A DNA stretch of 64,000 nucleotides from Octopus vulgaris (lineage: Eukaryota): the NCBI GenBank assembly GCA_951406725.2, contig OX597816.1:55428001-55492000 (forward strand). The letters are read 5' to 3'. The position numbers and the translations under genes are program-made. Of the stretch, positions 1 to 64,000 are shown in pieces. The notes under the pieces were generated by a model, which worked only from the letters and a program-made list of their open reading frames with translations, was not told the DNA's origin and did not search any database. The number at the start of each line of letters is the position of its first letter. Position 1 is the stretch's first letter.

Positions 1-380
1 TTAAAAATCGATCCCAGGTGGACACCTGCTTGTACACTAAATTCCTTGCTATTCTTAATGGCGACATTCACCTTACTAACAGCTTCTCTGTGTCTGTTTT
101 ATACAATTCTCACCAACCTCTTATATATCCCTAGATTCCGCACTAGATAAGGGAGTGGGGCACCCTCTTAAAATCAATCTCCATGTCAGCAAAACCCAAA
201 TGCAGAGGTTTATTTCTAGCCAAGTGGTCCCCTGCGTTTACCTCATCAGGAAGATAGCATCCGTATTATTTCTTGCATCCAATATTTCCTCTGTTAATGA
301 AATCTTGGTAATATTCCTTTATCGTGATTGACTACAAAGCCGGGTCTGGAGAAATGATTCACTTCCTAACGAAACAGAAG
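1..380 (-). mobile_element. Decayed RTE-clade LINE reverse transcriptase fragment
   Basis: Minus-strand translation across frameshifts gives TDAIFLMR..., ARNKPLHFG-FADMEIDFKRVPHSLI and EAVSKVNVAIKNSKEFSVQAGVHLGS. These resemble the RTE RT motifs TTDAIF / AFVDxEKAFDRVP / F.V.VGVHQGS. Runs off the window start. Confidence 0.7.
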
Positions 381-522
381 AATTTCAACGAGAATCCTTC
401 ATCAGTTCTCTGGGTTTTATTCCTTGTTTGTCTATACTTTTTCTGCCTTTTCAAATATTCAGTTTGATGATTTTATACGTGTAATGTGAGACTGAGAAAA
501 TAGAGAGAGAATTAGGAATAAC

Positions 523-690
523 ATGTATGTACGTATGTATGTATATATGTATGTATGAATGTATGTATGAATGTATGTATGTATGTATGTATGTATGTAT
601 GTATGTATGTATGTATGTATGTATGTATGTATGCATATGTGCGTCTTTGTATTTCTGTACGGGTGTGTGTGCACGCGGGCGGGCGTGCTT
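523..690. repeat. (TATG)n / (TG)n compound microsatellite
   Basis: Directly visible tandem repeats; source of the spurious MYVC/HTYI ORFs. Confidence 0.95.
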
Positions 691-904
691 GCGTCTATGT
701 GTGTGTATCTCACTAGAGGAAGCGAAATACACAAAAAGAGAAATGGAGGAAATGAAACATTAAAAATGCAGAGAGATATCAGTAATAAAGGAAATGTAAT
801 TGAGATATAATAGAGATTAAGAAGAAAAGGTTACGAGTAAAAATAAAGTTTCTGATGGATTGACAAGCGCCATGAGGTTTAAAGGAAACAAAATTGGATA
901 AAAC

Positions 905-942
<38 letters not shown>

Positions 943-1131
943 AGAGTATTGTAGAGGCTACATGCGTAGGAAAGACAAGAATTACAGAGAAATATAAAAA
1001 TATATTATACACAAACATATATATATATGTGTATACGCGAGGCTATATATTGTCATACATGGATATACCTTCATACGTATTTATATATATATATATGTAT
1101 ATGTATATTCATGTATATATATGTGTGTGTG

Positions 1132-1162
<31 letters not shown>

Positions 1163-1549
1163 CCCTTGTATATATGATGTAGTACAGAGCACATATTGTT
1201 ATACACAAGCATATGCATTGCTATGCATATATATATATATATATATATTGCTGTCTGCAAATGTATGCATTGACATACGTAAAGAAATCAGCGTGAATGA
1301 GAGAACATGATCAGTGAGGTTCTAACCGCTTTCGTTCTGTCAGGCGTTTTATAACACTAGGCAATAAAGATTTTGTTACAGAAAACCAAATATGGTATCC
1401 TAGCTAAATTCGAAATGATGATTTCAAACCTAAACTTAAATATTTTCTATCACTTCTAGACTTTGTGTAAAATTCAAATCGCTTCGTAAAATATCCTACA
1501 ACGTCCAGATCTTGGTTTTAATCGGTTTAATGCTAGTAATATAAGACTT

Positions 1550-1852
1550 GGAGGCGCAATGGCCCAGTGGTTAGGGCAGCGGACTCGCGGTCGTAGGATC
1601 GCGGTTTCGATTCTCAGACCGGGCATTGTTAGTGTTTATTGAGCGAAAACACCTAGAAGCTCCACAAGCCCCCGGTAGGGGGTGGTGATCCCTGCTGTAC
1701 TCTTTCACCACTCTTTCTCCCACTCTTTCTTCTGTTGGCCTGCTCACTTAGCCAGCGGGGTTGCATCATTCGAAGGCTAAAACAATGCGATGGCATTGTG
1801 ACCAGCGATGTGTAACTACATCTGATGGACTGGTCAGTCACGTGATCACGTG
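1550..1852 (+). mobile_element. tRNA-derived SINE, family A (tail type 1), inserted in the TIR transposon
   Basis: Pol III A box (TGGCCCAGTGG) and B box (GGTTTCGATTC), (CACGTGAT) tail, and a 12-bp TSD AATATAAGACTT at 1538-1549 and 1853-1864. Confidence 0.9.
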
Positions 1853-2155
1853 AATATAAGACTTACTTTTCAGGGTTAAAGCAATTTTTGTTTGCCAACT
1901 ATATACAAATTCTAGCGATTTTGACCAATGAAATTTATCCCGAGTCGGCAACACTGAGTCAAGAGCATAGCAACGGTCTAACTGTCAGTCGCTACGTAAC
2001 AGTAGAGCGATTGTTGAAACTCTCTGCTTGTAAGCAAGTAACAGGCTGTGGTGACCTGTGGGTTTTTATAGCATTTGTTTTGATACTACAATGTATATCC
2101 TTTTATTTTGTACATCCTAATTATTATTTTCTAAATTATTTTTTTCAGACATTGT

Positions 2156-2880
2156 ATGGTAATTAAAATGCAATCTAATAGACGAGCTTGTGAAAATCAC
2201 TCATGCAATTTCTGCTATATCTGTGGACAATATACACTTATGCCACAACAGAGGAACATAACAAAGGCTAAACTTGCCTTCAAGTATTATTTTGACTGTA
2301 AGTTAGGAGAGCAAGAGAGCGGCTGGGCACCACATACTTGCTGTGCGCAGTGCAATGCAGTGTTAATGACTTTGAAAGAAAAACCTATGTCGTTCTCAGT
2401 CACCATGGTTTGGTGTGAGCCGAGAAATCACTTGAATGGTTATTTCTGTTTGAGAAATATTGCTGGTTTCGCAAAGGAAAATAAATCAAAAATCTTTTAT
2501 CCAAACTACGAATCAGCAATAAAACCAACACCTCATGAGGAAACAAATCCAATACCAGTTCCAACAGCAACTACAATAGACAGCAGTTCATCTCAACATT
2601 CTCGTAGTGATATAGAATTAGGGAATGAACGCGTATACATTCCAAATGCCACTAGTTCCCTACATCTGTTAAGTCAAGAGGAGTTACATGACAGTGGAAT
2701 GGAATTTTCTCCAGCTAAACGCCAAAGTTTTCCCATTTCCGCCATCCCCATTTATAATTTTCATCATTTTACTTACAGGAGAAAAACGTTTGTTTCTGCC
2801 ACGATATAAGTGGCTTGGTGGAAAGGATTGGCTTTCGCTATGATCAAGAAAAATAGAGACTCTGTACTGACTCTAGTAAA
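2156..2880 (+). pseudogene. Truncated Cys-rich transposase-associated protein (FCYICG...WAPHxCCxxC...MVWxEPxNH..YFC family)
   Basis: ORF 2156-2809 has FCYICGQYT, LGEQESGWAPHTCCAQC, MVWCEPRNH, YFCL and YPNYESAIKPTPH, motifs I recognise from a widespread invertebrate TIR-transposon protein family. It degenerates after ~2700. Superfamily not assigned. Confidence 0.7.
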
Positions 2881-4129
2881 GCTAACCGTAAAGCTGTATC
2901 ACTGAACAACTGCGATGAAAAACATAATTATTAAAGTAGGCTTAACATAAAACGTGGGACGGAAAAGTAGTTTAGACGTCTTTCGTAATAAAAAACAGGT
3001 GAGAAATAATAGAAAACAGGGGTTTAAGGTTACAATAAATCTGGACGTAGTAGAGAAATGTAGATATCAGATCTGAAATTAGCATCAGAAATTGGGTAGG
3101 AGTCAGTAGTTTAAGTGTCTGTAACCAAACAAGGAGTTGAAATTTGTTGCCTAGTGTAATCAGAGGTAACTTGGTTTTACTGTAATTGTAAATACACCGT
3201 GAAATTAAAGTAGGAAATATTTAGATTTGTGTCTCTGGGTGCACAAATACGTGAATAATTGTAAATAGGAAGTAAGTTGTAATTGTTGATGGAATGTTTT
3301 AGATAAAATTCTGATGGACATTTGTTGTATCAAAAATTAAGAGTAAAGTGGGTGCTAGTATACTTGATGTCAAAAACTAGGAAAATTTATCTGAATGATA
3401 TTTTACAGCGTTGGCAGCGAACCTTATTTGAATTCTCCGTTCTTGTCAAAAAATGACAGGCGAGATAATCCTTGCGGATAATTTTCCTGAAATATGAATT
3501 ACAGACGGGATTACATCTGAGCATTAGTATTACGGTGACAGCTGTGGACATATTGTGATCTCCTTAAACCTTTGGTAGCTACATTTAGTCTAACCACTCC
3601 TAAAGACATTAAAATGACCGACTGGTATGAGAGTTTTGTGACTAAGCCCTGGGTGACGTAACGTGGCATTATAACTTCTATTTAACATTCTTAAATAAGA
3701 GTTGGACAAAAAGTTCATTCAGAGCAAATAATAAACAAAATATGCCAAAGTTGTCATGATAGTGCTTAACAGCAAATTCATTATACTGCATATTTAATTA
3801 AAATCCTTATAATTAAGTCTGTGACTCATCTGCTGCTTTTCACAAGAATTAGCATGTGCACGCGCAATATACACTATGATGGTAGTCATGATTATATTAA
3901 GAGGACTTGAAGTATCCACAGGTAAACATCAAAGTAAGTTCCATCTTTTTATTACCTTAAATTAATTGTAAGTATAGAAATTGTCATTTCTCTAATATAT
4001 TTTGAACCAGGTTGAATCGCGGAGATAATTATTATAATCATCATTAATTAATCAATTACTGTTATTAAAAATTTTTTCTGCATTATGCAGACGATGCCCT
4101 TTGTCATTATCCCACTAATCATTCCTATT

Positions 4130-4540
4130 TGGTAAGTAGCTTGCTTACGAACCACATAGTTCTGGGTTCAGTCCCACTGCGTGGCACCTTGGGCAAGTAT
4201 CTTCTACTGTAGCCTCGGGCCGACCAAAGCCTTGTGAGTGGATTTGGTAGACGGAAACTGAAAGCCCGTCGTATATATGTATATATATATATGTGTGTAT
4301 GTGTGTGTGTGTATGTTTGAGTATCTGTGCTTGTCCCCCCCAACATCGCTTGACAACCGATGCTGGTGTGTTTACGTCCCCGTAACTTAGCGGTTCGGCA
4401 AAAGAGACCGATAGAATAAGTACTAGGCTTACAAAGAATAAGTCCCGGAGTCGATTAGCTCGACTAAAGGCGGTGCTCCAGCATGGCCACAGTCAAATGA
4501 CTGAAACAAGTAAAAGATTCAAAAGATTTAAAAGATTTAC
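4130..4540 (+). mobile_element. tRNA-derived SINE, family B (5'-truncated)
   Basis: GGTAAGTAGCTTG...GGTTCAGTCCCACTGCGTGGCACCTTGGGCAAG, internal (TA)/(TG) tract and (AAAAGATT)n tail. Similar copies at 39880 and 63481. Confidence 0.9.
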
Positions 4541-5670
4541 GTGTATGCTATAGTCTGTGATTTTGTTACGGACAGGATGTTCGAACAAAGAACCAATGTA
4601 AAATTTGGCATTAAACTTAGGAGTTTTGCTTCAGAGATATTGAGCATGCTTCGGCAAGCTTACTGCGACGAAGCAATGAGTCGTACGCAATGTTTCGAGT
4701 CATACGGCCGCTTCAAAATTGGAAGAGCGAGCTGGAGGAAGTGCAACGAGTGTCAGCCCCGGAAATGGGGAGAATGTTCATCAGCTTGTGCATGACGATC
4801 GTCGGAGGACAATCATTGACATTGCTGATGTTGTTGGCCAGTCGTATGAGTCCATGCAAGAAATCCTAACTGAACACGCAGCGTATCCCTGCCTAGTTTT
4901 TGTTCCCTGCCTGCTGACCACTAAGCATAGAGAATATCACATCGAAATCTGTCAAGATCTACGTCAAAGTGTCACTGATGACCCATTCTTCATGTCGAAG
5001 ACCATCACTGGTAACGACAGTTGGTTCTACGGCTATGAAAATCAGACGGAGCAGCAGCTGTCACAATGGAAGCGGCCTTCATCATCACGACAAAAGAAGG
5101 CACGACATAGCCGCAATACAATCAAGAGCATGCTCATCGTTTTCTTTTTGCGATATCCATGATATTGTGCATCGAGAATTCGCTCTCTAGGGTCAGGCCA
5201 TCAATCGAGAGCCCTAACGTTTTCAAACGTTTGACGGAGGACATTTGTCGAAAATGACCAGATTTGGTGGGCGCAAAGAATTGGATTCTTCACGTCGACA
5301 ATACACCGAGTCACCGAGTTCTCCTCGCCGGTTTCTCGCAAAAAACAACAAAGCATCGTTTCTGCATCCACCATATTTACAAGTTTTATCACTTGCAGAC
5401 TTCCATCTCTTCACCAAGATGAAAATGCAGCTCATATTTCGCTGTTTTGATAACGTTGTCGGTCGAAATGAAGAGCGAAATTGCAGAAGGTCCTTGACTC
5501 ACATGCAAAAAAAAACGACTTCCAGGCTGGATTCCAAATGTGGCAGGAGCGCTGAGACCGGTGTTTTGCTGCGGAAAGTGACTCGAGGGAGTTGATGTTA
5601 AAATGTAGTTAACTAAGCTATTTTTTATTAAACAGTTACTGGTCCGGGACCTAGTTGATACCACCTCGTA
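4541..5670 (+). mobile_element. Decayed mariner (DD34D-type) transposon
   Basis: Frameshifted transposase: MFEQRTNVKFGIKL, DRRRTIIDIA (HTH), ITGNDSWFYGYE..T.QQ.SQW, WILHVDNTPSH, HPPYLQVLSLADFHLF. 3' TIR-like TTGATACCACCTCGTA ends at 5670. Confidence 0.9.
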
Positions 5671-6234
5671 TGAATATCATATATTTATTCTTGCCACTTT
5701 GTTAGTAAGTTAGCACGCGCGTTTCGCTCAGCCCGTTGGATACTGCTCTCGCTTGCAGCAAGTTACCTCATGGTTCAATGGTAAAGGCCGATCAATCGAC
5801 AACATATATAGAGAGATATTTGATAAACATTAGATGAAATGAAATGAGATGAAATTTGCGAATTGTTAGATTTTCTACGAAGATTTTATAATGATAGCTT
5901 TGCTTGGATGACTATAATGGTTTACTAAGATATATTATCATTCATGGTTTTAGTGCATCTGCACCGTATACTTTAGTGTCACGTTTGTTGCATACATTTA
6001 GTCTAGCGTTTCTCTACCGTATTCCGTATTTTTATACTTCACAATTATACAAGGAGTGTGATAACTTGAATGTATACATTTGTTTATATAAGAAAATTAC
6101 ATATAAACATGCACACACACGCACGCGCGCTTCCACACTAATACAAGCAAACGCACATACACATTCATATATAAATTTCCTTATAAATGTCCTGAAACTC
6201 CACACAGCCTTGGATTTGTTATCTCACTCTCCTT

Positions 6235-6405
<171 letters not shown>

Positions 6406-6512
6406 AATATGTTACATTACTCGATAGTCAAGATAAAACTCTGAGTTTCAGATGCCGAAGTGGAAATCCACAAAACCATCTCTTCGGTTATCTGGCTATT
6501 TGGAATAAAGAA

Positions 6513-7016
6513 TTGTGCCCGCTAAATGGAGCTTGCATGTCCAAGAACATCATATATGAAGCTACCGTAAACTCTATAACCGTTAAAGACACCGTTTCGA
6601 CGAAGAAATACGTGGGCCTTACAGAGGGTAATTTCAAGGCCAGGTTCAATAACCACACTTTGAGCTTTAGGCACTGGAACAAAAGAAAAGCGACACAATT
6701 ATCTAATCATATTTGGTCTTTAAGGGATAAAGGTGTCGATTATAACATACATTGGAAGATTTTGGCCAGATGTAAGCCCTATACCAACGGCAGCGGAAGG
6801 TGCGGTCTATGCGACATGGAGAGATGGTTTATCTGGAAAAGCAGCTTAGACCCTACCACATGTCTAAACACAAGGACAGAACTTTTCGGATCATGCCCAC
6901 ATGTGACTAAATTTCTGTTACATTTTTGGTCCCCTAAAGAAAACAAATATGTTATGTCCCAAGAAGATTTTATATTTTTATATATTTTTATATATTTTTT
7001 ATGTATTTTTATATAA
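6513..7016 (+). CDS. GIY-YIG endonuclease domain of a Penelope-like retroelement (open frame, no RT, non-ATG start)
   Basis: CPLNGAC..NIIYEA...KYVGLTEGNFKARFNNH..SF...LSNHIW.L...W.IL...CGLCDME...LNTRTELFGSCPH. The IY/YVG, R, E and N signature residues and a Cys/His cluster are typical of PLE endonucleases. Confidence 0.85.
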   Translation: MCPLNGACMSKNIIYEATVNSITVKDTVSTKKYVGLTEGNFKARFNNHTLSFRHWNKRKATQLSNHIWSLRDKGVDYNIHWKILARCKPYTNGSGRCGLCDMERWFIWKSSLDPTTCLNTRTELFGSCPHVTKFLLHFWSPKENKYVMSQEDFIFLYIFIYFLCIFI

Positions 7017-7124
7017 TTTTTATGACGAAAAATGCGAGCGATGTATAAGTACGCAGGCAAGCAGAGTTATAACACAGTAATTTCCCTTTATATAACGGTA
7101 TTTTTTCATAGCGTTTTCAAATAG

Positions 7125-7192
7125 CCAGATAACCGAAGAGATGGTGTTGTGGATTTCCACTTCGGCATCTGAAACACAGAGTTTTATCTTGA
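7125..7192 (+). ncRNA. Variant type I hammerhead ribozyme-like motif in the right repeat (mirror copy on minus strand at ~6429-6496)
   Basis: Stem I AGATAA/TTATCT; core CCGAAGA (CUGANGA with U4C); stem II GATG..CATC enclosing GTGGA/TCCAC; GAAAC-ACAGA-GTT. The other copy reads GAAACTCAGAGTT, a near-palindromic stem III. Confidence 0.6.
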
Positions 7193-7287
7193 CTATCGAG
7201 TAACGTAACATATTATTGTATAGATAAATTTCCTCTATTTACATAATATTGAGGTCTCTTTCTTTCTTTTGTTATCTTACCGTTTTA

Positions 7288-7370
<83 letters not shown>

Positions 7371-9510
7371 TAATATTAAATTTATGCATTCAGATATAAG
7401 CAGCCAAGAAAACATTTGCTTTTCATTTGATCCTCCCCGTAATGTTGTGTGAACAGAAATTGATCTATCTAGAATGAAACTTCATCATGTAGCATTTTCC
7501 ACCAAAAACATATTACAATAATTTATCTTACAGTAATGCACACACCAGAAAGTATTGCTCTATTTCACGTGTTGCCCTGCGCTCAAATAATACTTGTGCT
7601 TTATTGTGTAGCAGTGAAAATTTTTTGTTCAGATATAAATATATATTTATATACATATATGAATTTTGCAGAGGCTGCCTACATTGTAGAATATCCACAG
7701 CCCAACGATTTAAAACTATTACCGCTAGAATATTATAGTATTGATAGTATCAAAGCTTGCACAATACATACCTCGTCGGACAAATATCTTGTAGTATTTC
7801 TTCGGCTACTTTACGTTGTGAGTTCAATTCCCACTGGCATCACTTTTACATGTCCTCTCCGAGGAGTCGATACAATATTGTCCCAAACACAGACGAAAAA
7901 TCGGTGTAATCGGTTAATTATCTTCCTTCAAATCTACTAACATGGCGCTTAAAAATTAGATAGCAATATTGATAATAATTCATGCATGCATGCATCCAAG
8001 CACCCTAACATATTCATACAATAATATTTACTGCCATGCGTCTGTTTCTTCCAAAGTGAATAGCACTGTTTCTTTGTTATTTTCACCGTTTCGAGCCAAT
8101 CAGTCCGTCCACTTCCTATCAACTAGTTCCTCCGACCTCATCTCTAAGTGGGCTAGAGGATAGCTTATAACTATAATTCCTTCCTCAAACCATCTTTTGG
8201 ATTATAATGCAGTCTTTTTTTTGCTTTGAGGGAAGAAATGACCGCAGTATTTGACCAGTGCTGTTACGTACTACTCAAATACTAGTGCTGTTACTAGCCA
8301 CAGAAGTTTCACATGTAAAGTTGATATCATGAAGTTTTGAACACACAACGCAAATATCTGATAATCACATCCAATTCAACTACAGACTTCTACGACTTGC
8401 TTTTTCCTCTTTCCAGTGGTGGTATTGAATCGATAGTGGCACTCATATTTGTGGATTCGCACGAAAGCACTAATTTCTCTCCTGTAGTGCAAGACCAACC
8501 GATTAACAAATCCGTCAATAACTCAGTGAAATGAAACTTTGCCGAACCATTAATTTATGGCTTCTGGATATCAATACAATAGAAATATTTAAGGATTTTT
8601 GACAAAATCGTTTTAGATAGTTAGCATTCATGTCATGAACGGGCATCAAAACAAACAAAATTGTATAATGCATCGCTTTGATAAATATTCCACCACGGCA
8701 AATTAAAGTTAAGTCATAAGAATTTCTAATGTTTCATTACCTTAGTAACAAAGTGTTCATCTATGCTTCTACTTTTTCGAAAGAACATGCAATAATGCAG
8801 CACGAAACTTTGTCAGTGAACAGGTCGCGGTCTCAAAGCGACGAAAATATTTTGACAAATTAAATTTAAATGTTGAAGTGAATCTAACGGTTTTGTGCGT
8901 TTCTTAAATGGCCTATAAACACCTTCCACGCTGCATGTAATAACTGTTTTCTGATAAACAATTTTAGAATTTTGGGATTACATGTCAGTGGGTTTACCAT
9001 TTTCGGAGAAACACTGACTTATGAGAATGAAGTGTTTATAGAAATACTATGAATGCAATGAGTTTTAGAGACACGAGTTTGAATGCTCGATCGCGAAATA
9101 CATTGTGTGTAGAGAGTGTGTGAGTATAATTCTACACTTTTATTTAGAGGAAATAATTTAAAATAAACAAATAATTATGCACTATATTCCATCTTCTACA
9201 GTAACTTTACACCAAATGAAGTTAATTAATAAAATATCAGAAGAAATGTTTTAAAAGCTTCAATTTTAAAATTATCCTACACCATAAGGACCTATATAAA
9301 TATATTGCGTTGAAAATAAATGTTATATTAAAGTTATAGCTTTAAAGCATGCTTCACAGCCTTAATGGAACATAGAGTAATAGAGAGACTCAGTGGTGGG
9401 AGTAGAGTCAAACTTATTGGGAAATTCGTTTGGGTTCGGTCATCCGGCTTTATTCAACCGATCACGCAAAGGATAATATGTTAATTGTTGTTTTAATATT
9501 TAAAAACATT

Positions 9511-9725
9511 AGGGCAACGAGCTGGCAGAATCGTTAGCACGTGGGGCGAAATGCTTAGACGCATTTCGTCTGTTTTTACGTTCTGAGTTCAAATTCCGTC
9601 AAGGTTGACTTTGCCTTTCATCCTTTCGGGGTCGATAAATTAAGTACCAGTTGCGTACTGGGGTTAATCTAATCGACTAGTCCCCTCCCACAAAATTTCG
9701 TGCCTTGTGAGTAGAGTAGAAAATA
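9511..9725 (+). mobile_element. tRNA-derived SINE, family C
   Basis: GAGCTGGCAGAATCGTTAGCAC...GAGTTCAAATTCC...GCCTTTCATCCTTTCGGGGTCGATAAATTAAGTACCAG; many copies in the window. Confidence 0.9.
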
Positions 9726-9730
9726 ATAGC

Positions 9731-9819
9731 ACTATGCCATATGTCCACGGGCATATGTCGTAGTGGTTAAGAGCGCGGGCTATCAACCTCAAAACTCCGA
9801 GTTCGATTTCAGACAGTGA

Positions 9820-9854
<35 letters not shown>

Positions 9855-10026
9855 TCGAAAAATACCTTAGGAATGAGAACCTAAGTTCGAAATTTCCCCA
9901 AGGCACCTGATGAAAGCTGGAGGGTATATCAGCCAAAACGTTGTGTTAACAACGAACAAGGTGAAGACAAATATCCGTCAAGTGTAAATAATGTACATAA
10001 TTCCTCATCTTTTAAATATAGAACTG
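9731..10026 (+). mobile_element. tRNA-headed SINE-like element with (AAT)n linker and hammerhead-like 3' region, copy 1
   Basis: 5' hairpin ACTATGCCATATGTCC-ACG-GGCATATGTCGTAGT, A box (TGTCGTAGTGG), B box (GAGTTCGATT), (AAT)n, then GGCAC-CTGATGA-A-AGCTG..CAGCC-AAAACGTT-GTGTT. Homologous to 46795-47119. Confidence 0.85.
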
Positions 10027-10669
10027 TACCATTTTGATAATTACTTTCATAATTTTGATTATTCCTTTAATTTATATAATTAAACATATGTTCCCCTGGG
10101 TGAATGGTTGTTAATGTTGAGAGGGAATAAAACGACACAGCACAACATTATAATAGTATTTAATGAAGAACAAGAATGGAATAACATACGTCGAAAAGTG
10201 GGTGAAACTGGAGGAATCTATTTTGCAATATAGATATAGTTTTGCTCTTTGATCTGACCAGTAGCCTGCAATATAATAAACTCGAAAGGACTATTTAGTG
10301 TACGGAAAGTTGAATGCTATATTCAAACGGACATACGTAATACCTATCTCATTTATTTTGTTTTAGGAAACTCTTTAAGTGAGTCATATGAAACTTCATA
10401 ATTTATAAAAAAATTGCAAACATCCAACACCATTAGGGGATCTTGCGTTGCTAACGGCAAGTAGATTCCTTAAAATTATTCATAGAAAAACTGGCTGTGC
10501 ATGAAGGAAGGAATCTTCGTCAGTTAAACGATAGTGTTTAAAAGAACAACAGAAAGTAAGAGTAACCAAATTGAATATCCTACTGAAAGAATTCGAAGAA
10601 ATAATAAATTTCTGATTCGGTTGGTTGAATCAATAAACATTACAAACGAGATTCTATTAGGCGCAGTGG

Positions 10670-10790
10670 TGAAGGTGGTCGGATGGCAGCATCATTAGCA
10701 TGTCGGACAAGATGTTTAGCAGCATTTCGTCCGATTTTAGGTCCGGAGTTCAACGGCCACCGAGATTGATTTTTGCCTTTCAGGGGCAAA
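10670..10790 (+). mobile_element. Degenerate family C SINE fragment
   Basis: ATGGCAGCATCATTAGCATGTCGGACAAGATG...GAGTTCAA...TTTTGCCTTTCA. Confidence 0.6.
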
Positions 10791-11995
10791 AGGAGTAACC
10801 TTTTGCAAGTAATAATCACTCCTGTAGTATAAAGTTGTTTTCTATAAAGTAAACCTTTTCTCTTCAATTATATGGAGATAAAATGGAATAACTTTGTAAG
10901 TGTACTTATCGACAGTGAAGCAGCACGAATGGGAAAACGCAGAATTTGTAAGTAAAGCATCAAATATTCATTTCGTGATTAATAGAAAGATATTTATGAC
11001 TGAAGCAACCTCTTCACTGTTGGTATTTTCAACATCATTAAGAGAGAAACAATTGAACAAATGCTGGTAAATCTACGCAAGGATATGGACACTAGATTTC
11101 AGAGGATATTTAACGCAGAGTGAAATGTAATCACCGTGAGAACATTGAGGTGGAGCTTGTAATCTATGAGAAAGTAACTCCTATCTGGCAGACTTCTTTT
11201 GTAACGACACTTGGTTTTATAAGGTCTTTAATTTGCGTTCTTTTTTCAAATCTGGCCCAGATCATCTTCACTTTTGATCCTTTCTGGAATGACAAAATAG
11301 TATAGATTGAGGGCGGTAGTTTGGTGTAATTGAGGAAATATCAGATGAAATGCCTACCTAGCAGTATTTGTTGCCACTGTGTACATTTCAGCAACTTTGG
11401 TTCCTTTAAAATAGCCCACTCTTTTGCAAGCCATTGATCTAAGTCTTCGATTTTTGGACCTCTACCGCGTCCTTCCATCCCACAATATTCACCGCATTTA
11501 TAAGCTCTTAATTTGAAAATATGCTTTCATATATAACTTTCATCAGGCTGTTATAACTCCCCCTATTATACGATTTATGTGTCCTTCAAATTTCATTAAA
11601 CTGTTGACAATGAGCTTCCAATAGATTATATTCTTCTAAATTGGGGCTGCTTCTGGGTAGAGCTCACATTCATCGACACACGCACAAATACACACACATA
11701 CATGACAACCATATTCATATAGGAATAAATTTACAATACCCAAACTCACAATTTGTAGGTTTGTAAGTAGGCAACTAAAACCCTTCAAAGCCACCATAAA
11801 GCACATTCCTGATGATATCGTTTTCTGCTAACCTCATAGCCACAACAATACAAATGCTGTTTGTCAGTTTCAGAGTCACCCTGTGCTTTATATATCTACT
11901 TTATTGGTGCCTGCTCCTCGTACCTGGCTGGGCTTGCACTAAACGCACCTAAACCTACAAAGTCTTCACGCATTTCAACTCTCATCACACATCTG

Positions 11996-11996
<1 letters not shown>

Positions 11997-12032
<36 letters not shown>

Positions 12033-12097
12033 CTCTCACTCTCTCGCTCTCTCTCACTCTCTCGCGCGCTCTCCTTCTCTCTCTCTCTCTATCTATC
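11997..12097. repeat. (CT)n microsatellite
   Basis: Directly visible. Confidence 0.95.
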
Positions 12098-13426
12098 ACT
12101 AAATCCTCTCAGATCAATATGACTAATCCTCTTTTCTGAGAAGGTTTGCACATTGGAATTTCGCCCCTCCCCCGTCCATAGTTAACTTGCATTTTCTTTC
12201 GTCCAAGAATGAAATCAACCCTAACCCTAACCGCATTCTCGGACCCTCTCCGATGAACAACGACAAAATACTCCCACCCCCGTCTCATTGTATTACTCAC
12301 AAAAATATTATCACTAAATGTCCATAGTAAGAAGAAATGTTGAAAAGTCGACTTCATTCCAAAATTTAAAATTAAAAAAAATATGCATTTCCAAATAGAG
12401 AGGAACGGAGGAGCGAAAATGTGTTATTGTAATAATCTAAACAATGTTTTGTTTGATTCATGGAATGTGCAATTTACTCTTGACATATAATTGACTGACA
12501 ATGTTTCAGTGAATTTGGGACGGATGACAAGATGTACATATATACTTTTCAAGTGGATATGATTATACATATGGCTATACAAATACTTATGTACGCAGAC
12601 ACACAAACACACAAGAACGCACGTATACTCGCACACAAACACATATATACACAAAGGAAATGAGGGGAGAGAGGAAGAGAGAAAGAAACAAGAAATTCGT
12701 AGAGAGACACACAAGAAAACACACCATTAGGAAATGGAAACATATATTCATACATTTCAAACAATTTGAGAACTTATATCCGACATTAATTTCCCTTTGT
12801 AGCTAATTACGCATCCAGTTTTCAAATATTCATTCACGCAAGATAACTGGTGAAGATTTGAAGTATTTTGATATTGATGTGAGATCTAGACTGAAAGAAA
12901 TGAACCATAGCGGCAGCAACAGACAGTTCGCAGCTTGCACTAATGAAGAAGCGAGACAATGTATAAACTAAATGAAATATTGGCACGAAGGCTGATGCGG
13001 TAACTGCAATAGCAGTAGTTGAAACAGTTCATTGTTTCTGTACGTAGGTTGCTTCATGACATCTACACCTATTCACTCAACTGGTGGCTGAAGATATATC
13101 AGATTTCAGAGTTCATAATATATTGCAGATGTTGTTTATCGTTATTTTACCTCATGATACGTGGTGGCGGTGGGTATTAATATTGCGTCGTCACTGTTTT
13201 TGGACAATATTCACTGAAGAATTATATTTTGCTCGCGGTTTCTGTTGCAAAATAACACTAACAGTTCTCTCCTATCACGCCATTCTGTTGGAATCAATGG
13301 GGAGACAGTGATTAGTGTAGCCCGCGATAAGCAATGATTAAAAAGGAAAGTATAACCGCGTTCTGAATGTACTGGATCATGGATTGGCGGAACCAACGAG
13401 AAGATGGATTACTAAGAAAGATTCAG

Positions 13427-13617
<191 letters not shown>

Positions 13618-13619
13618 AT

Positions 13620-13830
13620 GACCCCATGTGTGCCGTTGGGGATTTTTTTTCCTCTGTCTTCCCTTCTATGGATCTTTCCTTCTCCTATGTTTCCGACGAA
13701 GAACTCCGCTCGACACGTTAAACGCTCCTTCTTTCCTTCTTTCCTGAGCGTCCAATAATACTATATTTGTTCCACGTCCTCGCGTTGTTGTGTTTTCTCC
13801 TTGTGTTTTCATATTTGGATTAACTTTATA
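13620..13830 (+). mobile_element. Short Penelope pLTR-like remnant with degenerate minimal HHR
   Basis: GTTT-CCGACGA-A-GAAC-TCC-GCTC-GACACGTT-AAAC followed by CCTGAGCGT. The downstream CCTGAGCG is shared with the 32298 and 62128 elements. Confidence 0.5.
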
Positions 13831-13831
13831 T

Positions 13832-13904
13832 AGGTGGTGCTATTAAGTTAGACATGGCCTGGGCCAATAATGGCCGAAACCTATCAAAGTATCAAAGTAT
13901 CAAA

Positions 13905-13907
<3 letters not shown>
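13832..13907 (+). mobile_element. Isolated 3' tail of the CR1-like LINE
   Basis: AGGTGGTGCTATTAAGTTAGACATGGCCTGGGCCAATAATGGCCGAAACCT(ATCAAAGT)n is nearly identical to 61200-61274, which follows the LINE ORF2 stop. Confidence 0.8.
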
Positions 13908-13952
<45 letters not shown>

Positions 13953-13990
13953 CCGGCTATCTATTTATCTATCCGGCTATCTATCTATCC

Positions 13991-14063
<73 letters not shown>

Positions 14064-14064
14064 A

Positions 14065-14108
<44 letters not shown>

Positions 14109-14238
14109 TTATCTATCTATCTATCAATCTATCTAATTAGCTATATATCTATTTATCTATCTATCCGGCTATCTATCAATCTATCTAATTAGCTATCTAT
14201 CTATTTATCTATCTATCCGGCTATCTATCAATCTATTT
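13906..14238. repeat. (TA)n then interrupted (TATC)n microsatellite
   Basis: Directly visible, with repeated CCGG and AATTAG interruptions. Confidence 0.95.
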
Positions 14239-14677
14239 AGTGGGAGATTGGAACGCTACCCTAGACATACATCTATACTACGTGGGCAGAGATAGTAACA
14301 GGAGGGGATGCTAATACCTCAAAGACCTGCTCAGACATTTCCAAATGTCTGACAGGTACCGACTGGACTACTCGAGTGTGCCAATGTGGGCGTGGAGCAA
14401 ACGCATCGGGTCGTCTGGATCGTACATACATAGAGTATTCTATAGGAGAGTGGGTAAGGGTAGTGTAGGTTGTTCACAATTCCATATAGTCAGCTACACA
14501 GACCACTAATTGTACACTTGACTTAGATAAGACACAAAAGCAGGGTCCCGGTTACTGGAAGGTGAACGCGTCGTTCACGGCACGCCAGGTGTACAGAGAC
14601 CGGATTAGCAAATTAGTTAAGAGTGCGTTGCGAGTCACGAAACCACTTTGAGCATGATCCTGTAAATTGAAAAGAGG

Positions 14678-14723
<46 letters not shown>

Positions 14724-15010
14724 ACTTTGCACTCATGTCTTTATTCCCTCCCTGCACAAGGTTACCGTGGTCGTTTTCGTAGGCTTTACTTTCCACGGAT
14801 AAACCTAATCTTGTTTCTTACATTTTAAAAATTATTCTGTGATACACGATCCGTTTTGATCGCCTTTTTTTTCTTTTTTCCCGATCCCTTTTGATCGGAA
14901 TTTTACTTTTTTCCCTCCTTTTCCCATTTTTCTCTTTCATTTTCGAAAAGCAAACTCTATAACTGTATTTGTCCCCTCTGTCTTCAGCCCTGTGTGCCCA
15001 ATAAAGAAAG
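14238..15010 (+). mobile_element. Internally deleted L1/Tx1-like LINE (APE endonuclease end plus 3' UTR)
   Basis: LDLDKTQKQGPGYWKVNAS (GxGYWKLN motif) and a TDH-like motif. The 3' UTR (GTTACCGTGGTC..CGTAGGCTTT..., CAGCCCTGTGTG.C.AATAAAGAAA) matches 24015-24340. Confidence 0.75.
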
Positions 15011-15310
<300 letters not shown>

Positions 15311-15923
15311 GTGTCTGTTTATTCTTGTATTCGTGTTTGTCCCCACCATCGCATGACAACCGATGTTGATTTGTATATATCCCCATAACCTAGAGGTTCG
15401 GCAAGTGTCCGTTATAAATGTTCAAGGCTGAAAGTTAAGTAATGAAATCGATTTGTTCTACTAAACTCTTCAAGGTGGTGTCACAATTTAGAGAATCATG
15501 CGGTTGCCACATAGAGCTCCTCTTGTAGACTCGGCTATCAGTCCACGTTGTAATTAATTAGAAAACAGTGCGCAATAAAGTGTCCTAATAACTGAAAATC
15601 CAGAAAAACCAAACGGTTAAAATATTCTGTGAGTATATATATTAAAAAAAACATAAATTCGGGAGATGAAAGTTGAATATAGAAATACCTAGCCATGTGA
15701 CCTCAATAGGTTTATAACCGTTTCGAAAAAATCTTGATGTAATATTAATTTCAATATTCAAGAAATTACGCACACGCATTTGCATTAGTATGTATGCTCA
15801 GCATCATAGAATACAACTGTATATTCACAGATCAATGCGAATAAAGAAAGCTAGCGCATCAGATCAGCAGAAGATTATGGTTACACCAACAGTTGAACAT
15901 TGACCATAAACAGAAGGATCACT

Positions 15924-16317
15924 GAATCAAAACTGGCGCGTGACCTGGGTATCGACCTGAATAATGATGCATCTTTCCAGGTGCACATTACCAATTTGAC
16001 AATAAAATGCGAACGTTTCGTTGGCTCGATCCTTCGAAGTTTCAAACCAAGTGATAATGAAACCATGATGGTCATCTGGAGGACTTTTGTTCTCAGCTCC
16101 CAACTGTGGTAACCAAACAGTGTAAAATTAACGACGGAAGTCAAGATGATCCAGTGAAGCTACACCAAGACGATCGACGCAATGTGACATATCAGCTACT
16201 GGGAAAGACTAAAAGAGGTCCGATTCTATTCCCTGGAGCAAAGGCGGAAAACACATGCTGTAATATACATCTGGAAAATTCTAGAAAAATAACTTGTACC
16301 AACATTTGGCATTGCCT
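15924..16317 (+). mobile_element. CR1-like LINE ORF2 C-terminal fragment
   Basis: RDLGIDLNNDASFQVHI..., GSILRSF..., SQLW, then remnants of SYWERLK..L.SLE.R. Flanked by a 32-bp direct repeat. Confidence 0.75.
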
Positions 16318-16995
16318 GTTGAACATTGACCATAAACAGAAAGATCACTCATTATACACAAATAATGGAAAGATGAAACTGAACAAAATAACATTGACTC
16401 GGTCAGTATTGCCTGTGTAGAGATGTTTCTATGTTGTATATATATAATCTGATTTACTCCAGATTTATAATTTTATGAAAAGAAGGTTGAGGTGTGTTTT
16501 AGGTCAGAGTGAGATTCTTGAACTTTCAAATTCTTTCCATGGATGTTTTGTGAACTTTGTTGAATTCCTAAAGAAGATTATTGTCGAAGAACACAATTTA
16601 TTTCTACTAGATTGACATTCTTGTCTTGAGGCAGTCATCCATGAATTATGTAGATTATTTAAATCACCTGCTGTTTTGTACCCTCCCCTACCAACCTGTA
16701 TAATTCGGTAAAAATATTTGTATTTGTTTATATTTTTATATTATTTTATTTTAAATTAGTTTGTCATTTTGTATTAATTTTCTTTATCTCTTAGTATTTC
16801 TTTTTGTTTGGCTTAAATTTAGACAGGTGAATCTCTTAATTTCTAAACAACACTTTATCTTATTGATATGAGAGTGTTGCAAAGTGAAGAAATTGTCTTC
16901 TATAGTAATAAAGCCACGGAACCTATTTACTCACATGTTTACCTTTTACTCTCTAAACCAATGTAATTTTGTGCAGCTCCAGTTTCCCGTAAAAA
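16318..16995 (-). mobile_element. Highly decayed Penelope-like RT/GIY-YIG remnants
   Basis: The minus strand shows an MDDCL (YxDD-like) motif, an IETSL..TD-like thumb region and a NYIG motif near 16960; many stops. Confidence 0.4.
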
Positions 16996-17834
16996 AAAAG
17001 TGTGTTTTGTATGCACCTTTAGAGTTAAACTGGCGATGTAACTATGATGTTCCGGTAATCTGATGAGCGAGCTTTATTTGCATGAATTTATGAATGCGCA
17101 ATTGTATTGTATTATATTGGGCTGACATATTAATGCACACATGTACGCATAATTCTTTGTTTATTGAAATTAATACATGAGAAGATTTGCAAAAATTAGC
17201 TTTTAAGTGAATTCCATGATGCTGGTTAAATATTCAATAAATCTATACTCATTTGTCATACCTTCTGAATTTAAGCTCATATACATATACATACAAATAT
17301 ATATACCATAAAGGTATAATCCCAGGTAAACCTCACCTGGTATTATACATAAGGGCCTATACCTTCACGGAAGTACGGACCAACCTTCATATCTTCTAGA
17401 AAAATAACATTACCTTTACTTTTTATTCTTCTATTTTATTCCTTATAAACGGTGAATTTCCCTGTGTTGAACTTTTCTACATACTCACCTTGTCTCTTAT
17501 GACGGAATACCCAGTGTACGGACATGCTAGCCGATCACTTGGCATAGCACAGAAACAGCTGTAAGATTTCAAATTCACCTTACCTTAATCAAATTATTAT
17601 AAATGACTTGAGATACTCGTCCTGCTTGGCTTTTGTTGTCCTTCTCCTTTAGTATATACCTGCTAGCACGGAAGCCTAATACGGATCCCTAGCTGCAGCC
17701 GCGGCTGTGAAATTGGAACCTAACCGATGACCAATTATAGCACCTACTCGGCGTACCTATTCATTTAGATCAGTAGTGAACTAAACCCGTCATATTCTAT
17801 ATATATATATATTTATAATTCGGTACACATACAG

Positions 17835-17873
<39 letters not shown>

Positions 17874-18269
17874 CTAGGGATGGAATCCATTAATGGATTT
17901 GTGAACTACTATAAACGCACGCGTCAAACCAACATCATCCTGCCATACTCAGTAGCGAAGCGTACATATCACACCACTGTAACGTATTATGTAAACTGAT
18001 GAGGTTCTTTCTTGACTGTGGAGTCCATTCGATTCCATTATATCGTTCTCCTTCCTCTAGGGAGCAATGCAGATGTAAGGCGAAACGATTGTCGTGCTAA
18101 ATAAAGCTTGCAGTATACTCTGTCTTCCCAATCAATCATTTAAAATATACTAAATTTGTACCGAGGAATTCCTTATGTAGATCTTCCGACGAAGCAGCAG
18201 TGCCGACCGGTAGCCATAAGTGATGAACGTACTTCAAGGCACACTACTAGAGACATACCCAAAACAAGG

Positions 18270-19289
18270 TTTGAATGGTACATTATAAAGTATGCTATCT
18301 TTAATTTAAATAGAACACATCTATATATATATAGAACTAAAATTATCTTCCTGAACGACCTAGTGACATGCAATCAAGCGGAATGCATAGCGCTCACTGA
18401 AATGCACCTAAAACCCAGCATCGCTGATGCAGAAATACACATACCGAATTATGTGGTATTCGGAAGCGATAGAAAAGACATCCGTGAAGATCTCACGCCG
18501 CAGATCCTTTTGTGACACTCAAACTCAGTGTGTGGAGCACGAAATTGTTCATAAAAGTCGACTCGACATCTTTACTACATATCGCCCACCAGATGCACCA
18601 AATCTTATTGGAAGACTGCCGTACAAGAATAGAAGCGGCCTTAATCAAAATAGAAAAGCACATCATAGTACTTTCGATAGGATACTTCAATCAGCCCAAT
18701 ATGAAATGGCCTGAAGGTATTTTCCTCTCAGGAATGATGCGATGTGAGCAAAGTCAGGTGGAATTCCTGTTTAACCACGCCAACAAGTTATACAAGGAGC
18801 AAATAATACTCCAACCAATCAGGGCAGACTATATACTTGACCTCTGCTTCACAATGTAGAGCTCATCCATAATGCAAAAGTGACACCAACACTAATCTCG
18901 GATCATAACGTAATAGACCTGACCGTATATGGACCAGAGGAATCCACAAACATGCAGCCTATGAGAAGCACGAACACCTATCCAATCTGACCTAACACAA
19001 AGTATACTGGAAGACAGTTGAGAAAGAGATCACCAAACGGGACCTGTTCCAATATCTATCCACACCTGACATGGACAAAAAATTGAAAACTTTCATGTCT
19101 GTAATACAAGCCATATGGTACACTTTTGTCCAAGAGAGAAGGGCTACTGCACATAAAAAACAAGATTTCCAGGGAGAGAAAAGTTCCTGTGAGACGGCGT
19201 AAAATAATTGCAAATTGTACATACCAAAGGCACACAGAGCTGCGCTTGGTAGTGAAGTGAAAGCACGCTATAAAAATAGAACTACTGAA

Positions 19290-19290
<1 letters not shown>
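18270..19290 (+). mobile_element. CR1-like LINE apurinic endonuclease region (decayed)
   Basis: CIALTEMHLKPSIADAEIHIPNYVVFGSDRK, TYRPPD, GYFNQPNMKW, ILDLCFT, SDHNVI. Paralogous to 58680-59600. Confidence 0.85.
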
Positions 19291-19351
<61 letters not shown>

Positions 19352-19365
19352 TTACTACTACTATA

Positions 19366-19406
<41 letters not shown>

Positions 19407-19410
19407 TATT
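19290..19410. repeat. (ACT)n + (AAT)n microsatellite
   Basis: Directly visible. Confidence 0.95.
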
Positions 19411-20559
19411 AATAATGTGTGTATGTAGGCATGCATGCATGTATGCATGTATGTACGTTGGTATGCATATATGTATATATTTATATATATATTTATGATA
19501 ATTAAAGGGATTTTGCTTTGAATGCCTTCAACATCTGAGCATAGGTTGCGCCGTGATATCATTCCAATGAACAAAACTGATTGTATGTAACACTTCCTTC
19601 AATGACAACATAACTTAGATGTTGATCTTATTAACTATAGAAAATATAATTCAGAAAGCTGGGCGTAGCTGCTCTCGTGGTTTAACCTATTTGGATAAAA
19701 TAGAGAATGGTTTAAAGAAATTATCCAGAATACAGGATATTATTTAATGTAAGTGTAATGCAGGAAAATATAAAAATGTATTTATTGAGTCGTGTAATTA
19801 TTTAATGTGCGCTTGGCCTTATATTAATATGAGATTACAGAACAAGCTGGAGTTGATCAAAGTTCAGAATAGAGCTAATAAAATATGTTTGGGTAAATAG
19901 AATCATTCATGAAGGACACATTAAAGCTGACTGAAAATTAATGTAGCAAGATTTTGAACGACAGGGAGATTGAAGCATGTTAAAGTTTACGGCCGATTGG
20001 CCTCGAGAGACATCCAGATGGTTTTACTGAAAGAATATTTATAGAAGATGCATATTAGCTGATGTCAATGTTAATTTCATGGTAATGCCAACAGATTAGT
20101 GTATAGATACAGTTTCAGAAACAATTTTCTCTGCTTTCTCTGAGACTGCAATATTCTGATTTGTCTTGATATGTTTGCAAATATCATGCCTCATTGGTGA
20201 ATGATTTGCTTGTAGAAAATAATTCAATGACCTTCACCTCTAAAGGAATGCACAGTATGACGAACTGACGCTTTCAACATATATTAATATAAACATATTT
20301 TTTATATCTTATTTACTGTTCTTAGATATTTACTGTAGGAGATCTGTCACTGATAATTGAGAAATATTCTGCAACTGTTACTCCAATATATTTTGCAATT
20401 CCAAATCTGAAAGAAAACGAATAAAAAGGATGTCAAACGGAAAATCAGTGGAAGGAAAACGAAAATCAGTAACCCAGTTAGACTAGAATGAGAATAATTT
20501 TTGTTAAAATATTAGTATAAAACTAGATATGTTGACGACGCTCGGCGGGTTCACGCACG

Positions 20560-21330
20560 ATGTATATCAATGAAGGAAAACTCGCATCGGAGCTGCGGTA
20601 TAGGTGGCAGCATGCTTTCTTTGATTCGGATATTTCTCGAAGCCTTCAAATTTGTATAGAATGTGTATTTATAGTGTCCCATTGTATTCTTCCACCAAAG
20701 GTAACTTAGCTGAATCGATTTCCATTTCAGTAATCCTTGGGAACCGACAGTGATATTTCGGATCTGATATCTTCAAATCTTTTGTGGCTGTTGTTTGCTT
20801 CTCTTTAGAAGCAAAGTTTAGTTTTCATTCTTTACCTTGGGCCACTTTCTTCCCTACATTTCTGTTAGCATTGAGTGACATCTCACAAAGAGTCCTTCAA
20901 TTCTTGTCCGAAACCTGGCAAAGTGTGTTGGATATGTTGTGCATTGCAGGTTAGCATCGCCTGCAACTCTTCTCCGCTCGATTTACTTCCCAGAACCTTT
21001 AATTTTGTTGTGTCATTAACTTCTCTGACATTGACACAAAACAATTCAGTAATCAGATTAAAAACATTCAGAAGAGTTGCATGCGCGCTTACAGTTGATG
21101 GTGCTATTTCTCTTCTTTCTAGCTTGGATATCGTCCACTTACGTAAAGCTATCGCATTTGTGGTGAAATGTCCAGAACCTAATGCATAATCCTGAAAGCT
21201 TGCATTAGTCGTTACAAGGCTGTACCGTTCTATAAGTTTCACCTGTTTGCCATTTTTATTGGTAAATCTGCTAGGGAGTGTGATTTTGTAGGTACTGTAA
21301 TCCAAACCAATTAAAAGGGCGTGTGCAACA
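20560..21330 (-). pseudogene. Unidentified protein remnant (140-aa open frame plus a frameshifted continuation)
   Basis: Non-repetitive ORF 20883-21305. A shifted frame continues EMSLNANRNVGKKVAQGKE*KLNFASKEKQTTATKDLKISDPKYHCRFPRITEME. Identity unknown. Confidence 0.35.
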
Positions 21331-21471
21331 ATGCCACCGATTGCTGTACATCTTGATAGAATTACTCAGAATACTTCTGGATTTTCGTTGTGTAGGATGT
21401 AACAATGCTTGATGAGGTTCCCACCATAGTAATTTTCATGTCATGTTCAGAACAGTACTTAATATTTATGC

Positions 21472-21920
21472 AGGCAATGGAGTGATGAGCTGGAAGAATC
21501 GTTAGCATACCGTGCAAAATGCTTAGTGGTAATTTGTTCGTCGCTACGTTCTCAAAGGCGGCGAGCTGGCAGAAACGTCAGCACGCCGGGCGAAATGCGC
21601 AGCCGTATTTCGTCTGCTGTTACGTTCTGAGTTGAAATTTCGCCGAGGTCGACTTTGCCTTTCATCTTTTCGGGGTCGATTAAATAAGTACCAGTTACAC
21701 ACTGGGGTCGATATAATCGACTTAATCCGTTTGTCTGTCCCTGCCTGTCCTCTCTGTGTTTAGCCCCTTGTGGGTAGTAAAGAAATAGCTAAGTTCTGAA
21801 TTCACCGAGATCGACCTTGACTTTCATCCTTTTGGGGAATCACTGGGCACTGTGGTCGATGTAATCGACTTACCCCTCCCCCGAAGTTGTTGGCCTTGTG
21901 CCAAAATTGGAAATCAATAT
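21472..21920 (+). mobile_element. Older family C SINE containing a younger family C SINE (21555-21788)
   Basis: The outer copy is interrupted at CTACGTTCT and resumes at CTAAGTTCT (TSD-like). Outer flanks AATATTTATGCAGG / AATATTATTGCAGG. Confidence 0.85.
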
Positions 21921-22719
21921 TATTGCAGGTATTAAAGGTTTTAAGATCAATAAGACAACTCATCCAGTAGCATCACTTCTTTTCTTATCCTATCCTGATG
22001 ATGGCATATAAATGTATCCCTCAAATGTCTCTTCATAACTAGATCTCTATGCATGTTTTGCTGTTCCTGTAATGAAATGGTGCCTGTTCAATACATATAC
22101 ACATCGTATAATAAATACTTCCTTCTTGGCAGAAATTACCGATTATAAAGTGGACTTTCCGGTGGATGAATGTGAATATATCTTCTTCGTGTGCGCCAGA
22201 GTCGGACCATCCGGCAAGGATTCAGGAACATTCTCTCAAATTTATTGGAAAGCAATTTTGAGAGAGAAAAGCAGAACAACCATTGAGGGAGCCTGGTTCT
22301 GGTGTTGCTGCATTGTGAATTCATCCGATATTTGACTCACTGATAAAATATTGAGTGTATAACTCCTTTAGAAACCATGTTCTCTTGTGGATGGCCATTT
22401 GGCTTTCTTTGGGGCTTATAGAGAGAGCGTTCTTCCCTTTACAAGCGAAACCTGGACCACGAAGAATGATTTTTATGCTTGTCTTGCTGGCACTTGCATC
22501 AGCTTTGTCAAAATTCATTTTATGATCACAAGAAGAAAAGGGAACTCAACTATTGCAGTTGAATACAGGACAGGCGTTGATGGTCACAGCTATTTCCTGC
22601 ACAATATGTCATGAATATATTCTGGATTCCATCATCTTCTGATTGCCTTCAACTCTTAAATTATGAAGGTCGCTCAACTAAAGAGCAGCTGTTGACAGAA
22701 ATGTGTAACAAAAAATCTA

Positions 22720-23070
22720 TAGAAGAAGAAGAAGAAGAAGAAGAAGAAGAAGAAGAAGAAGAAGAAGAAGAAGAAGAAGAAGAAGAAGAAGAAGAAGAAG
22801 AAGAAGAAGAAGAAGAAGAAGAAGAAAAATAACAATAACAAGTTGGACAAGAAGAAGAAGAAGAAGAAGAAGAAGAAGAAGAAGAAGAAGAAGAAGAAGG
22901 GGAAGAATGAGAAGAATAAGGAGGAGGAGAAGGAAGAGGAAGAATGAGAAGAAGGTGAGGAGGAGAGGAGGAGAAAAATAAAAAAGGGGGATAAGGAAGA
23001 GGGGGAGAAGTAGAAGAAAGAGAAAGAGAAGAGAAGAAAAAAGGAGGTGGAGAAGAGAAAAGAAAAACAA
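22720..23070. repeat. (GAA)n microsatellite and degenerate polypurine tract
   Basis: Directly visible. Confidence 0.97.
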
Positions 23071-23598
23071 TCACATACTTTCATAGAAATATGAAAAATT
23101 TCTTTTGAGATATTCGTAGAAATATCTTCGCTACTGCAATAATTTTAACAGTGTGAATGAAATCTCGAATTAATCTTATTTGTATATCACATTAAGTACG
23201 TAATTGAAATCTTGATATCTTGCAAATGGAATCAGTAATAGGTTAATGCAATGAACGCAACGTTTAAAATAGTATTCCATGTGAAATATCTGAGAGGATA
23301 ACTAGCTGAGTTTTCTTCCAATATTCATTGCATCACTGACTAATTAAGAAAGATACATGCAATCTAAATTACATAAGATTCTGTATACAATTAACACTAC
23401 TGCTATGGCCTTCTTTAATTAGATCATTCGCTGCAATTTCATTCATTCATTCATTCATTCATTCATTCAAACGTGTGTCATTTTGAAGCTGAACAGTGAG
23501 ACACATGGGTATTGTTTTAAACAATTCTATTCATTTGTAAAATATCAGAGATTTTCTTCCATATACCTTCTTTGGTTCACACTTAGATAAATATATCG

Positions 23599-23665
<67 letters not shown>

Positions 23666-23732
23666 GTATGTATGTATGTATGTATGTATGTATGTATGCA
23701 TGCATGTATGTATGTATGTATGTATGTATGTA

Positions 23733-24340
23733 TCTGGTGGACGCGTCTGAAAGGATTAGAGACAAACACTTTCCTCTCTGGTCAATCTCTCATCAACTTC
23801 TTCAAGTATCACTTGAAGAAAAAAGTGAGAGTAGAGAGGCAAGTTTTGTCTAGTGAATGTTTTAAAAAAAGATGGGTGAATGTAGCAAGGATGGCACGTA
23901 TGAATGACGAAGCCACCTTGACTATGATTCTATGAACCGTAAAAATTAATACAGAGAGTTGCTTATTTGCAAAAAAAAAAAAAAGAAATATAACATGTGA
24001 CTTCATTGACCGATGTTACCGTGGTCTTTTCCGTAGGCTTTTCTTTCCATGGGTAAACCTCACCTGTCCTCCCCTTTACACTTCATATTGACATTTCTGT
24101 GATAACGATCCCTATTGATCAATTTCCCCCCCCTTTTTTTAACCCCCCTTTTTTTGTCCTCTTTCTCTCCTTTTACGATCCCTTTTGATCGCCCCCCTTT
24201 TTTATTTTATTTTATTTTTTATTTTATTATTATTATTATTATTATTTTTTTTTTTTTTTTTTTTTAAACCTTCAAAAGAAAAGCTCTACCTTGTAATTTG
24301 TTCTATCTGTGTGCAGCCCTGTGTGGCTAATAAAGAAACA
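23733..24340 (+). mobile_element. L1/Tx1-like LINE 3' end (ORF2 C-terminus plus 3' UTR)
   Basis: IWWTRLKGLETNTFLSGQSLINFFKYHLKKKVRVER...F.KRW. Pyrimidine-rich UTR ending AATAAAGAAACA directly before (TATC)n. Homologous to 14760-15010. Confidence 0.75.
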
Positions 24341-24381
<41 letters not shown>

Positions 24382-24395
24382 GTATGTCTATTTAC

Positions 24396-24470
<75 letters not shown>

Positions 24471-24494
24471 CCTATCTATTAATCTATCTCTCTG

Positions 24495-24554
<60 letters not shown>

Positions 24555-24570
24555 ATCTAATCTAATCTAA
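24341..24570. repeat. (TATC)n microsatellite
   Basis: Directly visible. Confidence 0.95.
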
Positions 24571-24639
24571 TTTATGTATTTATTTCTGTCTGCCTCTCTA
24601 TCTATTCGGATTTCGTGTGGTCTGTCACTTTGTTGCATC

Positions 24640-25170
24640 GTCTACACATGAGGTGTTTATTCGAAACATTAAATGCTATTTCTACGTGTCTTTACATATT
24701 TTATTAATCCGACTACAGTAGCAGCAGTCGTTCTTACTGCACAGACGTTTCAGAAATCCAGCTTTAGTCGAAGGCACAAAACAATATTAGTCTATTACTT
24801 GCGCTCTAACGGATCATATAATGTGTTCCAGCTGATGGCATTGACAAAGAGGTTTGGGAATAGAAAGCATCCCTGCTGGGACTCGATCGAAGTTTGAAAA
24901 ATTCGAACTACTATCCATAAAAGCGAATATTTAGAGCTGTGTGTGGTATAAGGTGTTTAAGTCAACGAACCCCTCGTTTAATCCGCCAGCGATCAAGAGC
25001 TCACTGCCAATGAAAAATGTCTACGGAACTCCCAAAGTAAATGATGACTCACAGTTAAGAGCTTCAATAGTATTGTTATACGCTTCACAAACTGAAAACC
25101 TGATCTGTGAGAAGTTGGCTGTGATAACAATCCTAGTTTGGCCGAGTGAGTTAACTACATAACAACACTC
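24640..25170 (-). mobile_element. Old non-LTR RT fragment (RTE-like)
   Basis: Minus strand QTSIESQQGCFLFPNLFVNAISW (GV.QGC.LSP.LF) and AATVVGL.K..KT. Confidence 0.5.
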
Positions 25171-27570
25171 TTGCTGAAATCTAATGATAAGTGCAGAAGA
25201 TTTAACTGTAGATATCAGATGGATAGTATTTGTCCAAAGATCTGGGATTAGGGTTAAAAAGAATTTTGCTTCAGTGTGGTATGAAATTTTGAGAAAAAGA
25301 CAATAGCAAAATAAAGAAACTGTAAGCACGATTTCAAAATAATGTGTAAACAATTTTGTATGACAATCTGCCGTAGGTTTTAATTTTATTTTAATTCTAT
25401 AAAACTCGATCGATGACTCATTTTTGTATTAGTAAAGCGTTTTGGATGAGTATGCACTGTTTCTGCTTGGAAAACAAGTAGAACATTGATACCGAAATTA
25501 TCGAGGTTGGAATTGAAGGATTTTACTAGGTTAGTTTAGACTAAATCAAAACATTCCCCACGCTGTGGTTGTTCGCTTATAGTAGAAATGAGGATTATTT
25601 GGATTATTTCTTTTAAAGAAATTTAAACCGTTAGCCAGAGCTAAACAAACAAATTTCGGAATTGAACTGAATTCTCAATGATAATTTAACCTTGTGTTAA
25701 ATTATCTTGCGTCACTCCTGAACAAAACAAATCGCATTATTCAACAGGGAAACCTGAAGACAAGTCTTCCTCCCACGCATCTTCATCCGACACCAACCAC
25801 GTCAACAAAAGGAATCTTAATTAGAATCAAACTCAAGCAACATATGTGATGTGTTTCAGATCCTAATGTGTCTAAGTTATATTACACAGAGAGTTGAATA
25901 TAGCTACTATTTCCTGCAAGTTGATTGACGATGTATAGACAGTCTCTTTAATAACGAAAGAAAGTATTCAATGAGTATTTTTATAATAAATTCTACTATT
26001 TCATCTCCCGAAAACAATTTCGCCAATTCTGTTTTCTTTTGAATACTTTGTTTTAATTTACTAAAACGCTAAACACTACATTTTCTAAAACTCATGATAG
26101 TATGAAAAAAAAAAAAGATTATCGGAGGAAAAACTCACAGAAAAGGTTCAAGACATAGCCGTATTGTTAAAAGTTTCAGTGCAGCGAATTCTATCTTTAG
26201 CAGAATACTGGACCTAAGACTTCCCTCACCAAAACCAGTTGATCATAACAAATATTTCTTCCTCCGTCCCTCAAATAAACGAAAGACCGTGCTCTGTATC
26301 TCTACAAAGATGAGAACACCTTGAGTTTGAAAACGGGTCTGTTAAACAAAAACAATAATATATAGAATATCTTTATTCCTAACCATTTGCTTCACTGCGT
26401 GTGAAATTCCATGTTATTTTCAAGAAAAGATTTTGGGAAATTTAATGAACCTCCAAAAGTAAAGAAAAATTAATAAGAAGAGCGGAAGTAAAATTGTACT
26501 TTAAAACAAAAATATACACAGATACTCGTCTAACAATGTAAAATAAATTATTTTTTGCCCAAGTGAAATTATGATCTGCAATACCTGCTGAATAAAAACA
26601 TGAAATTCCAGATACTGTGAGAGAGAAAAAAAATCAATAAATTTTGTTTTGTTTTAGTTGGTGATACAAAATATATACACAAGGTTACAATTACATATCA
26701 CTTTTACTAAAACCATATATTAGTGTTCAATCTGTATTATGTATCTTCGTTGTTATGGCATAAAAACCAGTGTGTGCTGTGAAATATCTTTGGTTTTATA
26801 ATGAAGTCTGTCTATTTTGATTATAGATTCCACTTTGAATGGAAAGGCAAATTCTAAAATATATTTCAACGCGGCGAAAAAGTGAAGTAGTTATAGCGTT
26901 GAACAGGCAGTGTTGTGATATTCTCGTCATGGCTGTGTGTGCTCTAAATTCATTGCTTCCTCAATCGACTAATTTTTTTTTCATCTTTCTGTGGCCCATA
27001 AATCAAAGGACCAATTCTGGGGCAGTGGAGATTGGTGGATGACTCCCTACCTTACAGACAACAAAGACAGATGCAAACAATGAAACGTATGTAGAATTAC
27101 GGTACTGCGACAATGGATCGATTCTACATGCTGTAACGACCGGTGGAGTAAATTTCAGGCCTCTAATTTATTCCCTCAGTTCTCATGATCAGGAGAATGC
27201 GAACTAATAAGTATAACAATGAAAGATGGAAGTAAGAAGTATGGAAAGTAAAACAAATTGGATCCTTGGAGAATTGTATTTAATTTAATCAGAAATTGGA
27301 TGACAAGCAGAGACAATAATTTACAGTATTTGGAACTCCTTCAAATTTTATATGTGATTCAGCAGCAGAGGACACTTCATATTGGTTTGGAAAGAAATGC
27401 CTCTCAGTGGTAATTTTCTCATTGATCAAAATTCTGTAGGAGCCAGGCTAAAAGTCCGTCATATTGGTTTGTATTTATATGCATGTAAGCGGTATTAATG
27501 TATCTATGTATAGGTATATGTATATCTATATATATATAGTGATAGATTGATAGATAAATATATATATATG

Positions 27571-27625
<55 letters not shown>

Positions 27626-28514
27626 CTACGTACATAGATACATGCCTGCATACATAAATACACGCGTGTGGGCTTGTGTGTGTTGTGTGTGTAGGCGTTT
27701 GTGCGTGTATGTGTGTGTGTGTTGTGTGTGTAGGCGTTTGTGTGTGTGTGCGTGTGTATCAGAAAAGAAGACAGTTCAACAAAAGGCCCAGCAGGCATTT
27801 CAATTTCTGAGTTAAAATTACATTCAGAATTCATAATTAAATATTTGCCTCACATTTTGGTTCACCTTGTCAAATTCAGCGGTTGGCGAACATGGTGCAA
27901 AGAGAACCGCAAAAGGAACGCTTATTTCTTGGTCACAGGCATAAAAGAATCGGCCCAACCTTTGCCCTGAATGTGTGATGCTGAATCTTTAACATGATTA
28001 TATTTGTCTCGTATATCAGACTAGAGGATAACACGAGTAGACGAGATATCAGAACCTATAGAAACGTACTTGTAAGTCTGAAGTAAAAGAATAGCAGAAT
28101 TGTTTTCCCATTCCATTCATTTACCTATAATAACATGTTTACCAGTTATATAATACGGTTAATTAAATTGATGCTCCCCTCCAAACTTAGAGCTTTGAAG
28201 AATAGAAAGCAATTTTATTTTTCGAGGTATTATATTTCACCTGTGTGATAATGAAAGCTGTAATAATTCGTATTAATTTGTATTGCAGTGGCTGATAACA
28301 CTTATATTTCCGATTTAATGGGTGAGGATAACCACAGCAGATCGTTAATGACAGACGTACGAACACACACACACACACACATAACATACACACGCGTGCA
28401 CACACGCGCACACGCACGCACACACACATAACAATGCACACAAATACAAAGCACACACACACACACAACATACACACACAACACACGCACGGGCGCCTAC
28501 ACGCACACGCGTAC

Positions 28515-28995
28515 ACTGTTTCTCTCCGTGTCTGCCGAGAATGGATCTCAAAGTAAGGGCAGTATTCTTAAAGGCGACGAGCTGGCAGAATCGCTAGCAC
28601 GCCGGTCGAAATGCGTAGCCGTATTTCGTCTGTCGCACATGTGTTCGTGGTAAAAATTGCTGTTTCTTTGTGTTAATATTGTTAATATCTGCTGTTTCTA
28701 ATAACTGTTGTTTCTTGTTAAATTGTTCGGGGTCGATTAAGTACCAGTTACGCATTGGTTAGTCCGTTTGTCTGTCCTTGTTTGTCTCAGCTGTGTTTAG
28801 CCACTTGTGGGTAATAAAGAAACAAGTATTCTTAGACGCGGAGGGCAGGTTGGTCGTCTTAGATGTCGATTGCAGTAATGGCTGTGCTCTCCGACTGATA
28901 ACGTTATTCGCACCGTCCTTAACAGGATTTCTTCCGACGTCTAGAGGTTTTCCTGGGAACTTCTCCACCTTTACTTTTAGTAGGGGATTGGAACA
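28515..28995 (+). mobile_element. L1/Tx1-like endonuclease fragment split by a SINE
   Basis: Removing the SINE gives MDLKVRAVFLDAEGRLVVLDVDCSNGCALRLITLFAP, followed by a GDWN-like motif. Confidence 0.7.
28571..28824 (+). mobile_element. Family C SINE with a replaced interior
   Basis: Family C head and tail; 10-bp TSD AGTATTCTTA at 28561-28570 and 28825-28834. Confidence 0.85.
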
Positions 28996-29329
28996 ATATT
29001 ATTTTTCATCTTTATTTACTTTATATTTGTCTGTTAGGTGTTTTGGTAGTTTATGAATTTTTAGTCGTGTATATTTAACTTTTTGATAGGCCGTTCATTT
29101 TGATTTTATTCGATTATTCGATTATATACTTTTACCTTCTGTGATTTTATGTATATGTATTATTTTTTTATGTGGTTGAAAACCATGGTAAGTTTTATAT
29201 ATGATTAAATTTTTGAGTGGTGGTGCTGTATGTAAAGTTGTTGACCCAAATTTAAAGTTTGTTCTATAACCAATGCTTCTTCATACACATATGGATATAT
29301 CTGTGTATATATATGTACATACATGTATG

Positions 29330-29384
<55 letters not shown>

Positions 29385-29393
29385 TTGTATTGT

Positions 29394-29712
29394 ATGGCTC
29401 AGCTTCGTGAACCAAGATCACGTCGCGTGCATGCATGCTCATGACTGACAAGTCCAATATGGGAAAGGCAGGTCTGTGAGCAGTGTCCACAGACGAAGGT
29501 AACATCTGGTGTGGTGTCAGAGGCGGCTCGCGCCTTCCTCCTGCGTCTCTGGTCTTTGAGTGTGTCTCTTCTTTGTTCCTCAAACTTGCTGACTGCGTTG
29601 AAGATCGTGTGAGGCCAGACATCACCGTCCGCAGCCAGGTTTGACCAGCATTGGTGGTTAATTTGACATGCTGTTAGAGACTTCTTGAGGCAGTCTTTGT
29701 AGCGCTTCCTCG
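29394..29712 (-). mobile_element. RTE-clade LINE 3' end with C-terminal C2H2-like finger
   Basis: KRYKDCLKKSL..C.I...W..LAAD...W...I...V..FE..R...RRRRK...FVCGHCSQTCLSHIGLVSHEHAC. Confidence 0.85.
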
Positions 29713-30052
29713 CATGTATATAATTTTGAAATGTACGCACAGATTTGAGCTATTGAATTAGCACTGGAATCTATTTGATTATGCACACACACACATCCAC
29801 ACGCACACACACACACATACACACAAACATATATGTGTATTTATGTATATCGTATTGCGCTAAGAAGTGCTGTATTTTGAAATGTTTTAACTGAGGAAGA
29901 TTTTACGTAATGGCTGCATTTCGTCTGACATAGTACGCAGGCCTAACAGCAGCATATTAAATGATTTCAAGACATCAATCTTTGGTGTGTCTGAATTATA
30001 TTATCTTGTGTGCGTGTGATATTGACCCATATCATTTATATTAAACCGTGTA

Positions 30053-30270
30053 AAAGGCGGCGAGCTGGCAGAAACGTTAGCACGCCGGGCGAAATGCGTA
30101 GCTGTATTTCGTCTGCCGTTACGTTCTGAATTCAAATTCCGCCGAGATCGACTTTCGGGGTCGATAAATTAAGTACCAGTTACACACGGGTTGATGTAAT
30201 CGACTTAATTTGTTTGTCTGTCCCTGTTTGTCCTCTCTATGTTTAGCCCCTTGTGGGTAATAAAGAAACA
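30053..30270 (+). mobile_element. Family C SINE
   Basis: Full head; TSD TATATTAAAC(C/T)GTGT on both sides. Confidence 0.9.
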
Positions 30271-31439
30271 TATATTAAACTGTGTTACTTGTTTCTATGA
30301 TGATAACTGTCCCACCTTATTACCTAGGTTTTGCAGACATCGCCTTTGTTATGGTAATGTATTGTACCACAAAAAATATATAAATGTATTAGAAATTAAA
30401 ATTTCAAATGTGTTATTCATGGATTTTCCTACATATCTAACAAAACTACGTTGACATATCCGAATTTCTAAAATATAATTAAATTCGGAGGAAAACGTTA
30501 GCTAATCACGAACGTTAATCTAACTGCAAGAAATATGACAATAGAAAGACAAAAACGCTAAATGCGATAGACACAATCGATAAATAAGATCGATGACAAA
30601 TAAATAGGAGAATTATGAACACATTTGATGTAGGAGAGATGAAAGTGTTTTAAAGTGATCTAAGACAAATGAAAGTGCAACATTACTAGTTTATCGCATG
30701 CTTTACACAAACTTAGTTTTAATAATATAATATGATTGCAATCTGTTAATTGGCTTTTACTAAGAGACATAATTAGCACAATTCCTATTTCGCTTTTTAT
30801 ATAAATAATATTTTCTACCATTTAACATGTATCAAATATTGACTTGTTGATACATTGAATTTTCAACTAAGCCTAGCATGGAATTATATGCAGGCAAGAA
30901 TCCTCTAAAAAGTCAAACATCCCCTTCAGTCATGTGATGTGTTATGAATTTGGAATTATGTCTCTTATGAGTTAATCTTCAGAAAACCTAATTATATTTA
31001 AAGTAAGAAATACGTTTAAATATTCAAATATGCTTGCAGTCGTTTTCTGTTCTAAAAAACATAAATATTTATCAATCAGCTAACATATTTGCATTTTAAA
31101 TTTTGCAAATTAGTAAAAACTGTCTCCAGCATTTTCTTTGAGAGAGCATTAAAAGAGTTTTTCTTCTTTTATTCTTATTCCTTGACAAATATCTTAAACA
31201 CACGTGATTTAGAATAGAGGTTTTTGCGTTTTGATGGAGCGTTATTCAGTTTTGAACAAAAGCATTCGTTTTAAATTGCTGAAAAGCCAACAAAATATAT
31301 CTGATTTACTATCGTATGCTGACATTATTTACTTATAATATCATGATTTAACATATACGTCAATTTGGATCAATTATTGCTTCATACACACGCATGCACT
31401 CACGCACATGTACGAACACACACACACACATGCACACAC

Positions 31440-31685
31440 ATTGTTTTCTATTTGTGTCAGTCATTTGGCAGGACCATGAAGAACTTTAATGGAACAAATC
31501 ACCCACAGTAGGGATCGCTTTTAAAGCCTGTTGCCTATTCTATCGGTATCTTTAGCCAACACGCTAGGTTGCTGGGACGTAGATACGCGAACACCGGTTC
31601 CCGAACAGTGGTAGAAGACAAACACACACACAAAGTGAATATATATTTATGTGTATATACATATCCATATATGGGTAGAGGACTT
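31440..31685 (-). mobile_element. Degenerate family B SINE 3' part
   Basis: TCAGTCATTTG..., TATTCTATCGGT.TCTTT.GCC.A..CGCTA.GTT, matching 63500-63700. Confidence 0.6.
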
Positions 31686-31835
31686 CAAAAATTGTAAACA
31701 ACATTAAATACGAAATACGAAAACATGGAATACAAATTAACGAAATAAACAAATGGAAAACAAAACAAGTAGCATAAAGAACAACCCTTCATCAGTTGTC
31801 AACAGTTTTATCTACTCCACATTTTGAGAAATATG

Positions 31836-31881
<46 letters not shown>

Positions 31882-32297
31882 CATGTACATGAACACACAC
31901 ATACACACACACACACATACACACATATATATATATACATATATATATATAAAAAACAGTAGTTGAAAGTGCACTTAGAATAGTTAAAATATTTTTTTAA
32001 TATACTTAAAGATGTATCTGGTTTCATTTAATTCATAAAACTATCTGAATTATTTCGCTAATTTTTCGTCAGTCTAATTTTCCCGATTTCAATCTGGGTA
32101 TATAGTGAAGCGAAGCCTTTGGCGTCTATTTTCAGCTTATATGCATGGTTGCTTCTGTGCCCTTAACTGTATTTGTATTCTATACAATTATATATCTCTC
32201 TATATAAATCTCGCTTAAAATGATTTTACTTATATGCCGACAACTGATAAGATTCATTACTTTTAATGATTTTATCCTTTAATTATATATATTAGCC

Positions 32298-32463
32298 ACT
32301 ACACATAGTTTGTTCTCTCCTTGTTTTTTCTGTGTCCCTTTCTGTAGAAGAGCGTAGGCTCGAAACGTAAAAGACGTTTTCTATTCCTGAGCGTTATACT
32401 AATACATCTGTTTGTTTTGTACACCACCTGTCTTCGTCTTTTGTTTTTTTCGTAAACTCTCCC
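32298..32463 (+). mobile_element. Short non-autonomous cassette with minimal HHR-like motif, copy 1
   Basis: CTTT-CTGTAGA-A-GAGC-GTAG-GCTC-GAAAC-GTA-AAAG. Near-identical copy at 62128-62295. Ends directly at (TA)n. Confidence 0.7.
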
Positions 32464-32467
32464 TATA

Positions 32468-32531
<64 letters not shown>

Positions 32532-32876
32532 AATAATGCAAAATGCAAAATACATTTTGCAAGTATTAATAATGAAACCATGATGCGTAAGTAATCGTTT
32601 TATTTTGCAAATTTTCATTTGCCATGCTTATTTTTACATTTTGGCGTTTGCTGGTTTCTTTTCTTGAGAACACACACTTCGTGTTAAAGCGATTTGATGT
32701 CTATCTCTAGCGTTTAGGATTCCACATTAGTAGTCATTCCTCTTATTAATTGTAATATATATATATATCATTATCTTTTGATATATATTTAAAATAATAT
32801 AAATTAATTAATTTTATGTATTGGCTTAAGTTTTTCATTGTTTGATTTGCCTAATAGTGATTTTATCTATAATTTA

Positions 32877-32985
<109 letters not shown>

Positions 32986-33049
32986 GTCATTGTGAAAATT
33001 ACTTAATACAGTTTTTAAGTATAAGGGTTCTTTTTTTAGAAAAAAACAG

Positions 33050-33400
33050 TGGATGTATTCCACTGAATTTAGGTAAATAATCCTTCGAACAGTCGATCAG
33101 CAGCGACGCCTGCTGGGTTCGGTTACTCCACATTGATAAGAGGCAACCACCTTGAAACTAACTGTGGTTGCCATATCAGCAAGGGGAAGCTACTGACCTC
33201 CCCTGTTCAAAGGTTATAATGGTCACAGGTTTTTGTGTCACATAGCTAGCTAGAGGCGATGGCCTCTTGGAGCTAATCAACGGCAGAATTCGTCCTATTT
33301 TTCTGGATTGCCATGTGAGCTTGGCGATAACTATTAATATCAATAAGTAATTAATCATTTGGGAAGTCGATTTTTCCTAGTGTGTGTGAGCGCTTTCGAT
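33050..33400 (-). repeat. Interspersed hairpin-containing repeat related to 60581-60825
   Basis: Internal stem TGATA.GAGGCAACCAC/GTGGTTGCC.ATATCA. The inverse complement shares CCTTT..ACAGGGGAG, CTA.G.GACACA and GTC.CTGCT.ATC with 60581-60825. Lies between TA-rich tracts. Confidence 0.55.
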
Positions 33401-33655
33401 TAATCTTTTTGAAACTAACGTGCTGTTGGTTATATATATATATATATATATGTACACACACACACAGTAAAAAGTATCTGAACATGTAGGAGTCTTTTAA
33501 AGTATTTAGTAAGTTGACCGGTTTCACTTATGTAAAAATATTTTCAAAAATAAAGTATGAAGCTTTTTGTATCCACTGTGGTGTAAAAATTTAGTTTACA
33601 TAAACATATTCAGATAAGGTAATAAAATGTTAGGTAACCCTTAACTTTATTTTGT

Positions 33656-33765
<110 letters not shown>

Positions 33766-34519
33766 TATTAGTTTAACTACTTTAAATTTATCTAAATATT
33801 TTCTGCACCGATTTGCGGTTAAATATTTATCATACACCAGAGTATGTGCGCGCCTATGTATAAGTGTGTATGTATATAGCTGTATATTTCCGAAGAGAAT
33901 GTGATGTCATAGCAACCACATATTTAACTGAAGTGACATTGCCTGCCCATTAAGCCAGATAATGTAGAACATTGAGAAAAGACAAAAGAATGCTTTATTC
34001 GTTATTATTTTGACTTAGTTAATCAATTGTGATACTAAATTCAAACAGGAAACCTTTTAATTTTAGAAATTGCTTAAATATAAGAAAAATACCACTCATT
34101 TAAAATCTAGGATAGGCTTTTAAAGACTTTCATTATTGCCGTAAAGATAAAGCTGTGTTCGATTATAATCAAATTTTGTATTCAAGTACAAAGAACTTTA
34201 CTTTACTATATAAATAAAAATGTAATTATTCATTGGTGTAGAAGTGAAGAAAATATTGTTTATACTTGAATGTTTGAATATTATATTTCTTCAGTGAATT
34301 CTGCTGATATGTTTTACTCGGGTCATTTTTCGTTTAATCATTTATTTTTGTTAACAGATACTCTTTTTGGTTAACGACAAGGGTTTCAGTTCATTCGATC
34401 GTTACGTTAACGTGCAAGTAACTGAGCAGAAACGCCGGACCGTAACGTAGTTCTCAGAGGGATTCAGCATATCACAGAATGTCACATGAAAGGCGCTTTT
34501 GAATGAGAGGCATATTTTT

Positions 34520-35620
34520 ATTCTTCCGCGGACCGCTTGTATTTGTAATGTGCGAGTCAGTTGGTTCATTGCTTTTTCTAAAACCCTAGCTTCTCCAGAT
34601 TCTCATTTACTCACAAAACTAACTGAACTAGTTTTTTGTTGATATAAATGCGAATCTATTTTTTATCTGTATTTAGATACTTGAGGTTTCTAAGCAGTTG
34701 TCCATAGTTATCCCATTCTCTTTGATTTTCGATGGGATGTTCACATCAGCTGACCTCAATGACGGTAAGTTTCTTTTCTGTACCAAATAATATCCGATCT
34801 GTTAGATTTACACTTCACAGATGTCTTGATGGAAAAGTTCTACTAATATTCCTTGTATTGATAGTTGTATGTGTCTTTAATATTAGGCGGGGGTCTCTAT
34901 GTTTATTCTGCTTTCCAAATGGTAATTTATATTGATTTTGTCGCATAAGAAGATATAAGCTCGATAACAATTTTGGGCAGCTGCTAATCACGTGTAATAT
35001 CTTCAACAAAAATATGACATAAATTATGTTTTCAGTTGCAACTTAGAGCTCCAAGTTATTAACTGTTTATTTGCTAATTATTCACAAACAGCTGTTATTG
35101 TACTGAATGTGCATAGACATCGAAGTGTGATGTGATCCAGCCGTCACAAGTCTAAGGGAGGCTTCGCTGCATGTGATTATTTCTGTTTAGTTCAAGTCTT
35201 CATAAAACACACATACATATTCTTTTTTTGGTTTGCAGAGCGTTTCACATCCAGGTATTTTTTAAGAAAGTTATTCCGGTTGTTTAGGCCTTGTGTGGGA
35301 AGCCATCAAGAAGAGAGTACTTCGCGAAGAGCTCGCTGCCGATACGTAGGGTATTATTCTCTTCCCCTTCTGGCACTAAGTCAATGTGTTTAATGTTTCC
35401 GCTCTTTTGTCTAACAAATGTCATGTGAGAGAGACCATGTCACATTCCCCGGCTATCCGCTCTCATCTCAAATCTCTACTTCCTTTATCTCTTCTTGGAT
35501 ATAGGTCGTCGATATTACTATTTCGGTGGATATTTCCAGTTGATGACAATATCTTGTGCGTTTAATGTCTATTAATGTCTATTAATAGTTCTATCTCAGG
35601 ACTTGGAATAATTGTTGTCT
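34520..35620 (-). mobile_element. Decayed RLE-type (R4/Dong-like) LINE C-terminal region
   Basis: Minus strand EDITHVISSCPK (CCHC finger), remnants of the NRxDII motif, IEVS, DNYGQLLRNL and LEKLGF. Confidence 0.7.
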
Positions 35621-38204
35621 TAAATTAGATTAAAATCAACAAGGTGGATGGCCGCGGTTGGAATACCTATGATTGTAATTTTGCTTCCTGTTTTGCCTTA
35701 GTTCACACCAATAACCGTAGCATTTCCGTTATTATCTGACCTATGTCAGTAATTTTGAGACTAGCGCTCTTTTACCTTCTCCATTCGAGATGAAGAAGAA
35801 AGCTGTATGCAGTTTCAGCTGCGAATTAATATTCTGACGTAACATATCAAGAGATTTGAATTCACGAATTAAAACTTAAAAGCAATGTTCCCTGGAAATA
35901 ATAGAATGATCAGAGCTGGAGCAGGAATGTTAAAATGGCGACAAGAAAAACAAATAAATACAAATCAGTATTAACTACCGTATAATCTAAAAGCAATGAA
36001 GCCTCATAAAATCAAGATTAGCTATATCGAATTACTCAACATTCTGTTACACACAAACTTTCAGTGACATCATCAAAATAAGTTAACGTATCACAGCTGT
36101 AAACGAACACAGTTCATTGTCGTTCTGGTTTTATGAAAATCTGTTACTACAATAAAGCTTTTTCCGCATATCATTACTGAGAGAAACAAACCCTCTTCAG
36201 ACATCAAATATTCAACGACCAAAGGCTCCAACTTACATGGCGTGCTTTTAAATATACATTATGGACATCACTCCTAAATATTCACATATCAAATACATCA
36301 ATGTTCCCCCCTTTTTGTTTGGTAAATAAATAACATGTAGGACATATTACCATACAATATTGCCTGAAATGCCTTGAAATCAAATAAAGAATAATCATCC
36401 TCACACATAAAGTTCATTTTCAATAAACTGAAATGAAAACCTGAACGAAATTTTGTTAGCAAAGACAAAAAATAAAAAAAATAAAAAAATAAAAATGCAG
36501 AAATTGAATTAAAATATTGAAAGTAAAGAAATTAATCTACTAAAACATGCCTCTTAAATCCTAATATTTCATAAAAGCGGAACAAATGATCTGCCTTATA
36601 ACAGCCAATAAAAGGATAAAAGTTCCGCATAGAAAACTCCAGAATAAAGGATCCGCATCCAATTCTCGAGCACGAATAAAAAACAACTTTATCATATCAT
36701 CGTCTATCAAATGGTTGTGTGCATTTAGAATGTACACAATTTAGGTGAAGAATATTCTATTTAAAATTTTTCTCAGAAAATATTTAGGTGTTGTCGTTTG
36801 AAAACTTTATTAATATTCAGGAACGGTTAAAGCATTCTTAAATTTCAGCAAAATTGCATTTGTTTCCAGTTTAGAAACGTAAAAATTATATTTTTATTCA
36901 TTTCACCATATTAACATATTTCCATACCAATTCTTTCTATTAAATTAATGTTGAATATTCTTCCAATTGAATTGTACAAGTAATGTTCCATTTTTAAAGA
37001 TATAATTTATTGTATTTTCATTCGTTTAAGTGGAAATACTAAATATTCATTGTGGAACAATGCTAGGAAGATCTTTAACACTATTGAACATGAAAAACGA
37101 AAAGCATTTTAAGCAAATTAACAAACGTATAAAAATATTCATTATATTTATTTGTTGAAGATGTGAGTTCTATCCTTAAGAAGAAAACCTACAGAGAACT
37201 CTCTCAAGAATGTCATATTTCAGCAATTAGCTGTGGAAATTTAAATTCTTCTGATGTCAGTAATTAATTATTATGAAATTGTTTAAAGTATGTTAAATGT
37301 AGAAATATCTATTTATGAAGAGGACTTTGTAACTACGAAATGCTATCCTCCGCATCACCATACTACAGTTTCTCTACTAGGATCATATTTTCCAGCTATA
37401 TTTTATTATTTTAGTCTTTTATTGTAGCCAGACAGGAACACCGATTTCTAGGATTGCCTGAGTTCAAATACATGATGTCGGAAGGACGAAAGATAAACTG
37501 AACATCACTGCGATTTGAACCCAGAAACTGAAGGGATATCACCAATGTGATATCACCTCAACTGCCCATATTTAATGATAGACTGATGTATTTGTAACTC
37601 AAACCTGATTAATGAATAGCAAGATATGGAAAATGTTTGTCTAAGTTTTTCCCCAACTCATAGTTTGCGCATTCAGTCAGGTTTTGTTCTGGGAAAGACG
37701 GTTTTCAAACCAAAAGACATCAGAATCGAAATATAGAAATAAGCTAGAAAGCATTTCGGAGACATGGACTGTCTTCTAGAATAGTCAGTATATTCTAGGT
37801 ATGCATTCCAATTACGTGTCCTTGCAGTGGTCGTTCAGTCCTTACCTCGGCTACACATCAATTACAGATGTATTATTAAATTTGCATTCTCATATATAGA
37901 AATAAATATAAATCCGGATTAACAGACCACTGAATCAGCGAAATATAAATTAAATTTCATAATTACAATATATAATGCCAGAGCAACGTTGAATTGGTGG
38001 TCCAGATTATCTGAGATAAAGAAAATTCATTTAATGACTTACAATGCACTTTTCAAAAGACCAATTAACGGGTCACTCATATATACTTTGGGGCGTTTGT
38101 GGAAAGACATTGCCTCAGCTCTGCAATGCAACAACCTTACAGGCTTGGATTGATAAAACACAGCTTTTCTTTAATTGAATGTCTTTCACGACGACGTTCT
38201 CATT

Positions 38205-38289
38205 CTGTCTGTCTGACCGTCTGTCTATCTAGCCATTTATGTATCTATATCTATCTACTTATCTATCTATCTGCCTATCTATCTATTTA

Positions 38290-38367
<78 letters not shown>

Positions 38368-38434
38368 GGTCTATACATCTATCTATCTATCTACCTACCT
38401 ACCTACCTACCTACCTACCTACCTACCTACCTAC

Positions 38435-38504
<70 letters not shown>

Positions 38505-38641
38505 GTCAGTCTTTCTTATGTGTCTGACTGTCAATGTATCTACCTGTCTGTCTCTCTATCTGTTTATCTATCTATCTACTTGTGTATGTGGTGTGTGTAT
38601 GTTTGTGTGCGTGCATGTGTGTGTTTTGATTAAAAGCCAGG

Positions 38642-38687
<46 letters not shown>

Positions 38688-38758
38688 AAAAGAAACAAAG
38701 AAAGAGATGGAGTAAATGCTGTAGAATATATTTATATGAAGTTTGCAATTCTCTGTCG

Positions 38759-38795
<37 letters not shown>

Positions 38796-38820
38796 CCTAT
38801 CTCTCTCACTCTCTCTCTCC
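38205..38820. repeat. Compound microsatellite (TCTG/CT/TATC/CCTA/TG/GA/CT)
   Basis: Directly visible. Confidence 0.95.
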
Positions 38821-39149
38821 TCATCAATGCATATTTTGGGAGGTACTACCTATGCTTATTGTGATTTCAAGTGACGCTAGACGTTTCTTCTGCTCCCTAC
38901 AAAAAGATATTGAGAGGAAAACTGAGGTAAAGTGTAAAAGTAATGTTTGTCTAACAGATCTTTTCATTCACTAAACACCGTATTTTTGATGTTCTCATGA
39001 CAAATTCTCATTCATTTTGTAATTAATTCATTTTGTAATTAATGAAGGAAATGACTATTCATTCACAGTTTAAACCTTTCAATTATTTCTTGTACGTCAC
39101 AAATAAGTATTTCATCTCCCTATAACGGCGAGGCTAAGCTGTGTCCCTA

Positions 39150-39400
39150 AAATTCACTGTAAGAAATTTCGCCTGTAGGAAAATTTACCGAAGACAAATC
39201 CGCCGAATGGACAATAATAAAGTATATTATATCAATGAAATTTGATTTAAATATAAAGAAATGCAAAAGGTTCTCTAAATGTACTAAATAGTCAGGATTT
39301 ATTCAGCATCAAACATTTAATAAGAACATGATGAGAACATTTCAAATGAAAATTCTTACGATGAATTTTCCTACAGCAAAATGTTTATGGTGAAATGTCC
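39150..39400. mobile_element. Possible MITE with short subterminal repeats
   Basis: CTGTAGGAAAATTTACC near 39173 is inverted relative to GATGAATTTTCCTACAG near 39360; repeated AATT(C/T)(A/G)CC units. Confidence 0.4.
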
Positions 39401-39683
39401 TCTGATCGAGGCGACCCCGAATCCTCATACATTTTTCTTGATAGAATGCGATTTATCTGATTTGTAGTTCCTTTCTTTTACAGCTTGCTGACTAAATGCA
39501 TGTCTACTTTCTTCTGACTCCACTCACTTAGGCTCTGTTACAGTCTGTTATCGGTGTATTTACAATGCGTCTCATTTACAATTTCATATAAATCCGAGGT
39601 TCTTGACTTACCTGAACATCACATCATCACTAGATATCTCTCTGTCTCTATCTGCCACCTCTCTCTCTCTCTCTCTCTCTCGC

Positions 39684-39730
<47 letters not shown>

Positions 39731-39762
39731 TTGTGTATATATATATGTATATATGTAAATGG

Positions 39763-39830
<68 letters not shown>

Positions 39831-39879
39831 GTGTATATTTATATATATATATGTGTGTGTGTATATATATATATATATA

Positions 39880-40241
39880 GGCGCAGAATGGCTGTGTGGT
39901 AAGTAGCTTGTTTACCAACCACATGGTTCCGGGTTCAGTCCCACTGCGTGGCACCTTGTGCAAATGTCTTCTACTATATCCGCGGGCCGACCAAACCCAT
40001 GTGTGTGGATTGGGTAGATGGAAACATTTGTATATATTTGTGTTTCTGTCATTGGCACCCCACTACTGTCGCTGATGATGGTGTGTTTACGTCCCCGTAA
40101 CTTTGTGTTTTGGAAAAAGGCACCGATAGAATAAGTACTAGACTTACAAGGAATAAGACCTGGGGTCGATTTTTTTCGACCAAAGGCGGTGCTCCAGCAT
40201 GGCTGCACTCAAATGACAGAAGCAAAAAAAAAAGAACGAAA

Positions 40242-40243
<2 letters not shown>
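39880..40243 (+). mobile_element. Family B SINE
   Basis: GGCGCAGAATGGCTGTGTGGTAAGTAGC...GGTTCAGTCCC; between (TA)n tracts. Confidence 0.9.
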
Positions 40244-40303
<60 letters not shown>

Positions 40304-40399
40304 CTTCGTTGTTTTATTGTTTTATCAGTTTCAGCTCAAAGCTTCGGCCATGCTGGGGCACCGCCGTTTTTCTACACTGTTATTATTGAGAACATCTTC

Positions 40400-41062
40400 T
40401 GATAAGTAGCATTCGGTGAGTAACAGTGTTTGATGTCCGTGCCCTTTGAGTTATTGAGCAAGGTGACCCACCTAGTCAAGACCTGGCCTTGGCGATGGCT
40501 ATCCTTGAAAGGGAGGGTGGAGGTGGCCAATGTGTTTATCGCATCGGTCATCGTTTACCACCGAACCGTCGTTCCTTGCCATGATTTGTGGTTAATCAAA
40601 CTGGAAAGGCAGCTCTTTCGCTTCTTGTGGAGGAACTCGAAACCGCTTATTAAACGCTCTATTTGCAGACAAAAACCGTTAAAGGGTTGACTAGGGATGC
40701 CTTGGCTGTTGATGCGCAGACATGCGCTGAGGTTGAGGCATCAGAGGCTCTACCTGGTTTGTGAACGGGTGTGATCTCCGCTTGCGAAACAAATGTTTCC
40801 CAGGTTTAATAGTTTTAGTGGACGGGAAACTCGGTTCTATCGTAGATCGATTCTGAGTACATTGTTTATGGAGTGCCGTAAGGGTCTCCTGCTATTCCGT
40901 CGATCGTTAATGCCAGCGGTGGTAGTTCAGCCGCATCTTTCTATAGAGGGATGGTAGAGTCGGCATGTGACGATACTTTAAGGGAAACCCTTGGTTTCGG
41001 TGATAATCAGTTGGCCAGTCTGTTCTAACGTACATTCGCGCCGAAGAACCTGGTTAACTTGA
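40400..41062 (+). mobile_element. L1/Tx1-like LINE post-RT fragment
   Basis: W.WRWLSLKGRVEVANVFIASVIVY...LERQLFRFLW...KG*LGMP (LS..GR / F.FLW / GGLG.P motifs). Confidence 0.85.
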
Positions 41063-41066
41063 GATG

Positions 41067-41156
<90 letters not shown>

Positions 41157-41235
41157 TATATTATTTCATCTTATTTACATTTTTAACACTTTCTTCATCG
41201 GATTATCAAATTGATATATTTATATAAATATACAC

Positions 41236-41329
<94 letters not shown>

Positions 41330-41393
41330 CTTATTTACATCTTATTTACATCTTATTTACATTTTGAACACTTTCTTCATCGGATTATCAAAT

Positions 41394-41444
<51 letters not shown>

Positions 41445-41446
<2 letters not shown>

Positions 41447-43452
41447 CAATAATAAATCTCTGAACGAGGTATAAACAGTAGTTGCAACACATCGTGAAGT
41501 ATATTTGCCACTTGAATGTGGCTAACTCCTAAGGGTGGATGCTACTCTAGCTTCTCTTTTTTTATGAAGTATAAATTTTACTTATTTTTAAAAGTTCATA
41601 AAGGGTTCCAAACCTTCTAATTCCACGACCGGTGGCAGCTCGTCAAACTCGACTTCAACCCCCAGCGGGTCTATGAAAAGTTCATACATCTCTCTTAATT
41701 TCAAATATCTCTCTTTATCTATGACTCTTCCGTTAGTGTTTTCGGCTATTTTCCTGGCAGCATCTTTACTCTTATTACCGATTTAAATTTTACAATCGTT
41801 TCTCTATTTCTTTACTTTTGGAATATGTGACCAAATGCCACTTTTATCTCTTCCTTCCTTTTCACTTCTGCTTGCTTCGGGTCCCGTCCCGATCTGTTTA
41901 GGCGTGCAGAAACATCCCAACCAATTTTATGAACGCTTCCTTTTTATCCCTGTTGTAATGCTGTTTTTTCCTGTGTGCCTTCTTTCACCACTGCTTCTGT
42001 TGGTGCTTCACACCTATCTCTCTTTTCTTCTATCACAATCTACTTTAGCCTTTTTTGACTACCTGGGGGAGAATTCACTTGTACCTTTCTCTTCCTCGTG
42101 TTTACTACTGTGAAGGGTTCCTCCACTCCGTGTGTCTCTTTCGTTGGTACTACCTCTTCGGTATTTTTCTTCATTTTTCTTCTCCTCTTCGTTTTCCTTC
42201 TCGGGACATCTTGCTTTTCTTCCGCCTAGGAAGCATGTTGGTGGTCTTCCTTTCGACTATTATTCGAAGTCTACCGTCTTCCGGGAGTATTATTTCCTCC
42301 GTTATACTATGCAAGTCTTTCAAAGATACCTGCATAGTCACTTCAAGGCTGTATCCCCACAAATTGGACTTTAGGGTCCTCGTCATCTTGAGGATCTCTA
42401 CTCCATCCTTCATATCGTGCATTATATCTGCTACCAGCCATTCTTCCTCGATTTCGGGGGCTATTCTTCCAACTTACACTCTGGCTGCGCATTTGCCACA
42501 GTACGTCGGAAGTAGTATCCATTTCGTTGTCCGAAACGGCCGCGTGGAGTGGTTCATTGCATCTTCTTCGTTGCTAAACCTTACTTCCATTAAGCCATAC
42601 TTCTTTTCACGTGTATAGAACGTGGTAAAATTTTTCACATTTTCGAGGCATTCCTCTATTTCTTCTGTTGGGGCTACCTCTATCTTGTTCGAGGACGTAG
42701 ATAACGTTCTGTATACTACCGTCCTTTTTTCTATGCTTTTCATCAGTTCTTCGGGGGGGGGGGGTATCAGCTTTGGACTAGTTGCTTACTCTTTCACAAA
42801 TTTTCTTCCTTCCTTCTTCTGTCTTTTGTCCGTTTCTATTTCTTTCAATTCCAGGGTGTTGGTATTTATTCCTTGTGTCATTGCCGCTGCGTGACTTTGC
42901 CTATTCTCCATCTTTCTTCAATCCTCCCGTAGACAGGGATTATACAGGTGCAAACGAAGCAGTGATTGAAATTCAATAATCTACACAATCCAACGAATCT
43001 TGGTTCTCAGGTGCGGGAAGCCTATAACAAACATACAATATCAGTGAGTAACAATTTGAAAACACATCGAAGAAATCACAACCTACCCCCGTAGGTGACA
43101 ATCGCGAGTAGTCGATGAAAAGCAGGCCTCCCTTTGCAAATATATATCCTTTTTCTGGTGAAAAAAAGTCACTGATATCGAAAAAGTGTAAACAATAAAT
43201 AATAAATCTCTGAGCGAGTTATAAACAGTAGCTGCAATACATCGTGAAGTATAATTGCCTCTTAAATATGGCTAAACCGAAGGATGGATGCTACTGTAGC
43301 TGGTAGTCCCAGGAGGACACCTCCTCCAGCTGGGTTTTGGCACACTTACTGTGTGTCAATAGCCAGCTGGAAGGAGGTGTCCTCCTGGGGCTACAAGCTA
43401 CAGTGGCATCCACCCTTAGGGATTAGCCACAAAATTATGTTCCAAATATACT

Positions 43453-43458
<6 letters not shown>
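41445..43458 (-). mobile_element. ~2-kb RT-less element: single gag/ORF1-like gene, terminal direct repeats and a ~210-nt terminal hairpin, between (TA)n tracts
   Basis: Direct repeat 41448-41552 vs 43198-43301; hairpin 43244-43456 centred near 43348; (TA)n on both sides. Confidence 0.8.
41589..42911 (-). pseudogene. Decayed ORF1/gag-like nucleic-acid-binding protein (~440 codons)
   Basis: Starts MENRQSHAAAM (SYAAA-like), then an RRM-like region (KYGLMEVRFSNEEDA; VGRIAPEIEEEWLV), a degenerate zinc knuckle after a frameshift (GRPPTCFLGGRKARCP), a Lys/Glu-rich tail and ...ELPPVVELEGLEPFMNF*. Several stops and frameshifts. Confidence 0.7.
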
Positions 43459-43522
<64 letters not shown>

Positions 43523-43902
43523 TGTATGTGTGTATGTATGTATGTATTTGTAAGTGTGTATGTCTTTGTGTCTGAGTTTCTTTGCCATCCCACCGCTTCA
43601 CAAAAGTTGTTGGTGGGTTACCTCTCCTAAACTTAGCAGTTCACCAAAAGACACTTACAGAATAAGTACCAGAATTAAAACAAACGTCCTAGGGACGATT
43701 GATTCGACTAAAATTCTTCAAGGTGGTGCCCCAGTATGGCCGAAGTCTAATGACTGATACAAGTAGAAAACAAAAGAGAAAAGATATTTGGAAACAAAAG
43801 TAGGATGTCCTCAAAATGCTCATTATCAGTTTAGCAAATCTGTTGGTCTGAAACCCGATAAAAACTGCGGAATACGTTGCCTTTGTTCTGTTCAATAATA
43901 AT

Positions 43903-44260
43903 CGTGGCGCTCCGTCGGTTACGACGACGAGGGTTCCAGTTGGTCTGATCAACGGAACAGCCTGCTCGTGAAGTGGTTGAGCACTCCACAGACACGTGTG
44001 CCTTTAACGTAGTTCTCGGGTATATTCAGCGTGACACAGAGTGTGACAAGGCTGGCCCTTTGAAATACAGGTACAACAGAAACAGAAAGAAAGAGTGAGA
44101 GAAAGGAGCAGTGAAAGAGTACAGCAGGGTTCACCCCCTCCCTACCGAAGCCTCATGGAGCTTTAGGTGTTTTCGCTCAATAAATACTCATAACGCCCGG
44201 TCTGGGATTCGAAACCTCGATCCTACGACCCCGAGTCCGCTGCCCTAACCACTGCGCCAC
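43903..44260 (-). mobile_element. Family A SINE (tail type 2)
   Basis: Same tRNA head as 1550 (GTGGTTAGGGCAGCGGACTC) but a different 3' half, which matches 51520-51884. Confidence 0.9.
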
Positions 44261-44574
44261 TCAATGAAAATAGATGAGACATCGTAGTAGAGGAATGTGG
44301 GCAAGTTTTATAATTAGAGAATATATGTGAAGGTTATGACAAACGGTACATTAGTGAGAAGGCACGTATGATGTATATCAACACTTTCAAATTTCACCTG
44401 TAATCAGATGTAAAGTATGATGAAAAAACAAAAAAACTTTTCGCTTTACCTGTCTTTTTACTTCATACCTGTATGGATGTGATTCAGGATAAAGATCCTT
44501 TACTAGTCATATCGGCACATCAGGGCCAGTTTCTTAGTTTCCATGACCTATATATTCTTTTCAAATCTAGGTAC

Positions 44575-44955
44575 AAGGCCCGCAAGGTTTTTTTTTTTTG
44601 GATGGAGCCATTCGATTTGATTGATTCCATCAGGCAACTGGTACTTAATTTGTCGACCCCGAAAGGATGAAAGGCAAAGTCGACCTCGGCGGAATTTGAA
44701 CTCAGAACGTAAAGACAGACGAAATACCTATTTCTTTACTACCCACAAGGGGCTAAACACAGAGAGGTCAAACAAGGACAGACAAACGGATTAAGTCGAT
44801 TATATCGACCTTAGTGCGTAACTGGTACTTATTTAATCGACCCCGAAAGGATGAAAGGCAAAGTCGACCTCGGCGGAATTTGAACTCAGACGAAATACGA
44901 AATACGGCTGCGCATTTCGCCCGGCGTGCTAACGATTCTGCCAGCTCGCCGCCTT
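44575..44955 (-). mobile_element. Two nested/adjacent family C SINEs
   Basis: TCGACCCCGAAAGGATGAAAGGCAAAGTCGACCTCGGCGGAATTTGAACTCAGA occurs twice; head ends at GCTCGCCGCCTT. Confidence 0.85.
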
Positions 44956-44969
44956 CCCTGGCGTATATA

Positions 44970-45152
44970 TTACTCACCCAGATGGGACGCCGGTCCATTG
45001 CAGGTATACTCATGTGTACCAGCTGAGCAGACTGGAGCAACGTGAAATGGGATGCGTTGTTCTAGATCACAATGTATAGCTTGGTCCAGGAATCGAAACT
45101 ATAATCTTACGATCAGCAATCCAAAACCGCTAGCCACAAAGGCACGCACTTC
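44970..45152 (-). mobile_element. Degenerate tRNA-derived SINE of a further family
   Basis: Inverse-complement B box (GGAATCGAAAC) and GACTGGAGCAACGTGAAATG body. Confidence 0.5.
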
Positions 45153-45275
45153 CAGTTAGATATGTTATATATTTACATATGTATGTATGCACATACAGGT
45201 GTGCTTGTGAGTGTGCGTGTGTGCATGTGTGTCTATGTGCGTATGCGTGTGTATGTGCGCGCGTGCGTGTATACC

Positions 45276-45509
45276 TATTTCTTTATTACCCACAAGGGGC
45301 TAAACTTAGAGGGGACAAACAAGGACAGACATAGGTATTAAGTCGATTACATCGACCCCAGTGCGTAACTGGTACTTAATTTATTGACCCCGAAATGATG
45401 AAAAGCAAAGTCGACCGCGGCGGAATTTGAACTCACAACGTAACGTCGGACGAAATACCGCTAAGCATTTCACCTGGCGTGCTAACGTTTCTGCCAGCTC
45501 GCCGCCTTT
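45276..45509 (-). mobile_element. Family C SINE
   Basis: Complete head and tail; TSD CGTGCGTGTATACC on both sides. Confidence 0.9.
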
Positions 45510-46278
45510 CGTGCGTGTATACCGGGCGACGAAGATATAACAGGAACATTACTGAAAGAAATAAAGAAGCAGACTTTTGTAATTAGACACATTTGAAAAG
45601 ATCTGATAGCGTTACGATCTTGTTAACAAATGTCTAATAGTAAAGAACATTGCTGGGTTTGAATATATCTTCTCGTTGTATTGAGATATCTTGTGATCTT
45701 TGTGCGTTTGAATGAAAAGAAATAGCGGGGGAGTTAAACGAAGATGCTTGCGTGGGTGTCATTTTGCTGATTCATTATAAAAGATCAACGAATGTATTTA
45801 TAGACGATGTTTATATACATATAAGGATATATTACGAAATTTTGAACAATTGCTGCTTATGAACAAACATATGCACCCCCAAAACACATACATATAAATA
45901 CCTGTACTTTATTGTGTGGGAGTATAAATATGTATGCGTGTGAATTAACGTCACTAATACCAAAGGCATCAGTGCTAACGTCTCTATTACTGACGCATGG
46001 GTTACGATTACTTAATGTTATACTGTTAATATTACCCAGAACATATATAGGCATGACAAATTACGATGAACACAAGTTCATATCATTTGTTCTTACGTAA
46101 TTTGTTTGGAAATCTGCCTTGGGTGTTCCACTTCTAGCCGGATACATAACGGTTCATCAAAGGAAGATTTCATTGCATTGTGCTATGTATACGTATATGT
46201 GTATGTGTGTCTAAGTGTGTGGTTGTGTGCGTGTATTAGCATGTGTGTGACTGAATGTATGTATATTTATATAAGTGC

Positions 46279-46331
<53 letters not shown>

Positions 46332-46794
46332 TGTGTGTATTTATGTGTGTTTGTGTGTGTTTGTATTTGTCTATAATTGTGTGCTCGCGCACTTGTATGT
46401 ATGAGTGTATGTATGGTGTGTCTGATTTGTTTTAAAATATAACAATCAGTTACTTAACGCGTGACGGACCGATGCGCCATAATGATAGCAGTTCCAACTA
46501 CATCGATGATACTAGCAACATCCCCAAGCCTGGAGACAACTAGAGATACACTAGGAATGCGAACTTAGCCAGCACCCAAGCCGTGAAATACATAGGATCG
46601 GCAGCACAGCTTTTAAGCTTTTGCAACCACCAGTCAACCATCATGGTCCCAGAAAGCTGTTTCGTCACGTCCCTGGCCAGCTATATGCAGCACCTCAAAG
46701 ATCAAGAGACCCCATAGGATATTAGGTGAAAGATCTTAAAACAACTAGGCCCCTATTTACGTTATTTAGAACAACTAGGCCCCCTATTTATATT

Positions 46795-46912
46795 ACATTA
46801 TGCCATATGCCCACGGGTATATGGCGTAGTGGTTAAGAGCGCGGTTTTCTAATCCCAAGATTCCGAGTTGGATTCCAAGCAGTGACCTGAAAATAATAAT
46901 GATAATAATAAT

Positions 46913-46962
<50 letters not shown>

Positions 46963-47119
46963 TAATAATAATAACTTCGAAAAATACCTGAGGAATGAGG
47001 ACCCAGGTTCGAAATTTCCCCCAAGACACCTGAAGAAGGCTGGAGGGTATATCAGCCGAAAAGTTGTGTTAACAACAAACAAGATGAGGATAAATATCCG
47101 TCTCTTAAATATAGAACTG
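46795..47119 (+). mobile_element. tRNA-headed SINE-like element with (AAT)n linker and hammerhead-like 3' region, copy 2
   Basis: ATTATGCCATATGCCC-AC-GGGTATATGGCGTAGT hairpin, tRNA boxes, (AAT)n, GACAC-CTGAAGA-A-GGCTG..CAGCC-GAAAAGTT-GTGTT. Ends TTAAATATAGAACTG like copy 1. Confidence 0.85.
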
Positions 47120-47379
47120 AACTAGGCCCCTATACTAACGGGAGTAGGCGCTGTAAAATCTGCATCACTGAGAGTGCCAACATTCTTAAAAACTTTACTG
47201 ATCCTGACTTGCCGACCACGCGTAAATAAATATTCACACACTGTATCCATTCCAAGCGCTACCACCAGCAAAATTGATATTCTCCGTTCGCTGATTAGGC
47301 TCGTAAGAGACGCTACGAATTAGATCCCTACAATTGCTTATGTAAAATGTTATGTAAAGTATATAAAATATAATTTATA

Positions 47380-48080
47380 TATAAAATGTAAATTATCCAC
47401 GCCAAAATTATCCTAATCTTTGTCTTGCCGAGAAACATTTATAATGACACTGAACAATGAATCCAAAACACAAATACTCCCTATGTAGTCAACCATAATC
47501 CTAGAAACCATAACGTCTTTGCTTCAGACAAAAGATACTTTCCAATTCTATACCATCATCAAATTTTAGAAACACGAAGAACCATAAATTATCAGCAGCC
47601 GATGACAACCACAAAAATCATAAAATTCTCTTCAAAATTCTCAACAAAAGAATAATATAGGTTGAAGGCAACAAAATGGGACACCACTCATTGGGGAATG
47701 TGTGAAGTAATTAAGCTGAGCAAAACTAAAATAGGGAATGAAGAAAGAGGGAGAACTGGTGTTTAATGAGTATGTGAATTACATGAATTACAAAACGAAA
47801 AAAAATCCTATTTAATGTATCGCATACTCACACGACAATGTGATTATATAAGTGAAACAGGAGCAAAATGAATACATCGGGTTAGATTACATAAGCAAGA
47901 AATCAAAGATTCATCTCTTAGAAATATTATGTGTGGTGAACATGAAGTTATTTGCATAAATACTTAATTCAAAGTATTCCCGTAAATAAAAGAAGACAAG
48001 AACTGATTAATAAGGAAATGTAAAATAAGAATACTTAAGAAAAATTCTAATTTCAAAATTAAACCAGTGTAAAACGCTAG
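47380..48080 (+). mobile_element. Decayed Penelope-like linker and GIY-YIG region
   Basis: PYVVNHNPRNHNVF (PY..THNP.N motif), YISETG (YIGETG) and RLHKQEIKD. Confidence 0.6.
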
Positions 48081-48430
48081 TAAAAGCTACCAACTGTGTA
48101 TAGATAACCTTATAAAACATTGTGTTTGATATGCTGAAAAAGGCAAAATGTGCTAAATTAGACGCGAAAGTTCTCTTCCAAAATATTTATATCTTTCTGC
48201 TTTTTAAAGTTATTAATTTTTGGTTTATGAAATTCTATCTTTAAATATCCAAGAATTATTTCGAAGATGTTTCTAAGCGAACACACATAAGAAATTAGAA
48301 AATATGTGAGCCCAGAAATAAATCTTTTTTACTTGTAGTGAAAGCTATATATAATAACAACATATAAATATTGGATTCAAAGCAAACCGTTAAACACGTC
48401 AAACTTTTACACGCATTTATTTTTATATTT

Positions 48431-48640
48431 AAGGCGACAAGCGCGCAGAATTACCAGCAAGCCGGATAAAACGCTCACTGGCATTTGATTCGTGTTTATG
48501 TTCTGAGTTAAAATGTCGTCGAGGTTACCTTACTTTTCATCCTTTCGGGTTCAAAGAGTGCCAGTCAGGTACTGGAGTGGACATAATTGACTTATCCCTA
48601 CTCCAAGATTTCAGGTCATGGACCTATACAAGAAAAGATA
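48431..48640 (+). mobile_element. Degenerate family C SINE
   Basis: AAGGCGACAAGC..GCAGAA..., TTTTCATCCTTTCGGG. Confidence 0.7.
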
Positions 48641-48997
48641 AATTATAGCTTTATCTTCGAGTTCCACTGTTAAAAAATATTTATTCCACATTCTGTCAAA
48701 ATCTCTGACGTAAGCATCATGCAATTCTCGCTTTGAACAACGAATCTTCTTAAATGGACAGGAAAATTATAAGGATTGTTTTGTTACAATAGTAGGATGG
48801 TTGTACTTTTTAAAGAAACTGCCAGTTCAAGTCCCAGGAGCACTGTTTGACTTTTTCCATCTACAATTTTCTTGAAGTCAATATTTACACCCCATTATTT
48901 ATAATTTTATCTATTTCAAATTCGACTGTGGCAAACGATTTATTTCACGTTTCTCGAAATTCACTGTATAATACACACACACACACTCACACATGTT

Positions 48998-49044
<47 letters not shown>

Positions 49045-49107
49045 ATATATGTATATATTGTTATATTTCGGAATGGTCATTTTGCCAGTTTAGGCAAATA
49101 TATAAAC

Positions 49108-49146
<39 letters not shown>

Positions 49147-49201
49147 TTGTATATATGTACATATATACATATGTATATGTATGTATGTATGTATTTATAT
49201 A

Positions 49202-49237
<36 letters not shown>

Positions 49238-49329
49238 TGTATGTATGTATGTATGTATGTATGTATGTGTGTGTGCGCGTGTGTGTGCGTGCGTGTGTGT
49301 GTGTCCGTGTGCGTAAATAAAGTATGCAC

Positions 49330-50200
49330 AGCGGGGGTGTTGCAGTTAGGTATGGGAGTTTATAGTCACCTACCTTTTCCATAATTTCTAGGCAGTGGAT
49401 TGACATGTGCGACCTCGGTAGAAACGTATTGTAATCGGTAGGTGTAGGATCGTTTGTCTAATATGAGCTACTTTGGTTCGACAGTAAGTGACCTTCAGTA
49501 TGAACTGAATGGGTTCACTGTCAAAGAATATGTGTCCAATGTTTTCTGCATCTTAATGGAGCACCATTGGGAAATGTGTATATATACGGGGCCGTATTCA
49601 TGTACGTTGGGAATCCGGAGGCTGGATTAGATTCTAGGTGGTAAGGCAGTAATAGACCGGCTTCAGAATTCAATCCTCGGAAGAGGAAAATTTCGTCAAC
49701 GAAATATAAACTTGCCATTTTCAATTCGCTTTTGTACCTATCCGCACCTATGGTCATGAAGGTTGTGTAATAAGGAAAATAGTACGATCACGAAAAGAAT
49801 CGTCCGAAATGGGTTCTTTCGGGGGTCTGTAGAGTAATGATATTCCACAGAGTGCCTCGCACGGAAATCAGACTCTCTTGGCCGTGCCGATACACTTCTC
49901 CGCGTTGAGAAGTCGTAGCTCCAGTACAACGAGCATGTGATTAGAATGACGTAGGATAGAATCACAAGGTAGATTCATGAAGCAGAGTTAATCGGCAGGA
50001 GAGCTAGGGGTATGCCAAGAACAAAATGTCTGGATAATCGCCATCTTCTCAGTTGGTCGTGCTTGGGAATGCTGCAGGAAAATCTAATGGCGTTTGTTTC
50101 TGATATGACCGTAGGTACGTAGGGACTCTACCCCCAACGACCCACCCAGAATAGAGGGTGAAAAATTGGATGGAATCATGGATGGAGGGATGGCATTTTT
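49330..50200 (+). mobile_element. Decayed RTE LINE RT C-terminal half
   Basis: Plus strand LAIFNSL.VPIRTYGHEG (P.LTYGHE.W), EMGF, LLRVEKS*LQYNEHVIRM (IERSQLRW.GHV.RM) and GRRARGMPRTKCLD. Confidence 0.75.
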
Positions 50201-51519
50201 CGTTTATAAAATCCTTTCTTTAAATATTGTGACTATTTCAAGAACTTTTTCGAAGACATTTCTAACACACACCCACGAACACATACACTTATATGCATAT
50301 ATGGTTCATGTCATAATAACTTGGAAAACATGAGAGTCCTGAAATAAATTCTTTTTGTGTGTGAAACTGCCTCTGAAATGTAGACGGATGAAAAAGCAAG
50401 TTATTGCTTTCACTCACAAAGTTACAAAAAGGAAAATGTTCTGACATGTTTGTTGAACCTTTGATCACTCGTCAGTGACCTCACATCCTTCTTCTCACGA
50501 TGACAGACTTGTTGGGATCGTTATATAAAGTAAACACCTACCAGACTTTAGTTGTAAAAGCAAGACAAATTGGATAACAGGCGGTGAAAACTGATTTGCA
50601 GCTGGTAACATTTTGTTGGGGAAGATGGGGAAGAAAAAATGGTAGCCATAATTTTCTTGTTGTTATTGTATTGGTTTCTCTTACTTAAATATACTCCTCT
50701 GACCATTCTTTGTCTTGGCCGTTGCTAATACAGTTTCAGTAACAGCTGCTGTTTAGTAAGTTGAGTGGGAAGGCGTAAGTGTGATGTCATCTGAAGCTGA
50801 ATATATGTTAAGCGTATGTGGGCAGGTTGTGTAGGAACAGGTTAATATGTGTGGGTGAGAATACTACATCTTCCATTCTACTTATTACATTATTAGTAAT
50901 ATTGTACTAAAAATGTACCAAAACAGTGATAAATATAGTATGGCTGTTTATTGCATTAAGATACATGTTCGTTCTACTGTATTATGTCTCGTAGCGAACG
51001 GACTTCAAGTCAATCTCAATTATGAAACAACATTACATAATTCGTCTTCAATAAACTAATTTTCGTTTGGAATTGAGTTCTCTCTGCTATTAATTGAGCT
51101 TCGGTTTTCTTTTGCTTTCGCAAAGTAGATATGTAAATTTAAGAGACAAAAAAAGAAAAAAATTGAAATGCACTAGCATTTCCTGTGCAGATCAAGTAAA
51201 TTAATGAGTTTCAGACACGTCTCAATGGAATTTCAGTCTTTTAAGGTCTGCCATGGCTGTTTCATTACAACAAATTTATCTTATTCAGTGAAGTCCAACC
51301 AGTTAAGCCGTTTTAAGGAAATATTTCTGTTTCGTTCAAATGCAAATATTTTGCCATGAAATGTCTATAAATCATCTCTTTGAAAGTAGTTCATTCCAAT
51401 AGCAGTGACGTGTCGTATTAAAAGTAAGCTTCAACAACAAACATCGTAACTTCCAGAAGATACTGAAGATAATGAGGCACAGCACAAGATACATACAAAC
51501 GTGACACACTCACTCTCAT

Positions 51520-51884
51520 CGTGGCACTCCGTCAGTTACAAGGACGAATGTTCCGGTTGATTGGATCAACGGATAAGCCTGCTCGGGAAATTAACGTGCA
51601 AGTGGCTGAGCACTACACAGACACGTGTACCATTAACGTAGTCCTCAGGGAGATTCAGCGTGACACAGTGTGTCACAAGGCTAGACATTTGAAATACAGA
51701 TATAACAGAAACAGGAAGAAAGAATGAGAGAAAGTTGTGATGTAAAAGTGCAGCAGGGTTCGCCACCACTCCGTGCCGGAGCCTCGTGGTGCTTCAGGTA
51801 TTTTAACAACGCCGGGTCTGGGATCGAAACCGTGATCCTACGTCAACGAGTCCGCTGCCTTAACTACTTGGCTATTGCGCCTCC
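51520..51884 (-). mobile_element. Family A SINE (tail type 2)
   Basis: Homologous to 43903-44260; head ends at ATTGCGCCTCC. Confidence 0.9.
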
Positions 51885-52324
51885 ACACTCACTCACATAT
51901 ACTAGCACACTCACATAGACAAGCACTGGTACATACTCACACATATCCACACTCATATATGCGGGCTGGAATACTCAATACATAAAAGTTAGTGTATATA
52001 TTCTATTAGAATCTAATGACACAACTTGTAAATTTTTAATTGCAGACGCATACACACACACGTGCGCTCACGCACAAACAAATAAACAATTACACACAAA
52101 CACCAATGTGTCTGGGTGTGCCTGTGCGTATGTGAGAGTGCTTTTTGTCGTCATCACCCAATCACCGCCAGTTTCGGCATGAAGATTGACGATAGCCAGC
52201 GTTTAAAAATCTAAGATGAAATAGTCTATCACTGATGATAATGCTTGTCTACGAGTTGACAATAGACATATACTCAGATATACACATACACACATAAATA
52301 CATACATTCATGCATACATACATA

Positions 52325-52670
52325 TATAATAGACCTGACATAGTAATTTGGGATAGAGAAGAGAAATTGTACAGTGATGGAAATCAGCTGCTCAGCGGAT
52401 GTTAAAATAAAGCAAAAGATCAAAGAAATAGAAAATACCTAAACGGAACTATTGAGGAATTTACAGCAACTCTATCCAGATTAGAAGCTCGGGTTTAAAC
52501 CTGTAATTATTGGGGCACTAGGATATGTAACACACTGACTAAATATCAATCTAGAAAAATTAGGCTTCTCAGAACAAGAAAGGAGAAAGCTGATTCGAAG
52601 AACACAGATCCAATCCATCACTGGAACTGTAAAAAATTTCTAAATTTTTCCAGAAGTATACCATTTATGT
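52325..52670 (+). mobile_element. RLE-type LINE 3' end (restriction-like endonuclease)
   Basis: NRPDIVIWDREEK..., MEISC.AD...KIKE.EN...ELLRNLQQLYPD, PVIIGALGYV, LEKLGFS and IQSITGTVK. A more decayed relative lies at 52980-53150. Confidence 0.8.
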
Positions 52671-52749
52671 ATACATGAGTATGTTTAAATATGCAACCAT
52701 ATACATGAGAATACATACATAAAACATAACCTACAAATCTGTACACATA

Positions 52750-52975
52750 CATACATGATGGTTTTCTACTCCTTACGCAGAGTTTGACCACCTCTTGACC
52801 TTACACCCTTCATGGCGTCTGATGTTGTTTTTTAAACCAGACAATGTATTGAAAAGACACCCACAAAGATTGCATATCCGATTTGGACCACTAAGAGCTG
52901 CAGTTAAGTTCTCATCTTTGTGGACCTTAAACTTTCTTTTGGGGCTTCCGGTAGATTTGCTCTTTTTTCCTGACT
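52750..52975 (-). mobile_element. RTE-type LINE 3' end with terminal C2H2-like finger
   Basis: Minus strand ICNLCGCLFNTLSGLKNNIRRH followed by a short tail running into (TATG)n. Confidence 0.6.
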
Positions 52976-53179
52976 ATTAATTCCCATTTATACCAATGAT
53001 CATAGGTGCATCAGGCTCTGTACCAACAAATATACACTAAAACCCTGATTAGGTATTTTGAAGAAAATACAAAGGAAAGTGTCACAAATTCTCCAGATTC
53101 AATCTATTAGGAGCATAATTGAGAGTTGTAAGAAATTCCAAAGATTGCCCGTCTGAGATTCTTCAGGTGAACAGATACA

Positions 53180-53840
53180 CACAGTTCAACTAACATCTCA
53201 ACTCAACCACATATATATAAATATCGGGTACCTTCTTAACTAAAAAATGTTGTCGGTTTTTTAGCAATCTCCTTGCATTATCTTCAGAAGAACTTAAAAT
53301 AAAAGTCCAAGAAAAATCTGCATACTCATATTCGACCTTTGGTGATGATATCATGAGCAAAATGAAGATCAAGGAGTCATACATTCCCCTCAAACATGAC
53401 ATCACGTCCATGAAGAGTGAGACACGCTCAGGCAGGTCATCCACAATTTGAGACGAGGAGCCGATTCGAGGGGTTCGTTGAATAATCATAGAAGACCGTG
53501 ATGTAACAATCCAGAAGATTGCTCACTTAGTGGAAATAAGCACAGGACTCTCTGCATTCCATTTTAACGGAGGATTTGTGCATGCGGAGTGCTGGCGAAA
53601 ACCGTCTCTAGGGTGTTGGCTGAGTGACAGGAGCAACTCCGTATGGAAACCACTCAGGATACACTGGACTGTGCAAACCATGACCCAGACAGCATGGGTT
53701 TCTGGTCTCTGTTTGATACGTTCGATGCGCTTTCACATATGCACAGGAAGAGTGATGCCACCTTCTGCCCACATGATTTTGTCGAAGCAAAAGTTTGGGA
53801 GGCAAAAATACAGTCGGACTCTTTTTGAATACATATCGCA
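53180..53840 (+). mobile_element. Internally deleted mariner remnant
   Basis: SETRSGRSST, IIEDRDVTIQKIAHLVEISTG (mariner HTH region); 3' end GTCGGACTCTTTTTGAATACATATCG. Confidence 0.65.
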
Positions 53841-53903
53841 TATATTGATGTATATTTATATATTTATATATGTATACGTATATGAAATCTATATATTTGT
53901 ATA

Positions 53904-54139
53904 TAGTAATCCCTCGCCACATCGTGTTTCACCTATCGCACACTCAGTATATCGCGTTTCAACTATCGTGCATTCAGAATATCGCGGATTTCTCTGGCTA
54001 ATATAAGTAAATTTACATTCCGGACTTCTCATTATATCACGGGTTTCTGCGGCCAATAGGTATTTATATTGTTTTAGATTTTAATCATTTCTGTGAGAGG
54101 GTTTGGAACGTAACACCCGTGATAATCGAGGGATTACTG
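53904..54139. mobile_element. pogo/Tigger-type MITE
   Basis: TIRs TAGTAATCCCTCG (53904) and CGAGGGATTACTG (ends 54139), with internal TATCGCG repeats. Confidence 0.75.
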
Positions 54140-54765
54140 CATACGTAGGTGCGTGTATACATGTGTATATGCTTTGAAGGAGCATACATATATTCTACTC
54201 CACTACTATACTCGTTTGATGCCCTGAAAGTTACAAATGTTTTCTAAGAAAGGATATCGCTGGCATAAAACATGACAGATATTACACTTTACGTTTCATT
54301 TCATCATAACATTCTAGCTGTCCGCCATGTTTGAGTGTTTGTTTCTGTCTCAAAGGCGTGCATTATGCATATTTGTAACTTTCCATAAATTCCCTTTAGA
54401 TTTAGTTTGTTTGATCTACGCATTATTTTCTTTAATAGCTCAAAATATGTAAATTATTCAGAAACGTTCGAACACAGCATGGCTTATCAAATTTTAATTT
54501 CAAAAGTTAATTCACTAACAACAATTAATGCCTAATACTAGCGCGCGCGTGCCTGTGTGTATATACATGCGTGCATGTTTAATAGCATGGAGATGCGTGA
54601 GATAATTACAGAATAATTAAAATTTACCACTTTTATTAAAATTTACCTTCAATTTAGCATTCTGCCTTTTTATCATTTTTCCTCGCCTATATAGGTATAT
54701 ATATATATGCATGTATGTATGTGCGTATGTATGTATGTGCGTATGCATGTATGTATGTATGTATG

Positions 54766-54796
<31 letters not shown>

Positions 54797-54922
54797 TAGT
54801 CACTCATTATTTTCGGGGTAGTAAAGCTGGTAACATATAATATGCTTTCAATGGGTGTTTTCGGAGCTCTATGTTTAAGACATAATGCTATGGCCCTCTA
54901 ACCCTGATGGATGATAGTTAGC

Positions 54923-54982
<60 letters not shown>

Positions 54983-54990
54983 CATACACG

Positions 54991-55061
<71 letters not shown>

Positions 55062-55084
55062 GTATATATATATATATATACATA

Positions 55085-55625
55085 TAAAATGAGTATGATT
55101 CAGATGAATTAGATGCTTAAATGTAGGTACCTAGCCGGTTTGATATAGCCCGCGTAGCTAGAAGAACAATTAAGTAACGAGGATGTCCAGGTATTAATGC
55201 ATTACGGCCGTTTCAGGTGGCTCCATTTAATTGATCAGTGAAAACATTACATCAATTTGAAATACACCACTCTCCTCAGAGGCAGACAAACTTATAGATT
55301 TCCAACATAAAGGATAAAACCTTTTTTAGCACAATTTCCATCAGTAATAGAAAATAAAGCGCTTAACATTGGTTTTCTTTGATATGTTTGTGGAAAAATG
55401 AATTTATGGGAAAAAATCTAAAACCTATTGTAATTTATAGAGCTTTAGAGGGAAATAGTAGGGGCCAAGAAAAAAGAAGTTGGGAATAGTTTATTTTTAA
55501 CTTTGTTTTATTTATAAGATTTTATGCTACAACCCTTTAGAGTTAAATTTGTTGGGAGTCGACAGTTAAGTTCCAGTTGATGAGGGAAATTAATTAATGT
55601 CGATGCAATGCGGTATATTTGCTAT
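55085..55625 (-). mobile_element. Penelope-like 3' remnant with type I HHR motif (55198-55284)
   Basis: Minus strand TGCCT-CTGAGGA-GAGTGG...CCACCT-GAAAC-GGCC-GTA-ATGCA, downstream of a weak IYRI-type GIY-YIG remnant; ends at (TA)n. Confidence 0.55.
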
Positions 55626-56375
55626 CTATCTTTTTATCGGCGATTGTCATTGGAATACGGCTAAAATGGTCATCACACTGAAAGTTTCAGTTTTTATATA
55701 TACTCCCGGTATTTTATCAAGCGTTATTATATCGATATGTTAAAGGCTGCCGGCAGAGTTGACCTTTGCGTGACAGAGATGGAACTAAATGTGAGAGTGC
55801 GACTTTTTTTGCACATGTATAACGCACAACATTGTCTTAAATTTCGCTGGTATGTTTATTCTCGTGCCTATATGCGAAATATGTGTACGAAATGCGAAGT
55901 ATGTGTACCAACGAACACACATGTGTAGGTGTGAGTTGCAGAGAGATATCTAAAATTGTTGAAAAACGAAACAGAAACATGAAAATCTTTCTGTTACAAA
56001 TTAGTTGAAATTTTACTCATTAAATTCCGTTTCCCTTCACAATTTTATTGAAACATATTTTCCTTCTGGCAACGAACTTCATGGCAATTTCTTTAATTTT
56101 CCTATTTTGTATTTAACCTGCAGCATAATACATCTTTCATAAGAAGATGAGACGAGAAGCTGAGTGAAGCCTGACCAGGCTATAAATAGAAACGTAATAC
56201 AGGCTAATAAAGTCAGATGAAACATTCGAATTCGGAAGTAAATTTAATTAGAAATCTACACTTCTTACTCAAAAATCCGAAACGTTTGAAGTATACACCA
56301 AACCATAGTGGCACCTGCGAACATACATACGTACTGGTATATACATACTTACAGGTATACATTCTTACTTGTAGG

Positions 56376-56456
<81 letters not shown>

Positions 56457-56567
56457 GTGCGTGTACGGGTTTGAGCATTCGCATAACTTGGTAAAAAAAG
56501 GTTAATTGCTTCACATGTTTCCCTCCGTTGAGACTTCTTGAAACATTAAAGAAATCGTTTTATTCTC

Positions 56568-56603
<36 letters not shown>

Positions 56604-56614
56604 TTATCTATCTA

Positions 56615-56665
<51 letters not shown>

Positions 56666-57334
56666 TATATATACTAAGGTAATAAAAGAAAATGACACCA
56701 AAAGAAGAAAAGTACGAAAAAAGTACGAAAAAAAAAGGAAAGACCGGAATGACAATTTTGCTTCATTAAACGATGATAATTAGTCCTGTTGCCTTATCAA
56801 ACTAAAAATTCGTTGATTTTGTTTACTTTGTTGATATTTCAACGTGGTTGTCTTTTTTTTCTATTGATTGTAAATTATCATGAATTTCTTTGTAAGATAT
56901 TAAAATGTTAAAAGTGGTGTTAAATACGATATTAAAATGGCATAAAGTTGACTTAAAGGAAATGTGAAATGGTTATTGTTATATGATGGCCTTGGGATAA
57001 TGTAATTAAATAAATTGAAAGCATGAAGCAATATTAGATCGGAATTTATAGCCAATTACAGAGCAAGTACGTACATCTTCCATTCATATCCCGTTCCCGT
57101 ATTGACACTGAAACACAGCATTCTGCTTCCATTAACCTTTACACTGCTTACACATATTGAAATACGTTTCCTTGTTTACTTACCTTTATGTAAAATCATG
57201 CTAAAATATCGGTCGGGTTACTTCTACTATGATGTAAATCTCTACTCGTAAAAATTTATACATTTGACTGGATCCGAGGTAATATAGCGTGAAGTACAAT
57301 GAATTGGTTTTGGTCTTGGTTTTCCCTGCTTGTT

Positions 57335-58265
57335 ATACTGTTGGGGCAAAACATTTGTATGAATATACTGTTGCATGCACTCATGCTGAACTGTTCATTG
57401 CATTTGCTCAATAAATGATGCAGATGAAAATAGGTTCAAATATTCCAATGGTACTTTATTTACAATAATCTTTCTTACATCAACAGAACACAGTTCCCTT
57501 ACAGAGCTTCAATTTAATCTTGTGGAATGCGTGTTTAGTTTCCAAGAAATATAAGCCATTATTCTTGCATTTATTCTTAAAGAAATTTTGTTTGGGGGAT
57601 ATAATGGTCTTGGAAATGAGTCCTGGATATATATTCAACAAACACTGTTTCATTTCAAATTGCTATATTGCATCTGCTCTAAGAATTTTCTGCAATCAAC
57701 AAGACAACACCCTTCCATAAAGTGGAAGCCACCATTTTGGAGGATCGCCACATAACTATTCGGCAACTAGCCCAATATGTGAAGATAAGTGTAGAGACCG
57801 TGGGAAAAAATCACTCACGACCATTTTCATATACGGAAGTTATCTGCACGTTCGGATTCCCCCGATGCTCACACATTTTCAGAAGCAGGAACAAGTCAAT
57901 TGCTCCCAGCAACGGCACTACTGGCAATGTGCCAGGAAAACGGGGAGGGCTTCTTTCGGCAGTCCATCACTATGATCCTGAGACTAAAGTCCAGTAAAAG
58001 CAATGGAAACATGATAACACACCATATCCAAAGACGTCTTATGTCTAGCCCTCACCAGGCAAGGTGATGCTCACAGTCTTTTGGGACCAGCGTGGAGTAT
58101 TGATGATGGATTTTCTGGCAAAGGGCATCACAATTAACGGGGCATATTATATATCTTTGCTGCAGGAATTTCGGGACGCCATCAAAGCGTGGCATGCTGA
58201 CCAAAGGAGTCCGCCTCCTCCAAGACAACAACCCACTTTACAATGGCTTTTAAACTCCAAAAGTC
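57335..58265 (+). mobile_element. Decayed mariner transposon
   Basis: VEATILEDRHITIRQLA, VHHYDPETKVQ, KVMLTVFWDQRGVLMMDFLAKGITINGAYY and LLQDNNP. Confidence 0.85.
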
Positions 58266-58679
58266 TTTCATAACAGAATAAAGAATTATAAGTACAACTG
58301 AAATCATGGAAACAAAATGAAACATGTTTTCTTTTTAATTGCAGGAAGTTAATGTCTTGAATAGAAAGTATCAATTTTTCTCGTTAGCAGAATCAATAAG
58401 ATTTTGGATAATGGAAATATACGAAAGAGACAAAGCGTCTGGTCCTACTTGAAAAATTAGTCAACATGGTCACCTGTAAATTATTATTTAATACACACAC
58501 ATACACACACACACACAGGTACGCCCATGTATATACATAGACATACATATACATATATACATATACATACACACATACATACATACACACACACACGTAT
58601 ATATAAAGAGAGAGAGATAGAGATAAATGTCTCTCTATATATATAAATACATATATTTTTCTTGCTCCAGTATGCTTTA

Positions 58680-58974
58680 TCATCAGAGGACTGTTACAAC
58701 GTAGTAACAGAACTAAAGTTACCTTCATGAGAGAACGCGTGGTATGCAATCAAGCCTATTGTATAGCACTCACCGAAACGCACTTAAAAGACGATGATGT
58801 ACATGCAGAAATACACATACCAAAGCATGTGGTATTGTGAAACGATAGAAAAGACAGAAGCCATGGTGGAGTTGCAATGGATATCCGTGAAGACCTGACG
58901 CCTCCGATGTTTTTATCACTCTCAAACTCGGTATGTGATACATTAATTGCACATATAAGACAGCTTGACATGGC

Positions 58975-59021
<47 letters not shown>

Positions 59022-60415
59022 CTTATCTCGAACCAGATTCGAAGACTGCCTTGCAAGAATAGAAATTTTAACCAAACCAAACTAGAACAGCACATAAGTG
59101 TACTCCTCATGGGGGACTTCAAACCGCCCGACGTGGAATGGCCTGAGGTCTTTTCCTCTCAAGAATTTCGCGATGTGAGCAAAGACAGGTGAAATACCTG
59201 TTCAACCTCACCAACAAGTTTTATACATCGAGCAAGGAATACTCCAATCATGCAGGACGAAGCAATATACATTTATAATGTAGCAGTGACACAGACGCTA
59301 CTCTCGGATCACAACATAACAAAGCTGACTATGTATGAACCATAGAAATTTGCAGGCATGCAGCCTACGATTTATCCGATCTGAACTAGATTCATCTCAT
59401 CTGAACTACTACAAAACTAACTGGAAATCAATACAGAAAGAGATCATTAAACATGATTGGCCTCAATGTCCTTTTACACTTCACACGGACAAACGATTTA
59501 ACGAATTCATGTCCACTATGCAAGGCACATGCTATTGTGATTTCTTAGAGAGAAAAAAAAAAAAAAACAAGATTTCTAGAAGGAAAAAAGTTCTTATGAT
59601 ATAGCGTACAAAGAATGCAAACCACCTCAACAGAGAACTCAATTGCAGGGAAAAATCCCGATAGGAAACAGCAGTACTGGTGACTGGGAAACAGTTGAAA
59701 CACTCCCATGAAAACGAAAAAGTATGACAAAGAATCCCGTGTTATAGAAAATATATAATCAAACTTTAAAGCTGAAGTATGCCAAAGAAATTGGCTCTCT
59801 GCGCGTTGAAAGGTAGGGTCACTTCTCCAAAAAGATGGTTCTCTCATGGAAAACCAAATGAGGATAAGTGAAACACTGAACGAACAATTCAAATGCGTCT
59901 TCAACCCAGTTTTACGGCACATGCAAGTTAGCAAACCTGTAGAATTCGTTGCCACAACAGATGTAGAAATGGAATAACAATTGATTCCATGAACATCAAA
60001 GAAGAGAATGGCAATAAATGATATAGAGGCAAACTCAGCTGCTGGTCCTGATAGATTCCCATCAATCTTCCTCAAGACATGCAAACGAGTTCTTACAAAG
60101 CTATTGCAGCTTCTTTTTCAGAGTTTCCTTACAAATGTTAAGTTCCCGGACAAAAATGAAGAAGGAAAAAATATGCAGATGCTAAAGACTATAGGCCCAT
60201 CTCTCTGACCTCACACATTGGCAAAGTCATGGAACGAATAGTCCGAAGGAAGCTAGTTGCATTCTTTGAGGAGAATACCTTACTGACTGACATCCAGCAG
60301 GGTTTAGACTAAGTAAAACCTGCTTGACACAACGCTTGCAGCATTACGGCAGGATGTTAAAGCAGTTGCTAGCAACTCACATGTAGGCGTGATATATTTC
60401 GACTTTGTAAAAGTA
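58680..60415 (+). mobile_element. Decayed CR1-like LINE ORF2 (APE plus RT N-terminal half)
   Basis: IALTETHL, DRKDRSHGGVA, LLMGDFKPPDVEW, SDHN, SAAGPDRFPSIFLK, YRPISLTSHIGKVMERIV, QQGFR and VIYFDFVK. Confidence 0.9.
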
Positions 60416-60521
60416 GGCTCGAAACATAAAAGACATCTTCATAATCCCGAGTATCAAACTAATACACTTGCCTGTTCATCATACACCTATGTTTGTTCTT
60501 TGTTTTTCCAACAATTGCACC

Positions 60522-60580
<59 letters not shown>

Positions 60581-60586
<6 letters not shown>

Positions 60587-60825
60587 GGTTTGTTGCCAGG
60601 ATAATGTGGCAGTCTCGGGAAATGGAAGAATGTTACTGTTATTCAGCCCCAAGGAACTGCGTTTTGATTTGACTACGCGACACAAGCGTTCTGTGTCCTT
60701 AACCTTTCAAACAGGGGAGATAAACACCTCCACCTAACAAAGCCAACAAATAGAGGCTAGTTTCGTTATCAGTCGGGAGTAGCCTGGTTTTGCTAAATGT
60801 CACTGCTAATCCGCTGTAATATTTC
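60581..60825 (+). repeat. Interspersed repeat related to 33050-33400
   Basis: Shared motif order with the inverse complement of 33050-33400; stem AGGCTA.TT.CG/CGGGAGTAGCCT; begins at (TA)n. Confidence 0.5.
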
Positions 60826-60952
60826 TATTTTTGTAGATATTTACACACACACACACACATATGTAAAAGAAGAAGCAGGGATATTTATATACATAAATAT
60901 ACATACATATATATATACATACATACATACATACATACATACATACATACAT

Positions 60953-60990
<38 letters not shown>

Positions 60991-61004
60991 TGACAGACAG
61001 ACAT

Positions 61005-61272
61005 ATATTGGCCCCTCTCTTATTAACATTACACCAAAACACATTAAAACAGAAACATGCCACATAGTTTTCAAGACGTTTTTCTACAAATTCCTTCAAA
61101 AATTCCCGGGTATACCTCCAACACACAGATATATCTCCATAAACAATAACTCTCTCATCGAGTGTGCCATATCCGATTCCTGCTTTGAATGACTTCGCCA
61201 GGTGGTGCCATTAAGTTAGACATGGCCTGGGCCAATACTGGCCGAAACCTATCAAAGTATCAAAGTATCGAA

Positions 61273-61274
<2 letters not shown>
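61005..61274 (+). mobile_element. CR1-like LINE 3' end
   Basis: IGPSLINITPKHIK...VFKTFFYKFLQKFPGIP...NNNSL (GP.LFN.LP...FK..LDKFL..PD.P..NSL), a short UTR and an (ATCAAAGT)n tail. Confidence 0.8.
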
Positions 61275-61319
<45 letters not shown>

Positions 61320-61464
61320 ATAGGAGGTATTGGTATCCAGAAGACACAAGACGGCAGGTAAGGCCATGAAACTGCTACGGAAGGACAGAAATAATATGAG
61401 TGATGAGTCTAATGCGGGTCATGTGTATGTTAAATAAAATGAGATAACAGAGTCAACACTGTGT

Positions 61465-61650
61465 AGAATTATTAGGACATTTATAAAGAGAAGGGTAGTT
61501 TTACAACTCCTTTTCCAAAATAACTTCTCATACTGAACTCTATTATTCCCCTCTATTTAACTTTCTCACATCGTCTCTGATCAAGGAATATCCCTATTAT
61601 CCCAGAAAAAGCTGTAAGACTACTTTTCTCTATGTAAATGTCCCAATTTG
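61465..61650 (+). mobile_element. Inverted pLTR-like remnant with degenerate HHR
   Basis: GGACATTTATAAAGAGAAGGGTAGTTTTACAACT is inverted relative to AGCTGTAAGACTACTTTTCTCTATGTAAATGTCC. Motif GTCT-CTGATCA...CAGAAA-AAGCT-GTA-AGAC. Confidence 0.5.
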
Positions 61651-61974
61651 TACATTATATTTATATTTATGTGACATTAGTATATGTTCATCAAATTTAA
61701 AAAGATGTACCTTTGGATGTTATATGTAGGCTTATCAATTTATTTTAGCAAACTCTCCTAAAATGAATTGGTAAGTCCACATATAACATCCACTTGTACA
61801 TTTTTTCTTTTTTTGTCATGAAAATATACACATAACACATAAATGTAAATTTAATGTACAAATTTGTAATTTAATTATAGAGTATTAATTGAAACCGCTG
61901 TAAGAAGGAAAGACGACCAATTTGTTGTGAATAAACAATGAACTTCCTAACCTCCATTTTCTTTTCTTCTCTTA

Positions 61975-62110
61975 ACAAGTGCGGCGTCCTGTACTGGTCA
62001 GTGCTACTTACGTTTATAGCACTGTCCAGTATAGGACGCCACACCTGGCTGGTAATTATATGTTACGATTCCGTATTACTGCTGTTTATATCTCGCTCAG
62101 AGATTTAATA
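61975..62110 (+). repeat. Solo hairpin plus terminal motif related to the 41445-43458 element
   Basis: 28-bp imperfect stem 61979-62006/62017-62044, then CTGCTGTTTATATCTCGCTCAGAGATTTA, the inverse complement of 43203-43231. Confidence 0.7.
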
Positions 62111-62127
62111 CAGTATATATATATATA

Positions 62128-62295
62128 TTTCTCTCCTTGATTCTCTCCTTGTTTTTTTTTTCTGTGTCTCTTTCTGTAGAAGAGCGTAGGCTCGAAACGT
62201 AAAATACTTTTTCTATTCCTGAGCGTTATATTAATGCATCTGTTTGTTTTGTGCATCACATGTCTTCGTCTATTGTTTGTTTCGTAAATTCTCCC
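62128..62295 (+). mobile_element. Short non-autonomous cassette with minimal HHR-like motif, copy 2
   Basis: CTTTCTGTAGAAGAGCGTAGGCTCGAAACGTAAAA is identical to copy 1; flanked by (TA)n. Confidence 0.7.
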
Positions 62296-63480
62296 TATAT
62301 ATATATATATATATAAACATATTTATATGCGTGCACACAGACACACATAATGACACATGTTAGTTGAAGGTTATCATCGTTTATATGGACAATTTATAAA
62401 CAGTTACAGCAATTTTATGCCTCCGACGTAAACCCGAACATATAATATTCGGAAATCGCGAAATATCTGAAATAATAGAATTTAAAGTAAAACATGAGAA
62501 GCTTTTTTTAATAATTCATTAAAATATTGTTGCTTCAATGAGCAGGTACAGAGCTATGATAGATAGCATTGCTAACGCTTTAACATTGTTCAAGAAATCC
62601 ATTTAATTACGCAATGTGTCGACTAAATTCCCAATTATCCAATTAGCAAGAAATCAATAGTATAAACTACTAAAATAATGAGTTAAATTAATTAAAACCA
62701 ACAACCCACTCCATATATATATATACACATATATACACACACGTATACACAGACACATGTATGTATGTGTGTGTGTGTGTGCGTGTGTGAATCTCTCACT
62801 AAATTGTGCGTTTCTTGTTGACTAACACGACTTCAGAGGTCAAAGCCATTTTACGACAATTATAAAAATGATGTTAAAAAGAAAAAGAAATAAAATTCAG
62901 GAAGAAGAAAACGAAATACATCAATTTTAACATGGCGACCTAATGTTTAACGGATATCATCTTAATAAAGGGGAGTCCGCTATCGATTGTTCTATAGGAT
63001 AAAAGTGAGGGAAACGAAGGGAGAGAACAGGAAGAGGGAGGCGAAACATAAAAGGATGAGGGGAGAGAGAAAGAAAACGAGGAAGAAATAAAGAAAAAAA
63101 AAAACGTGAGATCGTCTTTATATTTATTGAGGTCTGTTAAACTTAGCAAAATACGGAAACAGCCACGTGTTTATATATAAATATTCATAACCACGCGCAG
63201 ACACAGACACACACGCAATCACGTACGCACGCACACATACACACACACACACACACTTATTGAAATGTATGTCAAGTCATTCTTGCTTTATGCAAATTCT
63301 CCCTATGTATCATATATCCAGTATGACACGTTGCTTCTACAGTCTTCGTTGGAAGTGTTCGTTTATTGACGAAAGCATTTAAATGTATTTAAATGTATCA
63401 CTAAAATGGTGTGATCATTATAAACAGATTACCCAGCGATGTGATCACAGAAGTGCACACAAGCATATATTCATATACAT

Positions 63481-63869
63481 ATCTCTTTTACTCTTTTACA
63501 TGTTTCAGTCATTTGACTGTGGCCATGCTGGAGCACCGCCTTTAATCGAGCAAATCGACCCCGGGACTTACTCTTTGTAAGCCCAGTACTTATTCTATCG
63601 GTCTCTTTTGCCGAGCCGCTAAGTAACGGAGACGTAAACACACCAGCATCGGTTGTCAAGCAATGCTAGGGGGACAAACACAGACATACAAACACATATA
63701 CATATATACACATATATACGCCAGGCTTCTTTCAGTTTCCGTCTACCAAATTCACTCACAAGGCATTGGTCGGCCCGGGGCTATAGCAGAAGACACTTGG
63801 CCAAGATGCCACGCAGTGGGACTGAACCCGGACCCATGTGGCTGGTTAGCAAGCTACTTACCACATAGC
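63481..63869 (-). mobile_element. Family B SINE
   Basis: Inverse complement of the 4130 and 39880 copies. Confidence 0.9.
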
Positions 63870-64000
63870 GAGGATTCATGAGAATCTAGGCGCATCAAGA
63901 GGCAGGACATCAGAAATGGCCACGGAGGGTAACATAGACCCCACTGTGAAGCAAACAATATTGAACATATTATGTGCTGGTAGGATACGGTATATATGCA

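Follow-up and report, generated by a model that had tools for sequence, protein, structure and literature searches.

Introduction

LINEs that insert into another transposon and are accompanied there by non-autonomous followers have been described in two vertebrate groups, namely Tx1L in Tx1D of Xenopus and Tx1-Mar/SINEU in Mariner-N4_AMi of crocodilians, and for SINEU-3 hitchhiking was raised as a possibility to test (PMC4494074, in excerpt). Mammalian HAL1 (half-L1) elements are non-autonomous and encode ORF1p only, as stated in excerpts of PMC5753468. Metazoan non-LTR retrozymes carry a type I hammerhead in a non-coding, tandemly repeated monomer of 150-450 bp and are linked to Penelope elements (excerpts of PMC7229834 and bioRxiv 10.64898/2026.07.22.740005). 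Insertions of Penelope elements themselves typically show a partial tandem (pseudo-LTR), an inverted 5′-truncated copy, a tail at one end and a bias for (TA)n, according to the excerpted parts of PMC8557442 and PMC4209133. Finally, in the Terminons of bdelloid rotifers, ORFs are chained with hammerhead-bearing 3′ folds in head-to-tail arrays (PMC6431247, in excerpt).

The window analysed here is a 64,000-nt stretch of Octopus vulgaris DNA. Its segment 41445-43458 was read in an initial annotation as one unclassified retroelement that is primed or circularised through a terminal hairpin. The locus is two nested elements and not one: an ORF1-only LINE derivative lies inside a hammerhead retrozyme. 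Probably, an ORF1-only element of L1/Tx1 type was placed 5′ of the retrozyme hammerhead by the ORF2 protein of full-length LINEs, and such composites were recopied into (TA)n by a Penelope-type RT.

Layout of the window locus

The nested elements are read on the minus strand and are bordered at both ends by microsatellites without strand, (TA)15 at the right flank (43457..43487), the (TA)n target of the Penelope-type insertion, and (AT)24 at the left flank (41396..41443), likewise an (AT)n target. Next to the right flank, the outer hairpin arm (43351..43456, plus strand) is an inverted, 5′-truncated copy of the retrozyme tail, 84% identical to a natural empty retrozyme. All further features are on the minus strand. 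The inner arm, a pLTR-like repeat (43195..43353), is the upstream retrozyme tail in sense orientation. It is followed by the retrozyme linker (43110..43194), which is the outer portion of the 5′ arm of a rod with the hammerhead at its tip, and by the left copy of a target-site duplication of about 15 bp (43095..43109), a word found 3 nt before the hammerhead core in empty copies. The ORF1-only element then starts with its 5′ UTR (42912..43094); other copies begin at the same word. The decayed L1/Tx1-type ORF1 (41588..42911) comprises a ferredoxin/RRM-like domain, a CCHC knuckle, a charged linker and a small C-terminal domain; the start of its 3′ UTR (41551..41587) stops at a 483-bp deletion, beyond which lies a remnant of the downstream retrozyme tail, the distal direct repeat (41445..41550).

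The features first noticed at this locus were confirmed. The hairpin at 43244-43456 folded at -139.6 kcal/mol (z = -16.5; 0/200 shuffles as good), with arms 79% identical across 224 nt (E 1e-44), and the direct repeat (41448-41552 versus 43198-43301) was 87.6% identical across 105 nt (E 5e-31). The decayed ORF of about 440 codons and the (TA)n flanks at both ends were likewise found as described. This ORF runs on the minus strand from an ATG at 42911 to a stop at 41588 (about 441 codons), with several stops and frameshifts and a damaged knuckle. Over the approximately 62 nt common to the repeats, the distal copy agreed with the outer arm at 51/62 positions, the inner with the outer arm at 47/63 and the inner arm with the distal copy at 50/61. 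The distal copy had been said to match the outer arm even better than the inner arm does, which is correct, but the edge is small.

Compared with locus L003, the window copy carries a deletion of 483 bp that removed the rest of the 3′ UTR, the right duplication and the hammerhead. Because of this deletion the distal repeat stands directly after the stop codon, an arrangement rightly reported for the window copy but foreign to other copies, in which the stop is followed by a 3′ UTR of about 300 bp, the target duplication, the hammerhead and a longer tail. The UTR ends there in ATAATAAAGAGAAA; then come the word of about 15 bp that is also found directly 5′ of the element, the hammerhead core, and the tail ending in (TA)n. 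A search of the window element against Rfam returned chance matches to miRNA hairpins alone, as the hammerhead is deleted in this copy, and a miRNA reading of the hairpin was rejected because these matches were due to chance.

Related sequences were seen elsewhere in the window. An empty family-3 hammerhead retrozyme near (AT)n occupies 33045-33340 (+) and is 88% identical to the target of the ORF2 LINEs, and a tail fragment of retrozyme family 1b at 62017-62112 (+) ends at (TA)n. Fragments of L1/Tx1-type ORF2 were found at 40448-41064 (+), 14210-14630, 23729-23902 and 28817-29011; the first of these shares 69% identity with an intact copy and, on the opposite strand, terminates at the (AT)n to the left of the element.

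Host repeat

Measured from core to core, the retrozyme monomer is 357 bp long (locus L144) and non-coding, and partial tandems of it were found in loci L135-L154. An exact-pattern search gave 53 empty sites versus 15 distinct filled ones, and 0 with a reversed-pattern control. Among 20 empty loci, an inverted arm lay upstream in 11 and (TA)n downstream in 12. The repeats that the initial annotation had taken for the ends of a single element thus normally occur without the ORF, inverted arm included, and they belong to a separate retrozyme.

Against the Rfam model Hammerhead_1 (RF00163), the motif scored 20.5 bits (E 0.01), below the gathering score of 34. Scanning the collected loci for the motif yielded 45 distinct hammerhead hits, in which the helix I pairs covary between families and helix III is short and palindromic. 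The host repeat fits a non-LTR retrozyme with a type I hammerhead motif, a predicted ribozyme. Families 1/1b, 2 and 3 of this retrozyme gave no mutual blastn alignment; the same fold, a rod of 50-60 bp that ends in the hammerhead, was predicted for families 1, 2 and 3. Family 2 was empty in 22/25 copies and family 3 in 23/25. In most of the copies seen of the family-3 hammerhead (L161, L163, L165, L221, L286-L308) the core reads TTGATAA instead of CTGATGA.

No RT or GIY-YIG ORF was present in the window element or in empty retrozyme copies. Judged by its inverted 5′ copy, partial tandem, tail and microsatellite target, the host repeat appears to be a non-autonomous Penelope-like derivative. 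The initial annotation was right about the Penelope-like character of the ends, and also in having the unit mobilised in trans into (TA)n. Since the ends fit a retrozyme and the Penelope layout, the hairpin is an ordinary by-product of Penelope-type insertion, that is, the usual inverted 5′-truncated copy, and the role in priming or circularisation proposed for it was abandoned. The suggested resemblance to the ITR/ICR layout of DIRS elements also fell away: there is no RT/RH/YR ORF, and among the 30 loci of the window element's family the inverted arm is upstream in 13 and absent in 17, with lengths that vary from copy to copy.

For family 1, an autonomous Penelope partner sharing its DNA was found in 0/30 GIY-YIG loci, among 6136 candidates, and no GIY-YIG/RT frame lay upstream of 50 copies of families 2 and 3. 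The genome contains many GIY-YIG elements with 781-aa frames. In L209, L214 and their kin, a young Penelope-like family of this kind, the 3′ UTR carries tandem repeats, and no hammerhead core was found in it. In four runs, presumed to be RNA, contigs covered both retrozyme and ORF element parts. Three of the contigs join the linker to the target without the ORF element and one returns from the tail to the target; they are uninformative on level, strand and circularity.

ORF1-only element

A search of the same genome with the window element gave 3637 candidates, of which the best 40 were scored and 30 fetched, the long matches in these 30 copies being 78-88% identical to the query. The 30 loci are referred to as family A, the ORF1-only family of the window element. 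A zinc knuckle was matched by Pfam in a natural ORF1 copy, with nothing significant in the window's ORF pieces. Over its core, ORF1 shares 36-42% identity with its counterpart in intact APE-RT LINEs from the same genome. A structure model of ORF1 (pLDDT 68.6) contained a ferredoxin/RRM-like domain, for which RRM matches were weak (E 0.007-0.02) and ferredoxin-like fold matches reached a best Z of 7.6, within the range called common by the tool; Foldseek gave no match to the model at E < 0.001, and the fold searches barely covered the C-terminal domain. No match to ORF1 was found among the structures or Pfam models of L1 ORF1p. Named homologues were Octopus proteins only, and a profile search gave 575 unnamed proteins at E < 1e-10. 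With the weak fold matches and the Pfam zinc knuckle, the earlier description of a non-autonomous, ORF1-only element with an RRM-like fold and a CCHC knuckle was upheld.

The majority frame of the 30 copies was stop-free over 349 codons. Variants common to at least four copies had an omega of 0.52, compared with 1.07 for private variants (p = 0.005), as expected under the purifying selection that the initial annotation had proposed to look for. Because omega was lower in the shared than in the private variants, source copies must have retained a functional ORF1.

At the same site lie other ORF1-only families, whose identity to family A is 27-37%; in L065, L069 and L070 they form arrays in which neighbours are separated by a single duplication. 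No ORF2 was found downstream of family-E loci (0/29). A tree was built from 29 ORF1 cores (32 tried, 3 too short) with a midpoint root and one long branch. In it, 12 of the 13 ORF1-only rows from hammerhead sites formed one branch (98/96) that excludes ORF1 of the ORF2-bearing targeting LINEs; the thirteenth row grouped with these LINEs. Young relatives of family E, likewise ORF1-only, differ in their 3′ end and occupy targets other than hammerheads, so the ORF1-only lineage extends beyond the hammerhead target. Young ORF1-only arrays with 457-aa frames and a spacing of about 1.8 kb were also seen in L263-L266, L269 and L271-L275, at non-hammerhead targets that other LINEs also use, and their 3′ end is a different one; going by these arrays, ORF1-only lineages may swap tails and partners.

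By its sequence, the middle of the window locus is a HAL1-like, ORF1-only element of L1/Tx1 type that has a target duplication of 15 bp. In its mode of action it resembles HAL1, but we do not class it as HAL1 proper, since it does not derive from mammalian L1.

ORF2-bearing partner LINEs

In the relatives L110 and L115, ORF2 contains APE, RT and zf-RVT domains (Pfam), and its best relative among solved structures was human L1 ORF2p (E 3.6e-67). Copies that target the hammerhead are 41-60% identical to ORF2 of the L110/L115 type and were broken or truncated in all 14 loci examined. In L124, which is among the 15 filled sites, the insert carries an ORF2 C-terminus, and L201 is a near full-length, broken copy with ORF1 and ORF2 at a family-1 site. 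The combination of an APE-RT-zinc finger ORF2 with an RRM-like/CCHC ORF1 suggests a Tx1-type partner LINE, a label that we take from architecture and habit. A homologue search with the hammerhead-targeting ORF2 gave one unnamed match, and for this reason no clade name is used. At their 3′ ends, ORF1-only and ORF2 elements resemble each other in no more than a short motif.

Other target habits were seen among the collected LINEs. L106-L109 are head-to-tail arrays of intact 5.3-kb LINEs with a 1130-aa ORF2, followed in L107 by ORF1-only elements. In L098, an ORF2 LINE has its 3′ end 17 nt upstream of the ATG of an open frame (664-1038, minus strand) that we take to be histone H2B; this is perhaps a histone-targeting family. 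In L112 and L117, copies of an intact LINE family share one insertion point within an abundant SINE-like repeat and have a duplication of about 15 bp, and the upstream flanks of L005 and L007 consist of an abundant SINE-like repeat whose tail resembles the 3′ end of these LINEs.

Probable targeting of the hammerhead 5′ arm

Insertion sites were tallied in three samples, with the best 40-150 candidates scored in each case. For family A, read by eye, 21 of 22 readable 3′ ends lay at the retrozyme site (8/30 loci unreadable); the exception, L015, is at an unrelated site flanked by a 14-bp duplication of its own. Family E and its kin, collected by a protein-only search, were readable in 27/30 loci: 18 ended before a hammerhead core according to a script and 3 more by eye, 4/27 lay at other sites with duplications (L238, L254, L256, L258) and 2/27 were unclear. 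In L260 and L270 the 'core' flagged by the script is stem, the true family-3 core lying about 12 nt further. For the ORF2-bearing family, 30 loci were retrieved with the LINE-only DNA of L124 and 11/30 were unreadable; 14 of the 19 readable ends were at hammerhead targets and 5/19 elsewhere, whereas more than 20% of flanks is taken as target specificity in excerpts of PMC4494074. The share of ends at hammerheads is inflated by passenger copying. The duplications at the off-target copies (L015, L238, L254, L256, L258) identify these as LINE-type insertions, and on and off target the duplications measured 14-22 bp.

Insertions occupy the 5′ arm of the rod in sense orientation, the first base of the target lying about 17-32 nt ahead of the core, and the targets are several different words in three non-aligning retrozyme families (1/1b, 2, 3). 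Through the duplication the 5′ strand of helix I is present a second time, which leaves the downstream ribozyme whole, and the passenger would lie within the cleavage-to-cleavage unit of this predicted ribozyme. Arrays of different families with single duplications between them (those named above and L280) imply that one site was hit repeatedly. By eye, the nick positions showed no consensus. The proposal that nicks fall exactly at one internal loop failed in some registers and was rejected. Either the core or the fold may serve as the cue for the LINE enzyme, as may an annealed read-through RNA.

Probable recopying of composites

If direct insertion were the only route, truncated copies would be expected to retain both linker and duplication on the 5′ side. 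No 5′-truncated family-A copy examined does so at its 5′ junction, and in L027, L047 and L132 an inverted tail is directly joined to a 5′-truncated LINE. The inverted arm of L017 holds the end of ORF1, the UTR, the duplication, the hammerhead and the tail. With the adjacent sense copy this arm has 5/12 minority variants and one private word in common, the next-best sharing being at most 3 variants among the other 37 copies (best in the same array). In L189/L283, an ORF2 LINE is duplicated head to head (about 9 kb), and each end bears the same family-2 tail; this tail is longer at one end, and both arms end in retrozyme tail before AT-rich DNA. These junctions suggest that composite RNA was copied by a Penelope-type RT. 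The window copy itself may have arisen by direct insertion or by passenger copying.

A competing account accepts the targeting as real but attributes the LINE-containing inverted arms, and the truncated copies without a 5′ flank, to DNA deletion, fold-back duplication or arm conversion. Palindromes can homogenise their own arms, deletions are common in these loci (the window copy, L004, L012), and the whole-arm identity of L017 is not outstanding, at 89.7% to its neighbour and 90.5% to the best other copies. We nevertheless consider events at the DNA level an unlikely source, because not one of the truncated family-A copies examined keeps linker and duplication, three loci join the inverted tail straight to the truncated LINE, and the extra tail at only one end in L189/L283 is the layout described for Penelope-like elements in excerpts of PMC8557442.

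Discussion

The favoured sequence of targeted insertion and Penelope-type recopying can be set out in five steps. The host retrozyme is an independent repeat of about 357 nt whose type I hammerhead motif sits at the end of a 50-60-bp rod. ORF1-only families and ORF2 LINEs with a similar 3′ end occupy the 5′ arm of this rod, where they also form tandem arrays. At this site ORF2p of the LINE would nick and reverse-transcribe the ORF1-only RNA in trans. The duplication, visible in the sequence, would restore the 5′ strand of helix I. Lastly, to judge from the junctions, a Penelope-type RT would copy the composite RNA from the tail, giving 5′-truncated and inverted copies in (TA)n. The window copy has decayed since then and lost its 483 bp. 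Counted against this explanation were that no Penelope partner was found in the 30 GIY-YIG loci or upstream of the 50 family-2/3 copies, that the Rfam hit was below the gathering score, that the ORF2 copies were broken or truncated, that the 3′ likeness was short, that the nick showed no consensus and that the L017 arm was no closer overall to its neighbour than to the best other copies.

It could also be argued that the LINEs insert anywhere, without targeting, and that a few which happened to land inside a retrozyme were amplified as passengers. Passenger copying is evident and off-target copies exist (5/19, at least 4/27 and 1/22), yet such untargeted insertion is very improbable in view of the different target words in three non-aligning families, always in sense orientation and in the same arm, and of the arrays L065, L069, L070 and L280 that require repeated hits at one site. 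That the locus is a single self-priming or circularising retroelement after all, or a Terminon-like Penelope derivative with one ORF capture, has little left to recommend it: the composite indeed enters (TA)n as one unit, the inverted arm is upstream in 13/30 family-A loci and 12/13 ORF1-only hammerhead rows form one branch, but the ends occur mostly without the ORF, the ORF part has duplications of its own, also away from the repeats (L015), and ORF2 LINEs fill the same site (L124).

Beyond targeted insertion and recopying as set out above, a bolder version can tentatively be proposed. The LINE lineage may read the hammerhead rod itself, as an extruded DNA hairpin or through the core at a distance, and not the sequence, and could thereby colonise any retrozyme family with the ORF1-only lineage riding along; this would amount to three tiers of parasitism and two RNA routes, with the host ribozyme excising the passenger transcript. 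Should targeting follow the fold and not the sequence, it would be a new mode of site choice for APE endonucleases, with relevance to targeted gene insertion. Retrozymes with passengers of 2-5 kb and Penelope-type junctions provide direct genomic support for movement by Penelope RT, until now argued from phylogeny. With several old ORF1-only families under selection, it also becomes testable outside mammals what ORF1p gains without ORF2. In addition, such composites confuse repeat libraries, as they resemble elements with terminal repeats.

Target-specific Tx1-type LINEs, half-L1s and retrozymes are already known as ingredients. In the literature searched, with Repbase and most subscription papers outside it, no paper on LINEs targeting hammerheads or retrozymes was found, and in the main text of a 2026 octopus repeat annotation (PMC13282606) the words hammerhead, retrozyme, nested and ORF1 do not occur. 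LINE families of this kind, targeting hammerheads across unrelated repeats, may be recorded in Repbase or in such papers.

With Tx1L and SINEU, as excerpted from PMC4494074, the octopus system has in common a Tx1-type LINE with non-autonomous followers in another transposon, a duplication of about 16 bp there, and tandem copies that sandwich one duplication. It differs in that the target is a ribozyme-bearing retroelement, represented by several families without alignable DNA, that the follower codes for ORF1 and is not a SINE, and that the host probably copies its passenger through RNA. Like HAL1, the follower is non-autonomous with ORF1p only; here the lineage is invertebrate and of L1/Tx1 type, site-specific and without a poly(A) tail, with families 27-37% identical. 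The host repeat agrees with metazoan retrozymes in hammerhead type, monomer size, lack of coding capacity, tandem arrangement and the link to Penelope, the octopus copies being mostly partial tandems with inverted arms and LINE passengers of 1.8-5 kb. Its likeness to the Penelope layout includes the short palindromic helix III, in this case with no RT or GIY-YIG ORF. ORFs and hammerhead folds in head-to-tail arrays are shared with Terminons, a reading that was rejected for the octopus loci, which are non-telomeric, have no Athena RT and form their arrays at a duplicated target word.
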